Assembly (NCBI GenBank): GCA_964234715.1 | Contig: OZ174287.1 | DNA length: 64,000 bases | Strand: one strand, 5' to 3' | DNA from: Podarcis melisellensis | Taxonomy: Eukaryota | Shown here: one piece after another, positions 1-64,000 of the stretch | Numbering within the stretch: the first letter of the stretch is position 1 | Layout of the letters: each line of letters begins with the position of its first letter | Translations under genes and position numbers: made by a program | The notes under the pieces: model-generated | The model's database searches: none | Seen by the model: the letters and a program-made list of their open reading frames with translations, nothing else | What the model was told of the DNA's origin: nothing

Positions 1-1885
1 CTCAACATCAATGTTTAGCCAAACTAAATGAGAGCTGAAGTCATCCTCAAGAGCAGTGTACTTCCATGTGAATACCCTATTCATGAAAAATGCATACCTG
101 GAAGGGGGAAAGATGCATAACTTCTAGGCTTCTGCCCCTGTATAACTCAAACCTGAGAAATAAAGTATTGCCTGAAAATGGCTTTAGAATTATAGCCAAG
201 CACTGACAAGTAGCTGTACTTTGTGTGTTTCTATGATACTATCAAAAAATAAAACTGGGAGGCTCAAACTGTTACATATACAGTACCTTTTGTTTGTACA
301 TTGTCTTTGTTATCCTTCAAATGTTACAGCAAAGGCACAACCCAGACCCTGAGATTTTCCCCACCAAAGAACCAGTGTGGGTTGTGGGAGAGCTGGATCA
401 GGACAGTGATGTTGGGGGAAGGGGACTTTAATCTCCACCCTCACAAGGCTCTATTCCAAATGGGAGGGAGACAGGCATGTCATGTGCATGGGATGAAATG
501 CTCTCATTGGGAACCCTAATTCAGACCATAGCAGGAGGCAGAAGGTTAAAGCACCACATACCATGGTTCCTAACTGGCTGAACCTGCATATTTCCATGCC
601 AGCTCTTTTGAGAGAGAAAAAGACAGGCAGTTAAGGAGGGCAAACCAAGAGATTCAGGTCATGTGTTGTTTGCTCCTCACCTATGGATCTACTTGTTAGT
701 TCTTGCTATAAAGCTGGGAGGCAGTCTTCCACGGGCACTGAAAACAAATCTATCATTCTAAGACCTGGACAATGCTGACTCTCACAGCTAAGAAATGCCC
801 AGTGCCCAGAGTAGGGAGCAAGTTTCCAGCTGGCCCATGAATAGCAGAAGACGCAGCCAACCTGATTCAAATTCTTCTGAAACTTGTCATTGACAGCCAA
901 AGTAGTATACTAGCTAAGAGAGTGAGCTTTGAAACAGGAGGTCTCCGCATCCTAGCTCTGCCAAGGCCCCACTAAATGGCAACTACAATTTCACAGCCTC
1001 TAAACCAGCTGCAAAATGGAGAAAATACTACCTGTTGTAAAGATTACGGATGTAATGTATGTCAAGCACTTTGACTACTCAAAAAGTGTTGTATTAATTG
1101 CTTATTTTCATCCTCCTCAGATGGCTGCAAGCAAACCCCCTTTTCTCATCTTTTTGCTGACAAGGACATCATTCATCATGGTATTTCTAAAGGATTATCA
1201 AGAGACTCACAGCCTGCTTACATGACTCTGGAGAAAAAGTGTACCTCTTATCTTCCAGTGAACAAAAAAAAGGGCAGCAGGGCTTGAGGAAAGGGCAGCC
1301 AACACCTGCAGGAGGTGTGTCTTTTGCCAGCTCTCATTTCTATCCCCCAACACTTCTGTCTGAACCATTTCTGCCTCTTCTGGGTGAGTAGATCGGGGAG
1401 GGGGGAGAGAGAGACAAAAAGTCACACATGATGGATTTGACCACCTTAATTAATGTAAACAAGGCAAAGTGGAACATCAAATAATGTCTTCAGCTGCTTG
1501 AAAGACAAGAGGAGTGGTGAAGGCAACACTGAATGAAAAGAGGAGGGCTTTTGATGTGTGGGCCAGCAGGTCCCCAGTTTGTAAATAAAGATGGCCTCGT
1601 ATCGCAGCTTATCCAAATATTTTCATTTACCATTACAAGCTGAGAGAAAAGGTTGATGGGCTTGGACTCTTCAACTTTCAGCCTTCACCCTGCAGCTCTC
1701 AAGGGAGGAGAGAAGGGAAACAGAGGAGAGAGACAGAGATGCACACAGGTTGCTCCGGTTCCCCATTTGAACATTGTAATTGCTTCATATATAACCATTT
1801 CAACATGGCTGCCCAAGAGCATAAACTGCCCAGAGTATTTCCCAGTTTAGCATAGGTTCTGGCCCTTCAGCAGCCAAGTCTCTTG

Positions 1886-2110
1886 TCATTCTTCTTCCTC
1901 TTCTTTGGCGATCACTTGTAGCCGAGTAAGATTGTCTTCCATAAACACGGTTTTAACAATGAGTCCGTAAGTGACTGTAGAGGCCATTTCTGGATCCACA
2001 CGTCCTTCTACAGTGGGGACATTGGTTTCCAGGCGGGAGTTGATCACAGTGTGGATTTGCCAAGCGTGCCTTCCTCTTAGCAAGTTTCTCCCTTGCGTTT
2101 CTCTCTTGTC
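1886..2110 (-). mobile_element. RTE-clade LINE 3' fragment
   Basis: Minus strand encodes CPHCRRTCGSRNGLYSHLRTH (C-terminal zinc finger) and ends in a GAA-rich tail; paralogous to 33008-33385. Confidence 0.75.
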
Positions 2111-2289
2111 ATAGCACCCCCTGGGCCTGGTATGGCAAAGGCTGAAAGAGTCCAAGCCTGTCAACCCTTCTGACTGCTGTTAAAGAGGACTGCTTTAAAT
2201 AAGGCATGTTGTCCAAATCTGCTCACCTAAAAGCTAATGGGAGCTGTGGGGGGCGGTGACACATCTTAAATAGGCTGCTAACTAAGGAA

Positions 2290-3030
2290 GATTGCTGCCA
2301 CACAATTTGGCCACGAGCCAAGCCAGTTACAAAACTGCAAGAACCATCATACTCATGCACGCTCCACATTCTCCCTGCTGATCAGAATTAAGGATACCAG
2401 CCAAAGGGCAAGGCATTATACAGCAGTCTATGATAAACTTTGACAATACTTCTCCTGAGGAAGTTAATAAATTATGTTACCTTGGATCCATGGTGACTGA
2501 CAATTTATCACTTAATTTGTCACTTGCATCAGGAAAGAAACTATCACTTTAGGCAGATTTACAAAGTGGGCCTAAAATAATACTAAACTAACCATCAGAA
2601 CAAAGATACTGACCTAACAGTCCTGTATCTGTGGCACCTTGCTTATATATGGCAGCATGCCCCAGACCACCAATGGTTGCCAAGAGAAGGAAACATCTTC
2701 CATCTTGGCTGTTTATGTCATATCCTTGGCATTTCCTGCCAAGATAAGATCACCAGTGCAGACAGCCTCACCAACGTTAACCTGCCAAACACTCATTTTC
2801 TCTTCTGAAGCTGGCTGTGTTTGGTCTGGGAACTTGCATCGCTTGCGACAAGAAAAGGAGGTTGCCCCATTGTCTTGATAGAAATAATATTGCAAATGTG
2901 ATCTCAGAGGCCTTGAGGCAAATATCAAATTGTAGAAACGTCTTACAAATAACAGGAACACTGTGTGTCACAGGCTCTGGTTGGCACACAAAAGCTGTGA
3001 CATGAAATGACTCCTACTGCATGAGAACAA
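2290..3030 (+). mobile_element. Degenerate RTE-like LINE RT/C-terminal fragment
   Basis: Broken motifs EEVNKLCYLGSMVTDNLSL, LLIYGS and ILGISCQDKIT; many stops and frameshifts. Confidence 0.5.
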
Positions 3031-5879
3031 GGGCAGATATATGAAGAAGAGTGACAGTCATGATTTACTCGCTGAGGGTTAATTGTGACAGGTCCTCCTA
3101 ATCTAGATTGGCCTCTTTGCTTCAGCCAGCAAAAGAAATGCATTCTGATGTAATCCAAGTCATTCAGAAGAATATTTCAAATATTGTCTTCCCAAGGTAA
3201 ATGGGTGCAACAACATGCCACAGAACTCTTAGTAATTTCTAATATAGGCAAGTAATGTCTTGGCAAGGAGTAAAATGTGTCTCCTCTGTAACACCTACCA
3301 TGCTCTTGGCACTAAATAAATCAATACAGAGTTGGTAGCTTCTTTACTAATGTTGAATGCTCATGCTTTGATTGAATCTCTTTCAGGAGAATTGGGTTGG
3401 GGTGTGTGTGTGTGTGTTTCATTCTCTCTCTCTCTCTTTATGCTTTTCCAGTTTTCTGATTACACATCAACTCTTCCTATCATACAATGTTTCTGTGCAG
3501 ACTTCCCAACCCAACACTCTGAGGCATTCTAGATAAACTTTGTTCTTGCTGTATATCAATTACTTTGTCCACCCTATTTTTCCTCTTGCATTCATTCGTT
3601 TCAATTAGCTGTTGCTCATAAAGTTACCCCTACTTTTGAAAACTGATTTTTAGTATCATATATTTTTAAATACTCCCCAAAGCATTCCCACTTGTCCCTC
3701 GTTTGTCTGTCATTCTGGTTCCTTATTTTGGCTGTCACGTTTGTTAATTCTGCAAAAAGTTCATGCAGCCATTGTTCTTTTGTAGGAATTGGGTTGATTT
3801 TTAATGGCTCCAGCAAGGCTGGCACTGGGTAGATTTCCTCTGGGATTTAATTACATTGTGATCTTATTGCCATGCTAATTTTGCATTTATTTTTGCTACT
3901 GCCAAGATTCTTAAAGAGTAGAATTCAGTTTGACTATAGAGGTCCTTTCACCTCAAATATTATTCTGAATATGGCTAGCCTTAACGAAATCCATGCGCTT
4001 TAGAAAAATGCTTAGGTTTGACCAATTCTTCAGGGGAAGGGAGTTCCAGAAACGTTAATCCTGAAGGTAGGTAGGAGTAAATGCTACATTTCTTTTCTCT
4101 TTTTTGCCCAGAAGATGTACTCGAATTCAATTAGAGCCAAAGGGGGAGAGCTGTTGTATCATAAATATCCTGCGCCTTCCCAACCTGACACCAGGGCTGC
4201 GTTTCAGGTCTTTAAAAACACATCTGTAGGAAATCAAGTACTTCCATTGGCTCCTTTGGCATATTTACGGTTGTTGGGAAGGGGCTCCCGGGCAAAAACC
4301 TGACTGACTTATAAGGAGACTAGCACAAGGTCAGTACATGGATGGACAAAGGTACAATCTCTCTCTCTCTCATTTCCCTTGCTCTGGTCTAGTTCTTGTT
4401 GAATGGACGGGACCATTTCAGGCTGTAGCTTGGGGATCATATGCCAAAATGTTTCCGGGGGGGGGGGCACAGCGGTGCTTTCCTACCCATAGAAAACTAG
4501 CATGCTAGGAAGAAGGGGAAGTAAGAAACCCTCTTTCTAGCATCCTAGTTTTTTCTAATGGAATAGACTTCAGTTATGTGAACCTTCATCTGCAGTCTGA
4601 AGTGGTACACCTAAGAGACAGGTTTACCACACTGGCAAGAAACACTGGTGTATCCAATCAGCTCATGGTGCTGTTGGAAGTTAATGGCACTGCCTCACTG
4701 AGACCTCGCTAGTCTGCTCAAAGCAGCCTTCTTTGCCAGGAGCCTCTCAATGGATTGAAAATGAGGCAATTCCAGAGCTGAAGGATGCAGTTCCAAAGTG
4801 TTGCCACAGGGAAGCACTATAAGATTAGGATAGTTCCCTTCCCTCTGCTCACTATTAACTCCTGGAGGGTACCAAAATATCTAAGGCAATATCTTGTGTC
4901 AGATCAGTTTCTGTTGGTGTAAGAAAAGTTCCACAGAAATCTCTTATAAAATCATAGGCAGTGGAAAATCTCTAAAATGAGAAGTACTAAGGCTGAGTCT
5001 TGACAGATGGCATGCATTTTGTAATGGGAGATCCCTTACCACTAACTAATCACAATCAGTCTCTATGTGCCTCAGACTGGAGCTTTCATTTTGGATGTGT
5101 TTGAAAAAATCTCAATAATATGGAGTATGGGTCTCATCCAGACTACAGTTTTATTGTGGGTGTATGAAGCAACATGTTGTTGGTGCATTAATACATTAAT
5201 AGTGTATCGGAAATAAATTTATACTGGACCGCTTAAACACCATCCCACAGTATCAGTTGCTCTACAAGGCTTCCCCAATGCTCCTGCATTATTTCATCCA
5301 CACTTTAACTCCACCTTTGAACTCTACCTATTCCACTGCCTGTATTCCTGCCATTCCCAGCTTCTCCGCCTTCCCTCTCAAGAACAAGGCACTAGTAAGT
5401 TGTGCTCTGCTGCCATATTGTTACACACCACTCCAAGCTCCAAGTGGTGCAAGATTCTAAGGATTCCATGCACTTACCCAGGATTCATGTTTCTTTTTGG
5501 AAATAAGGCACAGTGGAGACTCTGGTGTCTTTATGATATATGGCTTATTTGCACATGTATACAACCCGAGCCTATGATGGAGGGGTTCACAGCATTAACA
5601 CCTCAAAAGGGTCATGTTTCTCCCATAGCTGCAGTCTTAGATTTAGACAGAAATAAAATATCATGCTCCGACTCTTTTTGCAGCTTGTTGCTTTTCCTCT
5701 GGTTCACATCTCACTGCCCTTTCAACTTTAAACTACGGCTTTGTCCTTCTAGCTCTCTAAGAGTTGAAGGAGGGGTTCTATTCATTTGCCGGCTGGTTCA
5801 GAGCCTCCTTTCATTTCTTCTCTTAGTGGCCCACCCCCCAGGCAATCACCTCACAAGGAAGCAAGTCTGCCTTATATAT

Positions 5880-6444
5880 TCTCAGGGACTGGGCAGATGA
5901 GGAGGAGTGGTGGAGACCACCACCCCAAGAGCCTTCCAGAGAGAAGGAAGGGGGGGAGAGTATGGACCTGGAATCATGGTGGTTTGAGACGGGACACACC
6001 CCAGAAGAAGAAAGGAGCTGGGAAATAATGGGTGATGAAGAACAGGAGCAAGATAGCAGGTGCACCAGCCCTGAACAGAGACAGGAGTCAGATGTGTTAG
6101 AAACAGTATTGAACCAAGTGATACGCTGTCTCTGGAGAGTATGTTAGAGCCACCTCCTTCCACTAGGACCAGACATGCCCTTCATGCCTCAGAGCAGAAA
6201 GTCAAACAGAGACAGAGGGATTCCCTTAGCAGCTGCTGTAGGCAGCAAGAGGGGTCTGAGGGCTAAGAGGTAAATGCAAGGGGGTTGGAGCAGCACTCTG
6301 AGCAACTTCGGCTCAAGCTTGAGGGTGTACATTTCATGTTTTCCTGTGTTTCTGTGGATTAAAATAAAAGAACTGAAAGAAGCTCTCTGCATCTCTGATT
6401 TCACTAGGCAGTTAGCCAGCAAGCTGTTGACAGCACCCCTGACA
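5880..6444 (+). mobile_element. Gypsy-type solo LTR
   Basis: Ends T(C)TCAGGGA...CCCCTGACA; 5-bp TSD TATAT (5875-5879 and 6445-6449); AATAAA near 6362; acidic coding remnant in U3. Confidence 0.7.
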
Positions 6445-9400
6445 TATATTAACACTTGCTGGATCCAGAGGTTCAGTAAACTAGCCTGGTTTGATTAGCT
6501 CTTAACAGTTGCTGGATCCAGGGACCAGAAGGCTTGATTAGATTTTAGCACTTCCTGAATCCAGGGATTAAAAGAGTCTGGCTTCCACAAGCTCATAACA
6601 CTGTTTTCATTTGTACAATTGTTACTTTTTATATTTAGGCTGCAATTGCTTGGCGAAACCATGCTTATACAGGAATGCCAGTATATGACATCAACAAGAA
6701 GTATGTGCAAAGGCAAAACAGTACAGGCTACTCCTCTGTGCGTAAGCTATTTGCACTATGGCATTATGCCACCATATTTTCATTTTTACACTTCTAAGGA
6801 TTTTTATGTTCAGGCTGTGATTGCTGCATTAAACCTTTGCTCACTTCCACACAAAAACCCACAAGGATGGTGATACCATCAACAGGACGTATGAGGGACT
6901 GGCTACATCACAAAGAAGTGAATTTAATTTGGTGCATTTCCAAGGCACCTTAGCACTATAATGCAACAGAGGAGGACCCCCCACCCCCCAACCAGAACAT
7001 TAGTAGTGCAAAAAGCTGCAGGGTTTCAGCAGGAAACTACAGCCCATGCACCGACTATTCATGAAGCATTACAACCACCCTGATAATTTTGTGGGTGCAA
7101 ATAGTATTGAACGTGGGGTCACGTGTAACTACCCCAATACCATCAAGAGCACAGATTATAATGAATTAACAATAAAAAGGACATCTGAAGGGCTCATGGT
7201 GGTGTATACAGAAATCACTCCTAACATTTTAAATTAATGTGGCCCACACAATACAAACATTGATTACTAGTCAACCCAACAGAACAGGCTTACAGCAAGT
7301 AGGTGGTACTACTCTACTGATCAGTCAAAACCAGAAATCCTGACTCCTAGTATTTATTCCAGTTTTGGTAAATTCAGCTGTAGGAACTGATTTGCATAAC
7401 TCCATTCCTTCCTATGTATAAAGAAGGCTCTGTGGTGTGAGTATTCAGACAAATAGAACTCACTGAGTGAGATTCTTGTCTGATAATAGGGGTGCTAGCA
7501 GTATTCATTCTTTGCAAATTCCATTATAAAGTGGCTTGATCCAAAACTCTCAGATGAATTATCCTTCATCTCTTCCTTCTCCCAAGTTTCTGATGTTGTT
7601 CTTGTCTCAAAACAATATCAAAATGCATATTTTTGGATAGAATCAGGTTTATAAATGTGTATTTTGACAGAAAATGTGTTTAAAATTATGTATTTAAATA
7701 TCCAAAAGCATATTTTGGTGCTGATTTAAATACAAAAAAACATGAACAGGATAGAATAAAAATATTCAAAACAGACATGGAGCAGAAATAGAATGATCCA
7801 TTCATTTGAGGTTCTTAGTGGAAATCGTGAGTCCCTGGGAAGACACTTGTGTCCCTTTCCTCAAGGAGATTGTTGTAGCACTTTCCAAACCAAACTCTAC
7901 ACACTAATGCCAGAATCATTTGTTAAATCAGGGGGTTTCCAGCAGAATGAAATGCTACGGAGTTCTTAATAACCTATAAAATATAAAAACCCTTTCAGGA
8001 CTTAATCCCAAAACTGTTTTCAATTCCAGGACTTGCCCATTGAACACATGAAGTTCTAATAAAGATGACAGCCCCATGGAGCATGTGAGGAGTACTTTTA
8101 CTCACCTCTAAGTAGCTAACCAAGCATTTGGAATCAGGAAGTAATATTTCCTAGGCAATTCACATTTAAGAAGTACTAGAGATTATGTTCCCACTCTAGG
8201 AGAGCTGCTCAATTTCCTTAAATTAGCAGAATATTCTCTAGCTGTGAAATTTCAGGTCTCAACTCACTGAAATTGATTTTTACCCTGACGGAGGATTTAG
8301 TATGTTTTATCCAAGAAGGGTGAGCTAGAGAGAGATCCTGCCTATTTTTTTGTGTGCCATAACTTTTCCCTGTTGACAACACTTTTTTGCCTTTTTGTAG
8401 ACTTTCTGAAAACTGCTGAATTCAGCTACCTTTTCAATACCTACTTTTCCAAACCTTTGGGATGCGGGAGAGATATGGATAAGAACTCTGATTAAAGACA
8501 AAACATTATCAGCAAAAAGCAATAAAAAAATCGATCTTGTTTCCTGAATCCTACCTCTCAAAATATAAGTAAGTGACAAGGCTGCATAAAGAATACTGGA
8601 TTCAAAAGCAGGAAGCCCTTCCTATTACCTGTTCAAAACCTGATAACACAATAAATCCAGGATGATGTTATAGATCAGTGGTTTATTATAAGCCATTAGT
8701 ATGTGGCTATCTCTCTGAAAAGATCATCAGTGTTCACAAATCAGCTTTTTATCCAAGATTTCAGACCTTACAATATGACATTCAGGAGAAATGACTAAGC
8801 CTTAAAAAGGACTCTCTAAAGTCAGATTTCATACAGTGTGAATTGAAATGGTAACTCACAAATAACCTAACTGAAGGTTTCACTCAGAGACCCCCAACTC
8901 CCCCCCTCTCTCTGTGTGTACACAGGATACCGCTAACCTGGTATGTGAAAGAACTGTTGATAGATGGGAACAGGTACCTAATATACTGATGATGGATACT
9001 AACAAATGACCTATTGACTAGTATTTCAGTTGCCGAAACAGGTTTCTTTCTGGAAAAGAATCTGCTGTATACAGCAGCCTATTGTGGGTGAGCAGCTAGG
9101 CCACAGAACCTCAAGAAGGCTGTATTCAGTGATGTTGAGTGGGAACTTTTTTAGAAAAAGGCCCTCTTGGCTGTAAATGCTGTGAATTCTCTCTCAATAA
9201 ACTAAGGTGTACATATGTGTGAATAAACCATATTTCTAAGACACTGCAGTCTCCACTATGCCTTGATTTTTCAACGGAACCACAACCCTGGGTGAGCACC
9301 TGGAACCTCCCTGGAATCTTGCTACTGCTTGGCAGAGACTGGGGGTGGTGTGTAACAATAGGAAGATTCTTTTCTGTGGTCCCTTCCCATGTACCTGTTT

Positions 9401-11949
9401 ATTGAGCAACCTGAATTTGTTGGCACGTGACTGAATCCCAGCCCCAAATAGTGAAAATTGGAAAGATTAACCCCATTAGTTCCTGATTGCTGGAGCAGAG
9501 AGAAACCTAGAGCCGTGTGTGTGTGCATGCGTGCATGTGCATGTGTGTGTATACCTTTTAAGTTGAATGAGGAAAGCATGATGCTCACTGATTTATCTTG
9601 AGAGATACAGGCCATTCAGTGTTTCAATCACAGGTATATATAAGCACACCAAAAACATATTGGAGCAAAACATACAAATTATATTCACTAGATTTTGCAG
9701 GCAGCCATCTGAGGTTAGCTAACTGTAAATCTCCCTACTTCAATGAGGTGAATCCAGGCAATACTGCACTGTTCTTTCTGTCTGCAACCAAAAGGGCTAC
9801 GTACAATGCTGATTGGTTGGCCCTTATGATACACCTTTCTGTCAATCACAAAAGTACCTTCCTGGAGTAACTGATTTCCTCTTCTTCTTCACCCCTCCCT
9901 GCATAATTCAGATTTCAACCCCCACTATAGAAGTGTTAGGAGCAAGCCACCATTCCTCTGCATCCAACTGCATCCATGACAGTATGTTCACTGATTAAAT
10001 ATTTCTTCAGCATGTAAAAAACAAAAAAAGCAACACTTGACCACCCCACAAGAGAATAAAATGCCAGCTTGTTCCCAGAATCATGAACTAGAATCTTTTC
10101 CCTTGCTTCTAAAGTCAATGAAGGGGCCATCCCTGTCAGGAAAATGTGGGATTGTGGGAGGAACAAATATTTTAAATTCTAGTCCCCCCCCCCCGACTAG
10201 AACCAATCTTGTTGGATTTCATCACAATCCTTTCACTATCTGTATGGTAAAAACAGCAAGAAATAAAGTCTAGCGTAGGAAATGGAACTGTCAGTGAGAC
10301 AGGCCCAGGGTCTCAACTAACATGGACATCTCAAAGAGAACAAGGCTGCATAAGCACCACACATTTAAACCACTTTTAAAGCATGTGATTCCCCCCCGCC
10401 AAAAAAAAAAATCCTGGGAACTGTCATTTACTCTCTCACAGAGCTACAATTCCCACCCATAACAAAATGCAGTCTAATTTCACAACAATCAAAAAGTCTA
10501 ATTTCACAACAATCCTGTATTGTTAAAAAGCACTAACATAGTATAATGCTGGAGCTGGCTCTTAGATACTATCTTCAACCATGTTTGTTACATAGAAAAA
10601 GAGGGAAAGTTAGAGATGCTGAGATTCTTGAAATGCACCTCATAAATGAAGAACTTCAGGTTGAACAGTCCCAGTGAACTCTGAAAGTCATAAAACGTAT
10701 GGATTATCAGTTATGATTTGACAACAGAGGGAATCTGGTAGGAACTGAGTGATTGAAAAAGTTCTGAAAATAAAGCAAAAATTGCTCAAAACATCAAAGG
10801 TGGTGTATTCATAAACAACTACTTTTGGTCTCATTTCAAAGTATATAAACCAAGTGAATTCTGGACTCTTTGAACAGAGAAAATGTGGCAACAGCCTGGT
10901 GCTCATCTGAGACCTCTTGAAGAAAGCAATTCCAAGTTTTATTTACCTAGAAGGAAGGAATGGATGTTCATGCCCAAAGTCAGCAAATTAATTGCTGCAC
11001 ACCTGTATTTTATACACTGGGTGTGCACAAGAGTTGAGGCAGATGGTGCTTCCAGATGGGGGCTTTATATCACAAATGGGTTACTTAGATCTAATTTTCA
11101 TGGGTGTGTGATTGACACATTAGCTTGCACACATTCTGTTTTTCAGTCTTGGATAGTTATTCATATTCCACTGCTTGCTATCCACAGCAGTGGGCATAAC
11201 TTAACCAAATGTATCTGGGCTGTATTTTTTTTTTTTGTCCCTCTCCTCAATCACCCCTACCCTGCCCACCTGTACTATTTTTAGTTCTGGGCCAGCCCTT
11301 GGTCATCATATTTTACAACAGGCAAAATTGGAGGCTTCCTTTTTTGGAGTGGGGAGCAATATCCAGTTGCAGTTGTTTGGTGTGTGTTTTTTAAAAAACA
11401 AACAAACATGGAGGACTTGCAGAAGAGTGATATTTAGCTATATCAATCTGCTGTATGGTTTGGTGCAGCTCGGAAAACATACTGATGAGTTTACACAGCA
11501 CCGGGAACTACAGATGTATAATGGGTTACATTTGCTTACTGTGATAAAGGAAAAGTGATATTTTGATGGTGGTGTCATGTGGACGCTGTGAAACTCTTGT
11601 GTGTATGAGCAGTACCAATTCCATAATAACTCTAGTTTGCCCCCCAAATTTAGCCTTGATGAGGTTCACTGTGCATTTTTTGGTTGACATTTTCCGGATA
11701 CACACATATTCAGCTAATATGTACTGCTTCATATGATATTCACTGTCATTTGCTATTTGTGAACATCTCCCCCTTTGCTATTGACCTATTTTTTCTGCAA
11801 TGCAGTTCTCCAACAGAGCAGTGTGCAGAAATGCCAATATTGGGGGGGGGGTGCATAAAAAGAGGCAATCAGCATTGAATTCAGAGACTACTCTGTATAT
11901 GCTTTGTAGAATGAAGGCAGAGGAAGTACAGCTGACCCTACAACAGGAA

Positions 11950-12150
11950 ACTTCCGCTTGCCCCACACTTTCTCTTGCCCTGCTGCTTTCCCCACCCCCT
12001 GGGTTGAAACCACTCTTTAGACTCAGTTGGGACAAACAGCATTTTGGGTTTCCCCCAGACTGCCATTTGTTCCAATCCATTACTAACAAACAGGGTTTCC
12101 CTTGGAAAGGAGTGGAGCAAGCAGAAACCAGTTTGGACGCGTGCCTAGAA
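11950..12150. mobile_element. Degenerate palindromic non-autonomous DNA element
   Basis: Internal inverted arms around TTTGGGTTT; related to 23737-23945. Confidence 0.4.
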
Positions 12151-15100
12151 AGAGTGTGTCAAGTCAAAAACCACTCGGACCCATGCTTTTAGACACGGCA
12201 GAAGTGGAAATGTGGATGAGCCACACTTGTTTGCTCCACAAATGGGAGCAACCACAGCCTCAGTCCTCACAACCTAAATCTCTAAGTGGAGGGAAGGTAC
12301 ACCTTGACTCTAGGACAACCTTCTTCAAGATGAATTCATCCATGTATTTGGGATGCAGAATAGGTTCTTTACTGAAGTCACACATAGGCTCTGAACTTCC
12401 TACCTTGGGTGCTCTACCTTGCCAGCTTTCTGGTGGCCTCTTTGAAGACTGGCATTTGGCCTTCTTAGCTCTTAATTCTAGCTCACCTGGCATACGAATC
12501 CTTGAATTTAAACTATTCTTATTGCTGTGTCTTCTTTATAAGCTGCTATTGCTTACTGCTACTGTGTCTTTTATTGTACTTTAATGCTGATTTGTGAGCT
12601 ATTTTAAACATTTTATTGGAAAGCCAGGATATAGTTATTTTAAATAAATAAGAAATAAATTTTGGATTAGAGGCAAGGGCACAGGCTGCAGTATTTAGGT
12701 AGGCTTCAGTCCCCTGCTTCCTTGATTTTTATAAACAATTCACCACTAAAACTCAAGAGAATGAGTAATTTTCTGGCCGAGGTCAGTGCTATATTTTTAG
12801 AAGAAAGTGGTTTTAGCTCCAGCATGAAGGACTTTTCATTCTTTTTGAAGTTTCTCTGCTCAAGGAGGAGAGCTGCAAGTGCCAGTCAAGCTCTCTAACC
12901 TCCGTAAGCACCTCCTGGTACATTGCAAAAGATGGGGACAGCCACCAGTGCTGCTGCTGCTGCTGACGCCACACAAAGAATTTGTAACTCTGCATGTCGA
13001 GATGACATTTATAGGGCTCTCAAATTGGAAACTGTACATTTTATTACACTCCCTGTCAAAAAAATGCAGTTCCATCAGAGGTTAGAACGACAAGGGAAAC
13101 CAACCAATCAATATTGGGGCCTCTAATATCTAGGCTGAACAAAAAATCATTAACCTGTTACTTTTATGATGGCGTTCTGCTTGAAATAAGGTACTTTAAA
13201 GTACTTTCCCATTCCCCAGATGATTTTTAAAGGAGAATCTTTCCTTTCTCCCTTCTTTTTTCAGGCACCCATTGGGCTTAAAAGGCTTGTTGGGTGGGGA
13301 AGAAGCAGCATATTTTATTTATCTATTTTGGATTTTTCTATCACCAGCCCTATGGCTGTTAATGCATAACCAAACATCCCAGTGGCAAGGGAGTAGCAGT
13401 GGTGATATTTTTTTACTTCATCACTCAATTTGTGTGACGTAGATCAGGGAGAGTTGTTATACCTCTGGAACCAGACTAGTAATACAACCACTGGTGGTGT
13501 ATACCTCTGGTAATGACAGGCAGAATTAGCAATGTTGTTTAGGATGAACTTGCACAATTGATGCATGCAAGACTTGCCACATTATCTTCTTGAACATGGT
13601 TTTCCCTTTTCTTACTTAAAAGATTCTGCCTCACGAAACCTTAGAAAGTAAAGGTTCCTATTATGCAGTTATTATATTTCCCCCATCCCTTGAGGCCTCA
13701 AGATGTGAAAATCTCTCCAACTCCACACCATTCCTGGAGCATTCCTTCTTTTCCGAATTTATTTCCACCCCAGTGTATACCAGGGGTGGGGAACCTGTGG
13801 CCTTGCTATGCTGTTGGGATTCCAACTCCCATCAGTCCCTACCAGTAAGGCCAAATGCCAGGAATGATGAGAATTGTATTCCACTATAGTCCAGCAATAT
13901 TTCCAGAGTACAGGTTTCCCTACCCCTCCTTGAGTACATCTAAGTCTTTAAAAAAAGGGGGGAGCACACCTAAATATTTAAAGTGTGGATGTGGCAAATA
14001 GGTGTTTGAAAACCTCAGACTTTCTTTGATATGTAACCCAGTTATTTATGGAATATCACTTGTGTATCTGCATAAACTATTTCATTGTACCTTTGGCTGC
14101 ATACACACCAACCCATTTGTAGCACAAAAATGTAGTTTTTCTCAATCTAGAATTCTTCATGCTCATCCTCAACATGCTGCTTTCAATCTAGATTGATTCT
14201 ATATCCTGCTGTCCACAAACTGCTTTTCAGGGACAAACAAATATTCAATAGATCTAGATTGTGTGTAGACTGTGTAAAAAACAACAACATCCTAGTACTC
14301 AGTCTCCATTGATTCTATAAGAAAATGTTTGTATTCATATTTTGTGTTTTGTTCTGTTTTTGTCTTGTGCACCACATTTACTTAAATAAGTAAACAAACA
14401 GAGGTACAGTTGTCACTGAGCCAGGATGGTCAACATGTTAAACTGGATGGCACAGTGGCAGGCATGTTTCTTCCCACATAGCCATCTCATTCACATGCAA
14501 AGTAGTGGCGGTGTCTTAATTTAAGAGTACAAGGTTTCCAAGGGAGAGGGGCTGCTATCAGAACACACACACACACCTGCGCATTCATTCTTCTCAGGTG
14601 CTTCAGATAGTTTCCCCTTGCGATGTGATGTTGCTGAAATTCATGATTACTTATTTCAGTATACAAATTTGTCCAGCTTGTAATGTTCCACTGAATTACA
14701 AATTGAGCATCATTTCCCTGAGATGTCTTTCTCCAAGTCTACACATGGGTTGTCAGAGTTCAGCAGACCAGGTGCCCAGAGCCAGCTGCTCTGCAGAAGA
14801 GGCATGTACACAAGTCCTTTAATACCATTTGCTCTTGATGATTTTCTCATTGACTGTTGTGAACTACAAAAAACAGCCATGCCATAGCTAGAGTTACAGG
14901 GAGTGGTTTTAGGACAGATGAGACCAAAGTAGCACACAGCACCAACAGCATGTCCGCATTAGGAGCTGAGTGAGATCTCCAGGAAAACAGGTGAGCTTCG
15001 CCCTCCCAATGCTCACTGAGAAAACTTTTAGATAACACTTCCAAAGAAAGTCACCGGGAATCTGACTGTAACTACTCTTTCACTTATGGCATTAAGAGCT

Positions 15101-16132
15101 GGGGAGGGGAGAAGTCGTTGAAGAAACTGACAATGGGGAGGTGAAGCATGGGACAGAACAGGCTGAGCACTTCTCCAGGGGTGGCCCATCCTGTTTTGCC
15201 ACCTGAGGTGAAACAGGAAGGTGCCCCCCACCCCTGCCTCGCTTACCAGGGTTGTGTAGCAGCAGTGGTTTCTGTAGAGATCTTGTGGCACTCTCACAAC
15301 ATCTTGCCAGAAGCTGCAGCCATGTGATTCCTGCAGTGGCAGGTGGGTGCCTGCAGGGGCACTGCCTCATGGGCTTCTGCCACCTGAGGCAACTGCTTCA
15401 GTCCACCTCATGGGCGGGCCAGCCCTGCACCTCCCCCTCCAATATGCACTTTTTAATGTTAAAGTAAAACACTTCAACCCCACTGCTATATATATGAACA
15501 AGCTAGACACGTGAATCATGACCCTGTCACACCTTAACTGTTCTATGGCTTCCTGTTTAATGTACACACATTAGCAAATCCAGGTTTCTTGAACTGGATG
15601 GAATGGCCCCATGGCTCCCTTTCCTACCTGTCAAAGAATATGTCTTATTTGTGTAAATGGTAGTCAGAGAAGGAAGGCCCCTGCTGACTCTGAACCTTAA
15701 CCGTGTTGACTATCTAGCTCATGTCATTTACAGATTCTATAAGACTCCTAAGCCCCATAAGACTGGCTTCTTCCAAAACTTCTGGAAAACATGATGGAGA
15801 GGGAAACTAAGAATTTGTTGCACTCCTGCAACTCTAGTGATCTCTCTTGTGTTCCCCCTACCCCCAATCCCTGCACACATTAGCCTCACATTGCAGCAAC
15901 ATTCAGTGCTGTGAGAAATACTGCCAACTTAATAGTAACAGCAGAAAAAATCAGGGAAACCTTACTAAGTTGGGAAAAATTCATGGTTAAGGCCACAAAT
16001 GAAGTGTGCTTAAGGTTGCCACATCAACATTTTAAAAATAAGGTATGTAGTGATGAAGACTCTCCCAAGAATACATTTTAAAAAATAATAAATTGTCCAG
16101 TAGCACTGTAGAGACGAACTAAGTTTGTTCTT

Positions 16133-16169
16133 GGTATAAGCTTTCGTGTGCATGCACACTTCTTCAGAT
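16133..16169 (-). ncRNA. Minimal type I hammerhead ribozyme core (PLE-associated)
   Basis: Minus strand reads CUGAAGA-A-GUGUG-CAUG-CACAC-GAA-AGCU-U-AUACC; the 5' strand of stem I is truncated. Confidence 0.6.
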
Positions 16170-16231
16170 TTCATACATGCACATGAAAGCTTATACCAAG
16201 AACAAACTTAGTTGGTCTCTAAGGTGCTACT

Positions 16232-16280
<49 letters not shown>

Positions 16281-16284
<4 letters not shown>

Positions 16285-16431
16285 GGTTTTGGAGTTTCTC
16301 GTAGGTTCTTGTCAGCTGGAAGGTTTCCTCCCCGTAGAGGTGAGATATTTGCTTTCGTAGATTTTCACGGGTACAGGAATGCAGGTTTTGCAAAACCTGC
16401 ATTCCTGTACCCGTGAAAATCTACGAAAGCA
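16281..16431. mobile_element. Penelope-like ORF-start fragment with a perfect 82-bp palindrome, inserted in (TA)n
   Basis: 16350-16390 is the exact reverse complement of 16391-16431. The minus strand reads RENLRKQISHLYGEETFQLTRTYEKLQ, which resembles a PLE ORF N-terminus (recalled, not searched). Confidence 0.55.
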
Positions 16432-17620
16432 TATATATATATATATATATATCGACTGCATCAGACCAACACAGCTACCTACCTGAATCTCTCCCAAGAA
16501 TGTCAGAGACAAAGCAAACTCAGATCCACCTGATTCCAACTGCAGATGCAGAAGCCCTGATTTTTTTAGGCCGACACCCTCTCCATTGACACTAGAAAAG
16601 AGAGCTCCAGACCTCAGTTTCTTCTTCATTTTATTCATTACGCCTGAGCTGCTCTACAGGCTCAAGTCTGAAATCTTCCAAGACCTCATATGAGACCAAT
16701 CTAAATGCTTCAAAGTAACAAAGTTTCTTAACAGGAAACATTTGCTTCCTGTCAGCAAGGTAAATAGATTATCATCATAAGATCACTATCACAAAACTTA
16801 GGCATACACACTAACCCATTTTAAACACAAAAATGTAGAATCATTCATGCTCATCCTCAACATGTTGCTTTCAATCTAGATTGATTCTAGATCCTGCAGT
16901 CCACAAGGGTGAGGGCAACTCTGTGATTTTGTTTGATAACTGTCCCCTTGGTTAGGCTATCCATGCCTTTTCCTCCCCTCACATGCCCCAAGTGAATGAT
17001 GAGCAAAGTGGTGGTCGCTATCTTGGTACAGGTCTAACTGCAACGCCATTGGTTAGATATGAATACAACTCCCATTGCCGAGACCGCCTACACCTGTTTT
17101 TATTTGTTTCAAATGGCCACATTTATTTTCTGAATGAAACCAGTTTCTCAAGAAGCACTTTTCAGGGACAGAAAATATGGAATAGGTTTAGATTGTCTGT
17201 GGACTATACGGGGTGGGGTGGGGACACACAAGTACTCCATCTCCACTGAACCTAGAGTAAGATGTGTGTACGCAACCATATCCCAGCTTTCAAGAAAATA
17301 TAGCTTTTAAAAAGCCTTTATAAAAAATGTGAGAGATGGGAGCTATATCAAGAAGGCTCCATTATACTGAAAGCAGGCCCTCTGAGCTAGATCTTAAGGT
17401 ACTGGCCGGATTATATGCAAACATTCATTTATATAACCTAGTCCCAAGCTGTTCAGGTTTTAAAAGTTAACAACCAGCACTTTGAGTTGTGCCCAGGATT
17501 GTAACAGTATTGGTTACAAAATCAGGATAGCATATTATGATTACCTGGCCGGCCCTCACCACAGCTTAGAGGCAGGATTCTGTACCAGCTGGAAACTTCA
17601 TAACAATTAAGCTCATAGAC

Positions 17621-17876
17621 CAGGCATAGGAAACCTAAGGCCCGTGGGCCGGATGCGGCCCAATCACCTTCTCAATCCAGCCTGAGGACAGCCCAGGAAA
17701 CAGCGTGTTTTTACATGAGTAGAATGTGTGTTTTTATTTCAAATGCATCCCTGATTTATTTGTGGGGCATAGGAATTATTCATTCCTTATTATTTTTTTC
17801 AAAATACAGTCCGGCCCACCACATAGTCTGAGGGTTAGTGGACCAGCCCACGGCTGAAAAAGGTCGCTGACCCCTG
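17621..17876. mobile_element. hAT non-autonomous element
   Basis: CAGG...CCTG termini; 8-bp TSD TCATAGAC (17613-17620 and 17877-17884). Confidence 0.85.
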
Positions 17877-20800
17877 TCATAGACTGTCACTTCTCTTTCA
17901 GCCTAACCTACCTTACACGGTTGTTGTGAGATAAAACGTGATAAACTCTTCTTTGCTGCCCTAAACTTCTTGGAAGAAGAGTAGGATACAAACGTGAGAA
18001 ATCAACATAAATCTGTTTTGGATTTTCACCCTGTAGGCTTGGGTGCTGAACGTGCTAACGTTTAGAGCCATTTGCATTTTGAAAGGGCAGCGAAAGGGAT
18101 GAGGCACAGCAAAGTCACTGAGAAGGAAAAAAGAGAGAAGAGGAAAGGCAGATCAATTGGCACAATCCATCAAGCCACAAGAAGTCTAAATAATCCAGGA
18201 TATCAACCAGGCTGATATATAGCTGATTTCAACGAGAGGAACCCTTAACAAGGCAGCTGTTCCGATGGTTGCTGAATCACAAACTGTCTCAGCATACGCT
18301 GGATTGAGGCACGAGGGCTCAACTCCATTCATCACAGACCTGCCCTAATGACCGAGCTTATTAGTAAACATTCCATGGGCCTGACAATCCACAGCTGTGC
18401 ATGGAGCAGGCTTCAGAGAGGCAGCTTCTGAATGTAAAAATAAAAAATAAAAAAATCTGAGTGTTGCCTTCCTGCCATTTATTTCAGTACTACTGAATAT
18501 TGCCATAGCATCACTTTTGAAATACAATACAAGTGCTCCCTCCTTATGAAATAATTACTGTGATCCAGAATGCAATCTGCATGCTGAAACAGGTTTCTTC
18601 AGGCTGGTAGACTATAACATGCATCAGTCCAAATAACCAATCCATATAAATAAACAGCCAGTTCCCATCAAACTCCAGCATCACACCAACAAATGGAACT
18701 CAAGGTAGAGTAAGGAGTGCAGCTATGTATATGTTGGTTCAAGTCTCTGTGGTTTCCCATAGCTCCACTGGGCAAAGAAAATGGGATGCAATCTAGGAGA
18801 TGGCTGAGGTGTGGCAAAAAGATACCTTCATTTCAGGGGCAGATACAGCTTCCACCCTATGGTCCCTGCCTGCATCTCTGTACTTTCTTACATGATTCCC
18901 TCTAACAGCAAATTCAAGCAGCTGTTTTTAGGAGAAAGTGTTAAAACAGGGCCATTGAGAAAGAAGAGGGCAGCGCCAGCATGCTCAGCAGAATCCTTGG
19001 GTTTGCAGAACTACAAATAGTCTTTAAAAATCAAATGGGTAGCCTTAAACAAACAAATGAAATGCTGAGGAAAGAGGCTATTCAGTTGCCATGGAAAGTT
19101 GAGAGTCAGTTGGTAAAGAAAAATGAAAATTTGGGGTGGGGAGTAGGGATGGTTTTAGTTTCTTTCAGTTTCTAAATCCAGTTCCCCACATTTCCACATC
19201 TGTTTGCATTTTTTCCCCTTAAAAAGTCCTCATGAAAATTCATCAGCATTTTTGTGTGAATTTACCCTGATATATACATGTTTGTATGCCATTTTCACTC
19301 ATGTATATTTTTCTACACATTTTTTGGAGAACCGTTTTTCAAAATTCAGAATGATGTGAAGTTGGAAGTGTGTGTGTTGTGGTTCTTGTATTGTTTTGGA
19401 AAGTGCAAATTAGATAGGTTCACTTTTAAATGTGAAATGAATCCAATTTCTTTCCCATCCCATGGGGAAAAGTGGAAAACACTGCTTGGAGGAAATGGCT
19501 GAGTGGAACTCTGCACAGAAATACTCCTGTAAAGCGAACAGATACACTTAAGCATTTGATTGGAGGCCTTACATGTATAAGTGAACAGGCTACCATTCAT
19601 TTATAGGAGGAAAAATAAAGTACTGCACTAGGAGACAAAGTTGTGCTGGGAGCAAAACCTACTTGCCATTCTGAAAGAGGGCCCAAGAGGAAAGATACAA
19701 TCTTTCCCTGTGCAATAGGGCACACAGAAACAAATGGCACTGTCCTACGCAGGCATCTATGTAACATACAGGCCCTCTCTCGACACACAATTATCACCTG
19801 TCATAAAGATAAGTACTTCAATAGGAAAGAATAAAAAACCACAAGCCCTTCATTCCCTGTCCTGCTGAGGATGCCAAAACCTCAAACATGTAGACAATGG
19901 TCAGGCATCCTTTGCAAAACACTTCAGAGCAGCTACAATGCAACATACAGTCCCTCACTTAGCAAAAGTTCCCTATCCCCCCACCTGGCCCCCTGCCCTC
20001 AGCCATGCACCTGCAGGTCTATAACCCATCGGATTAGCTGAAGGCTGCCTGATTGCTGCAGTTTCAATGGCTTGTTGAGACCATCGATTGCCGGTCATGT
20101 CACCAGGAGAAAAGGATTAATAACGGATTGCTCAGGTTGGCTCAATACTGCTGATAGCGCCTGACAAAACACCGTTAGTAGCACTCCCGCCGGGACACTC
20201 TCTATGTAGGGGAGCCACAAGGAACATCATTCATGGTTTTGCAGAACAATGATTAACTCCAGATCTTCGCGCCAGGGGTGGGGGGATGAGGGGAGTCTCA
20301 ACAAATAGTTACTATTATTTCCAAATAAATTCTGCTCCTTCTGTTCAGTTCATTGCTGTTTCAGGCAGAGGCCTTTAGAGAAAGAGAGAGAAAGATACCT
20401 GCTAGGGAGAAGATGCATTTTCTTTCAGGCCCCTTGATACTGTATAATCTGTCCCACAGGAAACATAGCTCTCAGACCCTTCTGAAATCTTGTTTAAAGA
20501 AAGCCATCAATTTGGTAAATTGGTTCAAGTTGGGTGTGTAAGAGGAGGAACCCAGAATATGGGGAAAGCAACACAGAGATGGCAAACAGAAGGCTGGTGC
20601 TGATGACAGGCCTGGGTTTCCAAGCCTGTGGCTGACCCTTTCCTCTCAGCATAATTTTTGTAAACTTCCCATGCCATCATAATTCAGCAAAAGACTAAGG
20701 TAGGCCTTGGAGTTGATAGCTAGATCTTAAAATGGTGTTCTCTGTATGCAATTCATTGCCACTCACCACTGGGCAAAGCTAATGTGCAACCCCTGACATG

Positions 20801-22184
20801 AACTAATATGTTTTTACATATCATCCTCTTTTTCTGCTTGTGCTAATTGTGACTCACCATCACTAGTAAATCTGTGGCTGTGTGGAAAAGTGAGCTATGT
20901 TGCCCCATTACTTCTTAAAGGGGTTTTAGACAGCAGGGATAGGAAAGCCCTCTGCTTGAGAGACTACCACTGCCAGCCACAGCACAAATCCTATAACAGA
21001 ACTCCTTGGGCTGATGTAGACTAAGTTACTTATAATAAGTTCCCACTTATTAAATAAAAGAGACACATCAGTTGATTCAACTTCCCATGATTCTCTGTTG
21101 TCAGCTAATGTTTCATGATGGAAAAAAATAAGAAATTTCAATCAACAAAAATTTGATGCACCTTTTGGCTGGTAGTATCTGTTCTGAGAATTTGAAGGGG
21201 TGTGGTGGTCAGCCACTGCTTGCAGTACATACACTTAGGCTTTGCCACCACTAAGCAGGTTTTCTCATCTTTAAAAATATGTCTTTTGGAAATTCTTCAA
21301 AACTTGTTTGGCTAGGCAACGAAAGGCATGTGTACCCATACCACAATAAAAAAATGCCTCTTAAACCATTCTCAACTCAACCATTGTCTTGTCTCCAGCC
21401 TTAGGAGAGGCAAATCCATCCCCACCCCTTCCTATCTGTCCGTTAGCTCCTAAATTTCTGCACAACAAGCGCCTTTCTGCCCTACAGTAATCGCAGCCTT
21501 TCGAGCGCGAAAGGTGAACGTTCCGCATCCCCATACTCTGGACACAATTACATTTACACATAACACCCCCCTTTCCCTGTCATGATCTTTCTGCCTGACA
21601 TCTCATCTGTCAGCGGCCCATCGCCGGCCATGGATCCAGTGACCTCCCCCTGAATAAAAAGAGGAAGGGACAGGGCAGTAAATCCCATCCCCAGAGCGCA
21701 TCAGCGCGGCAGTAAATTGGAATCCTCTCCGTGCCCCCTTTATTATCACACTCACAGCATGAAGTTATGAGCCTCCACACAGCTCCTGCTATAAAAATGT
21801 GATGGATGGGAGGGAAACCTCGGGGAGTTAATCTATTCTCCCATTAAATTTTACTTTAATTGGTCTTTGAGTCAATCAGAAGCTCACTAGACAGTGAATT
21901 AAGGAAAGGGGGGGAAAGGAGAATGAAATGGGTAGGACGACGAAAAAAGGGGTGTCTTTTAGCAAGTCAGATGATAAGGATATCAGTAGCTGTAGCTGAA
22001 CCCAATACTTCCCACCTTGAGTAGTAGCAGTATCTTTAGAGACTCATGCAGCTGCCTTTCCCAAGCCTGATACTCAAGATTCATTTAATAAGCAGAGATG
22101 TGAGGGGTGGAATTGGAGGCCTGAGACTAATGAGCTATGCTCGTCATTAGCAAGGAGAACCACAAAATCACATTTCTGAATAAG

Positions 22185-22550
22185 TGAAGCTGCCATATAC
22201 TAAGTCATACCATTTCCCCACCTAGCAGACTCTATACAAACAGGCAGCAGGTTTCAGACAGGAATATGTCCCAACCCTACCTGGAGATGTCAGGGATTGC
22301 ATCTGCAAAGCACATGCTGCATCACTGAGCTACAACCCTTGCTCACATATAGAAACATAGGACCCTGCCTTAAACAAGAGTCAAATCACTGATCTATCTA
22401 ACTCAGGATTGTCTACACTGCTGGCAGTGGCTCTCCAGGTTCTAAGACAGGGCTCATCCCCAGCGCCTACCTGAAGATGCCAAGGACTGAAGTTGGGACC
22501 CTCTGCATGGAATGAATGTGCTCTTCCAGTGAGCTGTGGCCCATCCCCAT
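22185..22550 (-). mobile_element. Two tandem degenerate tRNA-derived squamate SINEs (Squam3-like)
   Basis: Two related units with CCCTACCTG(G/A)AGATG bodies and TGAGCT(A/G) reverse-complement A-box heads. Confidence 0.6.
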
Positions 22551-24300
22551 GAGTCACGCAAGGGCTTCTATAGCCATTGTAACATTAAGACAGGGAAGGA
22601 TAACCAAAGTACTCTACAGTTTTGGTTCTCAAAGCATGACATGGACCTCCGCAAAGGAAGTATGAGGAATTTCTGCTATGGGAGACTTAACCACCCATAG
22701 TGCTTGCTACAAAAAGGAAAAGCACAAGAGCTGAAACCACAGTGGAAGACCCCCTGTCCCCCCTCCACTATAGGATGTGTGTGTATGTGTGTGTGTGGCA
22801 GAGAGAGAAAGAGGGAGGAAGGGGCTGGTTGTAATGCAATAATGCACTTAACACATGCTCAGGGGCAGTCTCTTATGATGTCAAACAAACTAAGGGTGAA
22901 CACGGGCATCTAAAACCGACTCTTTGAGAGAGCTGTAACAAAACTCTGGGCTCCAAACAAGCCCTCTTCTCTACCCGTCTTCCTACCTTTGTATGTGTAT
23001 TCCCCCCCCCCCCCCACTAAGCAAAGCTTTCCATTGCTCCTCCCCGAGTGCATGGCTGCTGCTTTGGAATGGTTCTGTGCAGTCCAGACCACATTGTGCC
23101 ACACACACTGAAAGGATGGAGCCCCCATATAACTTAACTGCTTGCATACTTCTGTGTTAACTAAATTACACCACATGTGAACAATTTACTGCCATCCGCA
23201 CTGAAGGGTTACAAAAGTTTATAACGGTTATAAAAGTTTTAGAAATAAACAAACTATCTAACAACGTCTGCAAAATCCCCCAGAAGGGAAACTCTTATGT
23301 TAAAAAGTTTCAGCAGAAGCAACATGGGTAGGCATGGTATGTAAAAATCAAGAAAGCAAAGGTGCCCAAAGTGCCCCCCCCAAAAAATGTACTGTGTTTG
23401 TTAATGCCCAACGTTTTTTGTAGAGAGGGGGGGTCTTTCTTCTGGGGCAATCTAAAACACATACAATTATACATTAAAATAATTTGGAATGTGCCCTCCC
23501 CCGCAAATTTGATGCATCCTAACCAATGAATTCACTTTAGAACGCCTGGTTAAACATTACTCTTTTAACTCAAACTCACACCTGCAAAATAAAAAACTGT
23601 TGCTAATATAAGCTACACTTAGTAACATAAAAAAAAATACTTAAAATATTTGTTGAAAGGCTTTAGCTCAGTGGTAGAGCATCTCCTTTACACGCAGACG
23701 ATCCCATCTGAAACCCTGGAGAGACATTGCCTGTTAGGGCTCATCCACATTTATCTTTCACCCCATACTTTCTAGGCACAGGTCTGTGCTTTAAAACTTG
23801 GTGTCTGAGCGCTTTTTCTTGGGTCCCACCACTTTCCCCAGGAAAACCCGCTCTTTACTGCTGAATTGGAACAAATGGCAATTTGGGTTTTCCATGGATT
23901 GCCATTTGCTCCTATTCAGTGGTAAAGAGCAGGTTTATGGGGTGCAGGAGGTGCAGTTTCAATTTTTAAAAAATGTTTTGGGGGATAAAGCTGTATTTTA
24001 TACCACCTGCACCCCCAGCTTGTCTCTTTACTTACAGGTTTTAATTCATTTGTGGACCCAGGAACAGCTCTTATTGGAATACCTACAGAGAGTGAGGCCT
24101 GGTCTACAACTGCAGTAGAATGAGGTGGTACTGTGAACCATACTGCTTCAGATTGCCTGACAGCAGTGCCATTTGTGAAAGCTCCTACATTAAAAAAAAT
24201 AAGATTAAAAAACCTCCTAGCTGTAAAAAACTAGCCATCAGGGCTAAGGTTCTAGTTTTGTTTATTCCCTCCTATGCTGGCTTTCTACTTGCAGAAAGTA

Positions 24301-24561
24301 CCATATTTTTTGCTCTATAAGACTCACCTTTTCCCTCCTAAAAAGTAAGGGGAAATGTGTGTGTGCGTCTTATGGAGTGAATGCAGGCTGCACAGCTATC
24401 ACAGAAGCCAGAACAGCAAGAGGGATTGCTGCTTTCACTGCGCAGCGATCCCTCTTGCTGTTCTGGCTTCTGAGATTCAGAATATTTTTTTTCTTGTTTT
24501 CCTCCTCCAAAAACTAGTTGCGTCCTGTGGTCTGGTGCATCTTATAGAGCGAAAAATGTGG
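24301..24561. mobile_element. Tc1/mariner (Tc2/pogo-like) MITE, older copy
   Basis: TA-CCATATTTTTTGCTCTATAAG ... CTTATAGAGCGAAAAATGTGG-TA; internal hairpin; same family as 29397-29855. Confidence 0.75.
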
Positions 24562-25487
24562 TACTTTTTGTTTTGTTTTACCCAGGTAAGTATCGAAAAA
24601 TATAATACACACACATACACACCCTGCAGTTTTACCTTCCACTGTACCATTTCAGGTGTTCTACCACTTCAGTCTTTTGAATATATAGACCAAGCCTGAA
24701 GCACCAAAGGCCACCAGCACAGGGGAATCCTGGTCACTGAGAAGAATGACATCTCTGCTCTAGTTTAAAATTATATTATTTATGTGCTTGCCTGAGTACT
24801 GAAAAGGGTGAGCAGGCATGATTTGAAGAAAAAGAAAATGGAAGAATAACAGTTAAGAACTGGGTGAGAGGGACTTGCAATTGGCAGTACTATTATTGAT
24901 ACTATCCAATAGACACTTATACAGACAAAACCACGAGTCCTTTGAAAATTGCATGCAATAGTTGCACTACCTAGGACAAAAAACCTCTCTGTTTCCCAAC
25001 AACTGCACTTAGTGGTTCAAGTGCTGGGAAACTGTAATTTACCAGTAAGTGGTAATGTTCTCAGGAATTACATTTTTTAAGCAAGTGGATTACTGTACAT
25101 TCTGCCCGGGTAAAGCAAAAATAATCGTCAAAGTTTGGAAGATGGTAGAGATAACTAAACTGAGTACATTTACCTTAGAGATGGCAAGCAGAAAGCAGGA
25201 AATTTTCCATTGAATTGGGCCCCCTTTCGTCAATTTTATGGATAGATGCAGGCTGCACTTTGACAGATTCTAGAGTTTTATATTATTTAAATAGATTCTG
25301 TGTTGTTCAGTGACAATGGACTGGTTTGCAACTTAAATGCATTACATGGCATCCTTGTAAATGAAGTCACAGAAGTTTATTAGCCTGCAAAATGAACACT
25401 GGCTTGCTTTTTTGGGGAGAATGACAGAGGAGGGACAGACAGCCTCCTGCTTTCCCTCCTAGCAGCCCACTTAGTTTCTGCTTGCTC

Positions 25488-25675
25488 ATAAGAACTTAAG
25501 AAGTGTCTGCTGGATCAGGCCAATTGCCCATGTAGTCCAGAAGCCCTGTTCTCACAGTGGCCAACCAGATGCCCATGGAAAGTCTGCAAACAGGACCTGA
25601 GCGCAATAGTACTCTCCCCTTCCATGGTTTGCAGCAACTGGTATTCAGAAACATTACTGCTGCCAACCATGGAAT
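25488..25675 (-). mobile_element. SINE/CR1-tail fragment (Squam3-like)
   Basis: CATAAGAAC tail and CTGCTGGATCAGGCC...TAGTCCAG body; similar copy at about 45957-46165. Confidence 0.5.
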
Positions 25676-26324
25676 TCTTCCTTTTGGAACCAGATGCATG
25701 CTTCAATACATGGTTCTGCCTCGTTCTGTAAATATTTCTAATAGTAGTATATTTTGCATTTTTAATTACCATGATTAATTTGCATTCAGAAACAGGACAG
25801 TAAGTGGGAAATACAGATAGCTACTTCGGTCATGACTTGCTTCTGATATGGATAGCACTTATGCCACTTGTAATATATTGTGTGTGAACTGTGGGTGTCA
25901 CATAAGAAATTATATTTCTTTCACTATCCCATGCACTGGGAAGAAATACTATGAAGTAGACATAGATGTAGTTCTTACATGATGTACACATCATCGGCAC
26001 ATGAAATACAGAAGTGCTGCCAGTGCAGCAGGAAGTTTATCATCATTGGAGCCACTCTAATAACATATTCTTGAAAGTACTCTGTAGGCAACAGCCCACA
26101 AAAAAATTCCCAAATAGCTTTCCACATTTGGTGTATACCTACATTCACATTAGTGCAATCATGGAGGAAACATGGGGGAATGGCCATTCAGCAAGTACCA
26201 GGCTACAAATACCAGGAATATTTCCAGGCTGCAAACTTCTATATGACTTTAACTTTCATGCCTTTCCATAAAGAATCTTGGAAGTGCAGTTGGTGAGGGT
26301 GCTGAGAATTCTTACAGTGTATGG

Positions 26325-26650
26325 ATTTTGCTGCCACAAGATGTGGCAATGACCTCCAACTTTGATGGCTTTAAAATGGATTTAGACAGATTCATGGAGG
26401 ATAAGAGAGCTAATGCTTCTCTATCTAATGCTTAACTATCTGTCACGGTGGTTGTATACCATCTCCAGGATCAGAGGTAGCAAGCTTTTAAATACCTATT
26501 ATTGGGGAAGCATAGCAAGAGGTGGTTATTATGCTCATGCCTTGCTTGTGGGCTTCCGAAAGACATCAGGTTGGCTACTATGGAAAACAGGATGCTACAC
26601 TAGATACGTATTTGGTCTGATCCAGCAGGTCTCTTCTTATGTTCTCTATT
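26325..26650 (+). mobile_element. Old CR1 LINE 3' end
   Basis: CTGCCACAAGATGTGG...GATGGCTTTAAA...TTAGACAGATTCATGGAGGATAAG motif and TCTTATGTTCT tail. Confidence 0.6.
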
Positions 26651-28715
26651 AAATATGCCTTTCCCCTCTCACAGAACTATAGTTCCCAGGATTCCCTGGG
26701 AGAGGAAGTGTTGGCCAAAATTGTTTAGGTTTGTGGTACAGATCTGCAAAAGCCAACAAAAACACAAGTGATACTACAAGTCCCACTTCAGTGGTTTACA
26801 CATTTTAGCTTTGCTTAGTAGCTTAGCCAACCATTATTTGTGGTCCCTGCTGAGACCTCCCCTCACTAAAGCTCTGATACATGTAAGGAACTCAGGGAAG
26901 GTAGAAACAGCATGAAGGAGTCACATTACTTTTTTTCCTTCTCCAAAGCCCAGCACAAAGTGTGACAAGGCCACTCTGCTCTCCCCAAGTCCTCTGTGTG
27001 CACTAAACAAATGGGAGGGAATGGAGGCTTATCCATTCTCACTTTACACTGGACTTGTAGCTGGTGGAAGCAATGCAACTTTTTCTTCCTGCTTCTGACT
27101 TCTCCTAAGGCCAGTGTAAAGTGAGAGCGTTTTGCTTCCAGCAGAAAGATCGCATCCTCTGTAAGAGTTCTCAGCAATTCATGAAAAACTCAATGTGCTA
27201 GGAATTTTCTAGCTCAAGGATCGTTGCCAGAAAGGATGGCTAATTCACCAATGGCCAGCCAGTGACTGAATTTATCGACTCTTGGTTCATTTCTGCACAG
27301 TATTACCACATGCCTATATTGAGTGTGATAACCCAGGTAAACCTCCAAACTCCCATTTAAACCTGGAAAGTGAATTTAAGCAGCTGTGGGCAACTGTTAT
27401 TATACAAAGCCAGGTAGTTTCTTGAAATCTGCACATATGTACATTGCATAAAGAGACCTGATACACTTCAAATTTTGAAGCTAAAGCATTGAGATCTAGA
27501 TAGTAGAGTAATAATCATTGCACACCTTGAATGAAGACTATGTGCAGATATAACAAATGAGTTCATCTCTGCATTTATTTGGATGCACACCCACAGCGTG
27601 TTAGGTAAGAGGCAAATCTGGTGCAAAGCTGGAAAGCGTTTCAACCTCAGCGTAAGCCATTTAAGAATTAAAGCTGACTATATTCCTGCAAAGAATTTGT
27701 AGAGCTTGTAATGCCTCACATTTTTGAATTTTATGGGCTCTGATGTTAGTTGTCATGTCAGTTGTCAGGGCCCATTTACAGACTCCCAGAAAAAACTTCC
27801 TTTCTTCTTGGTGGCTTAAAGGAGCAAGTGGGATATAAAAACCAAACATCGTAGCAAAATAGATATATCTATATACCCCACAGTAGAAAGAAAGTGAAAG
27901 CAGAGCATAATGGGAGGTGAATAAGAACAGCCAGTGCCTCCATTCCAGGGTTGACAGCTAGAGTTTATGCCCCAGAATATATGATAATAAGGTTTTATGG
28001 GAGTGAGCCCCAGGGATCGACAGTGTCTTCGTAAACATCAGACTTCGGGGAAAAGGCAGACTTTGAGCAATGGACTCAGTTCATAGCTCTTGATAAAAAA
28101 AGATATAAAAATGTAGGCCTGGAGAGACAAAAACCTCTATCTGCTATAAGGGGCATTTAGCCCTAATCTAGTCCTGGCAGTTGTGTAACCATGCAAATGT
28201 AATGAAGGAAAGGGAGACCCTTACTTATGCAGGGGACAGCTTTACTCTTTCAAACAGAATATTTCTAAATTTCAAAGATGCTTGCACTCATGCTGGGGTA
28301 GGAATCACACTGTGTTCTGTAAAAAGTAATGCTGCAGGGCCCATTTTCACCTGGCCTAGGGGACAGGGCCAGACTCACCTTGAACAGCTAAAAGAGGCTC
28401 CTGGGAGGCCAGGGGGACATTGCTGGAAGGACCCTTAGGTTGGGGCAACTGCCTAACACGCTTTAAAATGTTTTAAAAGGTTCTAATTTTGGTCCCTCTG
28501 TTTTGTTTTGTCGGATTGGTGTTAGTTAAATATTTAGTTGGGGTTGGCGGTTATTTTAATTTGGGTATAACTGGAAACTGTTTATTACTGTTGTTATTGT
28601 TTGTTTGTTGCTTGTATAGGATATTTTGGGTTTTTTAAATGTTTGATGTTTTGTTGTGTTTTTATATATGTTGTAAGCCACCCAAAGTGGGATATAAATT
28701 ATTGGGTGGGATATA

Positions 28716-28716
28716 A

Positions 28717-28752
<36 letters not shown>
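28716..28752. repeat. (ATT)n microsatellite, probably an L2-type tail
   Basis: Direct read. Confidence 0.85.
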
Positions 28753-29077
28753 TCTTTAGAAACAAAAACATTATTTTGGAATAGTGGGGCATTACTGGGG
28801 GTGGGATAAGAAGCCTATTACAACCTCTTTGGTTTTTTTGAAAGGATAACCATTTCCTACTCTATTAAACTTTTTAAAAATTGGATAACTATCCTGAGAG
28901 CAAAATTATTGGCAGCTGGGTTGGGGGAGGAGAATGCATTACTGAAGGAAGGAAAGCAGCTTTGTGAGGCAGGAATTTGCAGGGTTTGCGGGAAGAGAAA
29001 AGGTTTCTCCAAATTTATTCCCCTAGCTATTCCACCCATGAAGTTTAAAACATTCAAACTGCATTTGAAAACCTATA

Positions 29078-29226
29078 GGGTCTGCCTGGATAGCTCAGTT
29101 GGTTAGTGCATGGTGCTGATAATACCAAGGTTGCAAGTTTGACTCCCATATGGGACAGCTGCATATTATTGCATTGCAGGGGGCTGGACTTGATCCTCAG
29201 GGTCTCTTCCAACTCTATGATTCTAA
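29078..29226 (+). mobile_element. tRNA-headed SINE with CR1-like tail (POM/Squam2-like)
   Basis: TAGCTCAGTTGGTTAG A-box, degenerate B-box, and GCAGGGGGCTGGAC...CTTCCAACTCTATGATTCTA tail. Confidence 0.7.
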
Positions 29227-29396
29227 AAGCTACCCAGTGGTGCTTCTTGGAGCTGGGAGGCAGCAGGCAGTTGCTTCTTAGTTCTAAAATTCTTCCCCTC
29301 TGAACCTTTTTTACAGAAAGGTGTTACAGAACTGTTACACACATTAATAGGTAATGCATTAGTTCCATGCATGTCACAACCATTAACTGATAAGTA

Positions 29397-29855
29397 CCGT
29401 ATTTTTCGCCCCATAGGATGCACTTTTCCCCCTCCAAAAATGAAGGGGAAATGTGTGTGCGTCCTATGGGGCGAATGCAGGCTTTCACTGAAGCCTGGAG
29501 AGCGAGAGGCATCGGTGCGCACCGACCCCTCTCGCTCTCCAGGCTTCAGGAATCTATCCACAAGCCTTGCAAGCCCGGCGGGAGTTCCCGTGGGCTCACA
29601 AGGCTTGCGGGCAGCAGCCTACAGCCCCGGCGAGTGTCCACAAGCCGCTGAACGCGCGAGGCTTGGGAAGGCAGCCTGCAGCCCGAAGCATGCGGAGCCC
29701 TCCAGAGGGTGCCCCGTGCTTCGGGCAGATGTGCGCAAGGCTTGGGGCGGCAGCCACGGCTGGGGGGGGAATATTTTTTTTAAAATTCATTTCCCCCCCA
29801 AAAAAACCGAGGTGCGTCCTGTGGGCCGGTGCGCCCTATAGGACGAAAAATACGG
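29397..29855. mobile_element. Young Tc1/mariner (Tc2/pogo-like) MITE
   Basis: TIRs CCGTATTTTTCG(C/T)CC(C/T)ATAGG; TA TSD; CpG-rich interior with hairpins. Confidence 0.85.
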
Positions 29856-29917
29856 TACTTTGCAACAGTCATATGTGCATTCCTTTTGTGAGGAGAAATC
29901 AATTTGAAAATAACTTG

Positions 29918-30606
29918 TGTTATAAGAATTTTAAAGTCTTATATATATAAAATAGATGTTCATAAATATACCAAGCAAACACAATACAAATATGTAAACC
30001 ACAGGTCTGAAACCCACAGAAAAGTCCTGAAACCATTTTCTCTCTCCCAAAATGACCTCAAATATTTCTCTGAAAGGTTGAAGGAAATGGGAAATCTCCC
30101 CATTGTCTCTTTCACAAATCCTGTCTTAAGGGCACATTTAAGATATGAATAGGGTGTGAGTCTGTGACCTGGATTCAGGAATTGAGTAGTTATCATAAAA
30201 AAAGAGTGGCCAGGATGCCCAGGTAATCCAATCAGGTAATTTGGCAGACAGGAAGAAACAAAGCACCCAGATTTCCACCCCTTCTTTGATGTATTCGGCC
30301 ACACCTCTTCTGTGATGTATGTATGATGTTTCTGGGGGTGGTCTTGGACTCCAGGGCGGGCAATTTAACATGTCTATATAAGGGCTTGTGCGCATGGCTC
30401 GGGGTCCTCCTCCTCTCTCCCGCGTGTGGGGGGAGCACCCTGTTGCAACAGCTTTAATAAAGTTCAGGCTTATTAGCTGCTTTGCTTCTCAATATTCTCT
30501 GGTTGGTCTCTGTTATTTTCTCCTACTGATAGAGAACCTACAAAAGGACTCTATATGGGCTCTTGGGTACCCCATAAGGGGAAAAAAGCAGTTTTTTCTC
30601 ATAACA
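29918..30606 (+). mobile_element. Solo LTR (ERV-like, 4-bp TSD)
   Basis: Ends TGTTATAAGAA...TTCTCATAACA; TSD CTTG (29914-29917 and 30607-30610); CCAAT near 30228, TATATAA near 30375, AATAAA near 30456. Confidence 0.8.
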
Positions 30607-30640
30607 CTTGCAAAGTCACTTTACAGAGCTCTCTCTGAGA

Positions 30641-30688
30641 CTATATCTATATATCTATATATATCTATATATCTATATATCTATATAT
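30641..30688. repeat. (TATATC)n-type microsatellite
   Basis: Direct read. Confidence 0.85.
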
Positions 30689-31597
30689 AATGGCCGCTTA
30701 CCTGCCGGCTGTGGGGAGGTGGCAGTTGCGGAGCAGGGCAGGTGGCAGGGTGTCCATCCAGCTTTGGCTGGGGGAGGACGTTGATTCCTTCTCTGCTGGC
30801 CACACTGACTGCTGCGACACATCCACAGTTTCAGCCAATAATGGGAAAACTTTGGGGTGCAAGTTAGGGAATGAACCACACTTCTTCCTTCTGGTCTGCG
30901 CCCTGGCTATAAAAGCCAACTGCACCCAATATCTGGCCTCAGTTGCGGCTTGGATTCTCCACCCACTCACCTGGCACTCTATGTGTAGGACTGACTGAAG
31001 GTAAGCAGGCAGGGCCTGCATAAGACCTTGCGCTATGGAAGTCTTTGGTTCCTTCCCTCTGTCTCCGTACCTGAGGGTCAAGTCTCCCCAGGGATTTGGC
31101 CAGAACAAGATAAATGTCCGGGAATGGCTCCCTCACTGCAAAGATAAAGGAGGAATTAGCAGGCGCCAAACACCAAACATTTAATGGCTTCTCACTCCAC
31201 TTTCACAGCCATGCTAGCACCAGTCTGGTGAATGAGGGTGGGGGACATGGGAAGGAAGCATTCCTATCATATAGGGCACTCAAATGGTATTTCTTCCTAC
31301 CTGCTCTTAGAAGTTTTCCCCACTTTGCCTCCATACAGAGGCTGGCCTATCTCTGAAGCAGCAGCCAAAGTCTCCTCTTTCTCAGAAATAAGCTGAGCTG
31401 CTGTCTTAATGAGAAGAAACTTTGTTTGGCTGCTGCTTCTGCGCCAAACAGGGCCAGGAAGAAGCCATTCCCACACAGAGAAGGGGCAGTGGGGAAGAGG
31501 CGCGGAGAATGGCAACCAGGAACCGCAGGGATGTCCTCTGGTTCCTCATCCCAGGAGCTGGAGCTGGAGCCTGATCCCTGGAGGCATGGCCTGTGGA

Positions 31598-31944
31598 CAT
31601 AGGCGCCGACTCCATGGGGCTTGAGGGGGCCCGAGCCCCCTCAAAAATTCGTTTGGGGGGGCTCCGCCCCCCCAATAATCTCCGGCGCCCCTCCAGCAGA
31701 GCGCCATCGCCGCCCCTCCCCCAGCCCAAAATGCACAGGGAGGGGCGGGCTGCATGCCTCCTGCCCTCCCTCCCGAGCAAAAGCTCCACCCAATTTCCTT
31801 TGGAGCGGATTAATAGGCGCAGCACGCTCTCCCCTATTCGCTCACGAGGAGGCGGCGCCACTTTATTTGCATATTCATGAGCTTATTTATTATTCATGAG
31901 CTTTCCCGGGGCCCCCCAATATTTTTTATAAGTCCGCGTCCCTG
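31598..31944. mobile_element. GC-rich hAT-type MITE
   Basis: Imperfect TIRs CATAGGCGCCGACT / AGTCCGCGTCCCTG; 8-bp TSD CCTGTGGA (31590-31597 and 31945-31952). Confidence 0.8.
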
Positions 31945-32659
31945 CCTGTGGAGGAAGCAGGATATAGTACGGGCTCTCATGTGAATGGGTTCTCACTGTC
32001 AGCGGATTTCCCAATTATTGCGTTGTCACACCATGCAAATTCGTAGGGCATAAAATCACTGACGACTCCTGAGTTTTGTAATCCTCACAGTTGTACTCTG
32101 CGTCCATCTGGGAACTGTAGTGCCGCACCCAATGTGAGACCGGGAATAGCCAGTGGTGGTGGAGGTCCTGTGTTGTCACAGAGGTTGCAGAACCTTCCTG
32201 CATGAGAGCAGAAAGGAGATGCTCTCGTCTTGAAGTGGATTAGCCAAGCTTTTTTTGGAAGCAATGTCAGGGCAGGGGCATTGGGCATCCATTGCCCACA
32301 ACTGCCAGGAGCATGCCATGTTCTTCTTCCTTCACAGGGCCATGCTTCAAAAGAATGGTCTCTGTTGCCACTTCCCATGCTGATGAACAAGAGCCAAATT
32401 CCGTCATCCGTGGCATTCCAGTCCAGCCCTTGTGGATTGTACTATCCTACCAAGTTGTTGTAGGAATCCATGCTGCTCAGTGCCTTGTATGTCTTCTGGG
32501 ATGTCCCTGTTGCTGTCTGAATGTGCCCTTCCCTGAAAGAGAACAGCATGACTGGCACGTGTTAAAACTAAATAAAGAAATTAGAGCAACTGGTTGCTTT
32601 CAGTATGCCAACGATCAAATAATATTTCGTAATAAACATTGTTAAAAAGAAAAGAAAAA

Positions 32660-32975
32660 AAGAACGAGCTGCTTTCTTTCCTTCTCTGCCTGCTACTGGG
32701 AGCTCTGCTTAAGAAGGCTGGAACCAGCTGGTTCTCATCAGAGTCCTTGAAGCTGCAAGTGAAGTCACTCACCTTTCTCCCTTCAGGCTGCTGTTCAGCA
32801 GGTGAAGCGGATTCCTGCCCCATGACACTATCCCCCTCCCCTAGGTACCCCTGCACCTGCTGGGTGGGTGCCTGCTTTCGGGAAGCACAATAGTGGAAGT
32901 GTTGTACCAACTGGGGGGGAGGGGGAGCATGGAAATGTGAGGCATCTTCCCAGTAGGATTGTCCATGAAGTCCAT
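32660..32975 (-). mobile_element. Degenerate chromovirus 3' end (chromodomain tail, PPT, start of LTR)
   Basis: SYWEDASHFHAP..LVQHFH resembles a chromodomain C-terminus. It is followed by PPT AGGGGAGGGGGATAG and the LTR start TGTCATGG at 32827. Confidence 0.6.
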
Positions 32976-33007
32976 GTCCATGAAATTGGTCGTAGACCCC
33001 AAATCTA

Positions 33008-33385
33008 TCATCTTCTTCTTTGGTAATCACTCGTAGCTGAGTAAGATTGGCTTCCATGAACACAGTCTTAACAGTGAGCCCATAAGTGACTGTGGAGGCC
33101 AATTCTGGATTCACATGTCCTTCTACAGTGGGGATATAGGTTTCCGGGCAGGAGTTGATCATGGTGAGGGTTTGCCAAACATGCTTCCTCTTAGCTTGTT
33201 TCTCCCTTTTGTCCTGAGTTAGAGTGTCTTCAAAAGTCCATGACACTGTTCGTAAAGGCTGTTCTCCAATTGGAGTGCTCGCAGGCCAGCGTTTCCCGAT
33301 TGTGTATACTAGGTTTCTTTTAGATTTGCCTTGAGAGAGTCTTTAAACCTCTTTTGTTGACCACCAGCATTACATTTTTAAGTTG
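33008..33385 (-). mobile_element. RTE-clade LINE 3' fragment
   Basis: Minus strand GGQQKRFKDSL...CGSRIGLHSHL motifs; paralogous to 1886-2110. Confidence 0.75.
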
Positions 33386-33589
33386 CTTGGGAAGACGATA
33401 ATCAGGCATAGCCCAGATCTGTAGAGCTGCTTTCCAGGTAGTTGGAGAGGGTGGTGTGAGGCATCTGGGCATTAGCAATGCTAGCCAAGCCCTGGCTCCA
33501 TGGCCCTCCTAAATAGGGGAAATTCTGTTCATTGGCACCTGGCAGAGCCCCTCTTCACTGGGCATGGGACTGCCACATTCCCCAGCCTC

Positions 33590-34030
33590 CACAGGAGACT
33601 CACAGTCCCTCTCTGCGTCTCTGTTCCTTTTTAGCCACTGTCAAACAAGGGCTATGGCAACTGTCATACTGATCCTAAGCTGAATACCTGCCCAGTGCAG
33701 CTTCAGGTCCCCCACCAAGTGCCCTTCTAGAACCCACCACTCTCAACACTCTCAACTGCCTCCCCCACAACATTCAAATTCGCTTTCCAAGTCTCCTCCA
33801 ATCTCCACTCTCTGCCAGAATTCTGGAATCCAACTTGGGAAGGCTGGCTGTCCTGCTGTGGAGGAAAAGTCCCTCTTGCAAGGACTCTGCTGTACTCTTT
33901 CTTAAAGCTACAACTGTCTCCGCCATGTCTCAGTTTTCCAAAGGTGAGAGCCTGGAACCCCATGGGCTCTTGCCACCACTCGGCAGAGAGAGGGGAGGCA
34001 CCCAACTTTTGGAGCAATATTTTATACATC
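33590..34030 (-). mobile_element. Old LTR-like element, related to 36090-36435
   Basis: Shared GGCACCCA(A/G)CTTTTG and CTC(C/T)GCCATGTCTC segments; purine-rich, acidic-coding minus strand. Confidence 0.45.
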
Positions 34031-34991
34031 CTGCTCTGTCAAGTCATCCTATTAAAAGCACATAAGCTTCCCGTTCCTGCTTCCTAGGAAACTGGGGAAA
34101 GTGAGCTGTAGATTCTTCTCCCTGTTCTAAAAAGCAGGTGTCTTCCCCCAAACGATTCTGGGAATTGTAGTTTCTTAGGGGTTCTGGGAATTGTAGGCCT
34201 GTGAGAGGAAAGCTACAATGCCCAGGATCATTTGGGTGACATCATGTGCTTTAAATGCTCATTGGATGCACTTTACAGCATAGGATTCAGCTGCCTGACA
34301 ACCCAGCAGCCTGGCCCCTGTTTGCCAGATGATGTCACAAAGTGCCGCTTTGCAAGCAAGCCTTATAAGTGCCCTGCAAGAGGGATGCCTGTCAAAGGAT
34401 GGTGAGATACTTGCCATGATAATGAGAAGGAACTCTGAAGGTAGGAGGATGTTGACAGCTTGGCAGGTCCTCACCTGTGGTCCCCAGATTATATTTTTTG
34501 TTTTGAATATCTGGTTGAGCACAAGGTTGAATCATATGGCCTTTCCATGCCTCTATTCTCTTAACTCTAAGGCTGTGTGCACATCACACCTTGAAATCAC
34601 AGGCTCATTCCATTAAAAGGGCAATCTACAGACTCATTGTTCCTAAACATGTTGTAGATCATTTTAAGGAAAATTTCCCAAAGTTTCAGGATCTTGTCAT
34701 TGTGTGGGATGGGTTTTAACAGGAGGGAGAGGATATATTAATTGAAATATATCCCTCCAGATACTCACAAATGTGAGATGAACAGAGTTTTAAAATCCCC
34801 TCTTTGATAGCAAAACTTAAAGCTTAGGAGCAGCTGCCAGGAACATATAACACTGGTCCTAAATGATCTACGATGGCTCCCAGTATGTTTGCGAGCACCA
34901 TTCAAAGTGTGGGTCTTGTATACCTGAAGTAGGGTTGCCACTTGGTTCTTTAAAAACAGAGTTTAAAAATCCCATCTTTGACAGAGTCCGC

Positions 34992-35182
34992 AAACTGAGA
35001 CATGGCGGAGACTGTTGTAGCTTTAAGAAAGAGTACAGCAGAGTCTTTGCAAGAGGGACTTTTCCTCCACAGCAGGATAGCCAGCTTTCCCAAGTTGGAT
35101 TCCAGAATTCTGGCAGAGAGTGGAGATTGGAGGAGACTTGGAAAGCGAATTTGAATGTTGTGGGGGAGGCAGTTGAGAGTGT
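34992..35182. repeat. 191-bp inverted copy of 33746-33936
   Basis: Reverse complement aligns without gaps; I count about 4 mismatches. Confidence 0.92.
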
Positions 35183-35224
35183 CAAAGATGTCAAACTTTA
35201 AAATCCCATCTTTGACTCCATCCC

Positions 35225-35782
35225 ATCTAGGAGTCTTGGTTGACCACAAACTTGACATGAGCCAACAGTGTGACGCGGCAGCTAAAAAAGCCAATGCAAT
35301 TCTGGGCTGCATCAATAGGAGTATAGCATCTAGATCAAGGGAAGTAATAGTGCCACTGTATTCTGCTCTGGTCAGACCTCACCTGGAGTACTGTGTCCAG
35401 TTCTGGGCACCACAGTTCAAGAAGGACACTGACAAATTGGAACGTGTCCAGAGGAGGGCAACCAAAATGGTCAAAGGCCTGGAAACGATGCCTTATAAGG
35501 AATGGCTAAGGGAGCTGGGCATGTTTAGCCTGGAGAAGAGGAGGTTAAGGGGTGATATGATAGCCATGTTCAAATATATAAAAGGATGTCACATAGAGGA
35601 GGGAGAAAGGTTGTTTTCTGCTGCTCCAGAGAAGCGGACACGGAGCAATGGATCCAAACTACAAGAAAGAAGATTCCACCTAAACATTAGGAAGAACTTC
35701 CTGACAGTAAGAGCTGTGGCAGGGGGTTGGACTCGATGGTCCTTGTGGTCTCTTCCAACCCTATGATTCTATGATTCTATGA
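35225..35782 (+). mobile_element. Young 5'-truncated CR1 LINE (ORF2 C-terminus and 3' tail)
   Basis: LGVLVDHKL...[16 protein letters not shown]...[11 protein letters not shown]...RLRGDMI; (ATTCTATG)n tail; the ORF end is fused directly to the 3' UTR. Confidence 0.93.
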
Positions 35783-38092
35783 TTGACAGAAAACCTAAAA
35801 GGATAGGAATTAGGCTGCAGAACATTGTTTGGAGCAAGTCCAACTATGAAGTCAGCTGCCCACTTCAGAAAGAATCAGGCCGCAAGCTGAGAAGATTAAA
35901 AATAAGCCTTCCTTACTTTATTCTCATGCATTGGTTCATAGCAACAGTAGCAATAAAAGCTATACAGGTAAAATACTGTTATGCATTTGCAAGGGACACC
36001 CCTAAACCCTAGAGATTAATAAATGGTAGGATTTTGATGATTTGGAGTATTGAACGGAAGATTGGAAGTCGGGGGGGGGGGGAGTACAGGCTCAGATTTC
36101 CTTCCAAGTCAGGGCCACCCCTGGAATAGACAGGAACGTGCCAGAAGGGGTTGATGGCCCATTGGAGAGCCTGGGAGAGATGCCTGGGACTCCAGGGCTG
36201 CTCTGATGTGGGGAACAAGCCCCTCTTGACAGGACCATGCTGTCAGATGCGGACTCCCTCCACGCAGACGGAAAGAGCCAATAGGGGAACAAAGTGTATT
36301 TCTTGGAGCTGCGGCAGTCTCTGCCATGTCTCCGTTCTCCCAAGGAATACGGACCCTGGGTAAGTGCCTGAACCCCCCTGGCACCTTGCAGAGTGTGGGG
36401 GTGGCACCCAGCTTTTGTAACAAAACTGACATTTACATAACCAACACCAGGCACATGCGGAAGAGGCATGTCTGAATCCAATACGGGTCCAAGGAAGAGA
36501 GAGGGTAACACCAAATACAATATGCTCCTTTCGCTCCAGAAGCAGAGAAAAGGACATCACACAGAGCCATCTCTACCAATTGTCTTTCTAAGGTCCAAGC
36601 CCCTGCCTGTCAGCAATGAAGCTCTGCGGACTTAGCCCCTTTTCATGCTGCAGGAGCCTCAAATGGATCATGTGTATACAGCTTTGGTTTTAAGGAAAAG
36701 GCGTCTAGTGGGCTTCAGCTTGCATGGGGCAGGAGCATAGTGAGATTTATTTTGTGGGGGTCTTTTTGCACCATCACTGTGTGTGACCCTTCAGAAAAAG
36801 GTTCCTGTCCCAATAGGCTTACAATCTTTAATTTGACACAGGGAGGGAACAGGGAAGGTATTTCCCTTCTCAGCTTCTAATTTTATGTCTCTATTATGAT
36901 TCCCCTTTATCATTTTATTGTATCTGCTTTTTTCTTCTGAGTAAGCTAAACTGTTCCTCCTGCTTTCCACCTGCCTTGGCATAGGATTTACAATGATAAA
37001 GGTAGAAACCTATGGGAAGAAACCATATTGGGTAGATTTGGCAAGCTAATACTTTTTGGCAAAAAAAGGCCCTCAGTGATGGACATCAAAATCAAAAACT
37101 GAATTTTAAAATTAAAAAAACATCATATCTGCAATGAATTTTTACCAAAATTTGAATGTGTGTGATATTAACTTCAGCTCTAAGGAGGGCCTTGATTCTG
37201 TACACATAGGAGCAGGTCGACAAATATACAGCATTACCAACTCAATACCTAGAAACCATTTTTGGTAGGTGGTACAACAGACAAGCAAAACTCTGTGTGG
37301 GGAAAATAAACTGCATACTACAGCAATGCAGTAGCACATACGTACCCCATTGTGATCCCCTTGCACTATCAGTACACTTAAATGGATACTAGACCCTGTT
37401 TATCCAAGACTATATTACCATGTGGGTACAGCTTGCTACTACTATTGATCACCTCTCTGGATCAGAGCCAAGGTTTCTGAAATTCTTTGTGCACCTGTGC
37501 AACATTTGTTTCTGCTCCTTGCTCTCATCTCTCACATTGTGTAGAATAATATTCCTGATTCTCCTCCAATAATTGCTGGAGGACCAAGAAACATTTGGTT
37601 CTCAAAATAATGGGAGACCAGGACCTACACCAGAACAAAACTGCAGTTAACTGGAAGATTTGGGAGAGGGACACCCTTCAGAGCCCTTGAGGTGACCTGT
37701 TTATTGAGCATTTATTTGTTTGCATAAAGCTTACGTGGAGGTTATATTACATTCAATCTTTACTGAGCCTTCATTCTGATTAGTTTTTTGTGAGGTTGTT
37801 ATATGACAATGAGCACCCCTCCTGCATTCATTCTGATTTGCTTGTGGGGTATTTATATGGCTTCCCATCAGTCATTCGTTCGTACCACACTTTCAATGCA
37901 TTTTCACATCATTTTCTAAAAATTGATTTACTTTACTAGGTTGACAAAGCACTTTAATTCAGTTCAAGCACACAAACATAAAGTATGTGCTTGAATTTCC
38001 CCTGCAAAACAGAAACAATCTGGAAACACCCTTTAAGGATTTTCTTATATCAGGGACCATGATGTTTTAAGATGTATGACATTGTACCTCCA

Positions 38093-38107
38093 CCAGTAGA
38101 TGGTGCT
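38093..38107 (+). promoter_or_regulatory. Candidate CTCF site
   Basis: CCAGTAGATGGTGCT matches the CCASYAGRKGGCRS core with one mismatch and lies outside any repeat I recognise. Confidence 0.45.
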
Positions 38108-38269
38108 ATAGGCTTTTCTTACTACCCAGCAATAAGAACATAAGAACAACCTTTATGGGTCAATTCCAAGCAGCCAATATATTTTTTCTTAAAATGGCTA
38201 AACTTCCAGATGCTGTAAAGGCAATGTATAAGAACCTCAAAGTGGGAGTTTTATCTCCTTAACTTATAT

Positions 38270-38485
38270 GGTACATTTATTTATTTATTTACTACATTTG
38301 TATCTTGCCTTTCCTTCAAGAAGCTCAAGATAGAGATGATTCTCCATCTTTCACTTTGCCCACACAACAACCCTGTGAGGTAGGTTAGCCTGAGAGATAA
38401 TGAACCAGCCCAAGGTCACCTACTGGGTTTCATGACCAAGTGGTGATTTGAAGGGTTCACAGTATAATCACTGTGCCACATTGAC
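38270..38485 (-). mobile_element. MIR/L2-related SINE fragment
   Basis: ACAACCCTGTGAGGTAGGTTAG...CCCAAGGTCAC core; similar pieces at about 17885-17990, 48380-48520 and 54120-54255. Confidence 0.55.
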
Positions 38486-38562
38486 TGCAAAGTTAAGGTG
38501 CAGAGAGACTGACACACCCAAGGGCATCCCCTGAGCTTCACTGCTGAGCAAGTTTTGAAGTA

Positions 38563-38788
38563 CAGTGGTACCTCAGGTTACATATGCTTCAGGTTACAGA
38601 CTCCGCTAACCCAGAAATAGTGCTTCAGGTTAAGAACTTTGCTTCAGGATGAGAACAGAAATCGTGCTCCGGCGGCGCAGCGGCAGCAGGAGGCCCCATT
38701 AGCTAAAGTGGTGCTTCAGGTTAAGAACAGTTTCAAGTTAAGAACGGACCTCCGGAACGAATTAAGTACTTAACCTGAGGTACCACTC
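38563..38788. mobile_element. Tc1/mariner (Tigger-like) MITE
   Basis: TA-CAGTGGTACCTCAGGTTA ... TAACCTGAGGTACCACT(C)-TA; internal TTCAGGTTA repeats; near-identical to 51352-51577. Confidence 0.88.
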
Positions 38789-39984
38789 TATAGAGTTACG
38801 CACATCCCCCAAACACAGCATTCCAGTACACTAGACTGGGTCTCTGGCAAGAAGGCAACATCCTCTTCTTTGAACAAGATATGTATATAACAGAGTTCCT
38901 TTCAGAGTTCCTTTGCTTTCTTTATTTTAAATTACATAGTTAAGCATTTTGATTACTTGGAAACTAGGGGAGGAAGGAGATGCCATCTGGATTTTCTGCT
39001 TCAGGCACCAAAAAGTGTTGGTCCAGTCATGTATACATGTGTACACAGGGGATGTTTGTGTAGCAACATCCCCGACCCTGCATTTTCAAACACAGGTGTG
39101 CAAGCAGTTATCGTAGTGGCCACACCCACCTGAACTTGGGTGACGACACCATACAGCATTGAAAAAAGCTGCCTCAACCAACAGTTCCTTTCCATCATCA
39201 ACAATAGGCATCCGCCTCAGCTCAGTGAGCACACCATGCTTCCTAAACAGGAAGTAGCATCTAATTGTGACCCCGAGATGAACTTCAGCTGTTTCTTCAG
39301 GCAAAGGGAGTGATGGGTCCCAGGAGAGCAAGACCTTCTGTACATACACATGGGTGGCTAGGTTGGGGGGGGATGAGAAAGAGAGGAGGAGGAGTGCAAT
39401 TATGAAAATTAGCTCTCTTAAACACCAGGCCCTAGGCTCATGAGCTGGCAGCTTGGGGAGGTTGTCCAAAGCAAACGACTAAATGGGCTACAAAATAGCT
39501 TGTTGTGCTGCAGAAGTTGCATACATTTGGGACACAGCTGACAAAAGGGATGTATAGAGAGGAGGGAACAGCGGCTTCTGTGGCATTCTACAGAGCTGAA
39601 GCTAGCGGAAGGCAGCTTCACACCTTCATGCATCCAGAGCAAATTGTGCTAATTATGTGTGATGAATTCAAAGGCGCCCATTTCCCTGCTTATACAGGCT
39701 GGGAAGCCACAAGCAGCCCTGGCTCCCCAACACATGGACAAGAAGTAAAAGAGGCAGCACACTTTTATGAGTCATATGGGATTCCATGGCGTGTGCGCAA
39801 TTGTGACATTTGTGTAAAGAAGCATTATTTACGTGAAGCAGCCCTGACAGGTAGGCTATCCGAAGCAACCTAGATGGTGTCACCTTCTTTCTGATACCTT
39901 CTTTCTTAAAAACAACAACAACACTCCCTTAACAAAACGTTTTAGGATATGGCCTAAATGATTAAAGGAAGTAACTGAAATGAT

Positions 39985-40150
39985 CAAAACAGTGTATCTG
40001 AAGAATACACTGTATTCTTTCAGTGTATCTGAAGAAGTGTGCATACACACGAAAGCTCATATCAAGAACTGACTTAGTTGGTCTTTAAGGTGCTACTGGA
40101 AGGAATTTTTTTTTGTTTTGACTATGGCAGACCAACACGGCTACCTATCT
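39985..40150 (+). mobile_element. Penelope-like 3' end with hammerhead core
   Basis: Flanked by the 14-bp direct repeat GTAACTGAAATGAT (39971-39984 and 40151-40164); same family as 16093-16489. Confidence 0.75.
40025..40062 (+). ncRNA. Minimal type I hammerhead ribozyme (PLE-associated)
   Basis: GUAU-CUGAAGA-A-GUGUG-CAUA-CACAC-GAA-AGCU-C-AUAU: intact catalytic core, 5-bp stem II and palindromic AGCU stem III. Confidence 0.7.
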
Positions 40151-43100
40151 GTAACTGAAATGATGAAAGGGTATTTCCCCCCATTCAGAATAGATGACTT
40201 ACAACTTCCGAGCACACACCTGACCTGAATTCTTTAGAATTTTCCTAGGAAGTTATACACCTAGGTGAGATCTGGTAAGTAGTGGGTTTGCTTCAAGCTG
40301 GAATGAATGCTGGGAGATGGGTTTACAGGGAAAAGTGTGGGTGGGTAAAGTTTCTCTATAGCAGTGGTGGTGGGTGCTCAGTTAAGGGGGAGGGAACGGT
40401 AATCTCTTCTTAAGAAGGCAATCTGTTGTGTGGGGGCTACATATTGAACAATAAGCACAGAACAAGGCTACCACTTGTTCCAGAACATTAAAAGTTCTTA
40501 TTTTCATTTTTCTTCTCAGAATGTTCTTCTCACAAGTGCCAATCCCACAGTATTTTTATACTACACATAATACACACAGTCCAGAGAATACCACTGTGTG
40601 CTAGCAGCTCTCATAGAATTGTAGAGTTGAAAGAGACCCCAAGGGCCATCTAGTCCAACCCCCTGCAATGGATGAAAATGTCATGAAAAACTGTGCCAGA
40701 TGCACAAGCTTGCAGTGCGTAAAGGGTTCCACTGGTATGGTATACAATGCATTCCCACACAATGTTGCTACCACTAATTCTCTAGGTCAGGGTTCCTATG
40801 TTTTAAAATTACTCAACAGGGTTACTTTTAAACCTTTTTTTACTTGTTTGCTGCACAGCTACTTCTTAACTCAACAATATTAACAAGGAGATACTTCTCA
40901 ACTTAATACTCAATACTTAATACTCAACCTGTATTTATTTTTAACTCCACCAAGTTAAGTGGCTCCAATATCAAAATTAAGATGGATTAGCCCTGGCTAG
41001 GAAAAATATTACTAAACTAAGACACAAATGCATTGCAACTGGGAAAACCAATACAGCATCAAAGCAGATAATATATTCTGCTTTAATTATCCCCCTTCCT
41101 TCAAGGTTAGTTTGGGTTCAGTCAAAAAACCCTGTGACTAGAGCCAAAACTCTATTTAGTACAAATAAAGAATACTATGGAACATGTGCAAAGAGCCTTT
41201 CCCTCACTACTTAGTAAACAAGCCTAGCCTACAAATTCCAAGGATTATAACAGGCTTTAGCAAAAAAGCTTCAATTTTCTCATTTTAGAATTTAAGCAGT
41301 ACCAGAAGTTCTCTTATGAATAGTAATAATAAAAAACACTACTTGTTAAGCATTGATTTGAGCCAATAGTACTTTGTTTTCTTCCTGCAGCTTTGAATGC
41401 ATGATTTTGCTTCCTGGTTATTCTTTCTGATATCCTCATGTTCCTTTATTTTTGAAAGAAATAAGTCCCACATTTATGTTTTTTGAAAAGATGGCAGGGC
41501 TTGAACAGTGTGCTGGAGTTAAGTGTGTGCATCTGACATGTGGAAAAGAACTCCCCCTCCCCTCGGTCTGTTTAGCTCCTTTAAACTGAATTAACTGTAT
41601 TAAGTACATTTGGAAAAAAATATCACCTGATCCATGGATATTGTTGATCGGTGATGGGAGAAGAAACGTTCTGAGGGGTGTAATTCTACTGGAGGAGAAT
41701 GGACTTCCTTGGAACATGGGCCTAAAACTGCAGCTTAGCAGGACTTTAAATCTTGAATCGTAGGATTTACAGCCTCCATTCTCCTCCTTTACTGCAAATA
41801 CAATCCGGCAGTAACGGTCTAACACGGGAACACCATCACCGCCTGGCTGATAGCTCACATAAAGGCAATGTCAGCCGAAAACTATGAGTTTATAAAAGGG
41901 GAACAAACCTTCGACAGTGACAAGAACATGAAACCCATTAACAATTTAAACACTCACCATTTTTTATATCTCCCTCTTCTCCCACCTTGAAGCTATTACA
42001 GGTCTGATCGAAGGCTCGGCCTGCTGAGTTTACCACTCCACAAGAAAGCCTATGTGCATGCTTTCCCTTTTCCTGAGACTATTAGTGGAGAAGCGATGCC
42101 ACTGAGAGCCAGCTGAAGCCACCCATCTGAGCCACATGCTCAACCACACCAACTGCCCACTGCACTGAGGGCATGAAGACACAGGAGAGGGGTGAGGACA
42201 GGTGCCGGGGTCTATCCAATCAAAAAGTCACTCTTTTTCACCTGCAATCCCTTTTCTCTATTCACAGATGCTTAGACTCTTAAAATCATTCCATTTCTGG
42301 AGGTCAGAGGTGAGTACTGTGATCCTATGTAGCCAAAACAGTATCATCCATGCACAAGTAGAAGGATCAGCAAACTTGGGGAAACCCAAGGTTTGCAGAA
42401 GTACAACAAATCTTGCAGGGGGTAGCCCAGTAAGGATGGAGTGTGATCAATGGCCTGAGCATGCTGATTGACTTGAGTGGGGACCTGAAAACCAGAGAGA
42501 ATGAAATAGGGTATCATGTGCATGCTTGGCTGGCTGAAACAGTGAACAGGAGCACTCTGCACACTAACATTTAGTTGCAAGACCCACCTGTATTATAAAA
42601 TGATGACTGTTGTCAATAATATTCAGTAGAAATGTATGGGCACTCTGCACATGTTCAGAGCAGCCTCTCACATTATTATTTTATATATAAATTTGAGACC
42701 AACCAATTGCAGAGCTAAAGCTAAATAAGTAAGAGAAAGGAAGCCAGGATCCAGGGCAAATGAAGGTTCCTTCCCTGTTTCAGGGTTCTGTTGGCAAGCA
42801 TAGGTTGAAACAAAAACTCAGATTCAGATCAAACATTTGAAAGCATCAATACTTGGCAGGATTGACTCTGATTTGAAAGGTTGTTTTTTTAAAAACTCAC
42901 CTTTCATGAAACTTACAGTGTCTCAATTTCTTTCATTAGCACTTGATTTAGAGGCAACACTAAAAATAAGGTCTTCTGGTTTGTATGCCTCCTCCTTTCT
43001 TGGTGCACTCTAATCTTCACCATACATACATACATGTTCTTCAGCAAAGCAGTTTTCTTTTCCTCTGCTCCTGTAAATTTCCCTTGCTCTCTCCCTAAAA

Positions 43101-46100
43101 GTGGCAGCTGAAGAAAGCCTGCTCCTTCAGCTTCTCTTTTACGGTCTTTACTGTTAGCTGCTGTTCCTGGTTTGTTATAATGTTCCATGAATACCTCAAA
43201 TTTAGCAATGAATTCTGGGGTAAAGAATTCAGGTGTGTTTGTCTTTCTGGAATCTACTTCAGATCCAAGGATTCCATCCCTCACCAGGTTGTATTGCAGC
43301 CTGGTATGCAAATATAAATGAATGAATCCTTGATCAATGTTAATGTATCAGGGCTGAAGCAGGAAGATCCATGTCTGGAAATAGTTCAGAATCTGGACTG
43401 ATAAATATTTGGGAGGGGGGAATAATCTAGGAAATCTAATTATTTTATGGAGCACTGAGATGCACCCATCCCTAGGAATGAGGAAGCAATTCATTCGGTT
43501 TGCCTTTTACAGTGGACCAATCTGATCTTATGCTCCCAAACTTGCTTGAAGATTGGAATGCAACTCCCAGCCAGATTACACACTTCTCCAGGTTATTTGA
43601 GGCTGTTTTGGTGTGCAAAAGGTATTGCCAAAAATATTACTTTATATAAAGGATGTGTACAGGATGCATATTTTTCAGGTAAGCACATTCGAATGTGTAC
43701 ACTTTATGCAAAAAATGTGTATAATTCACACATTTAATTTAAATATGTGGTTCCCCCCCCCCAAATGGGATGGAGTAGGCATATGGCTGAGAATCAGTGA
43801 GATTAAAATGGTACAGAATCAGTCCATTCCTACCCATCCTTAAATATTTTTATGTGAATGAGAGTATCTGGATGGCAACCTTTTTCACCCAGAAATTTGG
43901 CTATCACAAGCTGGCTATGTTATTGTACGTCCTCTCTTCACCCAATATCTATCCCACAGAACAGATTATCACCATGGCAACAGGGTGGGGAATGACAGGT
44001 GCGATAAGATGTTCCTTCCTGGGATTTTTCAACACTGTTGTTTTCCTGGGCTCTTTGGCACCTAGTAATATTAACGGTGTAAATATTTGTGGAAGCCACT
44101 GCTGAGTTCAATGTTAGGACAAGCCAGGATATTTGCAGGAAGAGAAAAAAGTAATGTTAAACTAACTGTGAACTCCTGTTCTTAAGGCAGGCAGGAGGGT
44201 ACTTACTAGTGATAGGGGAGAAATGCATACAAGAGCAGCAGCACCATGATTATGAAAAAGGCAAAAATCCCAGCTATCAGCATGCTCTCTCCTCTTTTAT
44301 CTTTTACTCTACCTACAACTCTGGAGATGAATCCAAGTGGTGGAAGAGCTCCTTTGGCCATTCCTGTACTAAAGCATCTGTCCAACTGCAGCCTGGTCAT
44401 ACACAGGGATAACTGCACATTTTCTGGTCTTGCAAACAAATCTAACAGAGGTGATCCAAGTCATCTGGTTATTTGTTGGAAGACTTTCTTGTTAAGAGTC
44501 CATTCAGGTTCCACATTTGTAACTGCTGCAAGATGTCTTGCTTTGATTATAAGAGTTCCGTTAACTTAAATATTTTTTGGTTTCCTGGTGAAGGGAAAGG
44601 AATGCATACCTTCTGGCTTGTTTATACACATGTTCAACAAGATTTTGTCTGTGTGCAGGAAGATATGCTGATAGAATACTAGAAGGGTCAGAATCACTGC
44701 TCTCAATTCTCATCAGTTTATCTTTGGGTGACTCCTAGTTCCTTTAGATTGATTTGTCAATTCTTAGCTTCTTTTGAGTACCCTAGTATTATGAGACCTT
44801 CAAGACATCTGAATTTGCCTTGGAATATGCAATGTGGAAAATTTCACCCTGGCATCATTTCACTGTATTTAGTATACAAATTCTTTAAATAATAAATAAA
44901 ATAAAATATGGATTTATGTGCAACTATCCTGCTACTTTACCTCTCTCTGTGGTCTGCTTCTTAGAGCAGGCACAAAAGCTCCTGCCTAAAAAGATGCCGC
45001 CCGCCCCCCGCATCTGACAAGTTCCCCCAACCATAGAGTAGGGAAAGGGAAATAGAAGGGTACAAGTGATCCACACCCCAGCAGTTCAAGGAAAAAAGTA
45101 GCAGTAGCTCAACCAAGCATGCTACTGGGATAAAATGGGGTGGTGGGGGGGGTGAGAGAAAGGGGAGGGAGAGGGAGAGAGAGAGGAAGAAACCATGACA
45201 AGTAACAGTGCCTCTAAAGACTCCTAAAGGATTCAGTAGGGCTAGGATTGCAGCCTAAATCATTATTTTGTCAGGAAGAAAAATGCCAGTAAAATAAAGG
45301 AGTCGCACGACAGGCCCCCTATATTCTATTTCAGAAACAATATACAACCTTTTTATTTCATTGTCCAAGAAGAATGGAATTGGGTTTCTATTTTCAGACT
45401 GACTTGGGCCCAGAAACACCTTACTTGGAGCATGCCCCCATTGTGATCCCTTTCTTGCCCTAGGCTCCAGTTTCAGCCCTGCCCCCCTCCATCAACCTGC
45501 AAAAATGAGGTTATTCAAAACCCAGCTTGCCTCCTGTAAAGCACTGGATGAAGGAAAGAAAGATAATTCTCCAAGTGCACAGTTTTATGGTATAATCTTT
45601 TCCTGCTATTAAAGAGCTTAATGCATGGGGCTGACCCTGATTCAACCAAATTTACGGAGCCCATTAAGAGTATTCCTCTGAGGAGGAGGGGGATGGCTCA
45701 AGCTCTTTTCAGATGCAAGGAGGAAACAATTCCCATTCAACCTGCAATTCTCCACTACACAGTGGTGTCGTTAATAAAAGAGAGAGAAGAGGGGGAAAAG
45801 AAAAGTAGTAGTCAACAAGGAGACAGGAAGAAAACAGTTTAGAAGTCTGGTTCTGCTGCAAAGCTTATCGTTGGGGGGGGGACATTTGGTGTAAGTACTG
45901 AGGGTCATATACATGGCTATGCTGGAACAGGAAGTCTGCAAAATGAATAACGAACGTTAAGAACAGCCTTGCTGGATCAGACCACAAATCCATCTAGTCC
46001 AGCAACTTTATTCTCATGGTAATCAACCAGATTTATTTGAGAAGCTCAGAAGCAGGACTCAAAGGCAACAGCCCTCTTCTTCTGCTGCTACTCCTCTATT

Positions 46101-46956
46101 CAAAGGAATAAAGCCACTGAAGCTGGAGGTTCCACACCACCACCATGATTAGAAGCCACTGAGATAGTTGCTTATTGAAATTATATCTAATTATAGCTTA
46201 AACCCACCTCTAAGCTATTGGTGTTACGTCAAGAAATCCCCCCAAATTATACTTTCATTTTTCTGCTCTAACCACTTTGAGGTCAACATGGTTTGTTCGT
46301 TCAAGAGTTGAACTTACCAATGGTGGGTTCTTTTCTCCTTTTTTTTAAGTCACTGCCTGAGAAAGCACCTGTTAGGTAGTGGGATTTCTTCCCTCATCTT
46401 GCCAGAAAGCTCCCACATTTAAAATTAAAGCTGCGGTGACTGGAGCAAGACCTCTGGCCACCTCTCCTCATTCCCACTGTGACTCTATTGACAAAAATAG
46501 CCTTCAGAGTATTTCACATTGCCTGATGAAATGGGTGTTCTGGTTGGTGTGAGAAGCTGAGCAGGTTGGTTGAGGTTTCAGGGACTCCTGTAGGTCCTTA
46601 ACAAGTAGAAGCAGAATACACTATGCAAAATAAGAAACTTTGTGCAAACTGTGGAATAACCAGCCTCTAAGCTCAGACCGCATGGCTCTTACAAGCCATA
46701 CTCATGTTCTTACAACAATATTTTAGGAACTTTCACCACTGTAACTAAGCCAAGATTTACTGCCTGTGTTTTCAGACTGGTGTATGGAAAAGTATAGGAA
46801 CTTGACCTGTGGAGAGTTTGTAACTAAACCATTTTCAATTTACCAAATGTGTGGTCTTTCCTATGCTAAGGGAAGAGGGAAGTTTTGGAACTCACAAGGG
46901 CGTATTTTAAAAGGTCTAACAGCCTATATTTCTCTGCTTAACTTTGCTGCATATTT

Positions 46957-47100
46957 GTTGTTGTTTAGTCATTTAGTTGTGTCCGACTCTTCGTGGCCCC
47001 ATGGACCAGAGCACGCCAGGCACTCCTGTCTTTCACGGCCTCCCGTAGCTTGGTCAAACTCATGTTTGTAGCTTCGAGAACACTGTCCAACCATCTCATC
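46957..47100 (-). mobile_element. BovB/RTE-type 3' end
   Basis: (CAA)n tail on the minus strand; GTCCGACTCTTCGTG.CCCCATGGACCAG; 19-bp TSD TTAACTTTGCTGCATATTT (46938-46956 and 47107-47125). Confidence 0.75.
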
Positions 47101-49063
47101 TGCATATTAACTTTGCTGCATATTTAGTGATTTTAAATCTCTGCTAGGGTTAAATATTTCTCCAAAGAGTACTTGCCCCAAACTTGCATCTTGGCATCCA
47201 GGGAATTCTCCTTTTTTATTTAAAAAAAAAACCCCAAAGCTATTTTTCCTTGCCATCAACACAAACTTCCTTTACTTTGCTTACTTGCAGGTTCAAAATG
47301 TTACATTTTTAAAATGTGAAGAACACACAGATCTCAAAGTACATGTGGGGTGTGGGTGGACCTATGGACATACTTGGTACAACAAAGAGTGGAAAGCAAG
47401 GCCATCTTTTGTCATAATGAAGCAAAACCAATTTTGCAAGCTCTTGTAGTGGAATGGTAGTAGTAGGGAAGCAAATATGGGTTGATTTCAACATGTATAA
47501 CACATTACTGGAACCTTCATTTGCTATGTGCAGAGAGAGTTCTGGACCTAACTCCACAATCTTTCAGCATAAATAAATTAATAAAATATTATGACCCCTG
47601 CCCAGTATGTTTCACTAACAAGAAACAAGAAGCAGAACCCAGTTTTTCTAGGCCTTCTACTGAAGTGCAAAACCAATTGTCTCAACGGTGTCCATATTCT
47701 CAACCCGTGCCTGTGAAACCATACAACTGCCTTCTTCTTTGCCTGCTGCCCCAAACAAAGGGACAGCTCATCATAGTCTGTGTGAGAACATCTTGAAACG
47801 AGCTGATTAGCCCCCAAATGGAAGGAAGTTGCAATGGAGGCTGCTGTCATAAAACCGGGTGCCATCGTATTGAAAATGCCAGCAGATGGGGCCATAAACA
47901 CTTCCTCCCCACCCCATTCCCAACGACCAGGCAGCTTTGGATTCATCTCTATCTTTATCTTTCTGTCAGGTCATAAATACCTCTCTCCCTCAATCTCTCA
48001 CATCTGGGCCAGCTTATTTCCTGTTGTTAATTTTTAAGCCAAGTCAACAGAGGCGAAAAAGAGCATAGGTGACAGTGGTGGAATTAAACTGTGATCTTTG
48101 AGCAATAGGCCTTTAAAAAAAAGCTCTGTGCGATGCAATTCCTGTAACCAAGATACTAACAGGAATAAACAACCTGAAAGGGGGGGAGGAGGAGCTATTT
48201 AACAACTTTTGAAATATTGAAATCGCAATAGATGTCCCCACTTGTGATTGAGATTCTGTTGACTTGAAGCTGCAAGACAATAGCCAAGCATATTTTCACG
48301 TGTCTGTATTCAGTTATTACATTAATATCATACCTCTTCCCAAAATCTGAAAGCAGTGCACTTGGCCTGCCCTCTCCCCATTTTATCTTCACAACCCTGT
48401 AGAGCAGGTTAGGCTGAGAGGTACTTACTGGTCCAAGGTCATCCTAGTAATTTATGGCTAAATAGGAATTTTAATCAAAGTCTTCCTCGTCTCAGACCAA
48501 TACTTGAATCATTACATCATTCTGCAGGTGGACCATTTGAGGATGGAAAGTAAATGTGTATTGGGTGTCTAGCATTGTGTGCTTTCCGGCATCTATGCTT
48601 CAGCATGTGGTTTCTTCAAACCCCCTTCCTTGCCAACCATCACTGCCTTAGCATGAGTTTTATGAATATTTTGATAAGAATCTAGAGCAGTGCACAAAAT
48701 AATAGATACATGAATGTTTCTAACATCCCCACACATTCATTTTGATGGGGCGTGTGCAAGTGAACTACTTGTTGAATTCTGCCTATGGCTGCAATCCTAA
48801 ACAAATTACAAGGGAGCAAGTCAATAAGAAGTCCGCCTCAGAGAGTCAAATGAAGTTCTGTAAAGAACAGCTGCCTGAAAGGAAATAAGCTTAGGACCCA
48901 GGGCTTAGGACCCAGGGTTTGGATCCAGTATCTGTTTCCATGCCAGACAACAGTCTGAGCATCAGGGGAAAGCACGCACTCCGTGCAGAGGGAAACTTTT
49001 TTTAAAAAAACAATTACTTGAGTAGTCCAAAGTTAGATCCTGGTTGAAATCAATCCTATGGTA

Positions 49064-49390
49064 AAGGTAAAGGTAAAGGGACCCCTGACCATTAGGTCCA
49101 GTCATGACTGACTCTGGGGTTGCGGCGCTCATCTCGCATATTGTCCGAGGGAGCCGGCATGACTAAGCTGCTTCTGGTGAACCAGAGCAGTGAATGGAAA
49201 CACTGTTTACCTTCCCACCAGAGCGGTACCGATTTATCTACTTGCACTTTGACATGCTTTCGAACTGCTAGGTTGGCAGGAGCAGGGACCGAGCAACGGG
49301 AGCTCACCCCGTCGCGGGGATTCGAACCACCGGCCTTCTGATCGGCAAGTCCTAGGCTCTGTGGATTAACCCACAGCGCCACCCGTATCC
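49064..49390 (-). mobile_element. Sauria SINE
   Basis: (ACCTTT)n tail; B-box GGTTCGAATCC on the minus strand; 13-bp TSD CAATCCTATGGTA (49051-49063 and 49391-49403). Confidence 0.9.
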
Positions 49391-51037
49391 CAATCCTATG
49401 GTACATTGCATGTATTTTGGTATCTGAAGTGGAAAATCCAAATAGCAAACTCCAATCTGCCGGACAACGGGATGTGATACAGACCACTTGAAAATTCTCC
49501 TGTGCACGCCCTGTTGAAATGAATGAGAGCCAGGAAAGAAAATATACTGGTGAATTGTGCTCTGTAGGTTGCAGGACACTCTACTGCCCTTAATCATACC
49601 CCAGAATTGCTACCTAAGGCACTTTGCCTCTTTATATGGCGGCCTCTAGCTAAGCCTTGTTAGAAACCTCAGAAAAAATAGACTAGTAAAAACTCTCCAA
49701 TAATAGCAACAGGCGGGTACTGGTGAGAATAAAAAGACACTTGTTTCAAAAGCAGATTACCAAAGGCAACTTCCTGTACATAGCATAATGGTCACCACTG
49801 TGCTGGAGCTACTTTCTTAAACAGAATTTTGACCTTTTGTTTTATACATATATATTGGGTTGTGTGGCCATCCTAGCCAAAAGGGCAGCAGTTTGAGATG
49901 CTGAGGGGGAAATCTATAATAAGTGATCCAATAAATTTCAGCATTCCAACTTGACTGGGAGAGGAAGTTACTAGAGGGTGCCCCTCTCCTTCTCCATGGC
50001 TAAGATCCTGAAAAATCTTTCCAGTGTTGCCTGAGCAGTGCTTGAACACGCGGACAATCATTTACAAAATGGAACCATTGGGCAGTTGTGATTTTTGCTA
50101 GAAATGCAGTGCAGGCAACCCCTGATTTGTGTGAGGGTTGCGCTTGTGTCATTGTGCGCTTGTGTGAAATCATGTGCAATTGAAACACCCCATTCCTTTC
50201 CCGCCCCATCCATGCTGCGCCCCTGTTCTAGCCTCTTAGTGACATCTTTTATGACGCTTCCAGGTTCAGGGCTGTGCGTGTATGCACAATTGCACATATA
50301 TCGGTCACACCTAAAATGGGGGTTGCCTGTACTAAAAAAATTCAGGACTCTGGCAAAATTTCAACAAACACCAAAAACAAAGTCACTTTAGACTATCTTT
50401 GCCTCCTCTCTAACCAAGTACTAGGGCGTTCAAGACTGCTTTTGTACAGTCAGATTCTCTTCCTGGTGAGAATTCTAGAAACAGGGGTGCTGTACAAATG
50501 ATCACTTTTTAGGAATAATGCACCCCCATGATCATAAAGCCCTGTTTCTGCAACAGCACTATGTTGTTAAATAAAAAGGAGAAAGCAAACATATCCTTGC
50601 TGAACAGTAGAGAGAATCTTGCTCTTGGGAGAAAGTCTGTCTCCCTTTCCCCACCCCTTTTTCTTTTTTAAGGTAGCGCTTAAGCAATAATCATACATCC
50701 TGCAAAAAAAGTTTAAGGTTCTGTGGAGATGGAGCATTAATGTCAAGGAAGGAAGTAGGCTTCCTTATCCCCATTTTTAAAAGGCTTAATAAATACTGAA
50801 ACAATGCCTTAGGGAAGAGATTAACCCAAAAAGAACTTTAAAGAATGAAATGCAAAGGGCCTGTACAAAATTGTGAAATAGCACATGGTATGAAAATTCC
50901 TGCACTACTTCCTGCATTTCCACAGCCCTGTTCAGACATTCTACTTTTATCATGATTTAAAATATTGGGGAGGAGCAAGGATGAGCATGCTACCTCCACT
51001 CCCATCATTATCATCTTCACCCAACCATAAGTTGGAG

Positions 51038-51184
51038 CAGTGGCGTAGCGTGGGTTGCCAGCACCCGGGGCAAGGCAAGTAATTTGCACCCCCTAACCCG
51101 TGGATTTGCACCCCCTAACCCTACCCCCCAGATGTTGCGCCCGGTGCGGCCGGACCCCCCTGCACCCCCCACGCTACGCCACTG
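51038..51184. mobile_element. Short GC-rich MITE
   Basis: Perfect 17-bp TIRs CAGTGGCGTAGCGTGGG / CCCACGCTACGCCACTG; no clear TSD. Confidence 0.75.
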
Positions 51185-51351
51185 CTTCCTGTTCTAGCCT
51201 AGTTTCTCTACTTGAAATACTCACACTTCCTTATGGAGAGGCTTGATGAGGGCAGTGGCTGGGTTGCAAGCTTAATGTGCTCATCCGTGTTGCCCCCTCA
51301 ATGCTACTCATATGGGGAATTATAATGCCTGAAGAGAGCTAAGAATCATTA

Positions 51352-51577
51352 CAGTGGTACCTCAGGTTACATACGCTTCAGGTTACAGACTCTGCTAACC
51401 CAGAAATAGTGCTTCAGGTTAAGAACTTTGCTTCAGGATGAGAACAGAAATTGTGCTCCGGTGGTGCGGCGGCAGCGGGAGGCCCCATTAGCTAAAGTGG
51501 TGCTTCAGGTTAAGAACAGTTTCAGGTTAAGAACGGACCTCTGGAATGAATTAAGTACTTAACCTGAGGTACCACCG
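51352..51577. mobile_element. Tc1/mariner (Tigger-like) MITE
   Basis: TA TSD and TIR CAGTGGTACCTCAGGTTA; copy of 38563-38788. Confidence 0.88.
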
Positions 51578-51969
51578 TATCTTAAATATAAAATAAAAAA
51601 TCATGGCAAAAGTGGAAGAAAAAGCACACCTGAAACAAATTCACGTATGTTTTGATTTATGGACTTCAATTCAACTCTGAATTTCGAACATCATCAAATA
51701 TTGCTTTTGAAATTTGACTTTGAGGACTCTTACAAAATTAAATCACTATGGAATTTTTAGGCAATAAAATTAAGGTACTTTTGTATAGCTTTTCCCCCCC
51801 TAAAATCTCTGAAATAGATAGCAACTATATTTGGAAATGTTGAAAAAAACACACAAATGAAAACCAAATATAGAAAAATATAGTTTTGAACATCTCTAAG
51901 CAAATTCAGTTGTGGAGAGTTTGCATGATAATTCCAACAACTTCTGGAAAGCCAAGTTCCCCACCTCTG

Positions 51970-52115
51970 CCTTAAAGACTAACAAATTTATTATGGCATA
52001 AACTTCCTATGGGCTGGAGTCCACTTCATCAGATGTACTTGTGCTTGAAGACTGAGGAAGTGGACTCCAGTCCATGTAAGCTTATAATAAATTTACCACT
52101 CTTTAAGGTGCCACA
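51970..52115. mobile_element. Old palindromic Penelope-like end with two decayed hammerhead cores
   Basis: Minus strand CTGATGA-A-GTGGAC-TCCA-GCCCAT; plus strand CTGAGGA-A-GTGGAC-TCCA-GTCCAT-GTAAGCTT; CTTTAAGGTGCCAC end. Confidence 0.6.
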
Positions 52116-53521
52116 CAAGGCTCTATTTTTTTAGTGGGTGATTTTAAATATGTGCAAACTAACGTTAATTCACTGTGCTATTATGAAAATCAGGGGTCCC
52201 CGTTTCAAAAGGCAGCCACCCTATAAAGAGGCAATTCCCTAATACATGGGTTTTCAGTTGCTAGTCTTTATAGCTTTTCATTATAGCACTCCACCAAGCG
52301 TGCATGCTCTCTCCCCCCCTCTCTTCGTGCAGGAGAGGCTTCAGCGGAAGAAATAAAAAACCTGTGAAGATTTCCCATTCTCACTTTTGTTTCTCATAAA
52401 GACAGTCAGGCTCTGACATAAACAACAATTTACACCCAGCATTTATTTTGGAAATTACAGTGGCGTGTGGCTAACGCACACAGATAAATAATGTTTTATG
52501 GGATTCTGCAGAGTCCTTTCAGGGGAGCGGATGTTTAGTAGAAATAAGATGATTTACAAAATGGAGCACTCTGGATTTGGCTGTTAATCCTGGGAAAAAT
52601 ACAGACATACAAGGAGCTTCCACAATTAAAACGGATTAAAAGAGAGAGGGGATGGAGAAATAAATGGAATCTGCTTTTTGGGGAGTGGAGTGCACTAGAT
52701 GGACATTCCCATTTTGCTCCCCACCAAAGGCACAGTGATCATATCCAAAGCAACATGTTTTTGCATAACATCAATGAAAGCGAAATCCAGAGATCCCATA
52801 TCAATGGTCTCTTTGCAGGATAGACATTTCTCATAAAGAGGGTAAACTACAAGCTACCAGGTGATCCACAGCACTCAAACTGCAAGAATCTCCTTCTAAT
52901 ATCTGAATTTTTGACATTAATATGTCAAACTCCGGATACACACATTAAAGCTTTTAAATACAATCTGATGTCCAATAACCTGTGGGGTGCAGAATATGGT
53001 AAGCAGGACTCTTGAACATAGTATCCTACTGAACACTGCTGACTCCCATAACCTGTCATCAGAAAATGATGTTCTTGGGAGTTTGTCCAACAGAAATACA
53101 GGTCTCAGGATTTTTATGGATTCTAAGCATAGCTGGCAGGTGAGTTACAGAACAACTCAAGATCCCAGCCACACACTAAGCACCTATGTTTTTGCCAAAC
53201 AGGACCCTAGAACCTTCATAAAGGATGCAGAATTTGGCTGCTTTACAGAAGTTAAGCACCTCCCCATTTTTTCCCTTGTCTTGGAGAAGGAAGAACCCAT
53301 GGACAGCAGGGGAGGCAGGAGGCTTAGTCAGCAGACTGAAATGCTGGGGAGGACTGAGATTGATGAAGAAGACAATCCAGTCCAACGATTAGAATCCTGG
53401 AGGGCAAGAATAGCAGACAGCTACACACACAGGGAGAGACAGGATGCAGATGCAGGTCAGGGGTTTGAAGAACGTTAGGACACAAGGCTTGCAGAACCAT
53501 GGACAGATCACTGGAGCCAAG

Positions 53522-53622
53522 CAAAGATCATCCAGCAATGCAGGAATCTTTTACCCAATATGGGGCTCGAACCCATGACCCTGGGATTAAGAGTCTCATG
53601 ATCTACCAACCGAGTTATCTGA
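53522..53622 (-). mobile_element. tRNA-Lys(CTT)-derived SINE or pseudo-tRNA
   Basis: Minus strand resembles tRNA-Lys (ATGAGACTCTTAATCCCAGGGTCATGGGTTCGAGCCCCA) with a mutated acceptor stem, followed by the SINE body GATTCCTGCATTGC. Confidence 0.65.
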
Positions 53623-55556
53623 CTACCTCTCCCAAATACCCCACCCTCACTCACTAAAGAAGGGAGATCCTTAATGAGGCAGTCTGCAATGAAGCACTCA
53701 ATTGCCTTTCCATTGCTTATATTCTAGTGTGCTCCATACGCCTGTCCCACAGCCTCTGGGAACTGAGAAGCGAGTGGAGGGGTACACCTCAATCCCACAG
53801 GGGTTTTGGACTCATGAAGAGTTGTCTTTAGTACGGGTGGGGGTGGGATAGAGTAGTTCAATTTCAGGAATGAAAGTTCTGGGGGCTCATGGCTGCTAGG
53901 CTTTTCAGGTGGCACTGATGACCTGGATCCAACTAGCTCTTTGTCCGAGTCCTAGCTGCTGTTCAAGGCCAGGGCCATGACAATCCAGCCCAATACCCTG
54001 AAAGTCCAGCCTCATGCTCACAAAAGCACACCCCTTCACCAAGAACGCAAGGCACAAAAAGTCCAGGCTGAAACCTCAGAGAAAACGAACACATTTGTAT
54101 GCATGGATTTTTTTTCCTGAACACAATTGTGAGGTTGACTAGGCTGAGAGGGTGACTTGTCCAAGGTCACCATATACCTTCACAGGTGGCGGAGAGTTAG
54201 ACCTGGTTCTGCCTAGTCCAGGTTTAACACACACAAGTCCTACACTTCACTGGCTCTTAATGACAGAATGCTTGGCTGGCAGCCATTGCCCTTTAAGAAG
54301 CTACATTGGCTCAGAAGTAAGAACAAGGTCATGAAGGATTTCCCTGGCTCACAGTACGTCAGCCACCTGATAGGGTCAACAACATGGTTAATGGATAATG
54401 CAGCAGCACTTTTATCAAGCTTTCTTGCCTCTTTGATCTGACTACTTCTGGCATTTGTTCTTGTTTGTTAAAATGAAAATCAATTTAGGAGCAGTGACTC
54501 TGAGTGGACAGGCAGGTGCTTAACCCCTCCCTCACTGCTTATTTACAAATTCCTGGAAACTGCCAAAAACTTGAATGCTGCTTGACGCTCTGGAAAAAAC
54601 TCACCAACCCCTCAAGAAAAATATTGTCCTTCCTTTAACAATAGTTTAAGATTCAATTATTTTACAAGCAGACTGTCTCTAATTGGTTTTTGTTTTGTTT
54701 TGTTTTACGGCCTTCTATTCCTCCTGTTTTTAATTTAATATTATTCTATTATTGGTACTTTTTTGTCTCAGTTGGGGTGGGGAACTTTTGATCCTCCAGA
54801 TGTTACTGGACTACAACTCCTATCACCCTTGACCAGTAGCTCTGCTGCCCGCAACTAATAGGAAATGTAGCCCAACAACATCGGGAAGTCCACAGGTTTC
54901 CCATCCTTGGTTTAGATTAAGGTAAAGTCATTATGATGTCCTATCTCCATACGTGTCTTGATAGTAACTAGTTTTCAGATACTTTATCAATAGTAAGAGA
55001 AATAATTTGCTGACAAATGTGGAAATGGAAAGACCTAGAAGTAAGTAGAAGCATATCGTGAATAACATGCTTGATTTGACAAGGTCAGCAAAGAAATAGA
55101 ACTGAAAACATGTGGTAAAGGAGTATTTATTTTAGCATTAGGAAATGCTGGCAAATCTGTACAAATATTTTCAAGCAAGTCAAGTTGTATCAACTAAGGA
55201 AAATGTGTCTATGTAGTTAGTTACAACTGTCAGCTGTATGTCGAAGTTGGCATCTTCTAACCTTAGAAGATTATTCTTCCATCTAAGAAAAAGGGCTTCC
55301 AGCTAAGTATGGATTAATTTGCTAGATCAATCAACTTCAGATCTAGGTATCAAATGCGGTCCTCCATGCCATCAAGGCTGGTCCATTAGGGTGAATGGGG
55401 CGCTGCTCCACCAAGCTCAGCCTGCCCTCAGTCTGCCCTGCCCTGCCTGCCTTCTTACAGTCAGTCTAATCGGTGACACCACCTGTCAGCCTCCTTCTCC
55501 TTAGTCTCAGTGTTGTCCTTATAGAACTCAGAAGGGAAGAGAAAGGCCATGCCTAT

Positions 55557-55968
55557 TGTGATGGGATAATGAGCTGCTTGTGCGTAAAAGCTTGATCCCT
55601 CTGGTGTTTGGCTGGTCATCCAAACCAAGGCACTAACGGAGCCTCCCAAGGCGTGACTCCGTTAGTCGCTGGTAGAATCTGACAGTGGGCGTCTACGAAA
55701 TTTACTCCAACATAAAAGTTGTTTCACGGACATGCGCCTTCGTGACTCTCTACGTGACAGCTTCCGGCGAAGGGTGGGAGTTGCCAACGGGGGTCTTGTT
55801 ACCTCTGCACTATTCTCACTAGAAGTATCCCAGAGCCCTCCCTCCTCCGACTCCCCTTCTGCCGGAGCTTCTGCTCTCCCCCTGCTGGTTCCCTCCTCCG
55901 CTGCAGAATCTCTCCGAGTCTGCTGGAGCCCCGGCACCAACTCTCTTTCCGATGGCAGTTCCCTGACA
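55557..55968 (-). repeat. 3' LTR of the chromovirus (412 bp)
   Basis: Identical to 60662-61073; preceded on the minus strand by a polypurine tract. Confidence 0.97.
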
Positions 55969-58900
55969 TCCACCTCCCCCTCAGGGCCCCCTTCACCCCC
56001 CGCGTCCTCTCCCACTGGCGGTGAAGGCGGAAAGCCCCTAAAGGAACTCTCCTCGTCGTCCGAGGATTCAAACACTTCTAACCATGGCGTACCGTCTCTC
56101 TCCCCGTCTTCCTCTTCTTTGTCGGAGTCGGCTTCCTCACCCACCCCTGACTCTGGGAACCCTCCAAACTCTCCTTCCTCATCAGTGGTCCCAAAGTGTT
56201 CCCTTCTAAATCGTGCCACGGGTTGCGGTTTCTTTGGGAAACGCCTATGAAATGTTTCTATTAAAACCTCGTCATTGACTACCTCAGCGGGTACCCAAGT
56301 GTTTTCCGACTCTACTTCCCCCTCCCATTCTACCAGATATTCCACCTGATCCCCCTTCCACCTGGAATCAATGATTCCTGCCACGTTCATGTCGCGTTCT
56401 CTCTCTTCTATCACGGGCGTTCGGGAGACCTCTCTCTCACGCTCCCCCCCCCATTCACGTCCCTCTCGGTACGGCGACAGTAATGACCTGTGAAATACTG
56501 GGTGCAATTTCATGTGACTGGGCAGTCTGAGTTTGAATGCTACTGGGTTCACCTGCTGTATGACCTCAAAGGGTCCCAATCTTTTGGGTTTCAGTTTCTT
56601 ACAACCCCCCTTGAAAGGTAGTCCCTGGGTGGATAGCCACACCCGGTCTCCCACCCTTATAGTTTCACCTTCCCTCCTATTTTTGTTTGCTTGCTTTTTA
56701 TATTCTTCCTTGGCTCTCTCTAAGTTAAGTTGTAGCTGACGGTGGATGGCTTCCATCTCTTCAACAAAATGTTCCGCTGCCGGCACACTCCACCTCTCCC
56801 CTCCTTCTCCTGGAAATGCCCTGGGATGACACCCATAATTTGCCAGAAAGGGACTCAGCCCTGTGGACACGTTCTCAGCGTTGTTGTAGGCAAATTCTGC
56901 CAGAGGTAACTTATCTACCCAATCATTTTCTCGGTCCTTTACATAACACCTCAGGTATTGTTGTAAAATCCCGTTTGCCCTTTCCGCTTGCCCATTTGTT
57001 TCCGGGTGCCGGGCAGTGGAGAAATTGATTTCCACGTGCAGTAAGCTCATAAGTTTCCTCCAGAACCTGGAAGTAAACTGTTTCCCTCTGTCGCTGACCA
57101 CCCTCAAGGGGGCCCCATGCAACCGGAAAATATGCTCTACGAACAACTTGGCGGTTTCCTCCGCTGTGACCGCATGTGAACAGGCTATAAAATGACACAT
57201 CTTAGTTAATAGATCTACCACTACCATGACCGCCGTTTTGCCCTTGGATTTTGGCAGGTCCGTCATAAAATCTATGGAGACTGCCTCCCATGGCCTTTCT
57301 GGTGTGGGTAAGGGTTGTAAGAGCCCCGCTGGCGCCACCCTCTCCCCTTTCGCTCGCTGGCACCTGTCGCAACCCCTGACATATTCCCGTACATCCTCCC
57401 TCACCTTGGGCCACCAAAAATCCCTGGTAACCAACCACATGGTTTTGTGCTGTCCAAAATGCCCCGCTGTGGGGCTATCATGCAACTGCTTGAGTACTCT
57501 GCCCCTCAGTTCCCCATCAGGTATGTACAGTGCCCCTTTGTAATACAACGCCCCACTCTTTTCTTCAAACCCCCCTGTGTTCTCCGCTGTCCTCCTGAGT
57601 TCTCTGAGTTTCTCTTGGGCGTATTCGTCGTTCTCCGTGCCCTCTAACAGTTCTTTCTGCCCCACCAAAGCCGCCCCACACACCCAGCGGTCTTCAGGGA
57701 TTACGTGCCTTGCTTCCGGCGCGCCCTCCCCCTCTAAGTACTCAGGCTTTCTGGAAAGAGCGTCCGCTCTTACGTTCTCGGACCCTGGCACGTAACGAAT
57801 CTCAAAATTGAATTTGGAGAACTCCTGGGCCCATCTCACTTGTCTCTGGTTCAGCACTCGGGCTGTTCTCCAGTACTCCAGATTTTTGTGGTCCGTCCGG
57901 ACTTGAACCTTGTGCTGCGCCCCAATCAGCAAGTGCCGCCATCTCCGGAATGCTTCATGAATGGCGAGCAGTTCTCGGTCGTATACTGTGTAGTTCCTCT
58001 CGGATTTGTTCAACTTCCGCGAGAAGAATGCACACGGTCTCCATTCAGACGCATCTTTCCCCGGCTGGAGAAGCACGGCCCCTACCACTCGGTCTGACGC
58101 GTCCGTCTCCACTCGCATTGGTTGCCGTAGATCCACGTGCAAAAGTTGCTCCTCCGACGCAAACGCTGCCTTTAAGCGTTCGAATGCCCCTTGCGCTTCT
58201 TCCGTCCAAGCAAATTTTTTCTTGCTGCTAAGACAATCCGTGATGGACGCTGTTAAATGGGCAAAATTCTTGATGAACTTCCTATAGAAGTTTCCGAAGC
58301 CCAGGAACCTTTGCACGTCCTTCTTGGTCTTTGGTGTTTTCCATTCCAGTACCGCTTGAACCTTGCTGGGATCCATAGCCAACCCCTTGTCAGACAACCG
58401 GTACCCCAGGAATTCCACCTCCCTGCTATGAAACTGGCATTTCTCCAGTTTCACCCACAGCCGATTTTCTCGCAGCTTGCTCAGTACTTCTCTAACATCT
58501 CGCACATGCTGCTCCTCATTCTCTGAGTACACCAGGACGTCATCTAAGAACGCCACGCAGTTCTTGTAAAGCAATGGCCCCAGGACGTGATTCATGAATG
58601 ATTGAAAGCAGGCGGAGCCCGCTTGTAATCCAAAAGGCATAACGAGGTACTCAAACGCCCCCAAGGGGGTGAACATAGTGGTTTTCCACTCATCCCCCTT
58701 CCTCACGCGTATCAAGTTATATGCCCCCCTAAGGTCCAGCTTAGTAAAAATCTTCCCTTTTCTCACCCGTGTCAGAATGTCATCAATTCTGGGCATAGGG
58801 AAAGTCACTGGTTCTGACACAGCATTTAGGGCCCTGAAATCACACACAAGCCTGGGTTTGCCCGTGTTTTTTTTGTCCACAAAGAACACTGGGCTGCCCC

Positions 58901-59660
58901 CCACCGCTCGTGACTCTCTGATGAAACCTCGCTTGAGGTTCTTGTCAATGAACTCCCTTAACTCCTGCATCTCACGGTCTGACATGGCATACAGCTTGCC
59001 CACTGGCAATTGTGCTCCTGGGAGTAAGGTGATTTGACAGTCAAAGGGTCTGTGCGGGGGCAGTTTATCAGCTTCCTTTTCACTGAAGACGTCAATCAAA
59101 TCAGCGTATTGTGGTGGCACCTTCCCCTTGTCAGTCACTTCCATCCCTGCTAGAGTGGCTCTGGCCCCTGCCTGACCCTCTCCCTCCTTGCAGTGTTCTA
59201 GGCAATGTGCTGAACCAAAGGAAACAACCCTCTGATGCCAGCCTACTAGCGGATCGTGTAGTGCCAGCCAGCTCATTCCCAGAATGATGGGAGCTCCTCC
59301 CAAGGTGGCTACATTAAACGCTATCAGTTCTGTGTGTCTTGCCACCCTCATAATCATTGGTACAGTCTGTTGGCTCACTTCTCCCCCCAACAGTTCCCTC
59401 CCATCAATCGTGGTTACTTGCAAAGGCTTACTTAATGGGAGAGTTTGTATCTGGTGTTCAGCAGCAAACTCCTTACTCATGAAATTACAGGAGCTGCCTG
59501 AATCCAATAGCGCTTTTATCTTTAGTGGGTGTCCGTTTGACAGTTCCAGCAACACCTCTATCACAAGCGCTGGTCTTGGAGGTTCCGGCGTGGGCACATT
59601 CATTACTCCCTGGCCTGGCTGCTGTGCCCTGATGTTGGCAACCAGGCGTTGGCTTTTACT
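55662..59660 (-). CDS. pol: Pol polyprotein (aspartic protease, RT, RNase H, integrase, chromodomain, acidic/basic tail), probably expressed by -1 frameshift from gag
   Basis: Within ORF 55662..59774: ALLDSG (PR), KLDLRGAY/PFGL/FLDD (RT), ETDASD/TDHKNL (RH), HDSPTAGH...CDRC, IDF, SDRG, ETNGQAE (IN), GPF, IIDSRWKG-QVEYLVEWEG-ENTWVP (chromodomain). The start given is the inferred frameshift site. Confidence 0.95.
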   Translation of the reverse strand, partial: SKSQRLVANIRAQQPGQGVMNVPTPEPPRPALVIEVLLELSNGHPLKIKALLDSGSSCNFMSKEFAAEHQIQTLPLSKPLQVTTIDGRELLGGEVSQQTVPMIMRVARHTELIAFNVATLGGAPIILGMSWLALHDPLVGWHQRVVSFGSAHCLEHCKEGEGQAGARATLAGMEVTDKGKVPPQYADLIDVFSEKEADKLPPHRPFDCQITLLPGAQLPVGKLYAMSDREMQELREFIDKNLKRGFIRESRAVGGSPVFFVDKKNTGKPRLVCDFRALNAVSEPVTFPMPRIDDILTRVRKGKIFTKLDLRGAYNLIRVRKGDEWKTTMFTPLGAFEYLVMPFGLQAGSACFQSFMNHVLGPLLYKNCVAFLDDVLVYSENEEQHVRDVREVLSKLRENRLWVKLEKCQFHSREVEFLGYRLSDKGLAMDPSKVQAVLEWKTPKTKKDVQRFLGFGNFYRKFIKNFAHLTASITDCLSSKKKFAWTEEAQGAFERLKAAFASEEQLLHVDLRQPMRVETDASDRVVGAVLLQPGKDASEWRPCAFFSRKLNKSERNYTVYDRELLAIHEAFRRWRHLLIGAQHKVQVRTDHKNLEYWRTARVLNQRQVRWAQEFSKFNFEIRYVPGSENVRADALSRKPEYLEGEGAPEARHVIPEDRWVCGAALVGQKELLEGTENDEYAQEKLRELRRTAENTGGFEEKSGALYYKGALYIPDGELRGRVLKQLHDSPTAGHFGQHKTMWLVTRDFWWPKVREDVREYVRGCDRCQRAKGERVAPAGLLQPLPTPERPWEAVSIDFMTDLPKSKGKTAVMVVVDLLTKMCHFIACSHAVTAEETAKLFVEHIFRLHGAPLRVVSDRGKQFTSRFWRKLMSLLHVEINFSTARHPETNGQAERANGILQQYLRCYVKDRENDWVDKLPLAEFAYNNAENVSTGLSPFLANYGCHPRAFPGEGGERWSVPAAEHFVEEMEAIHRQLQLNLERAKEEYKKQANKNRREGETIRVGDRVWLSTQGLPFKGGCKKLKPKRLGPFEVIQQVNPVAFKLRLPSHMKLHPVFHRSLLSPYREGREWGGEREREVSRTPVIEERERDMNVAGIIDSRWKGDQVEYLVEWEGEVESENTWVPAEVVNDEVLIETFHRRFPKKPQPVARFRREHFGTTDEEGEFGGFPESGVGEEADSDKEEEDGERDGTPWLEVFESSDDEESSFRGFPPSPPVGEDAGGEGGPEGEVDVRELPSERELVPGLQQTRRDSAAEEGTSRGRAEAPAEGESEEGGLWDTSSENSAEVTRPPLATPTLRRKLSRRESRRRMSVKQLLCWSKFRRRPLSDSTSD
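55969..55982 (-). other. Polypurine tract
   Basis: Minus-strand GAGGGGGAGGTGGA abuts the 3' LTR. Confidence 0.85.
59592..59660 (-). promoter_or_regulatory. Putative gag-pol -1 frameshift signal with H-type pseudoknot
   Basis: Stem 1 GCCUGGUUGC/GCAGCCAGGC; stem 2 GGGCACA/UGUGCCC; 6-nt spacer after A_GUA_AAA; pol is in the -1 frame relative to the knuckle frame. Confidence 0.65.
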
Positions 59661-60615
59661 GGCTCCTCTATTTCGCCTTCCTCCTTTCCCCCAACAGTTC
59701 CCGCCATGCCCTGCCATTCCTTCCTTTGCGGACAAACTCTGGCAAAGTGCCCTGGCTGTTGGCAGAGATAACATCTCTTGGCGCTCTTTCCCTCCTTCTT
59801 CCGCCCTTCACTGGTGTTTGAAACTGCGCGCGCGCGTGCGCTGTTCCCAGCTCCATCGGCTCGGCGGGCGGGAAAGACTGCTCCGGAATCTCTGGAATGC
59901 GGAAGTCCTTCCAACGTTCCCCCTTTCCTTCCCGCCTTTCCAACGCTCTTGCTTCTAGGCGCGCTCCTATGGACAGTGCAGATTTAGTCAGCTGGTCCAT
60001 AGACTCTGCCCTGGGCGCCCGGGAAAGTTCATCTTTCACAGTTGGGGAGAGCCCTTCTTCAAATAACATTTGAATTGGTTCACTTGCTAGATCCCACCCC
60101 AGTCTATGAATAAGCATAGTGAACTCAGTCCAGTACTCACGTACAGATCAGCTCCCCTGTTTGCACCCCATCAACTGCCTCCGCACCACCCCCAGCTCAA
60201 TCTCGCTGGAAAACATCAAGTCCATGGCGCGAAAAAACTTCCTCGTGTCCTTTAAGATATCATTATTGGCTGCCATCAGAGGTCGAACCCAGTCCCTCGC
60301 CCCTCCCTCTAGATGGCTAATCACGTACGCCACTCTAGAGTTCTCATCGGTGAAGTCATCAAACAGTATATTGAGAGCATATTGCATCTCCGTTCTAAAG
60401 GCTTGATAGTTCCTGGGATCCCCCCCAAATCGCTGCACCAATCCAGGCACCTTTCTGGCAAGTGGGGCGGTTTTCCCCTTATCCGCATCTTGAGCCCTCC
60501 TCTCCTCCAGCCTCGCCGTTTGCAGCGCGAGCTGCACCTCCATCGCCCTGTACCTTTCCTCCAGGCTAGGACCTGCGCCAGCTCCAGCTCCTGCGGTTCC
60601 GGCTGGTTCGCTCAT
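59603..60615 (-). pseudogene. gag: Gag with capsid-like domain and CCHC zinc knuckle, disrupted by an in-frame TGA and a frameshift
   Basis: ATG at 60615 (MSEPAG...). RFGGDP...YVISHLEGGARDW...KQGS*SVREYW with the stop at 60148-60150. The same frame continues to EPMELG. The knuckle CYLCQQPGHFARVC lies in the -1 frame after a (GC)n run at about 59826-59840. Confidence 0.88.
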
Positions 60616-60648
60616 GATGCCCTCTGCTTGCACAAGCAGCTTACAAAG

Positions 60649-60659
60649 ACTGTCAGATT
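60649..60659 (-). other. Self-priming primer binding site (no tRNA complement)
   Basis: Minus-strand AATCTGACAGT lies 2 nt after the 5' LTR and is the exact complement of LTR-internal ACTGTCAGATT (60781-60791). There is no TGG tRNA-type PBS. Confidence 0.85.
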
Positions 60660-60661
60660 GC

Positions 60662-61073
60662 TGTGATGGGATAATGAGCTGCTTGTGCGTAAAAGCTTGA
60701 TCCCTCTGGTGTTTGGCTGGTCATCCAAACCAAGGCACTAACGGAGCCTCCCAAGGCGTGACTCCGTTAGTCGCTGGTAGAATCTGACAGTGGGCGTCTA
60801 CGAAATTTACTCCAACATAAAAGTTGTTTCACGGACATGCGCCTTCGTGACTCTCTACGTGACAGCTTCCGGCGAAGGGTGGGAGTTGCCAACGGGGGTC
60901 TTGTTACCTCTGCACTATTCTCACTAGAAGTATCCCAGAGCCCTCCCTCCTCCGACTCCCCTTCTGCCGGAGCTTCTGCTCTCCCCCTGCTGGTTCCCTC
61001 CTCCGCTGCAGAATCTCTCCGAGTCTGCTGGAGCCCCGGCACCAACTCTCTTTCCGATGGCAGTTCCCTGACA
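60662..61073 (-). repeat. 5' LTR of the chromovirus (412 bp)
   Basis: Reads base-for-base identical to 55557-55968; minus strand begins TGTCAGGGA and ends ATCACA. Confidence 0.97.
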
Positions 61074-61129
61074 CCTATCATTGGCTCTGGCTTCACCTAC
61101 TGCTTGACCTCCCTACCTTATTGCCCTAT

Positions 61130-61490
61130 GAACCCCAACAGACACCTGCTAGCAATGTCTCCATGCTTCTCTGACTGGCCCTTCAGACTCTCCTTCCAAC
61201 GGAGCAATAATCAACCCTGTTCTGCACCTTCCTTTAATGCAGATTAATATGGGGAGAGGCAGTCCTTTTGATACAGGAGTCCAAAGCAATGTAAGGCTTT
61301 AAAGATCAAAATCAGCACTTTGAATTGGGCTTGGAAACAAATTTGCAGCCAGTGTAGTCAGGCCAGAACCAATTCATGCATTCTTGCCTTACTTAACCAT
61401 CAAGCTGTCATATTCTATAAGGTCTTCAAAGGCAGCCTCCTATACCACACATTACAGTAGTCTAACCTGGAGGTTACCAGAACAAGTGGA
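61130..61490 (-). mobile_element. Degenerate L2 LINE fragment
   Basis: GGCTTTAAAG.TCAAAA.CAGCACTTTGAATTGGGC and CAGTAGTCTAACCTGGAGGT motifs; related to 17380-17590. Confidence 0.55.
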
Positions 61491-62619
61491 CAAGCACCTT
61501 GTCCACATTTTAAGCCTTATCAACTGTGCCCTGCTGATTTATATAGGAGGACTACCAAGTTTGCTAGTAGAGGGGTATAACAAGAAGTTGTTTTTTTGTT
61601 AATTTTAGTAGCAGGTCTAACTTCACCAAGTATACTTGATTTGAACACAATGTTTTAAAGAAGCCAGAGAAGAACACGTTACATGACCCACAAACTTGAA
61701 GTTGGGTTGCTTTTTTATGCTGTCTTGGGGGTGGGGGCATGAGAAAGATCTAAAAGGTGAACAAATCAATTACAGCTAACAGGTGAATAAATCAATTGCA
61801 CAGCATACCCTTCAGCTGTATGTATTTAATAGGTGACTTATTTTCTGTTTTGGTGTTAAGGTTGGTAGCATATGCCAAACGTGTATCTAATCTACAGCCC
61901 ACCTGCCAAATGTACTGTTTGATGGGCAGACTCTCTTAAATTTTGAAAATGGTAATATTTGTGGAATGAGAGACCCTGACAATAAAATTGGAGAAGTTTA
62001 TGAATTTTTCCTCAGTGCAAATAAAATAAACGATAAACAAGCAAATGTTAAAATGTACATTCTTGGTTGAAATATTTAGGCAATTCTTTGGTGAGATGAG
62101 TCACCAGACATCATGGGAACAGCTAGTGTTTCTCTGCTGTATTATACTACCTTCCATGAGAATAGAAAGGAAGCAGCAGCAGCCCACCATGCGCAATTTG
62201 CATAACACTTTGTGGAAAAAATTGTTCATATTTGTTCTGATATGGACTACAAGCTAATCACCGAGTCTGGCAATGCTTCTTAAGTATTGTATCTACTTGT
62301 TCCGCTATTACAAAGACTTTTCCAGTTATTATGAATACTTTTCAACTTGTACAACCTGAGGAAGCCGACAACAGCTTTTGAAGTTTGAAGCCAGACATTT
62401 GTCTTCTCATTGCCCACCTTGGTAGATTAAGACTGCCAGAAGGGGAACAGCAAATGGGTGTTGGAGGTAGAAAATGCTTCCTTATAGAACAGCAAGATTC
62501 AAGTGACCTTGAGGAAACAGTAGTGAGCTAGCCTGCAAATGGGGGAAAACTAGCTACTATCCCTTCAGCCTGCATAATTATGGACCAGTTTCTAATCTTT
62601 TTTTTTGCAAAGCGCCCCC

Positions 62620-63400
62620 CACCCCCCTCCTGTGTGGACAGTTCAATATTGGGTAGTCTTGGATCATAGGAATTCTCTAGACCCAGTACAACCTAGTTTC
62701 CCATCTGAGACTGACCTTGCTCATCCTGGTGGATACTGTAAGTCTCTTGCTGAACTGGGCCCAAGTGGCCCGTTTTGTGTGTTACTTCCAGTCCTACATG
62801 GGAAGGTGCATTCCAGAAGGTGGTGCTAGGGAATAACTGTTCATACCCTTGTACCAGAGGGCTTCATCTTGTTCCCTCTGCTATTTCACATTTGTATGAA
62901 ACAACTAGGAGACGTTATCTGGGGACTGCAGTGTTGTGTCATTAACATGTGGATGAAACAACTCTCTCCTTTCCATCAGAAAGCAGGGACAGCTGAAATC
63001 CTTAAGTGGTGTGTGAAGGCTGGGTGTGAGCCAGTGAACAGATATAATCTTGACAAGATGGAGGTACCATGGTTAGAGGTTTGCAGTCTGATACTGATTC
63101 CTGAAGTTGTTCCTGGAAGGTTAGATTGTGGTTATATCCAGGCATGTTTGTGCACAGCTTTGGCTGGTCTGTGATCTGTGGCCCTGCCTATAGAAAACTG
63201 ATCTGCACACTCTCACCCATGCTTTGGTTGCAACCAGGTTGGGCTGTATGCACTCTGTGGGGCTGTTTGGGGCCCATTACTTGGAGTTTTCAATGCTACT
63301 GGCCTTTCATATGTTTCCAGGTCTAATTCAAAGTGCTGTTTGTCAACTTTAAAGCCCTCTACAGTTTGGGCCTGGGATATCTAAAGGACTGCCTGCTTCC
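62620..63400 (+). mobile_element. Degenerate L2 LINE RT region
   Basis: VPEGFILFPLLFHICMKQLGDVI...VDE resembles the L2 RT motif PQGS..SPLLFNIYM..YADD; many lesions. Confidence 0.6.
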
Positions 63401-64000
63401 ACATGGTTTAGTTCACATGTTTATTATGTTCACATTTTAGTATTTTAGTATTTTGTTAATTTGTTTTTTACATTTGGATTTTTACTGTTTTTATTATTCC
63501 TGTGAGCAGCACTGGGGCAAAAACAGGGCATATATTTATATAAATAAATTAAATTGGGTATGTGTTTTTTTCTCTCAAACCCCTCTGTTTATACAGAAAG
63601 TTCCATCCTACTCTTCTACTGTCTATGTAAGGTGCTTCACAACCCACTAATATCACAATATAGCATAAAAAGATCCTTAATAAAAATGCAAAAAAATTAA
63701 AAAATAAGACAGAGGCAGGGAACTCTGTTTATTTTAAAATAAAACATTAAGTTGTGGTTCAGCAATGGCTGGAAGGCCAAGGGTTCCCCATCCTATTCTA
63801 CCGCCAGTGCAGTGTCCATTAGATTACCTGGCGTTCTCATCTTGGCTTACTTGCCTTGAGCTCCTGGCACATCATTTGATAAGAACAGGTTCATATGCTT
63901 GGGAAGCCCAGTTTGGGGTCTTGTTCCTGGAACCAGCTTTGACCCAGGACTATGGGCTGAATCTCTCCAATATGCCCTGTTAAAATTAAACTTTGCACCA

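Follow-up and report, generated by a model that had tools for sequence, protein, structure and literature searches.

Structure of the element and its insertion

The window, a stretch of 64,000 nucleotides from Podarcis melisellensis, harbors a complete Ty3/gypsy chromovirus, probably of the sushi/V-clade type, at 61073-55557, on the minus strand. Its main features are as follows:

61074..61078, minus strand: target-site duplication ATAGG, 5' side (5 bp)
60662..61073, minus strand: 5' LTR (412 bp), which repeats the last 101 pol codons on the promoter side
60649..60659, minus strand: self-priming site, 11 bases directly behind the 5' LTR, assigned by match and RNA fold
59603..60615, minus strand: gag with capsid and CCHC knuckle, disrupted in this copy
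55662..59807, minus strand: pol frame of 1381 codons (protease, RT, RNase H, integrase, SH3, chromodomain, tail)
55557..55968, minus strand: 3' LTR, whose coding part is U3 (putatively 55968-55687) plus the first 22 bases of R
55552..55556, minus strand: target-site duplication ATAGG, 3' side (5 bp)

The insertion is recent, because the LTRs agree at 412 of 412 bases, have TG..CA ends and are flanked on both sides by ATAGG. Pfam domains above cut-off are found in the order protease, RT, RNase H, integrase, SH3 and chromodomain (aa 1142-1189), which is the arrangement of a Ty3/gypsy chromovirus: PR-RT-RH-IN with a chromodomain in the C-terminal region of the integrase. The closest labelled relatives are gene models of Podarcis muralis, with 85-87% identity over pol.

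The 11 bases behind the 5' LTR can pair with LTR position 283, equivalent to window position 55686 in the 3' copy, and the predicted minimum-energy RNA fold contains exactly this priming pair (z = -4.8 against 200 shuffles). Taken by itself, the match would place the transcription start at 55686. With the start so placed, the primer site is complementary to the 5' end of the transcript, as in the self-priming mode described for Tf1/Sushi chromoviruses (PMC6317226). The same source allows a wider comparison: like the vertebrate V-clade elements Sushi-ichi and Amn-ichi/ni/san, the element combines the PR-RT-RH-IN-chromodomain order with self-priming, TG..CA LTRs and a 5-bp duplication (PMC6317226).

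The gag gene of this copy carries an in-frame TGA (60150-60148) and a frame change before the knuckle. In the gag-pol overlap the heptamer GGGAAAG occurs twice, in each case as a weak candidate for frameshifting. Translation of pol by stop-restart at a TAATG overlap was rejected, as Lys replaces the Met in 9/9 relatives among the matches listed. Neither AATAAA nor ATTAAA occurs in the LTR, and 10 of 103 long frames in the flanks or close to them, scanned for a host gene, gave no match above cut-off. One RNA run yielded 206 reads, none of them 99% alike and 83% continuing into unlike sequence, and is uninformative on expression.

The pol frame beyond the chromodomain

The initial annotation had proposed that pol stays open past the chromodomain and into the LTR, making U3 protein-coding. 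The frame does continue for 192 codons past the chromodomain: about 91-92 residues lead to the LTR edge, across the polypurine tract, and 101 further codons lie in the 3' LTR. As annotated, it stops just past the putative transcription start, 22 bases into R, and the relatives described below keep the frame. The segment up to the LTR is very acidic (28 D/E in 92 residues), the TP motif, the basic cluster and the other peptide motifs that had been quoted are all present in the translation, and the supposed disorder of the tail agrees with its AlphaFold2 prediction. In this prediction the SH3 domain and the chromodomain are folded, while the tail has pLDDT < 50 except for two short helices, aa 1197-1203 and aa 1361-1369. 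Searches of Pfam, of PDB by single sequence and of the ESM Atlas gave no match for the tail. The following elements close the frame:

55969..55982, minus strand: polypurine tract, read through in frame
55734..55772, minus strand: LTR-encoded basic cluster (aa 1346-1358), preceded by the TP motif
55701..55730, minus strand: conserved terminal motif ending LLCW (aa 1360-1369), a predicted helix that overlaps a T/A-rich box at -32
55662..55664, minus strand: stop codon of pol (+22 of R), which a predicted hairpin contains in its 5' arm

In shuffled or simulated sequence of the same composition, the 101 LTR codons would be open by chance in 1.1-2.6% of cases, and the 188 codons from 56228 to 55665 in 0.03-0.15%.

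From 27 family proteins, 22 relatives were aligned; five of the 27 lack the integrase-end anchor or end before it, and one such fragment was nevertheless aligned. Fourteen of the 22 relatives end where the window protein ends, five inside the LTR-encoded part and three before the polypurine tract. These 14 keep the frame open, as a coding U3 would require of sister copies; eight end earlier. An end directly after the chromodomain, which would speak against a coding U3, was seen in one family protein out of 22. Because the relatives are mostly gene models, open frames are favored in this sample, and an early end may reflect either a partial model or a real break; two full-length relatives come from Logan contigs as plain ORFs.

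The LTR-encoded part measures 100, 103 or 115 codons within the family, 102 in P0037 (74% integrase identity) and 101 in P0085 (60%). In a group at about 48% integrase identity it reaches 209-218 codons in three members, and two others end at 147 and 151. These lengths depend on an LTR edge placed by the protein D-V junction rather than by DNA. A basic cluster followed by [LI]L-x-W closes all complete LTR-encoded parts.

Length changes among the aligned proteins are in-frame only. The initial annotation had asked whether indels in U3 are multiples of 3, and the outcome at the level of reads and contigs fits a frame that is kept. Comparison across four runs gave 12 indel rows in 1501 bases. The best DNA run (1237 contigs) has no indel in the coding part of the LTR, and a -1/+1 pair, three bases apart, lies in U3 in an RNA run. 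Elsewhere, two single-base indels were found 18-20 bases beyond the stop and a single-base insertion inside the integrase. Support from indels is thin because contigs drop rare variants. Of 250 read differences, the 40 listed include none in U3. A third homologue search (133-424 aa) added no relatives, and none were found among viral contigs.

How unusual is the overlap with the LTR? According to the initial annotation, chromovirus pol usually ends near the chromodomain and overlap with the LTR is better known from retroviruses. The first half of this view stands. Among 120 full-length pol matches, 84 have a locatable chromodomain; the tail is shorter than 50 aa in 65 of the 73 rows without a squamate label and has at least 100 residues in 10 of the 11 squamate-labelled rows. 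Metagenome contigs supplied 80 loci out of 196, all of them chromodomain-level matches, and the 11 loci with both LTRs all stop at or before the LTR (11/11); FxGF does not occur in the 28 translated metagenome matches that reach residue 81.

The second half, that overlap is mainly a retroviral trait, is not supported. HIV nef and MMTV sag are indeed LTR-overlapping ORFs and likewise code over U3, but they are separate genes expressed from spliced RNAs, while here the coding sequence is the in-frame end of pol. Closer precedents are found in chromoviruses themselves: in plant CRM group A and in beet Bingo1-4/7, the coding region also extends into the 3' LTR, where it encodes what has been taken as a targeting domain (PMC3059260, PMC3605345). 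CRM group A differs in that a CR motif replaces the chromodomain and priming is by tRNA-Met, whereas the lizard element keeps its chromodomain, is self-priming and has a tail without a Pfam match. Elements of Anolis, Vipera and another Podarcis family have acidic-then-basic tails of 125-140 residues, which seem to cross the polypurine tract, as judged from protein ends; an overlap may likewise be suspected in fish-type matches, which end some 20 residues after a GGxVT stretch. Overlap with the LTR is therefore a lineage trait with precedent, of a kind known in chromoviruses. The coding U3 offers a vertebrate case of a promoter and a peptide evolving on one stretch of DNA, a situation previously described in plant chromoviruses.

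FxGF motifs in the tail and the chromodomain cage

The most specific signal of the tail, two motifs that the initial annotation did not mention, precedes the polypurine tract. Both consist of a hydrophobic anchor ending in F, an acidic Ser/Thr linker and FxGF:

56157..56213, minus strand: TIM-like motif 1 (aa 1199-1217), a predicted helix and F, then 8 residues of acidic, Thr-containing linker before FGGF
56031..56084, minus strand: TIM-like motif 2 (aa 1242-1259), anchored by W-x3-F, with 9 residues of acidic, Ser-containing linker before FRGF

Since both lie outside U3 and the LTR, constraint on the promoter cannot explain them. Each linker contains two S/T with an acid at +3, which we take to be the CK2 pattern. 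In 13/14 relatives the motifs are 63-79% identical to those of the window, compared with 22-43% for the intervening spacer; in P0085, the most distant relative, motif 1 has disappeared (26%) and motif 2 retains 47%. W1242, F1246, F1256, G1258 and F1259 are invariant in 15/15 rows.

A TIM, or TND-interacting motif, has been defined as a helix with an F/V/L/I anchor, an acidic S/T linker of 8-16 residues phosphorylated by CK2, and FxGF; FxGF is needed by all known partners of LEDGF and HRP2, and several host proteins have two TIMs (PMC9987994). A strict consensus reads D/ExExFxGF (PMC8022399), and fly JIL-1 uses DFxGF (10.1101/624023). The strict consensus is fully present in 4/12 profile rows. 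In the window, both copies carry the E at -4, whereas position -2 is G or S. The DFxGF of JIL-1 also occurs in P0037, P0039 and P0085. The match is looser at other points: the first F of motif 1 is L or M in many Podarcis copies, and the P0188 group has a Ser/Thr linker without D/E. The helix predicted at aa 1197-1203 precedes motif 1; for motif 2 no helix is predicted (pLDDT < 50), though its W-x3-F is invariant.

The likeness to LEDGF-binding motifs was written down before PDB was searched, and the 12-row profile used in the search was built from element sequences only. With E values up to 10, three of 177,635 sequences were returned, including the LEDGF-JPO2 chain 5YI9_A. Its JPO2 part had an E value of 0.66, which is not significant alone, and the best single-stretch score (12.2 bits versus 6.8), and two ribosomal chains ranked just above 5YI9_A by whole-sequence E. 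The other LEDGF-peptide entries named in PMC8022399 were absent from the result. A control profile made from acidic tail stretches without FxGF returned 0 sequences from PDB, the window's own sequence had no match there, and Pfam had none for the motifs. Scored against 391 collected proteins, the FxGF profile detected 26, all from the motif-bearing lizard group.

The chromodomain that precedes the tail lies at:

56241..56384, minus strand: chromodomain (aa 1142-1189), with M, W and E at the cage positions (only W aromatic)

Its predicted structure matches the fold of chromodomains. The cage positions are those that we take to correspond, by alignment, to the HP1 pattern. Type I chromodomains need three aromatic residues to read H3K9 methylation (PMC3059260); the window domain has one. 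Chromodomains could be located in 53 of 76 members of the FxGF clade and in 28 of 53 rows outside it. Within the clade, a full cage is present in 0/53 and 10 rows have two aromatics, while F-x8/9-[FLM]xGF occurs in 51/53. The pattern in the other squamate rows is the opposite: 27/28 have a full cage and none has the FxGF motif. In 10 of the 25 family rows, the first cage position is still occupied by Y.

In a tree of the 3' half of the integrase plus the chromodomain, which included 37 of 39 rows (P0002 and P0175 were excluded as too short), the 11 motif rows form one clade with support 100/100. Its sister consists of elements from Anolis, Podarcis and Vipera plus an unlabelled one; this grouping (94/92) comes from a tree without a named V-clade reference. 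Loss of the cage and gain of the motifs suggest that targeting was handed over from one module to the other. As a single evolutionary event, they do not make a correlation, and the hint falls short of proof.

A putative tether to LEDGF/p75 or HRP2

We consider it somewhat better than an even chance (about 0.55) that the FxGF motifs of the tail bind the integrase-binding domain (IBD, a TND) of host LEDGF/p75 or HRP2 and tether the integration complex to transcribed chromatin with H3K36 methylation. Of the options that the initial annotation had offered for the tail, a targeting module is the likeliest. The pol frame, running through the polypurine tract and U3, adds a conserved, predicted-disordered tail, which probably stays attached to the integrase. 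Phosphorylation of Ser/Thr in the CK2-type linkers may raise affinity, and the FxGF motifs would then dock on the IBD of LEDGF/p75 or HRP2, the presumed partners. As the PWWP domain of these proteins reads H3K36me2/3, insertion would be biased to transcribed genes, as it is for lentiviruses. Targeting might have passed to the tail from a chromodomain that has lost the ability to read methyl-lysine. The LTR-encoded half of the tail probably supplies basic residues for import or nucleosome contact.

In the LTR-encoded part, an acidic/Ser spacer, the basic cluster and the terminal helix likely make up a second module, which would serve nuclear import or contact with nucleosome or DNA and is likely common in kind to the sister squamate families that lack FxGF. 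Conservation of the terminal helix may partly reflect constraint on DNA or RNA, because it overlaps the -32 T/A-rich box and the priming sequence. A fuller scenario is tentative, and we hold it to be somewhat less probable than otherwise: the lineage may have swapped its targeting, with loss of the cage, gain of tandem phospho-switchable LEDGF/HRP2 motifs that tether to H3K36me3 independently of HIV, and a second module encoded over the promoter.

The observations admit other explanations. The partner of the motifs might be LEDGF/HRP2 or some other TND protein (TFIIS, Elongin A, MED26, PNUTS), with binding that serves transcription or stability, for instance by keeping a new copy active, rather than steering integration. 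Host TIMs serve mostly in elongation and chromatin regulation (PMC9987994), JIL-1 is stabilized through the contact of its FxGF with the fly LEDGF-like protein (10.1101/624023), and sequence evidence cannot separate these uses from targeting. Against this, the motifs are fused to the integrase right behind the chromodomain, where targeting modules usually reside (PMC3059260), and the cage is incomplete throughout the FxGF clade; we regard this alternative as unlikely. Another view, which follows an option of the initial annotation, is that the tail, with its acidity and spaced aromatics, mimics an H2A-H2B chaperone that loosens target nucleosomes, its likeness to FxGF being incidental. The density of D/E up to the LTR fits such a mimic, and so do the sister squamate tails, acidic without FxGF. 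Chaperones do contain histone-binding motifs that combine acidic and aromatic residues. Against such a mimic, it is the anchor and F-x-G-F that are invariant rather than the acids, and the fixed G would be unexpected in a plain acidic patch. Neither the tail nor the motifs match any Pfam family. On balance, a chaperone mimic seems distinctly improbable.

Two further alternatives concern the open frame itself. Read-through of U3 could be kept for reasons of RNA, as a stop near the RNA end avoids the decay of messages with a long 3' UTR; the U3 peptide would then be of little function, and the conserved stretches would be the polypurine tract, the att site, the TATA-like box and the self-priming sequence. 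In agreement with this, the best-conserved U3 peptide overlaps the T/A-rich box, the last codons overlap the 11 primer-pairing bases, identity at the protein level does not exceed 22-67% in the first half of U3, and the LTR-encoded length varies from 100 to 218 codons. The proposal leaves the FxGF motifs unexplained, since they are outside the LTR. Nor does it account easily for a basic cluster that is 79-86% identical in the family and lies upstream of the T/A-rich box, or for the basic and [LI]L-x-W end being reached in frame in families with very different U3 lengths; we therefore find it rather unlikely. The least credible possibility, with a very low probability, is that a purine-rich, stop-poor region is read through neutrally along the entire tail. 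U3 considered alone is open in 1-3% of shuffles and the relatives are biased to open frames, one of the 22 ending right after the chromodomain. Conservation largely refutes this explanation: 188 open codons have a far smaller chance, as given above, 14/22 relatives share a common end, the motifs form islands, and length changes are in-frame only.

Returning to binding of LEDGF/p75 or HRP2 by the tail, the titles and abstract openings listed in our literature search, outside subscription journals and Repbase/GyDB, contained no description of a LEDGF-type motif in a retrotransposon integrase. The combination of tandem LEDGF-type motifs and cage loss is apparently undescribed so far. Use of LEDGF has been described for lentiviral integrases, which engage it via a folded surface; if the proposal is true, a mobile element with the host-type FxGF would represent a second, independent route to the LEDGF tether, and a chromovirus would have traded the reading of heterochromatin for active chromatin.

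Comparison with known systems helps to place the element. It departs from the V-clade in its 192-residue FxGF tail and incomplete cage, as in fish-type matches the tail is about 50 residues long and the cage is Y/W/Y. The arrangement of hydrophobic anchor, acidic Ser/Thr linker (8-9 residues) and FxGF, with two motifs in tandem, resembles that of the motifs in JPO2 (CDCA7L), IWS1, MLL1, PogZ, ASK, MED1 and JIL-1. PogZ is a domesticated transposase. These carriers of a TIM/IBM are host proteins, whereas here the motif pair sits on the integrase of a mobile element, and its copies in the window are without E at -2. Lentiviral integrase and LEDGF/p75 provide the same partner and the same outcome as proposed here, integration into transcribed gene bodies (PMC9987994, PMC8149907). 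The mode of contact would differ: the IBD is held by HIV integrase in a cleft that two folded protomers form together, whereas the element would use a disordered linear motif of host type. In form, its tail is nearer to the flexible tail of MLV integrase, which binds BET proteins.

Tails of related chromovirus proteins

Long tails that end in RRSAR were found in sister families whose cage, the three aromatic chromodomain residues of methyl-lysine reading, is intact (P0192 and P0194 of Anolis, P0196 of Podarcis), and judged from sequence we take these ends to be reminiscent of nucleosome acidic-patch anchors. The two Anolis proteins also carry an acidic stretch terminating in NLGF. In a related Podarcis group (P0188-P0191, P0321, P0337 and P0386), even the chromodomain W has been lost; the tail, up to 374 residues long, retains F-x8-FxGF with a Ser/Thr linker.

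Fish-type chromovirus proteins (P0094, P0119, P0142, P0168 and similar matches) end in SP(E/V)[FY], about 20 residues past a GGxVT stretch. This suggests that short read-through into the LTR may be common among vertebrates.

Gag, its junction with pol and the hairpin in R

59603-60615 (-), gag, with two breaks in the window copy
59601-59807 (-), gag/pol overlap of about 200 bases, pol in the -1 frame
55630-55666 (3' LTR) and 60735-60771 (5' LTR) (-), R hairpin, within the self-priming fold

While gag is broken twice, the same element copy has an intact pol and identical LTRs; hence, it was probably mobilised using the gag of another copy, unless the gag region contains an assembly error. No classic slippery site was found at the gag/pol overlap. 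An ATG overlaps the gag stop in the window copy, and relatives lack that ATG.

The 5' arm of the R hairpin contains the pol stop codon. A scan of the element's LTR sequence detected no AATAAA.

Other repeats and frames

Two long frames, 52969-53478 (+) and 5827-6147 (+), gave no Pfam match, and their reading makes them possible host exons; the element may lie in an intron. Frame 35155-35766 (+), likewise without a Pfam match, resembles the 3'-terminal part of CR1-type LINEs; it adjoins an inverted pair of 191 bases (33746-33936 and 34992-35182, 98% complementary, separated by 1055 bases). Inverted arms of 84 bases lie at 16071-16259, and a 46-base perfect palindrome, spacer-free, is located at 16345-16436.
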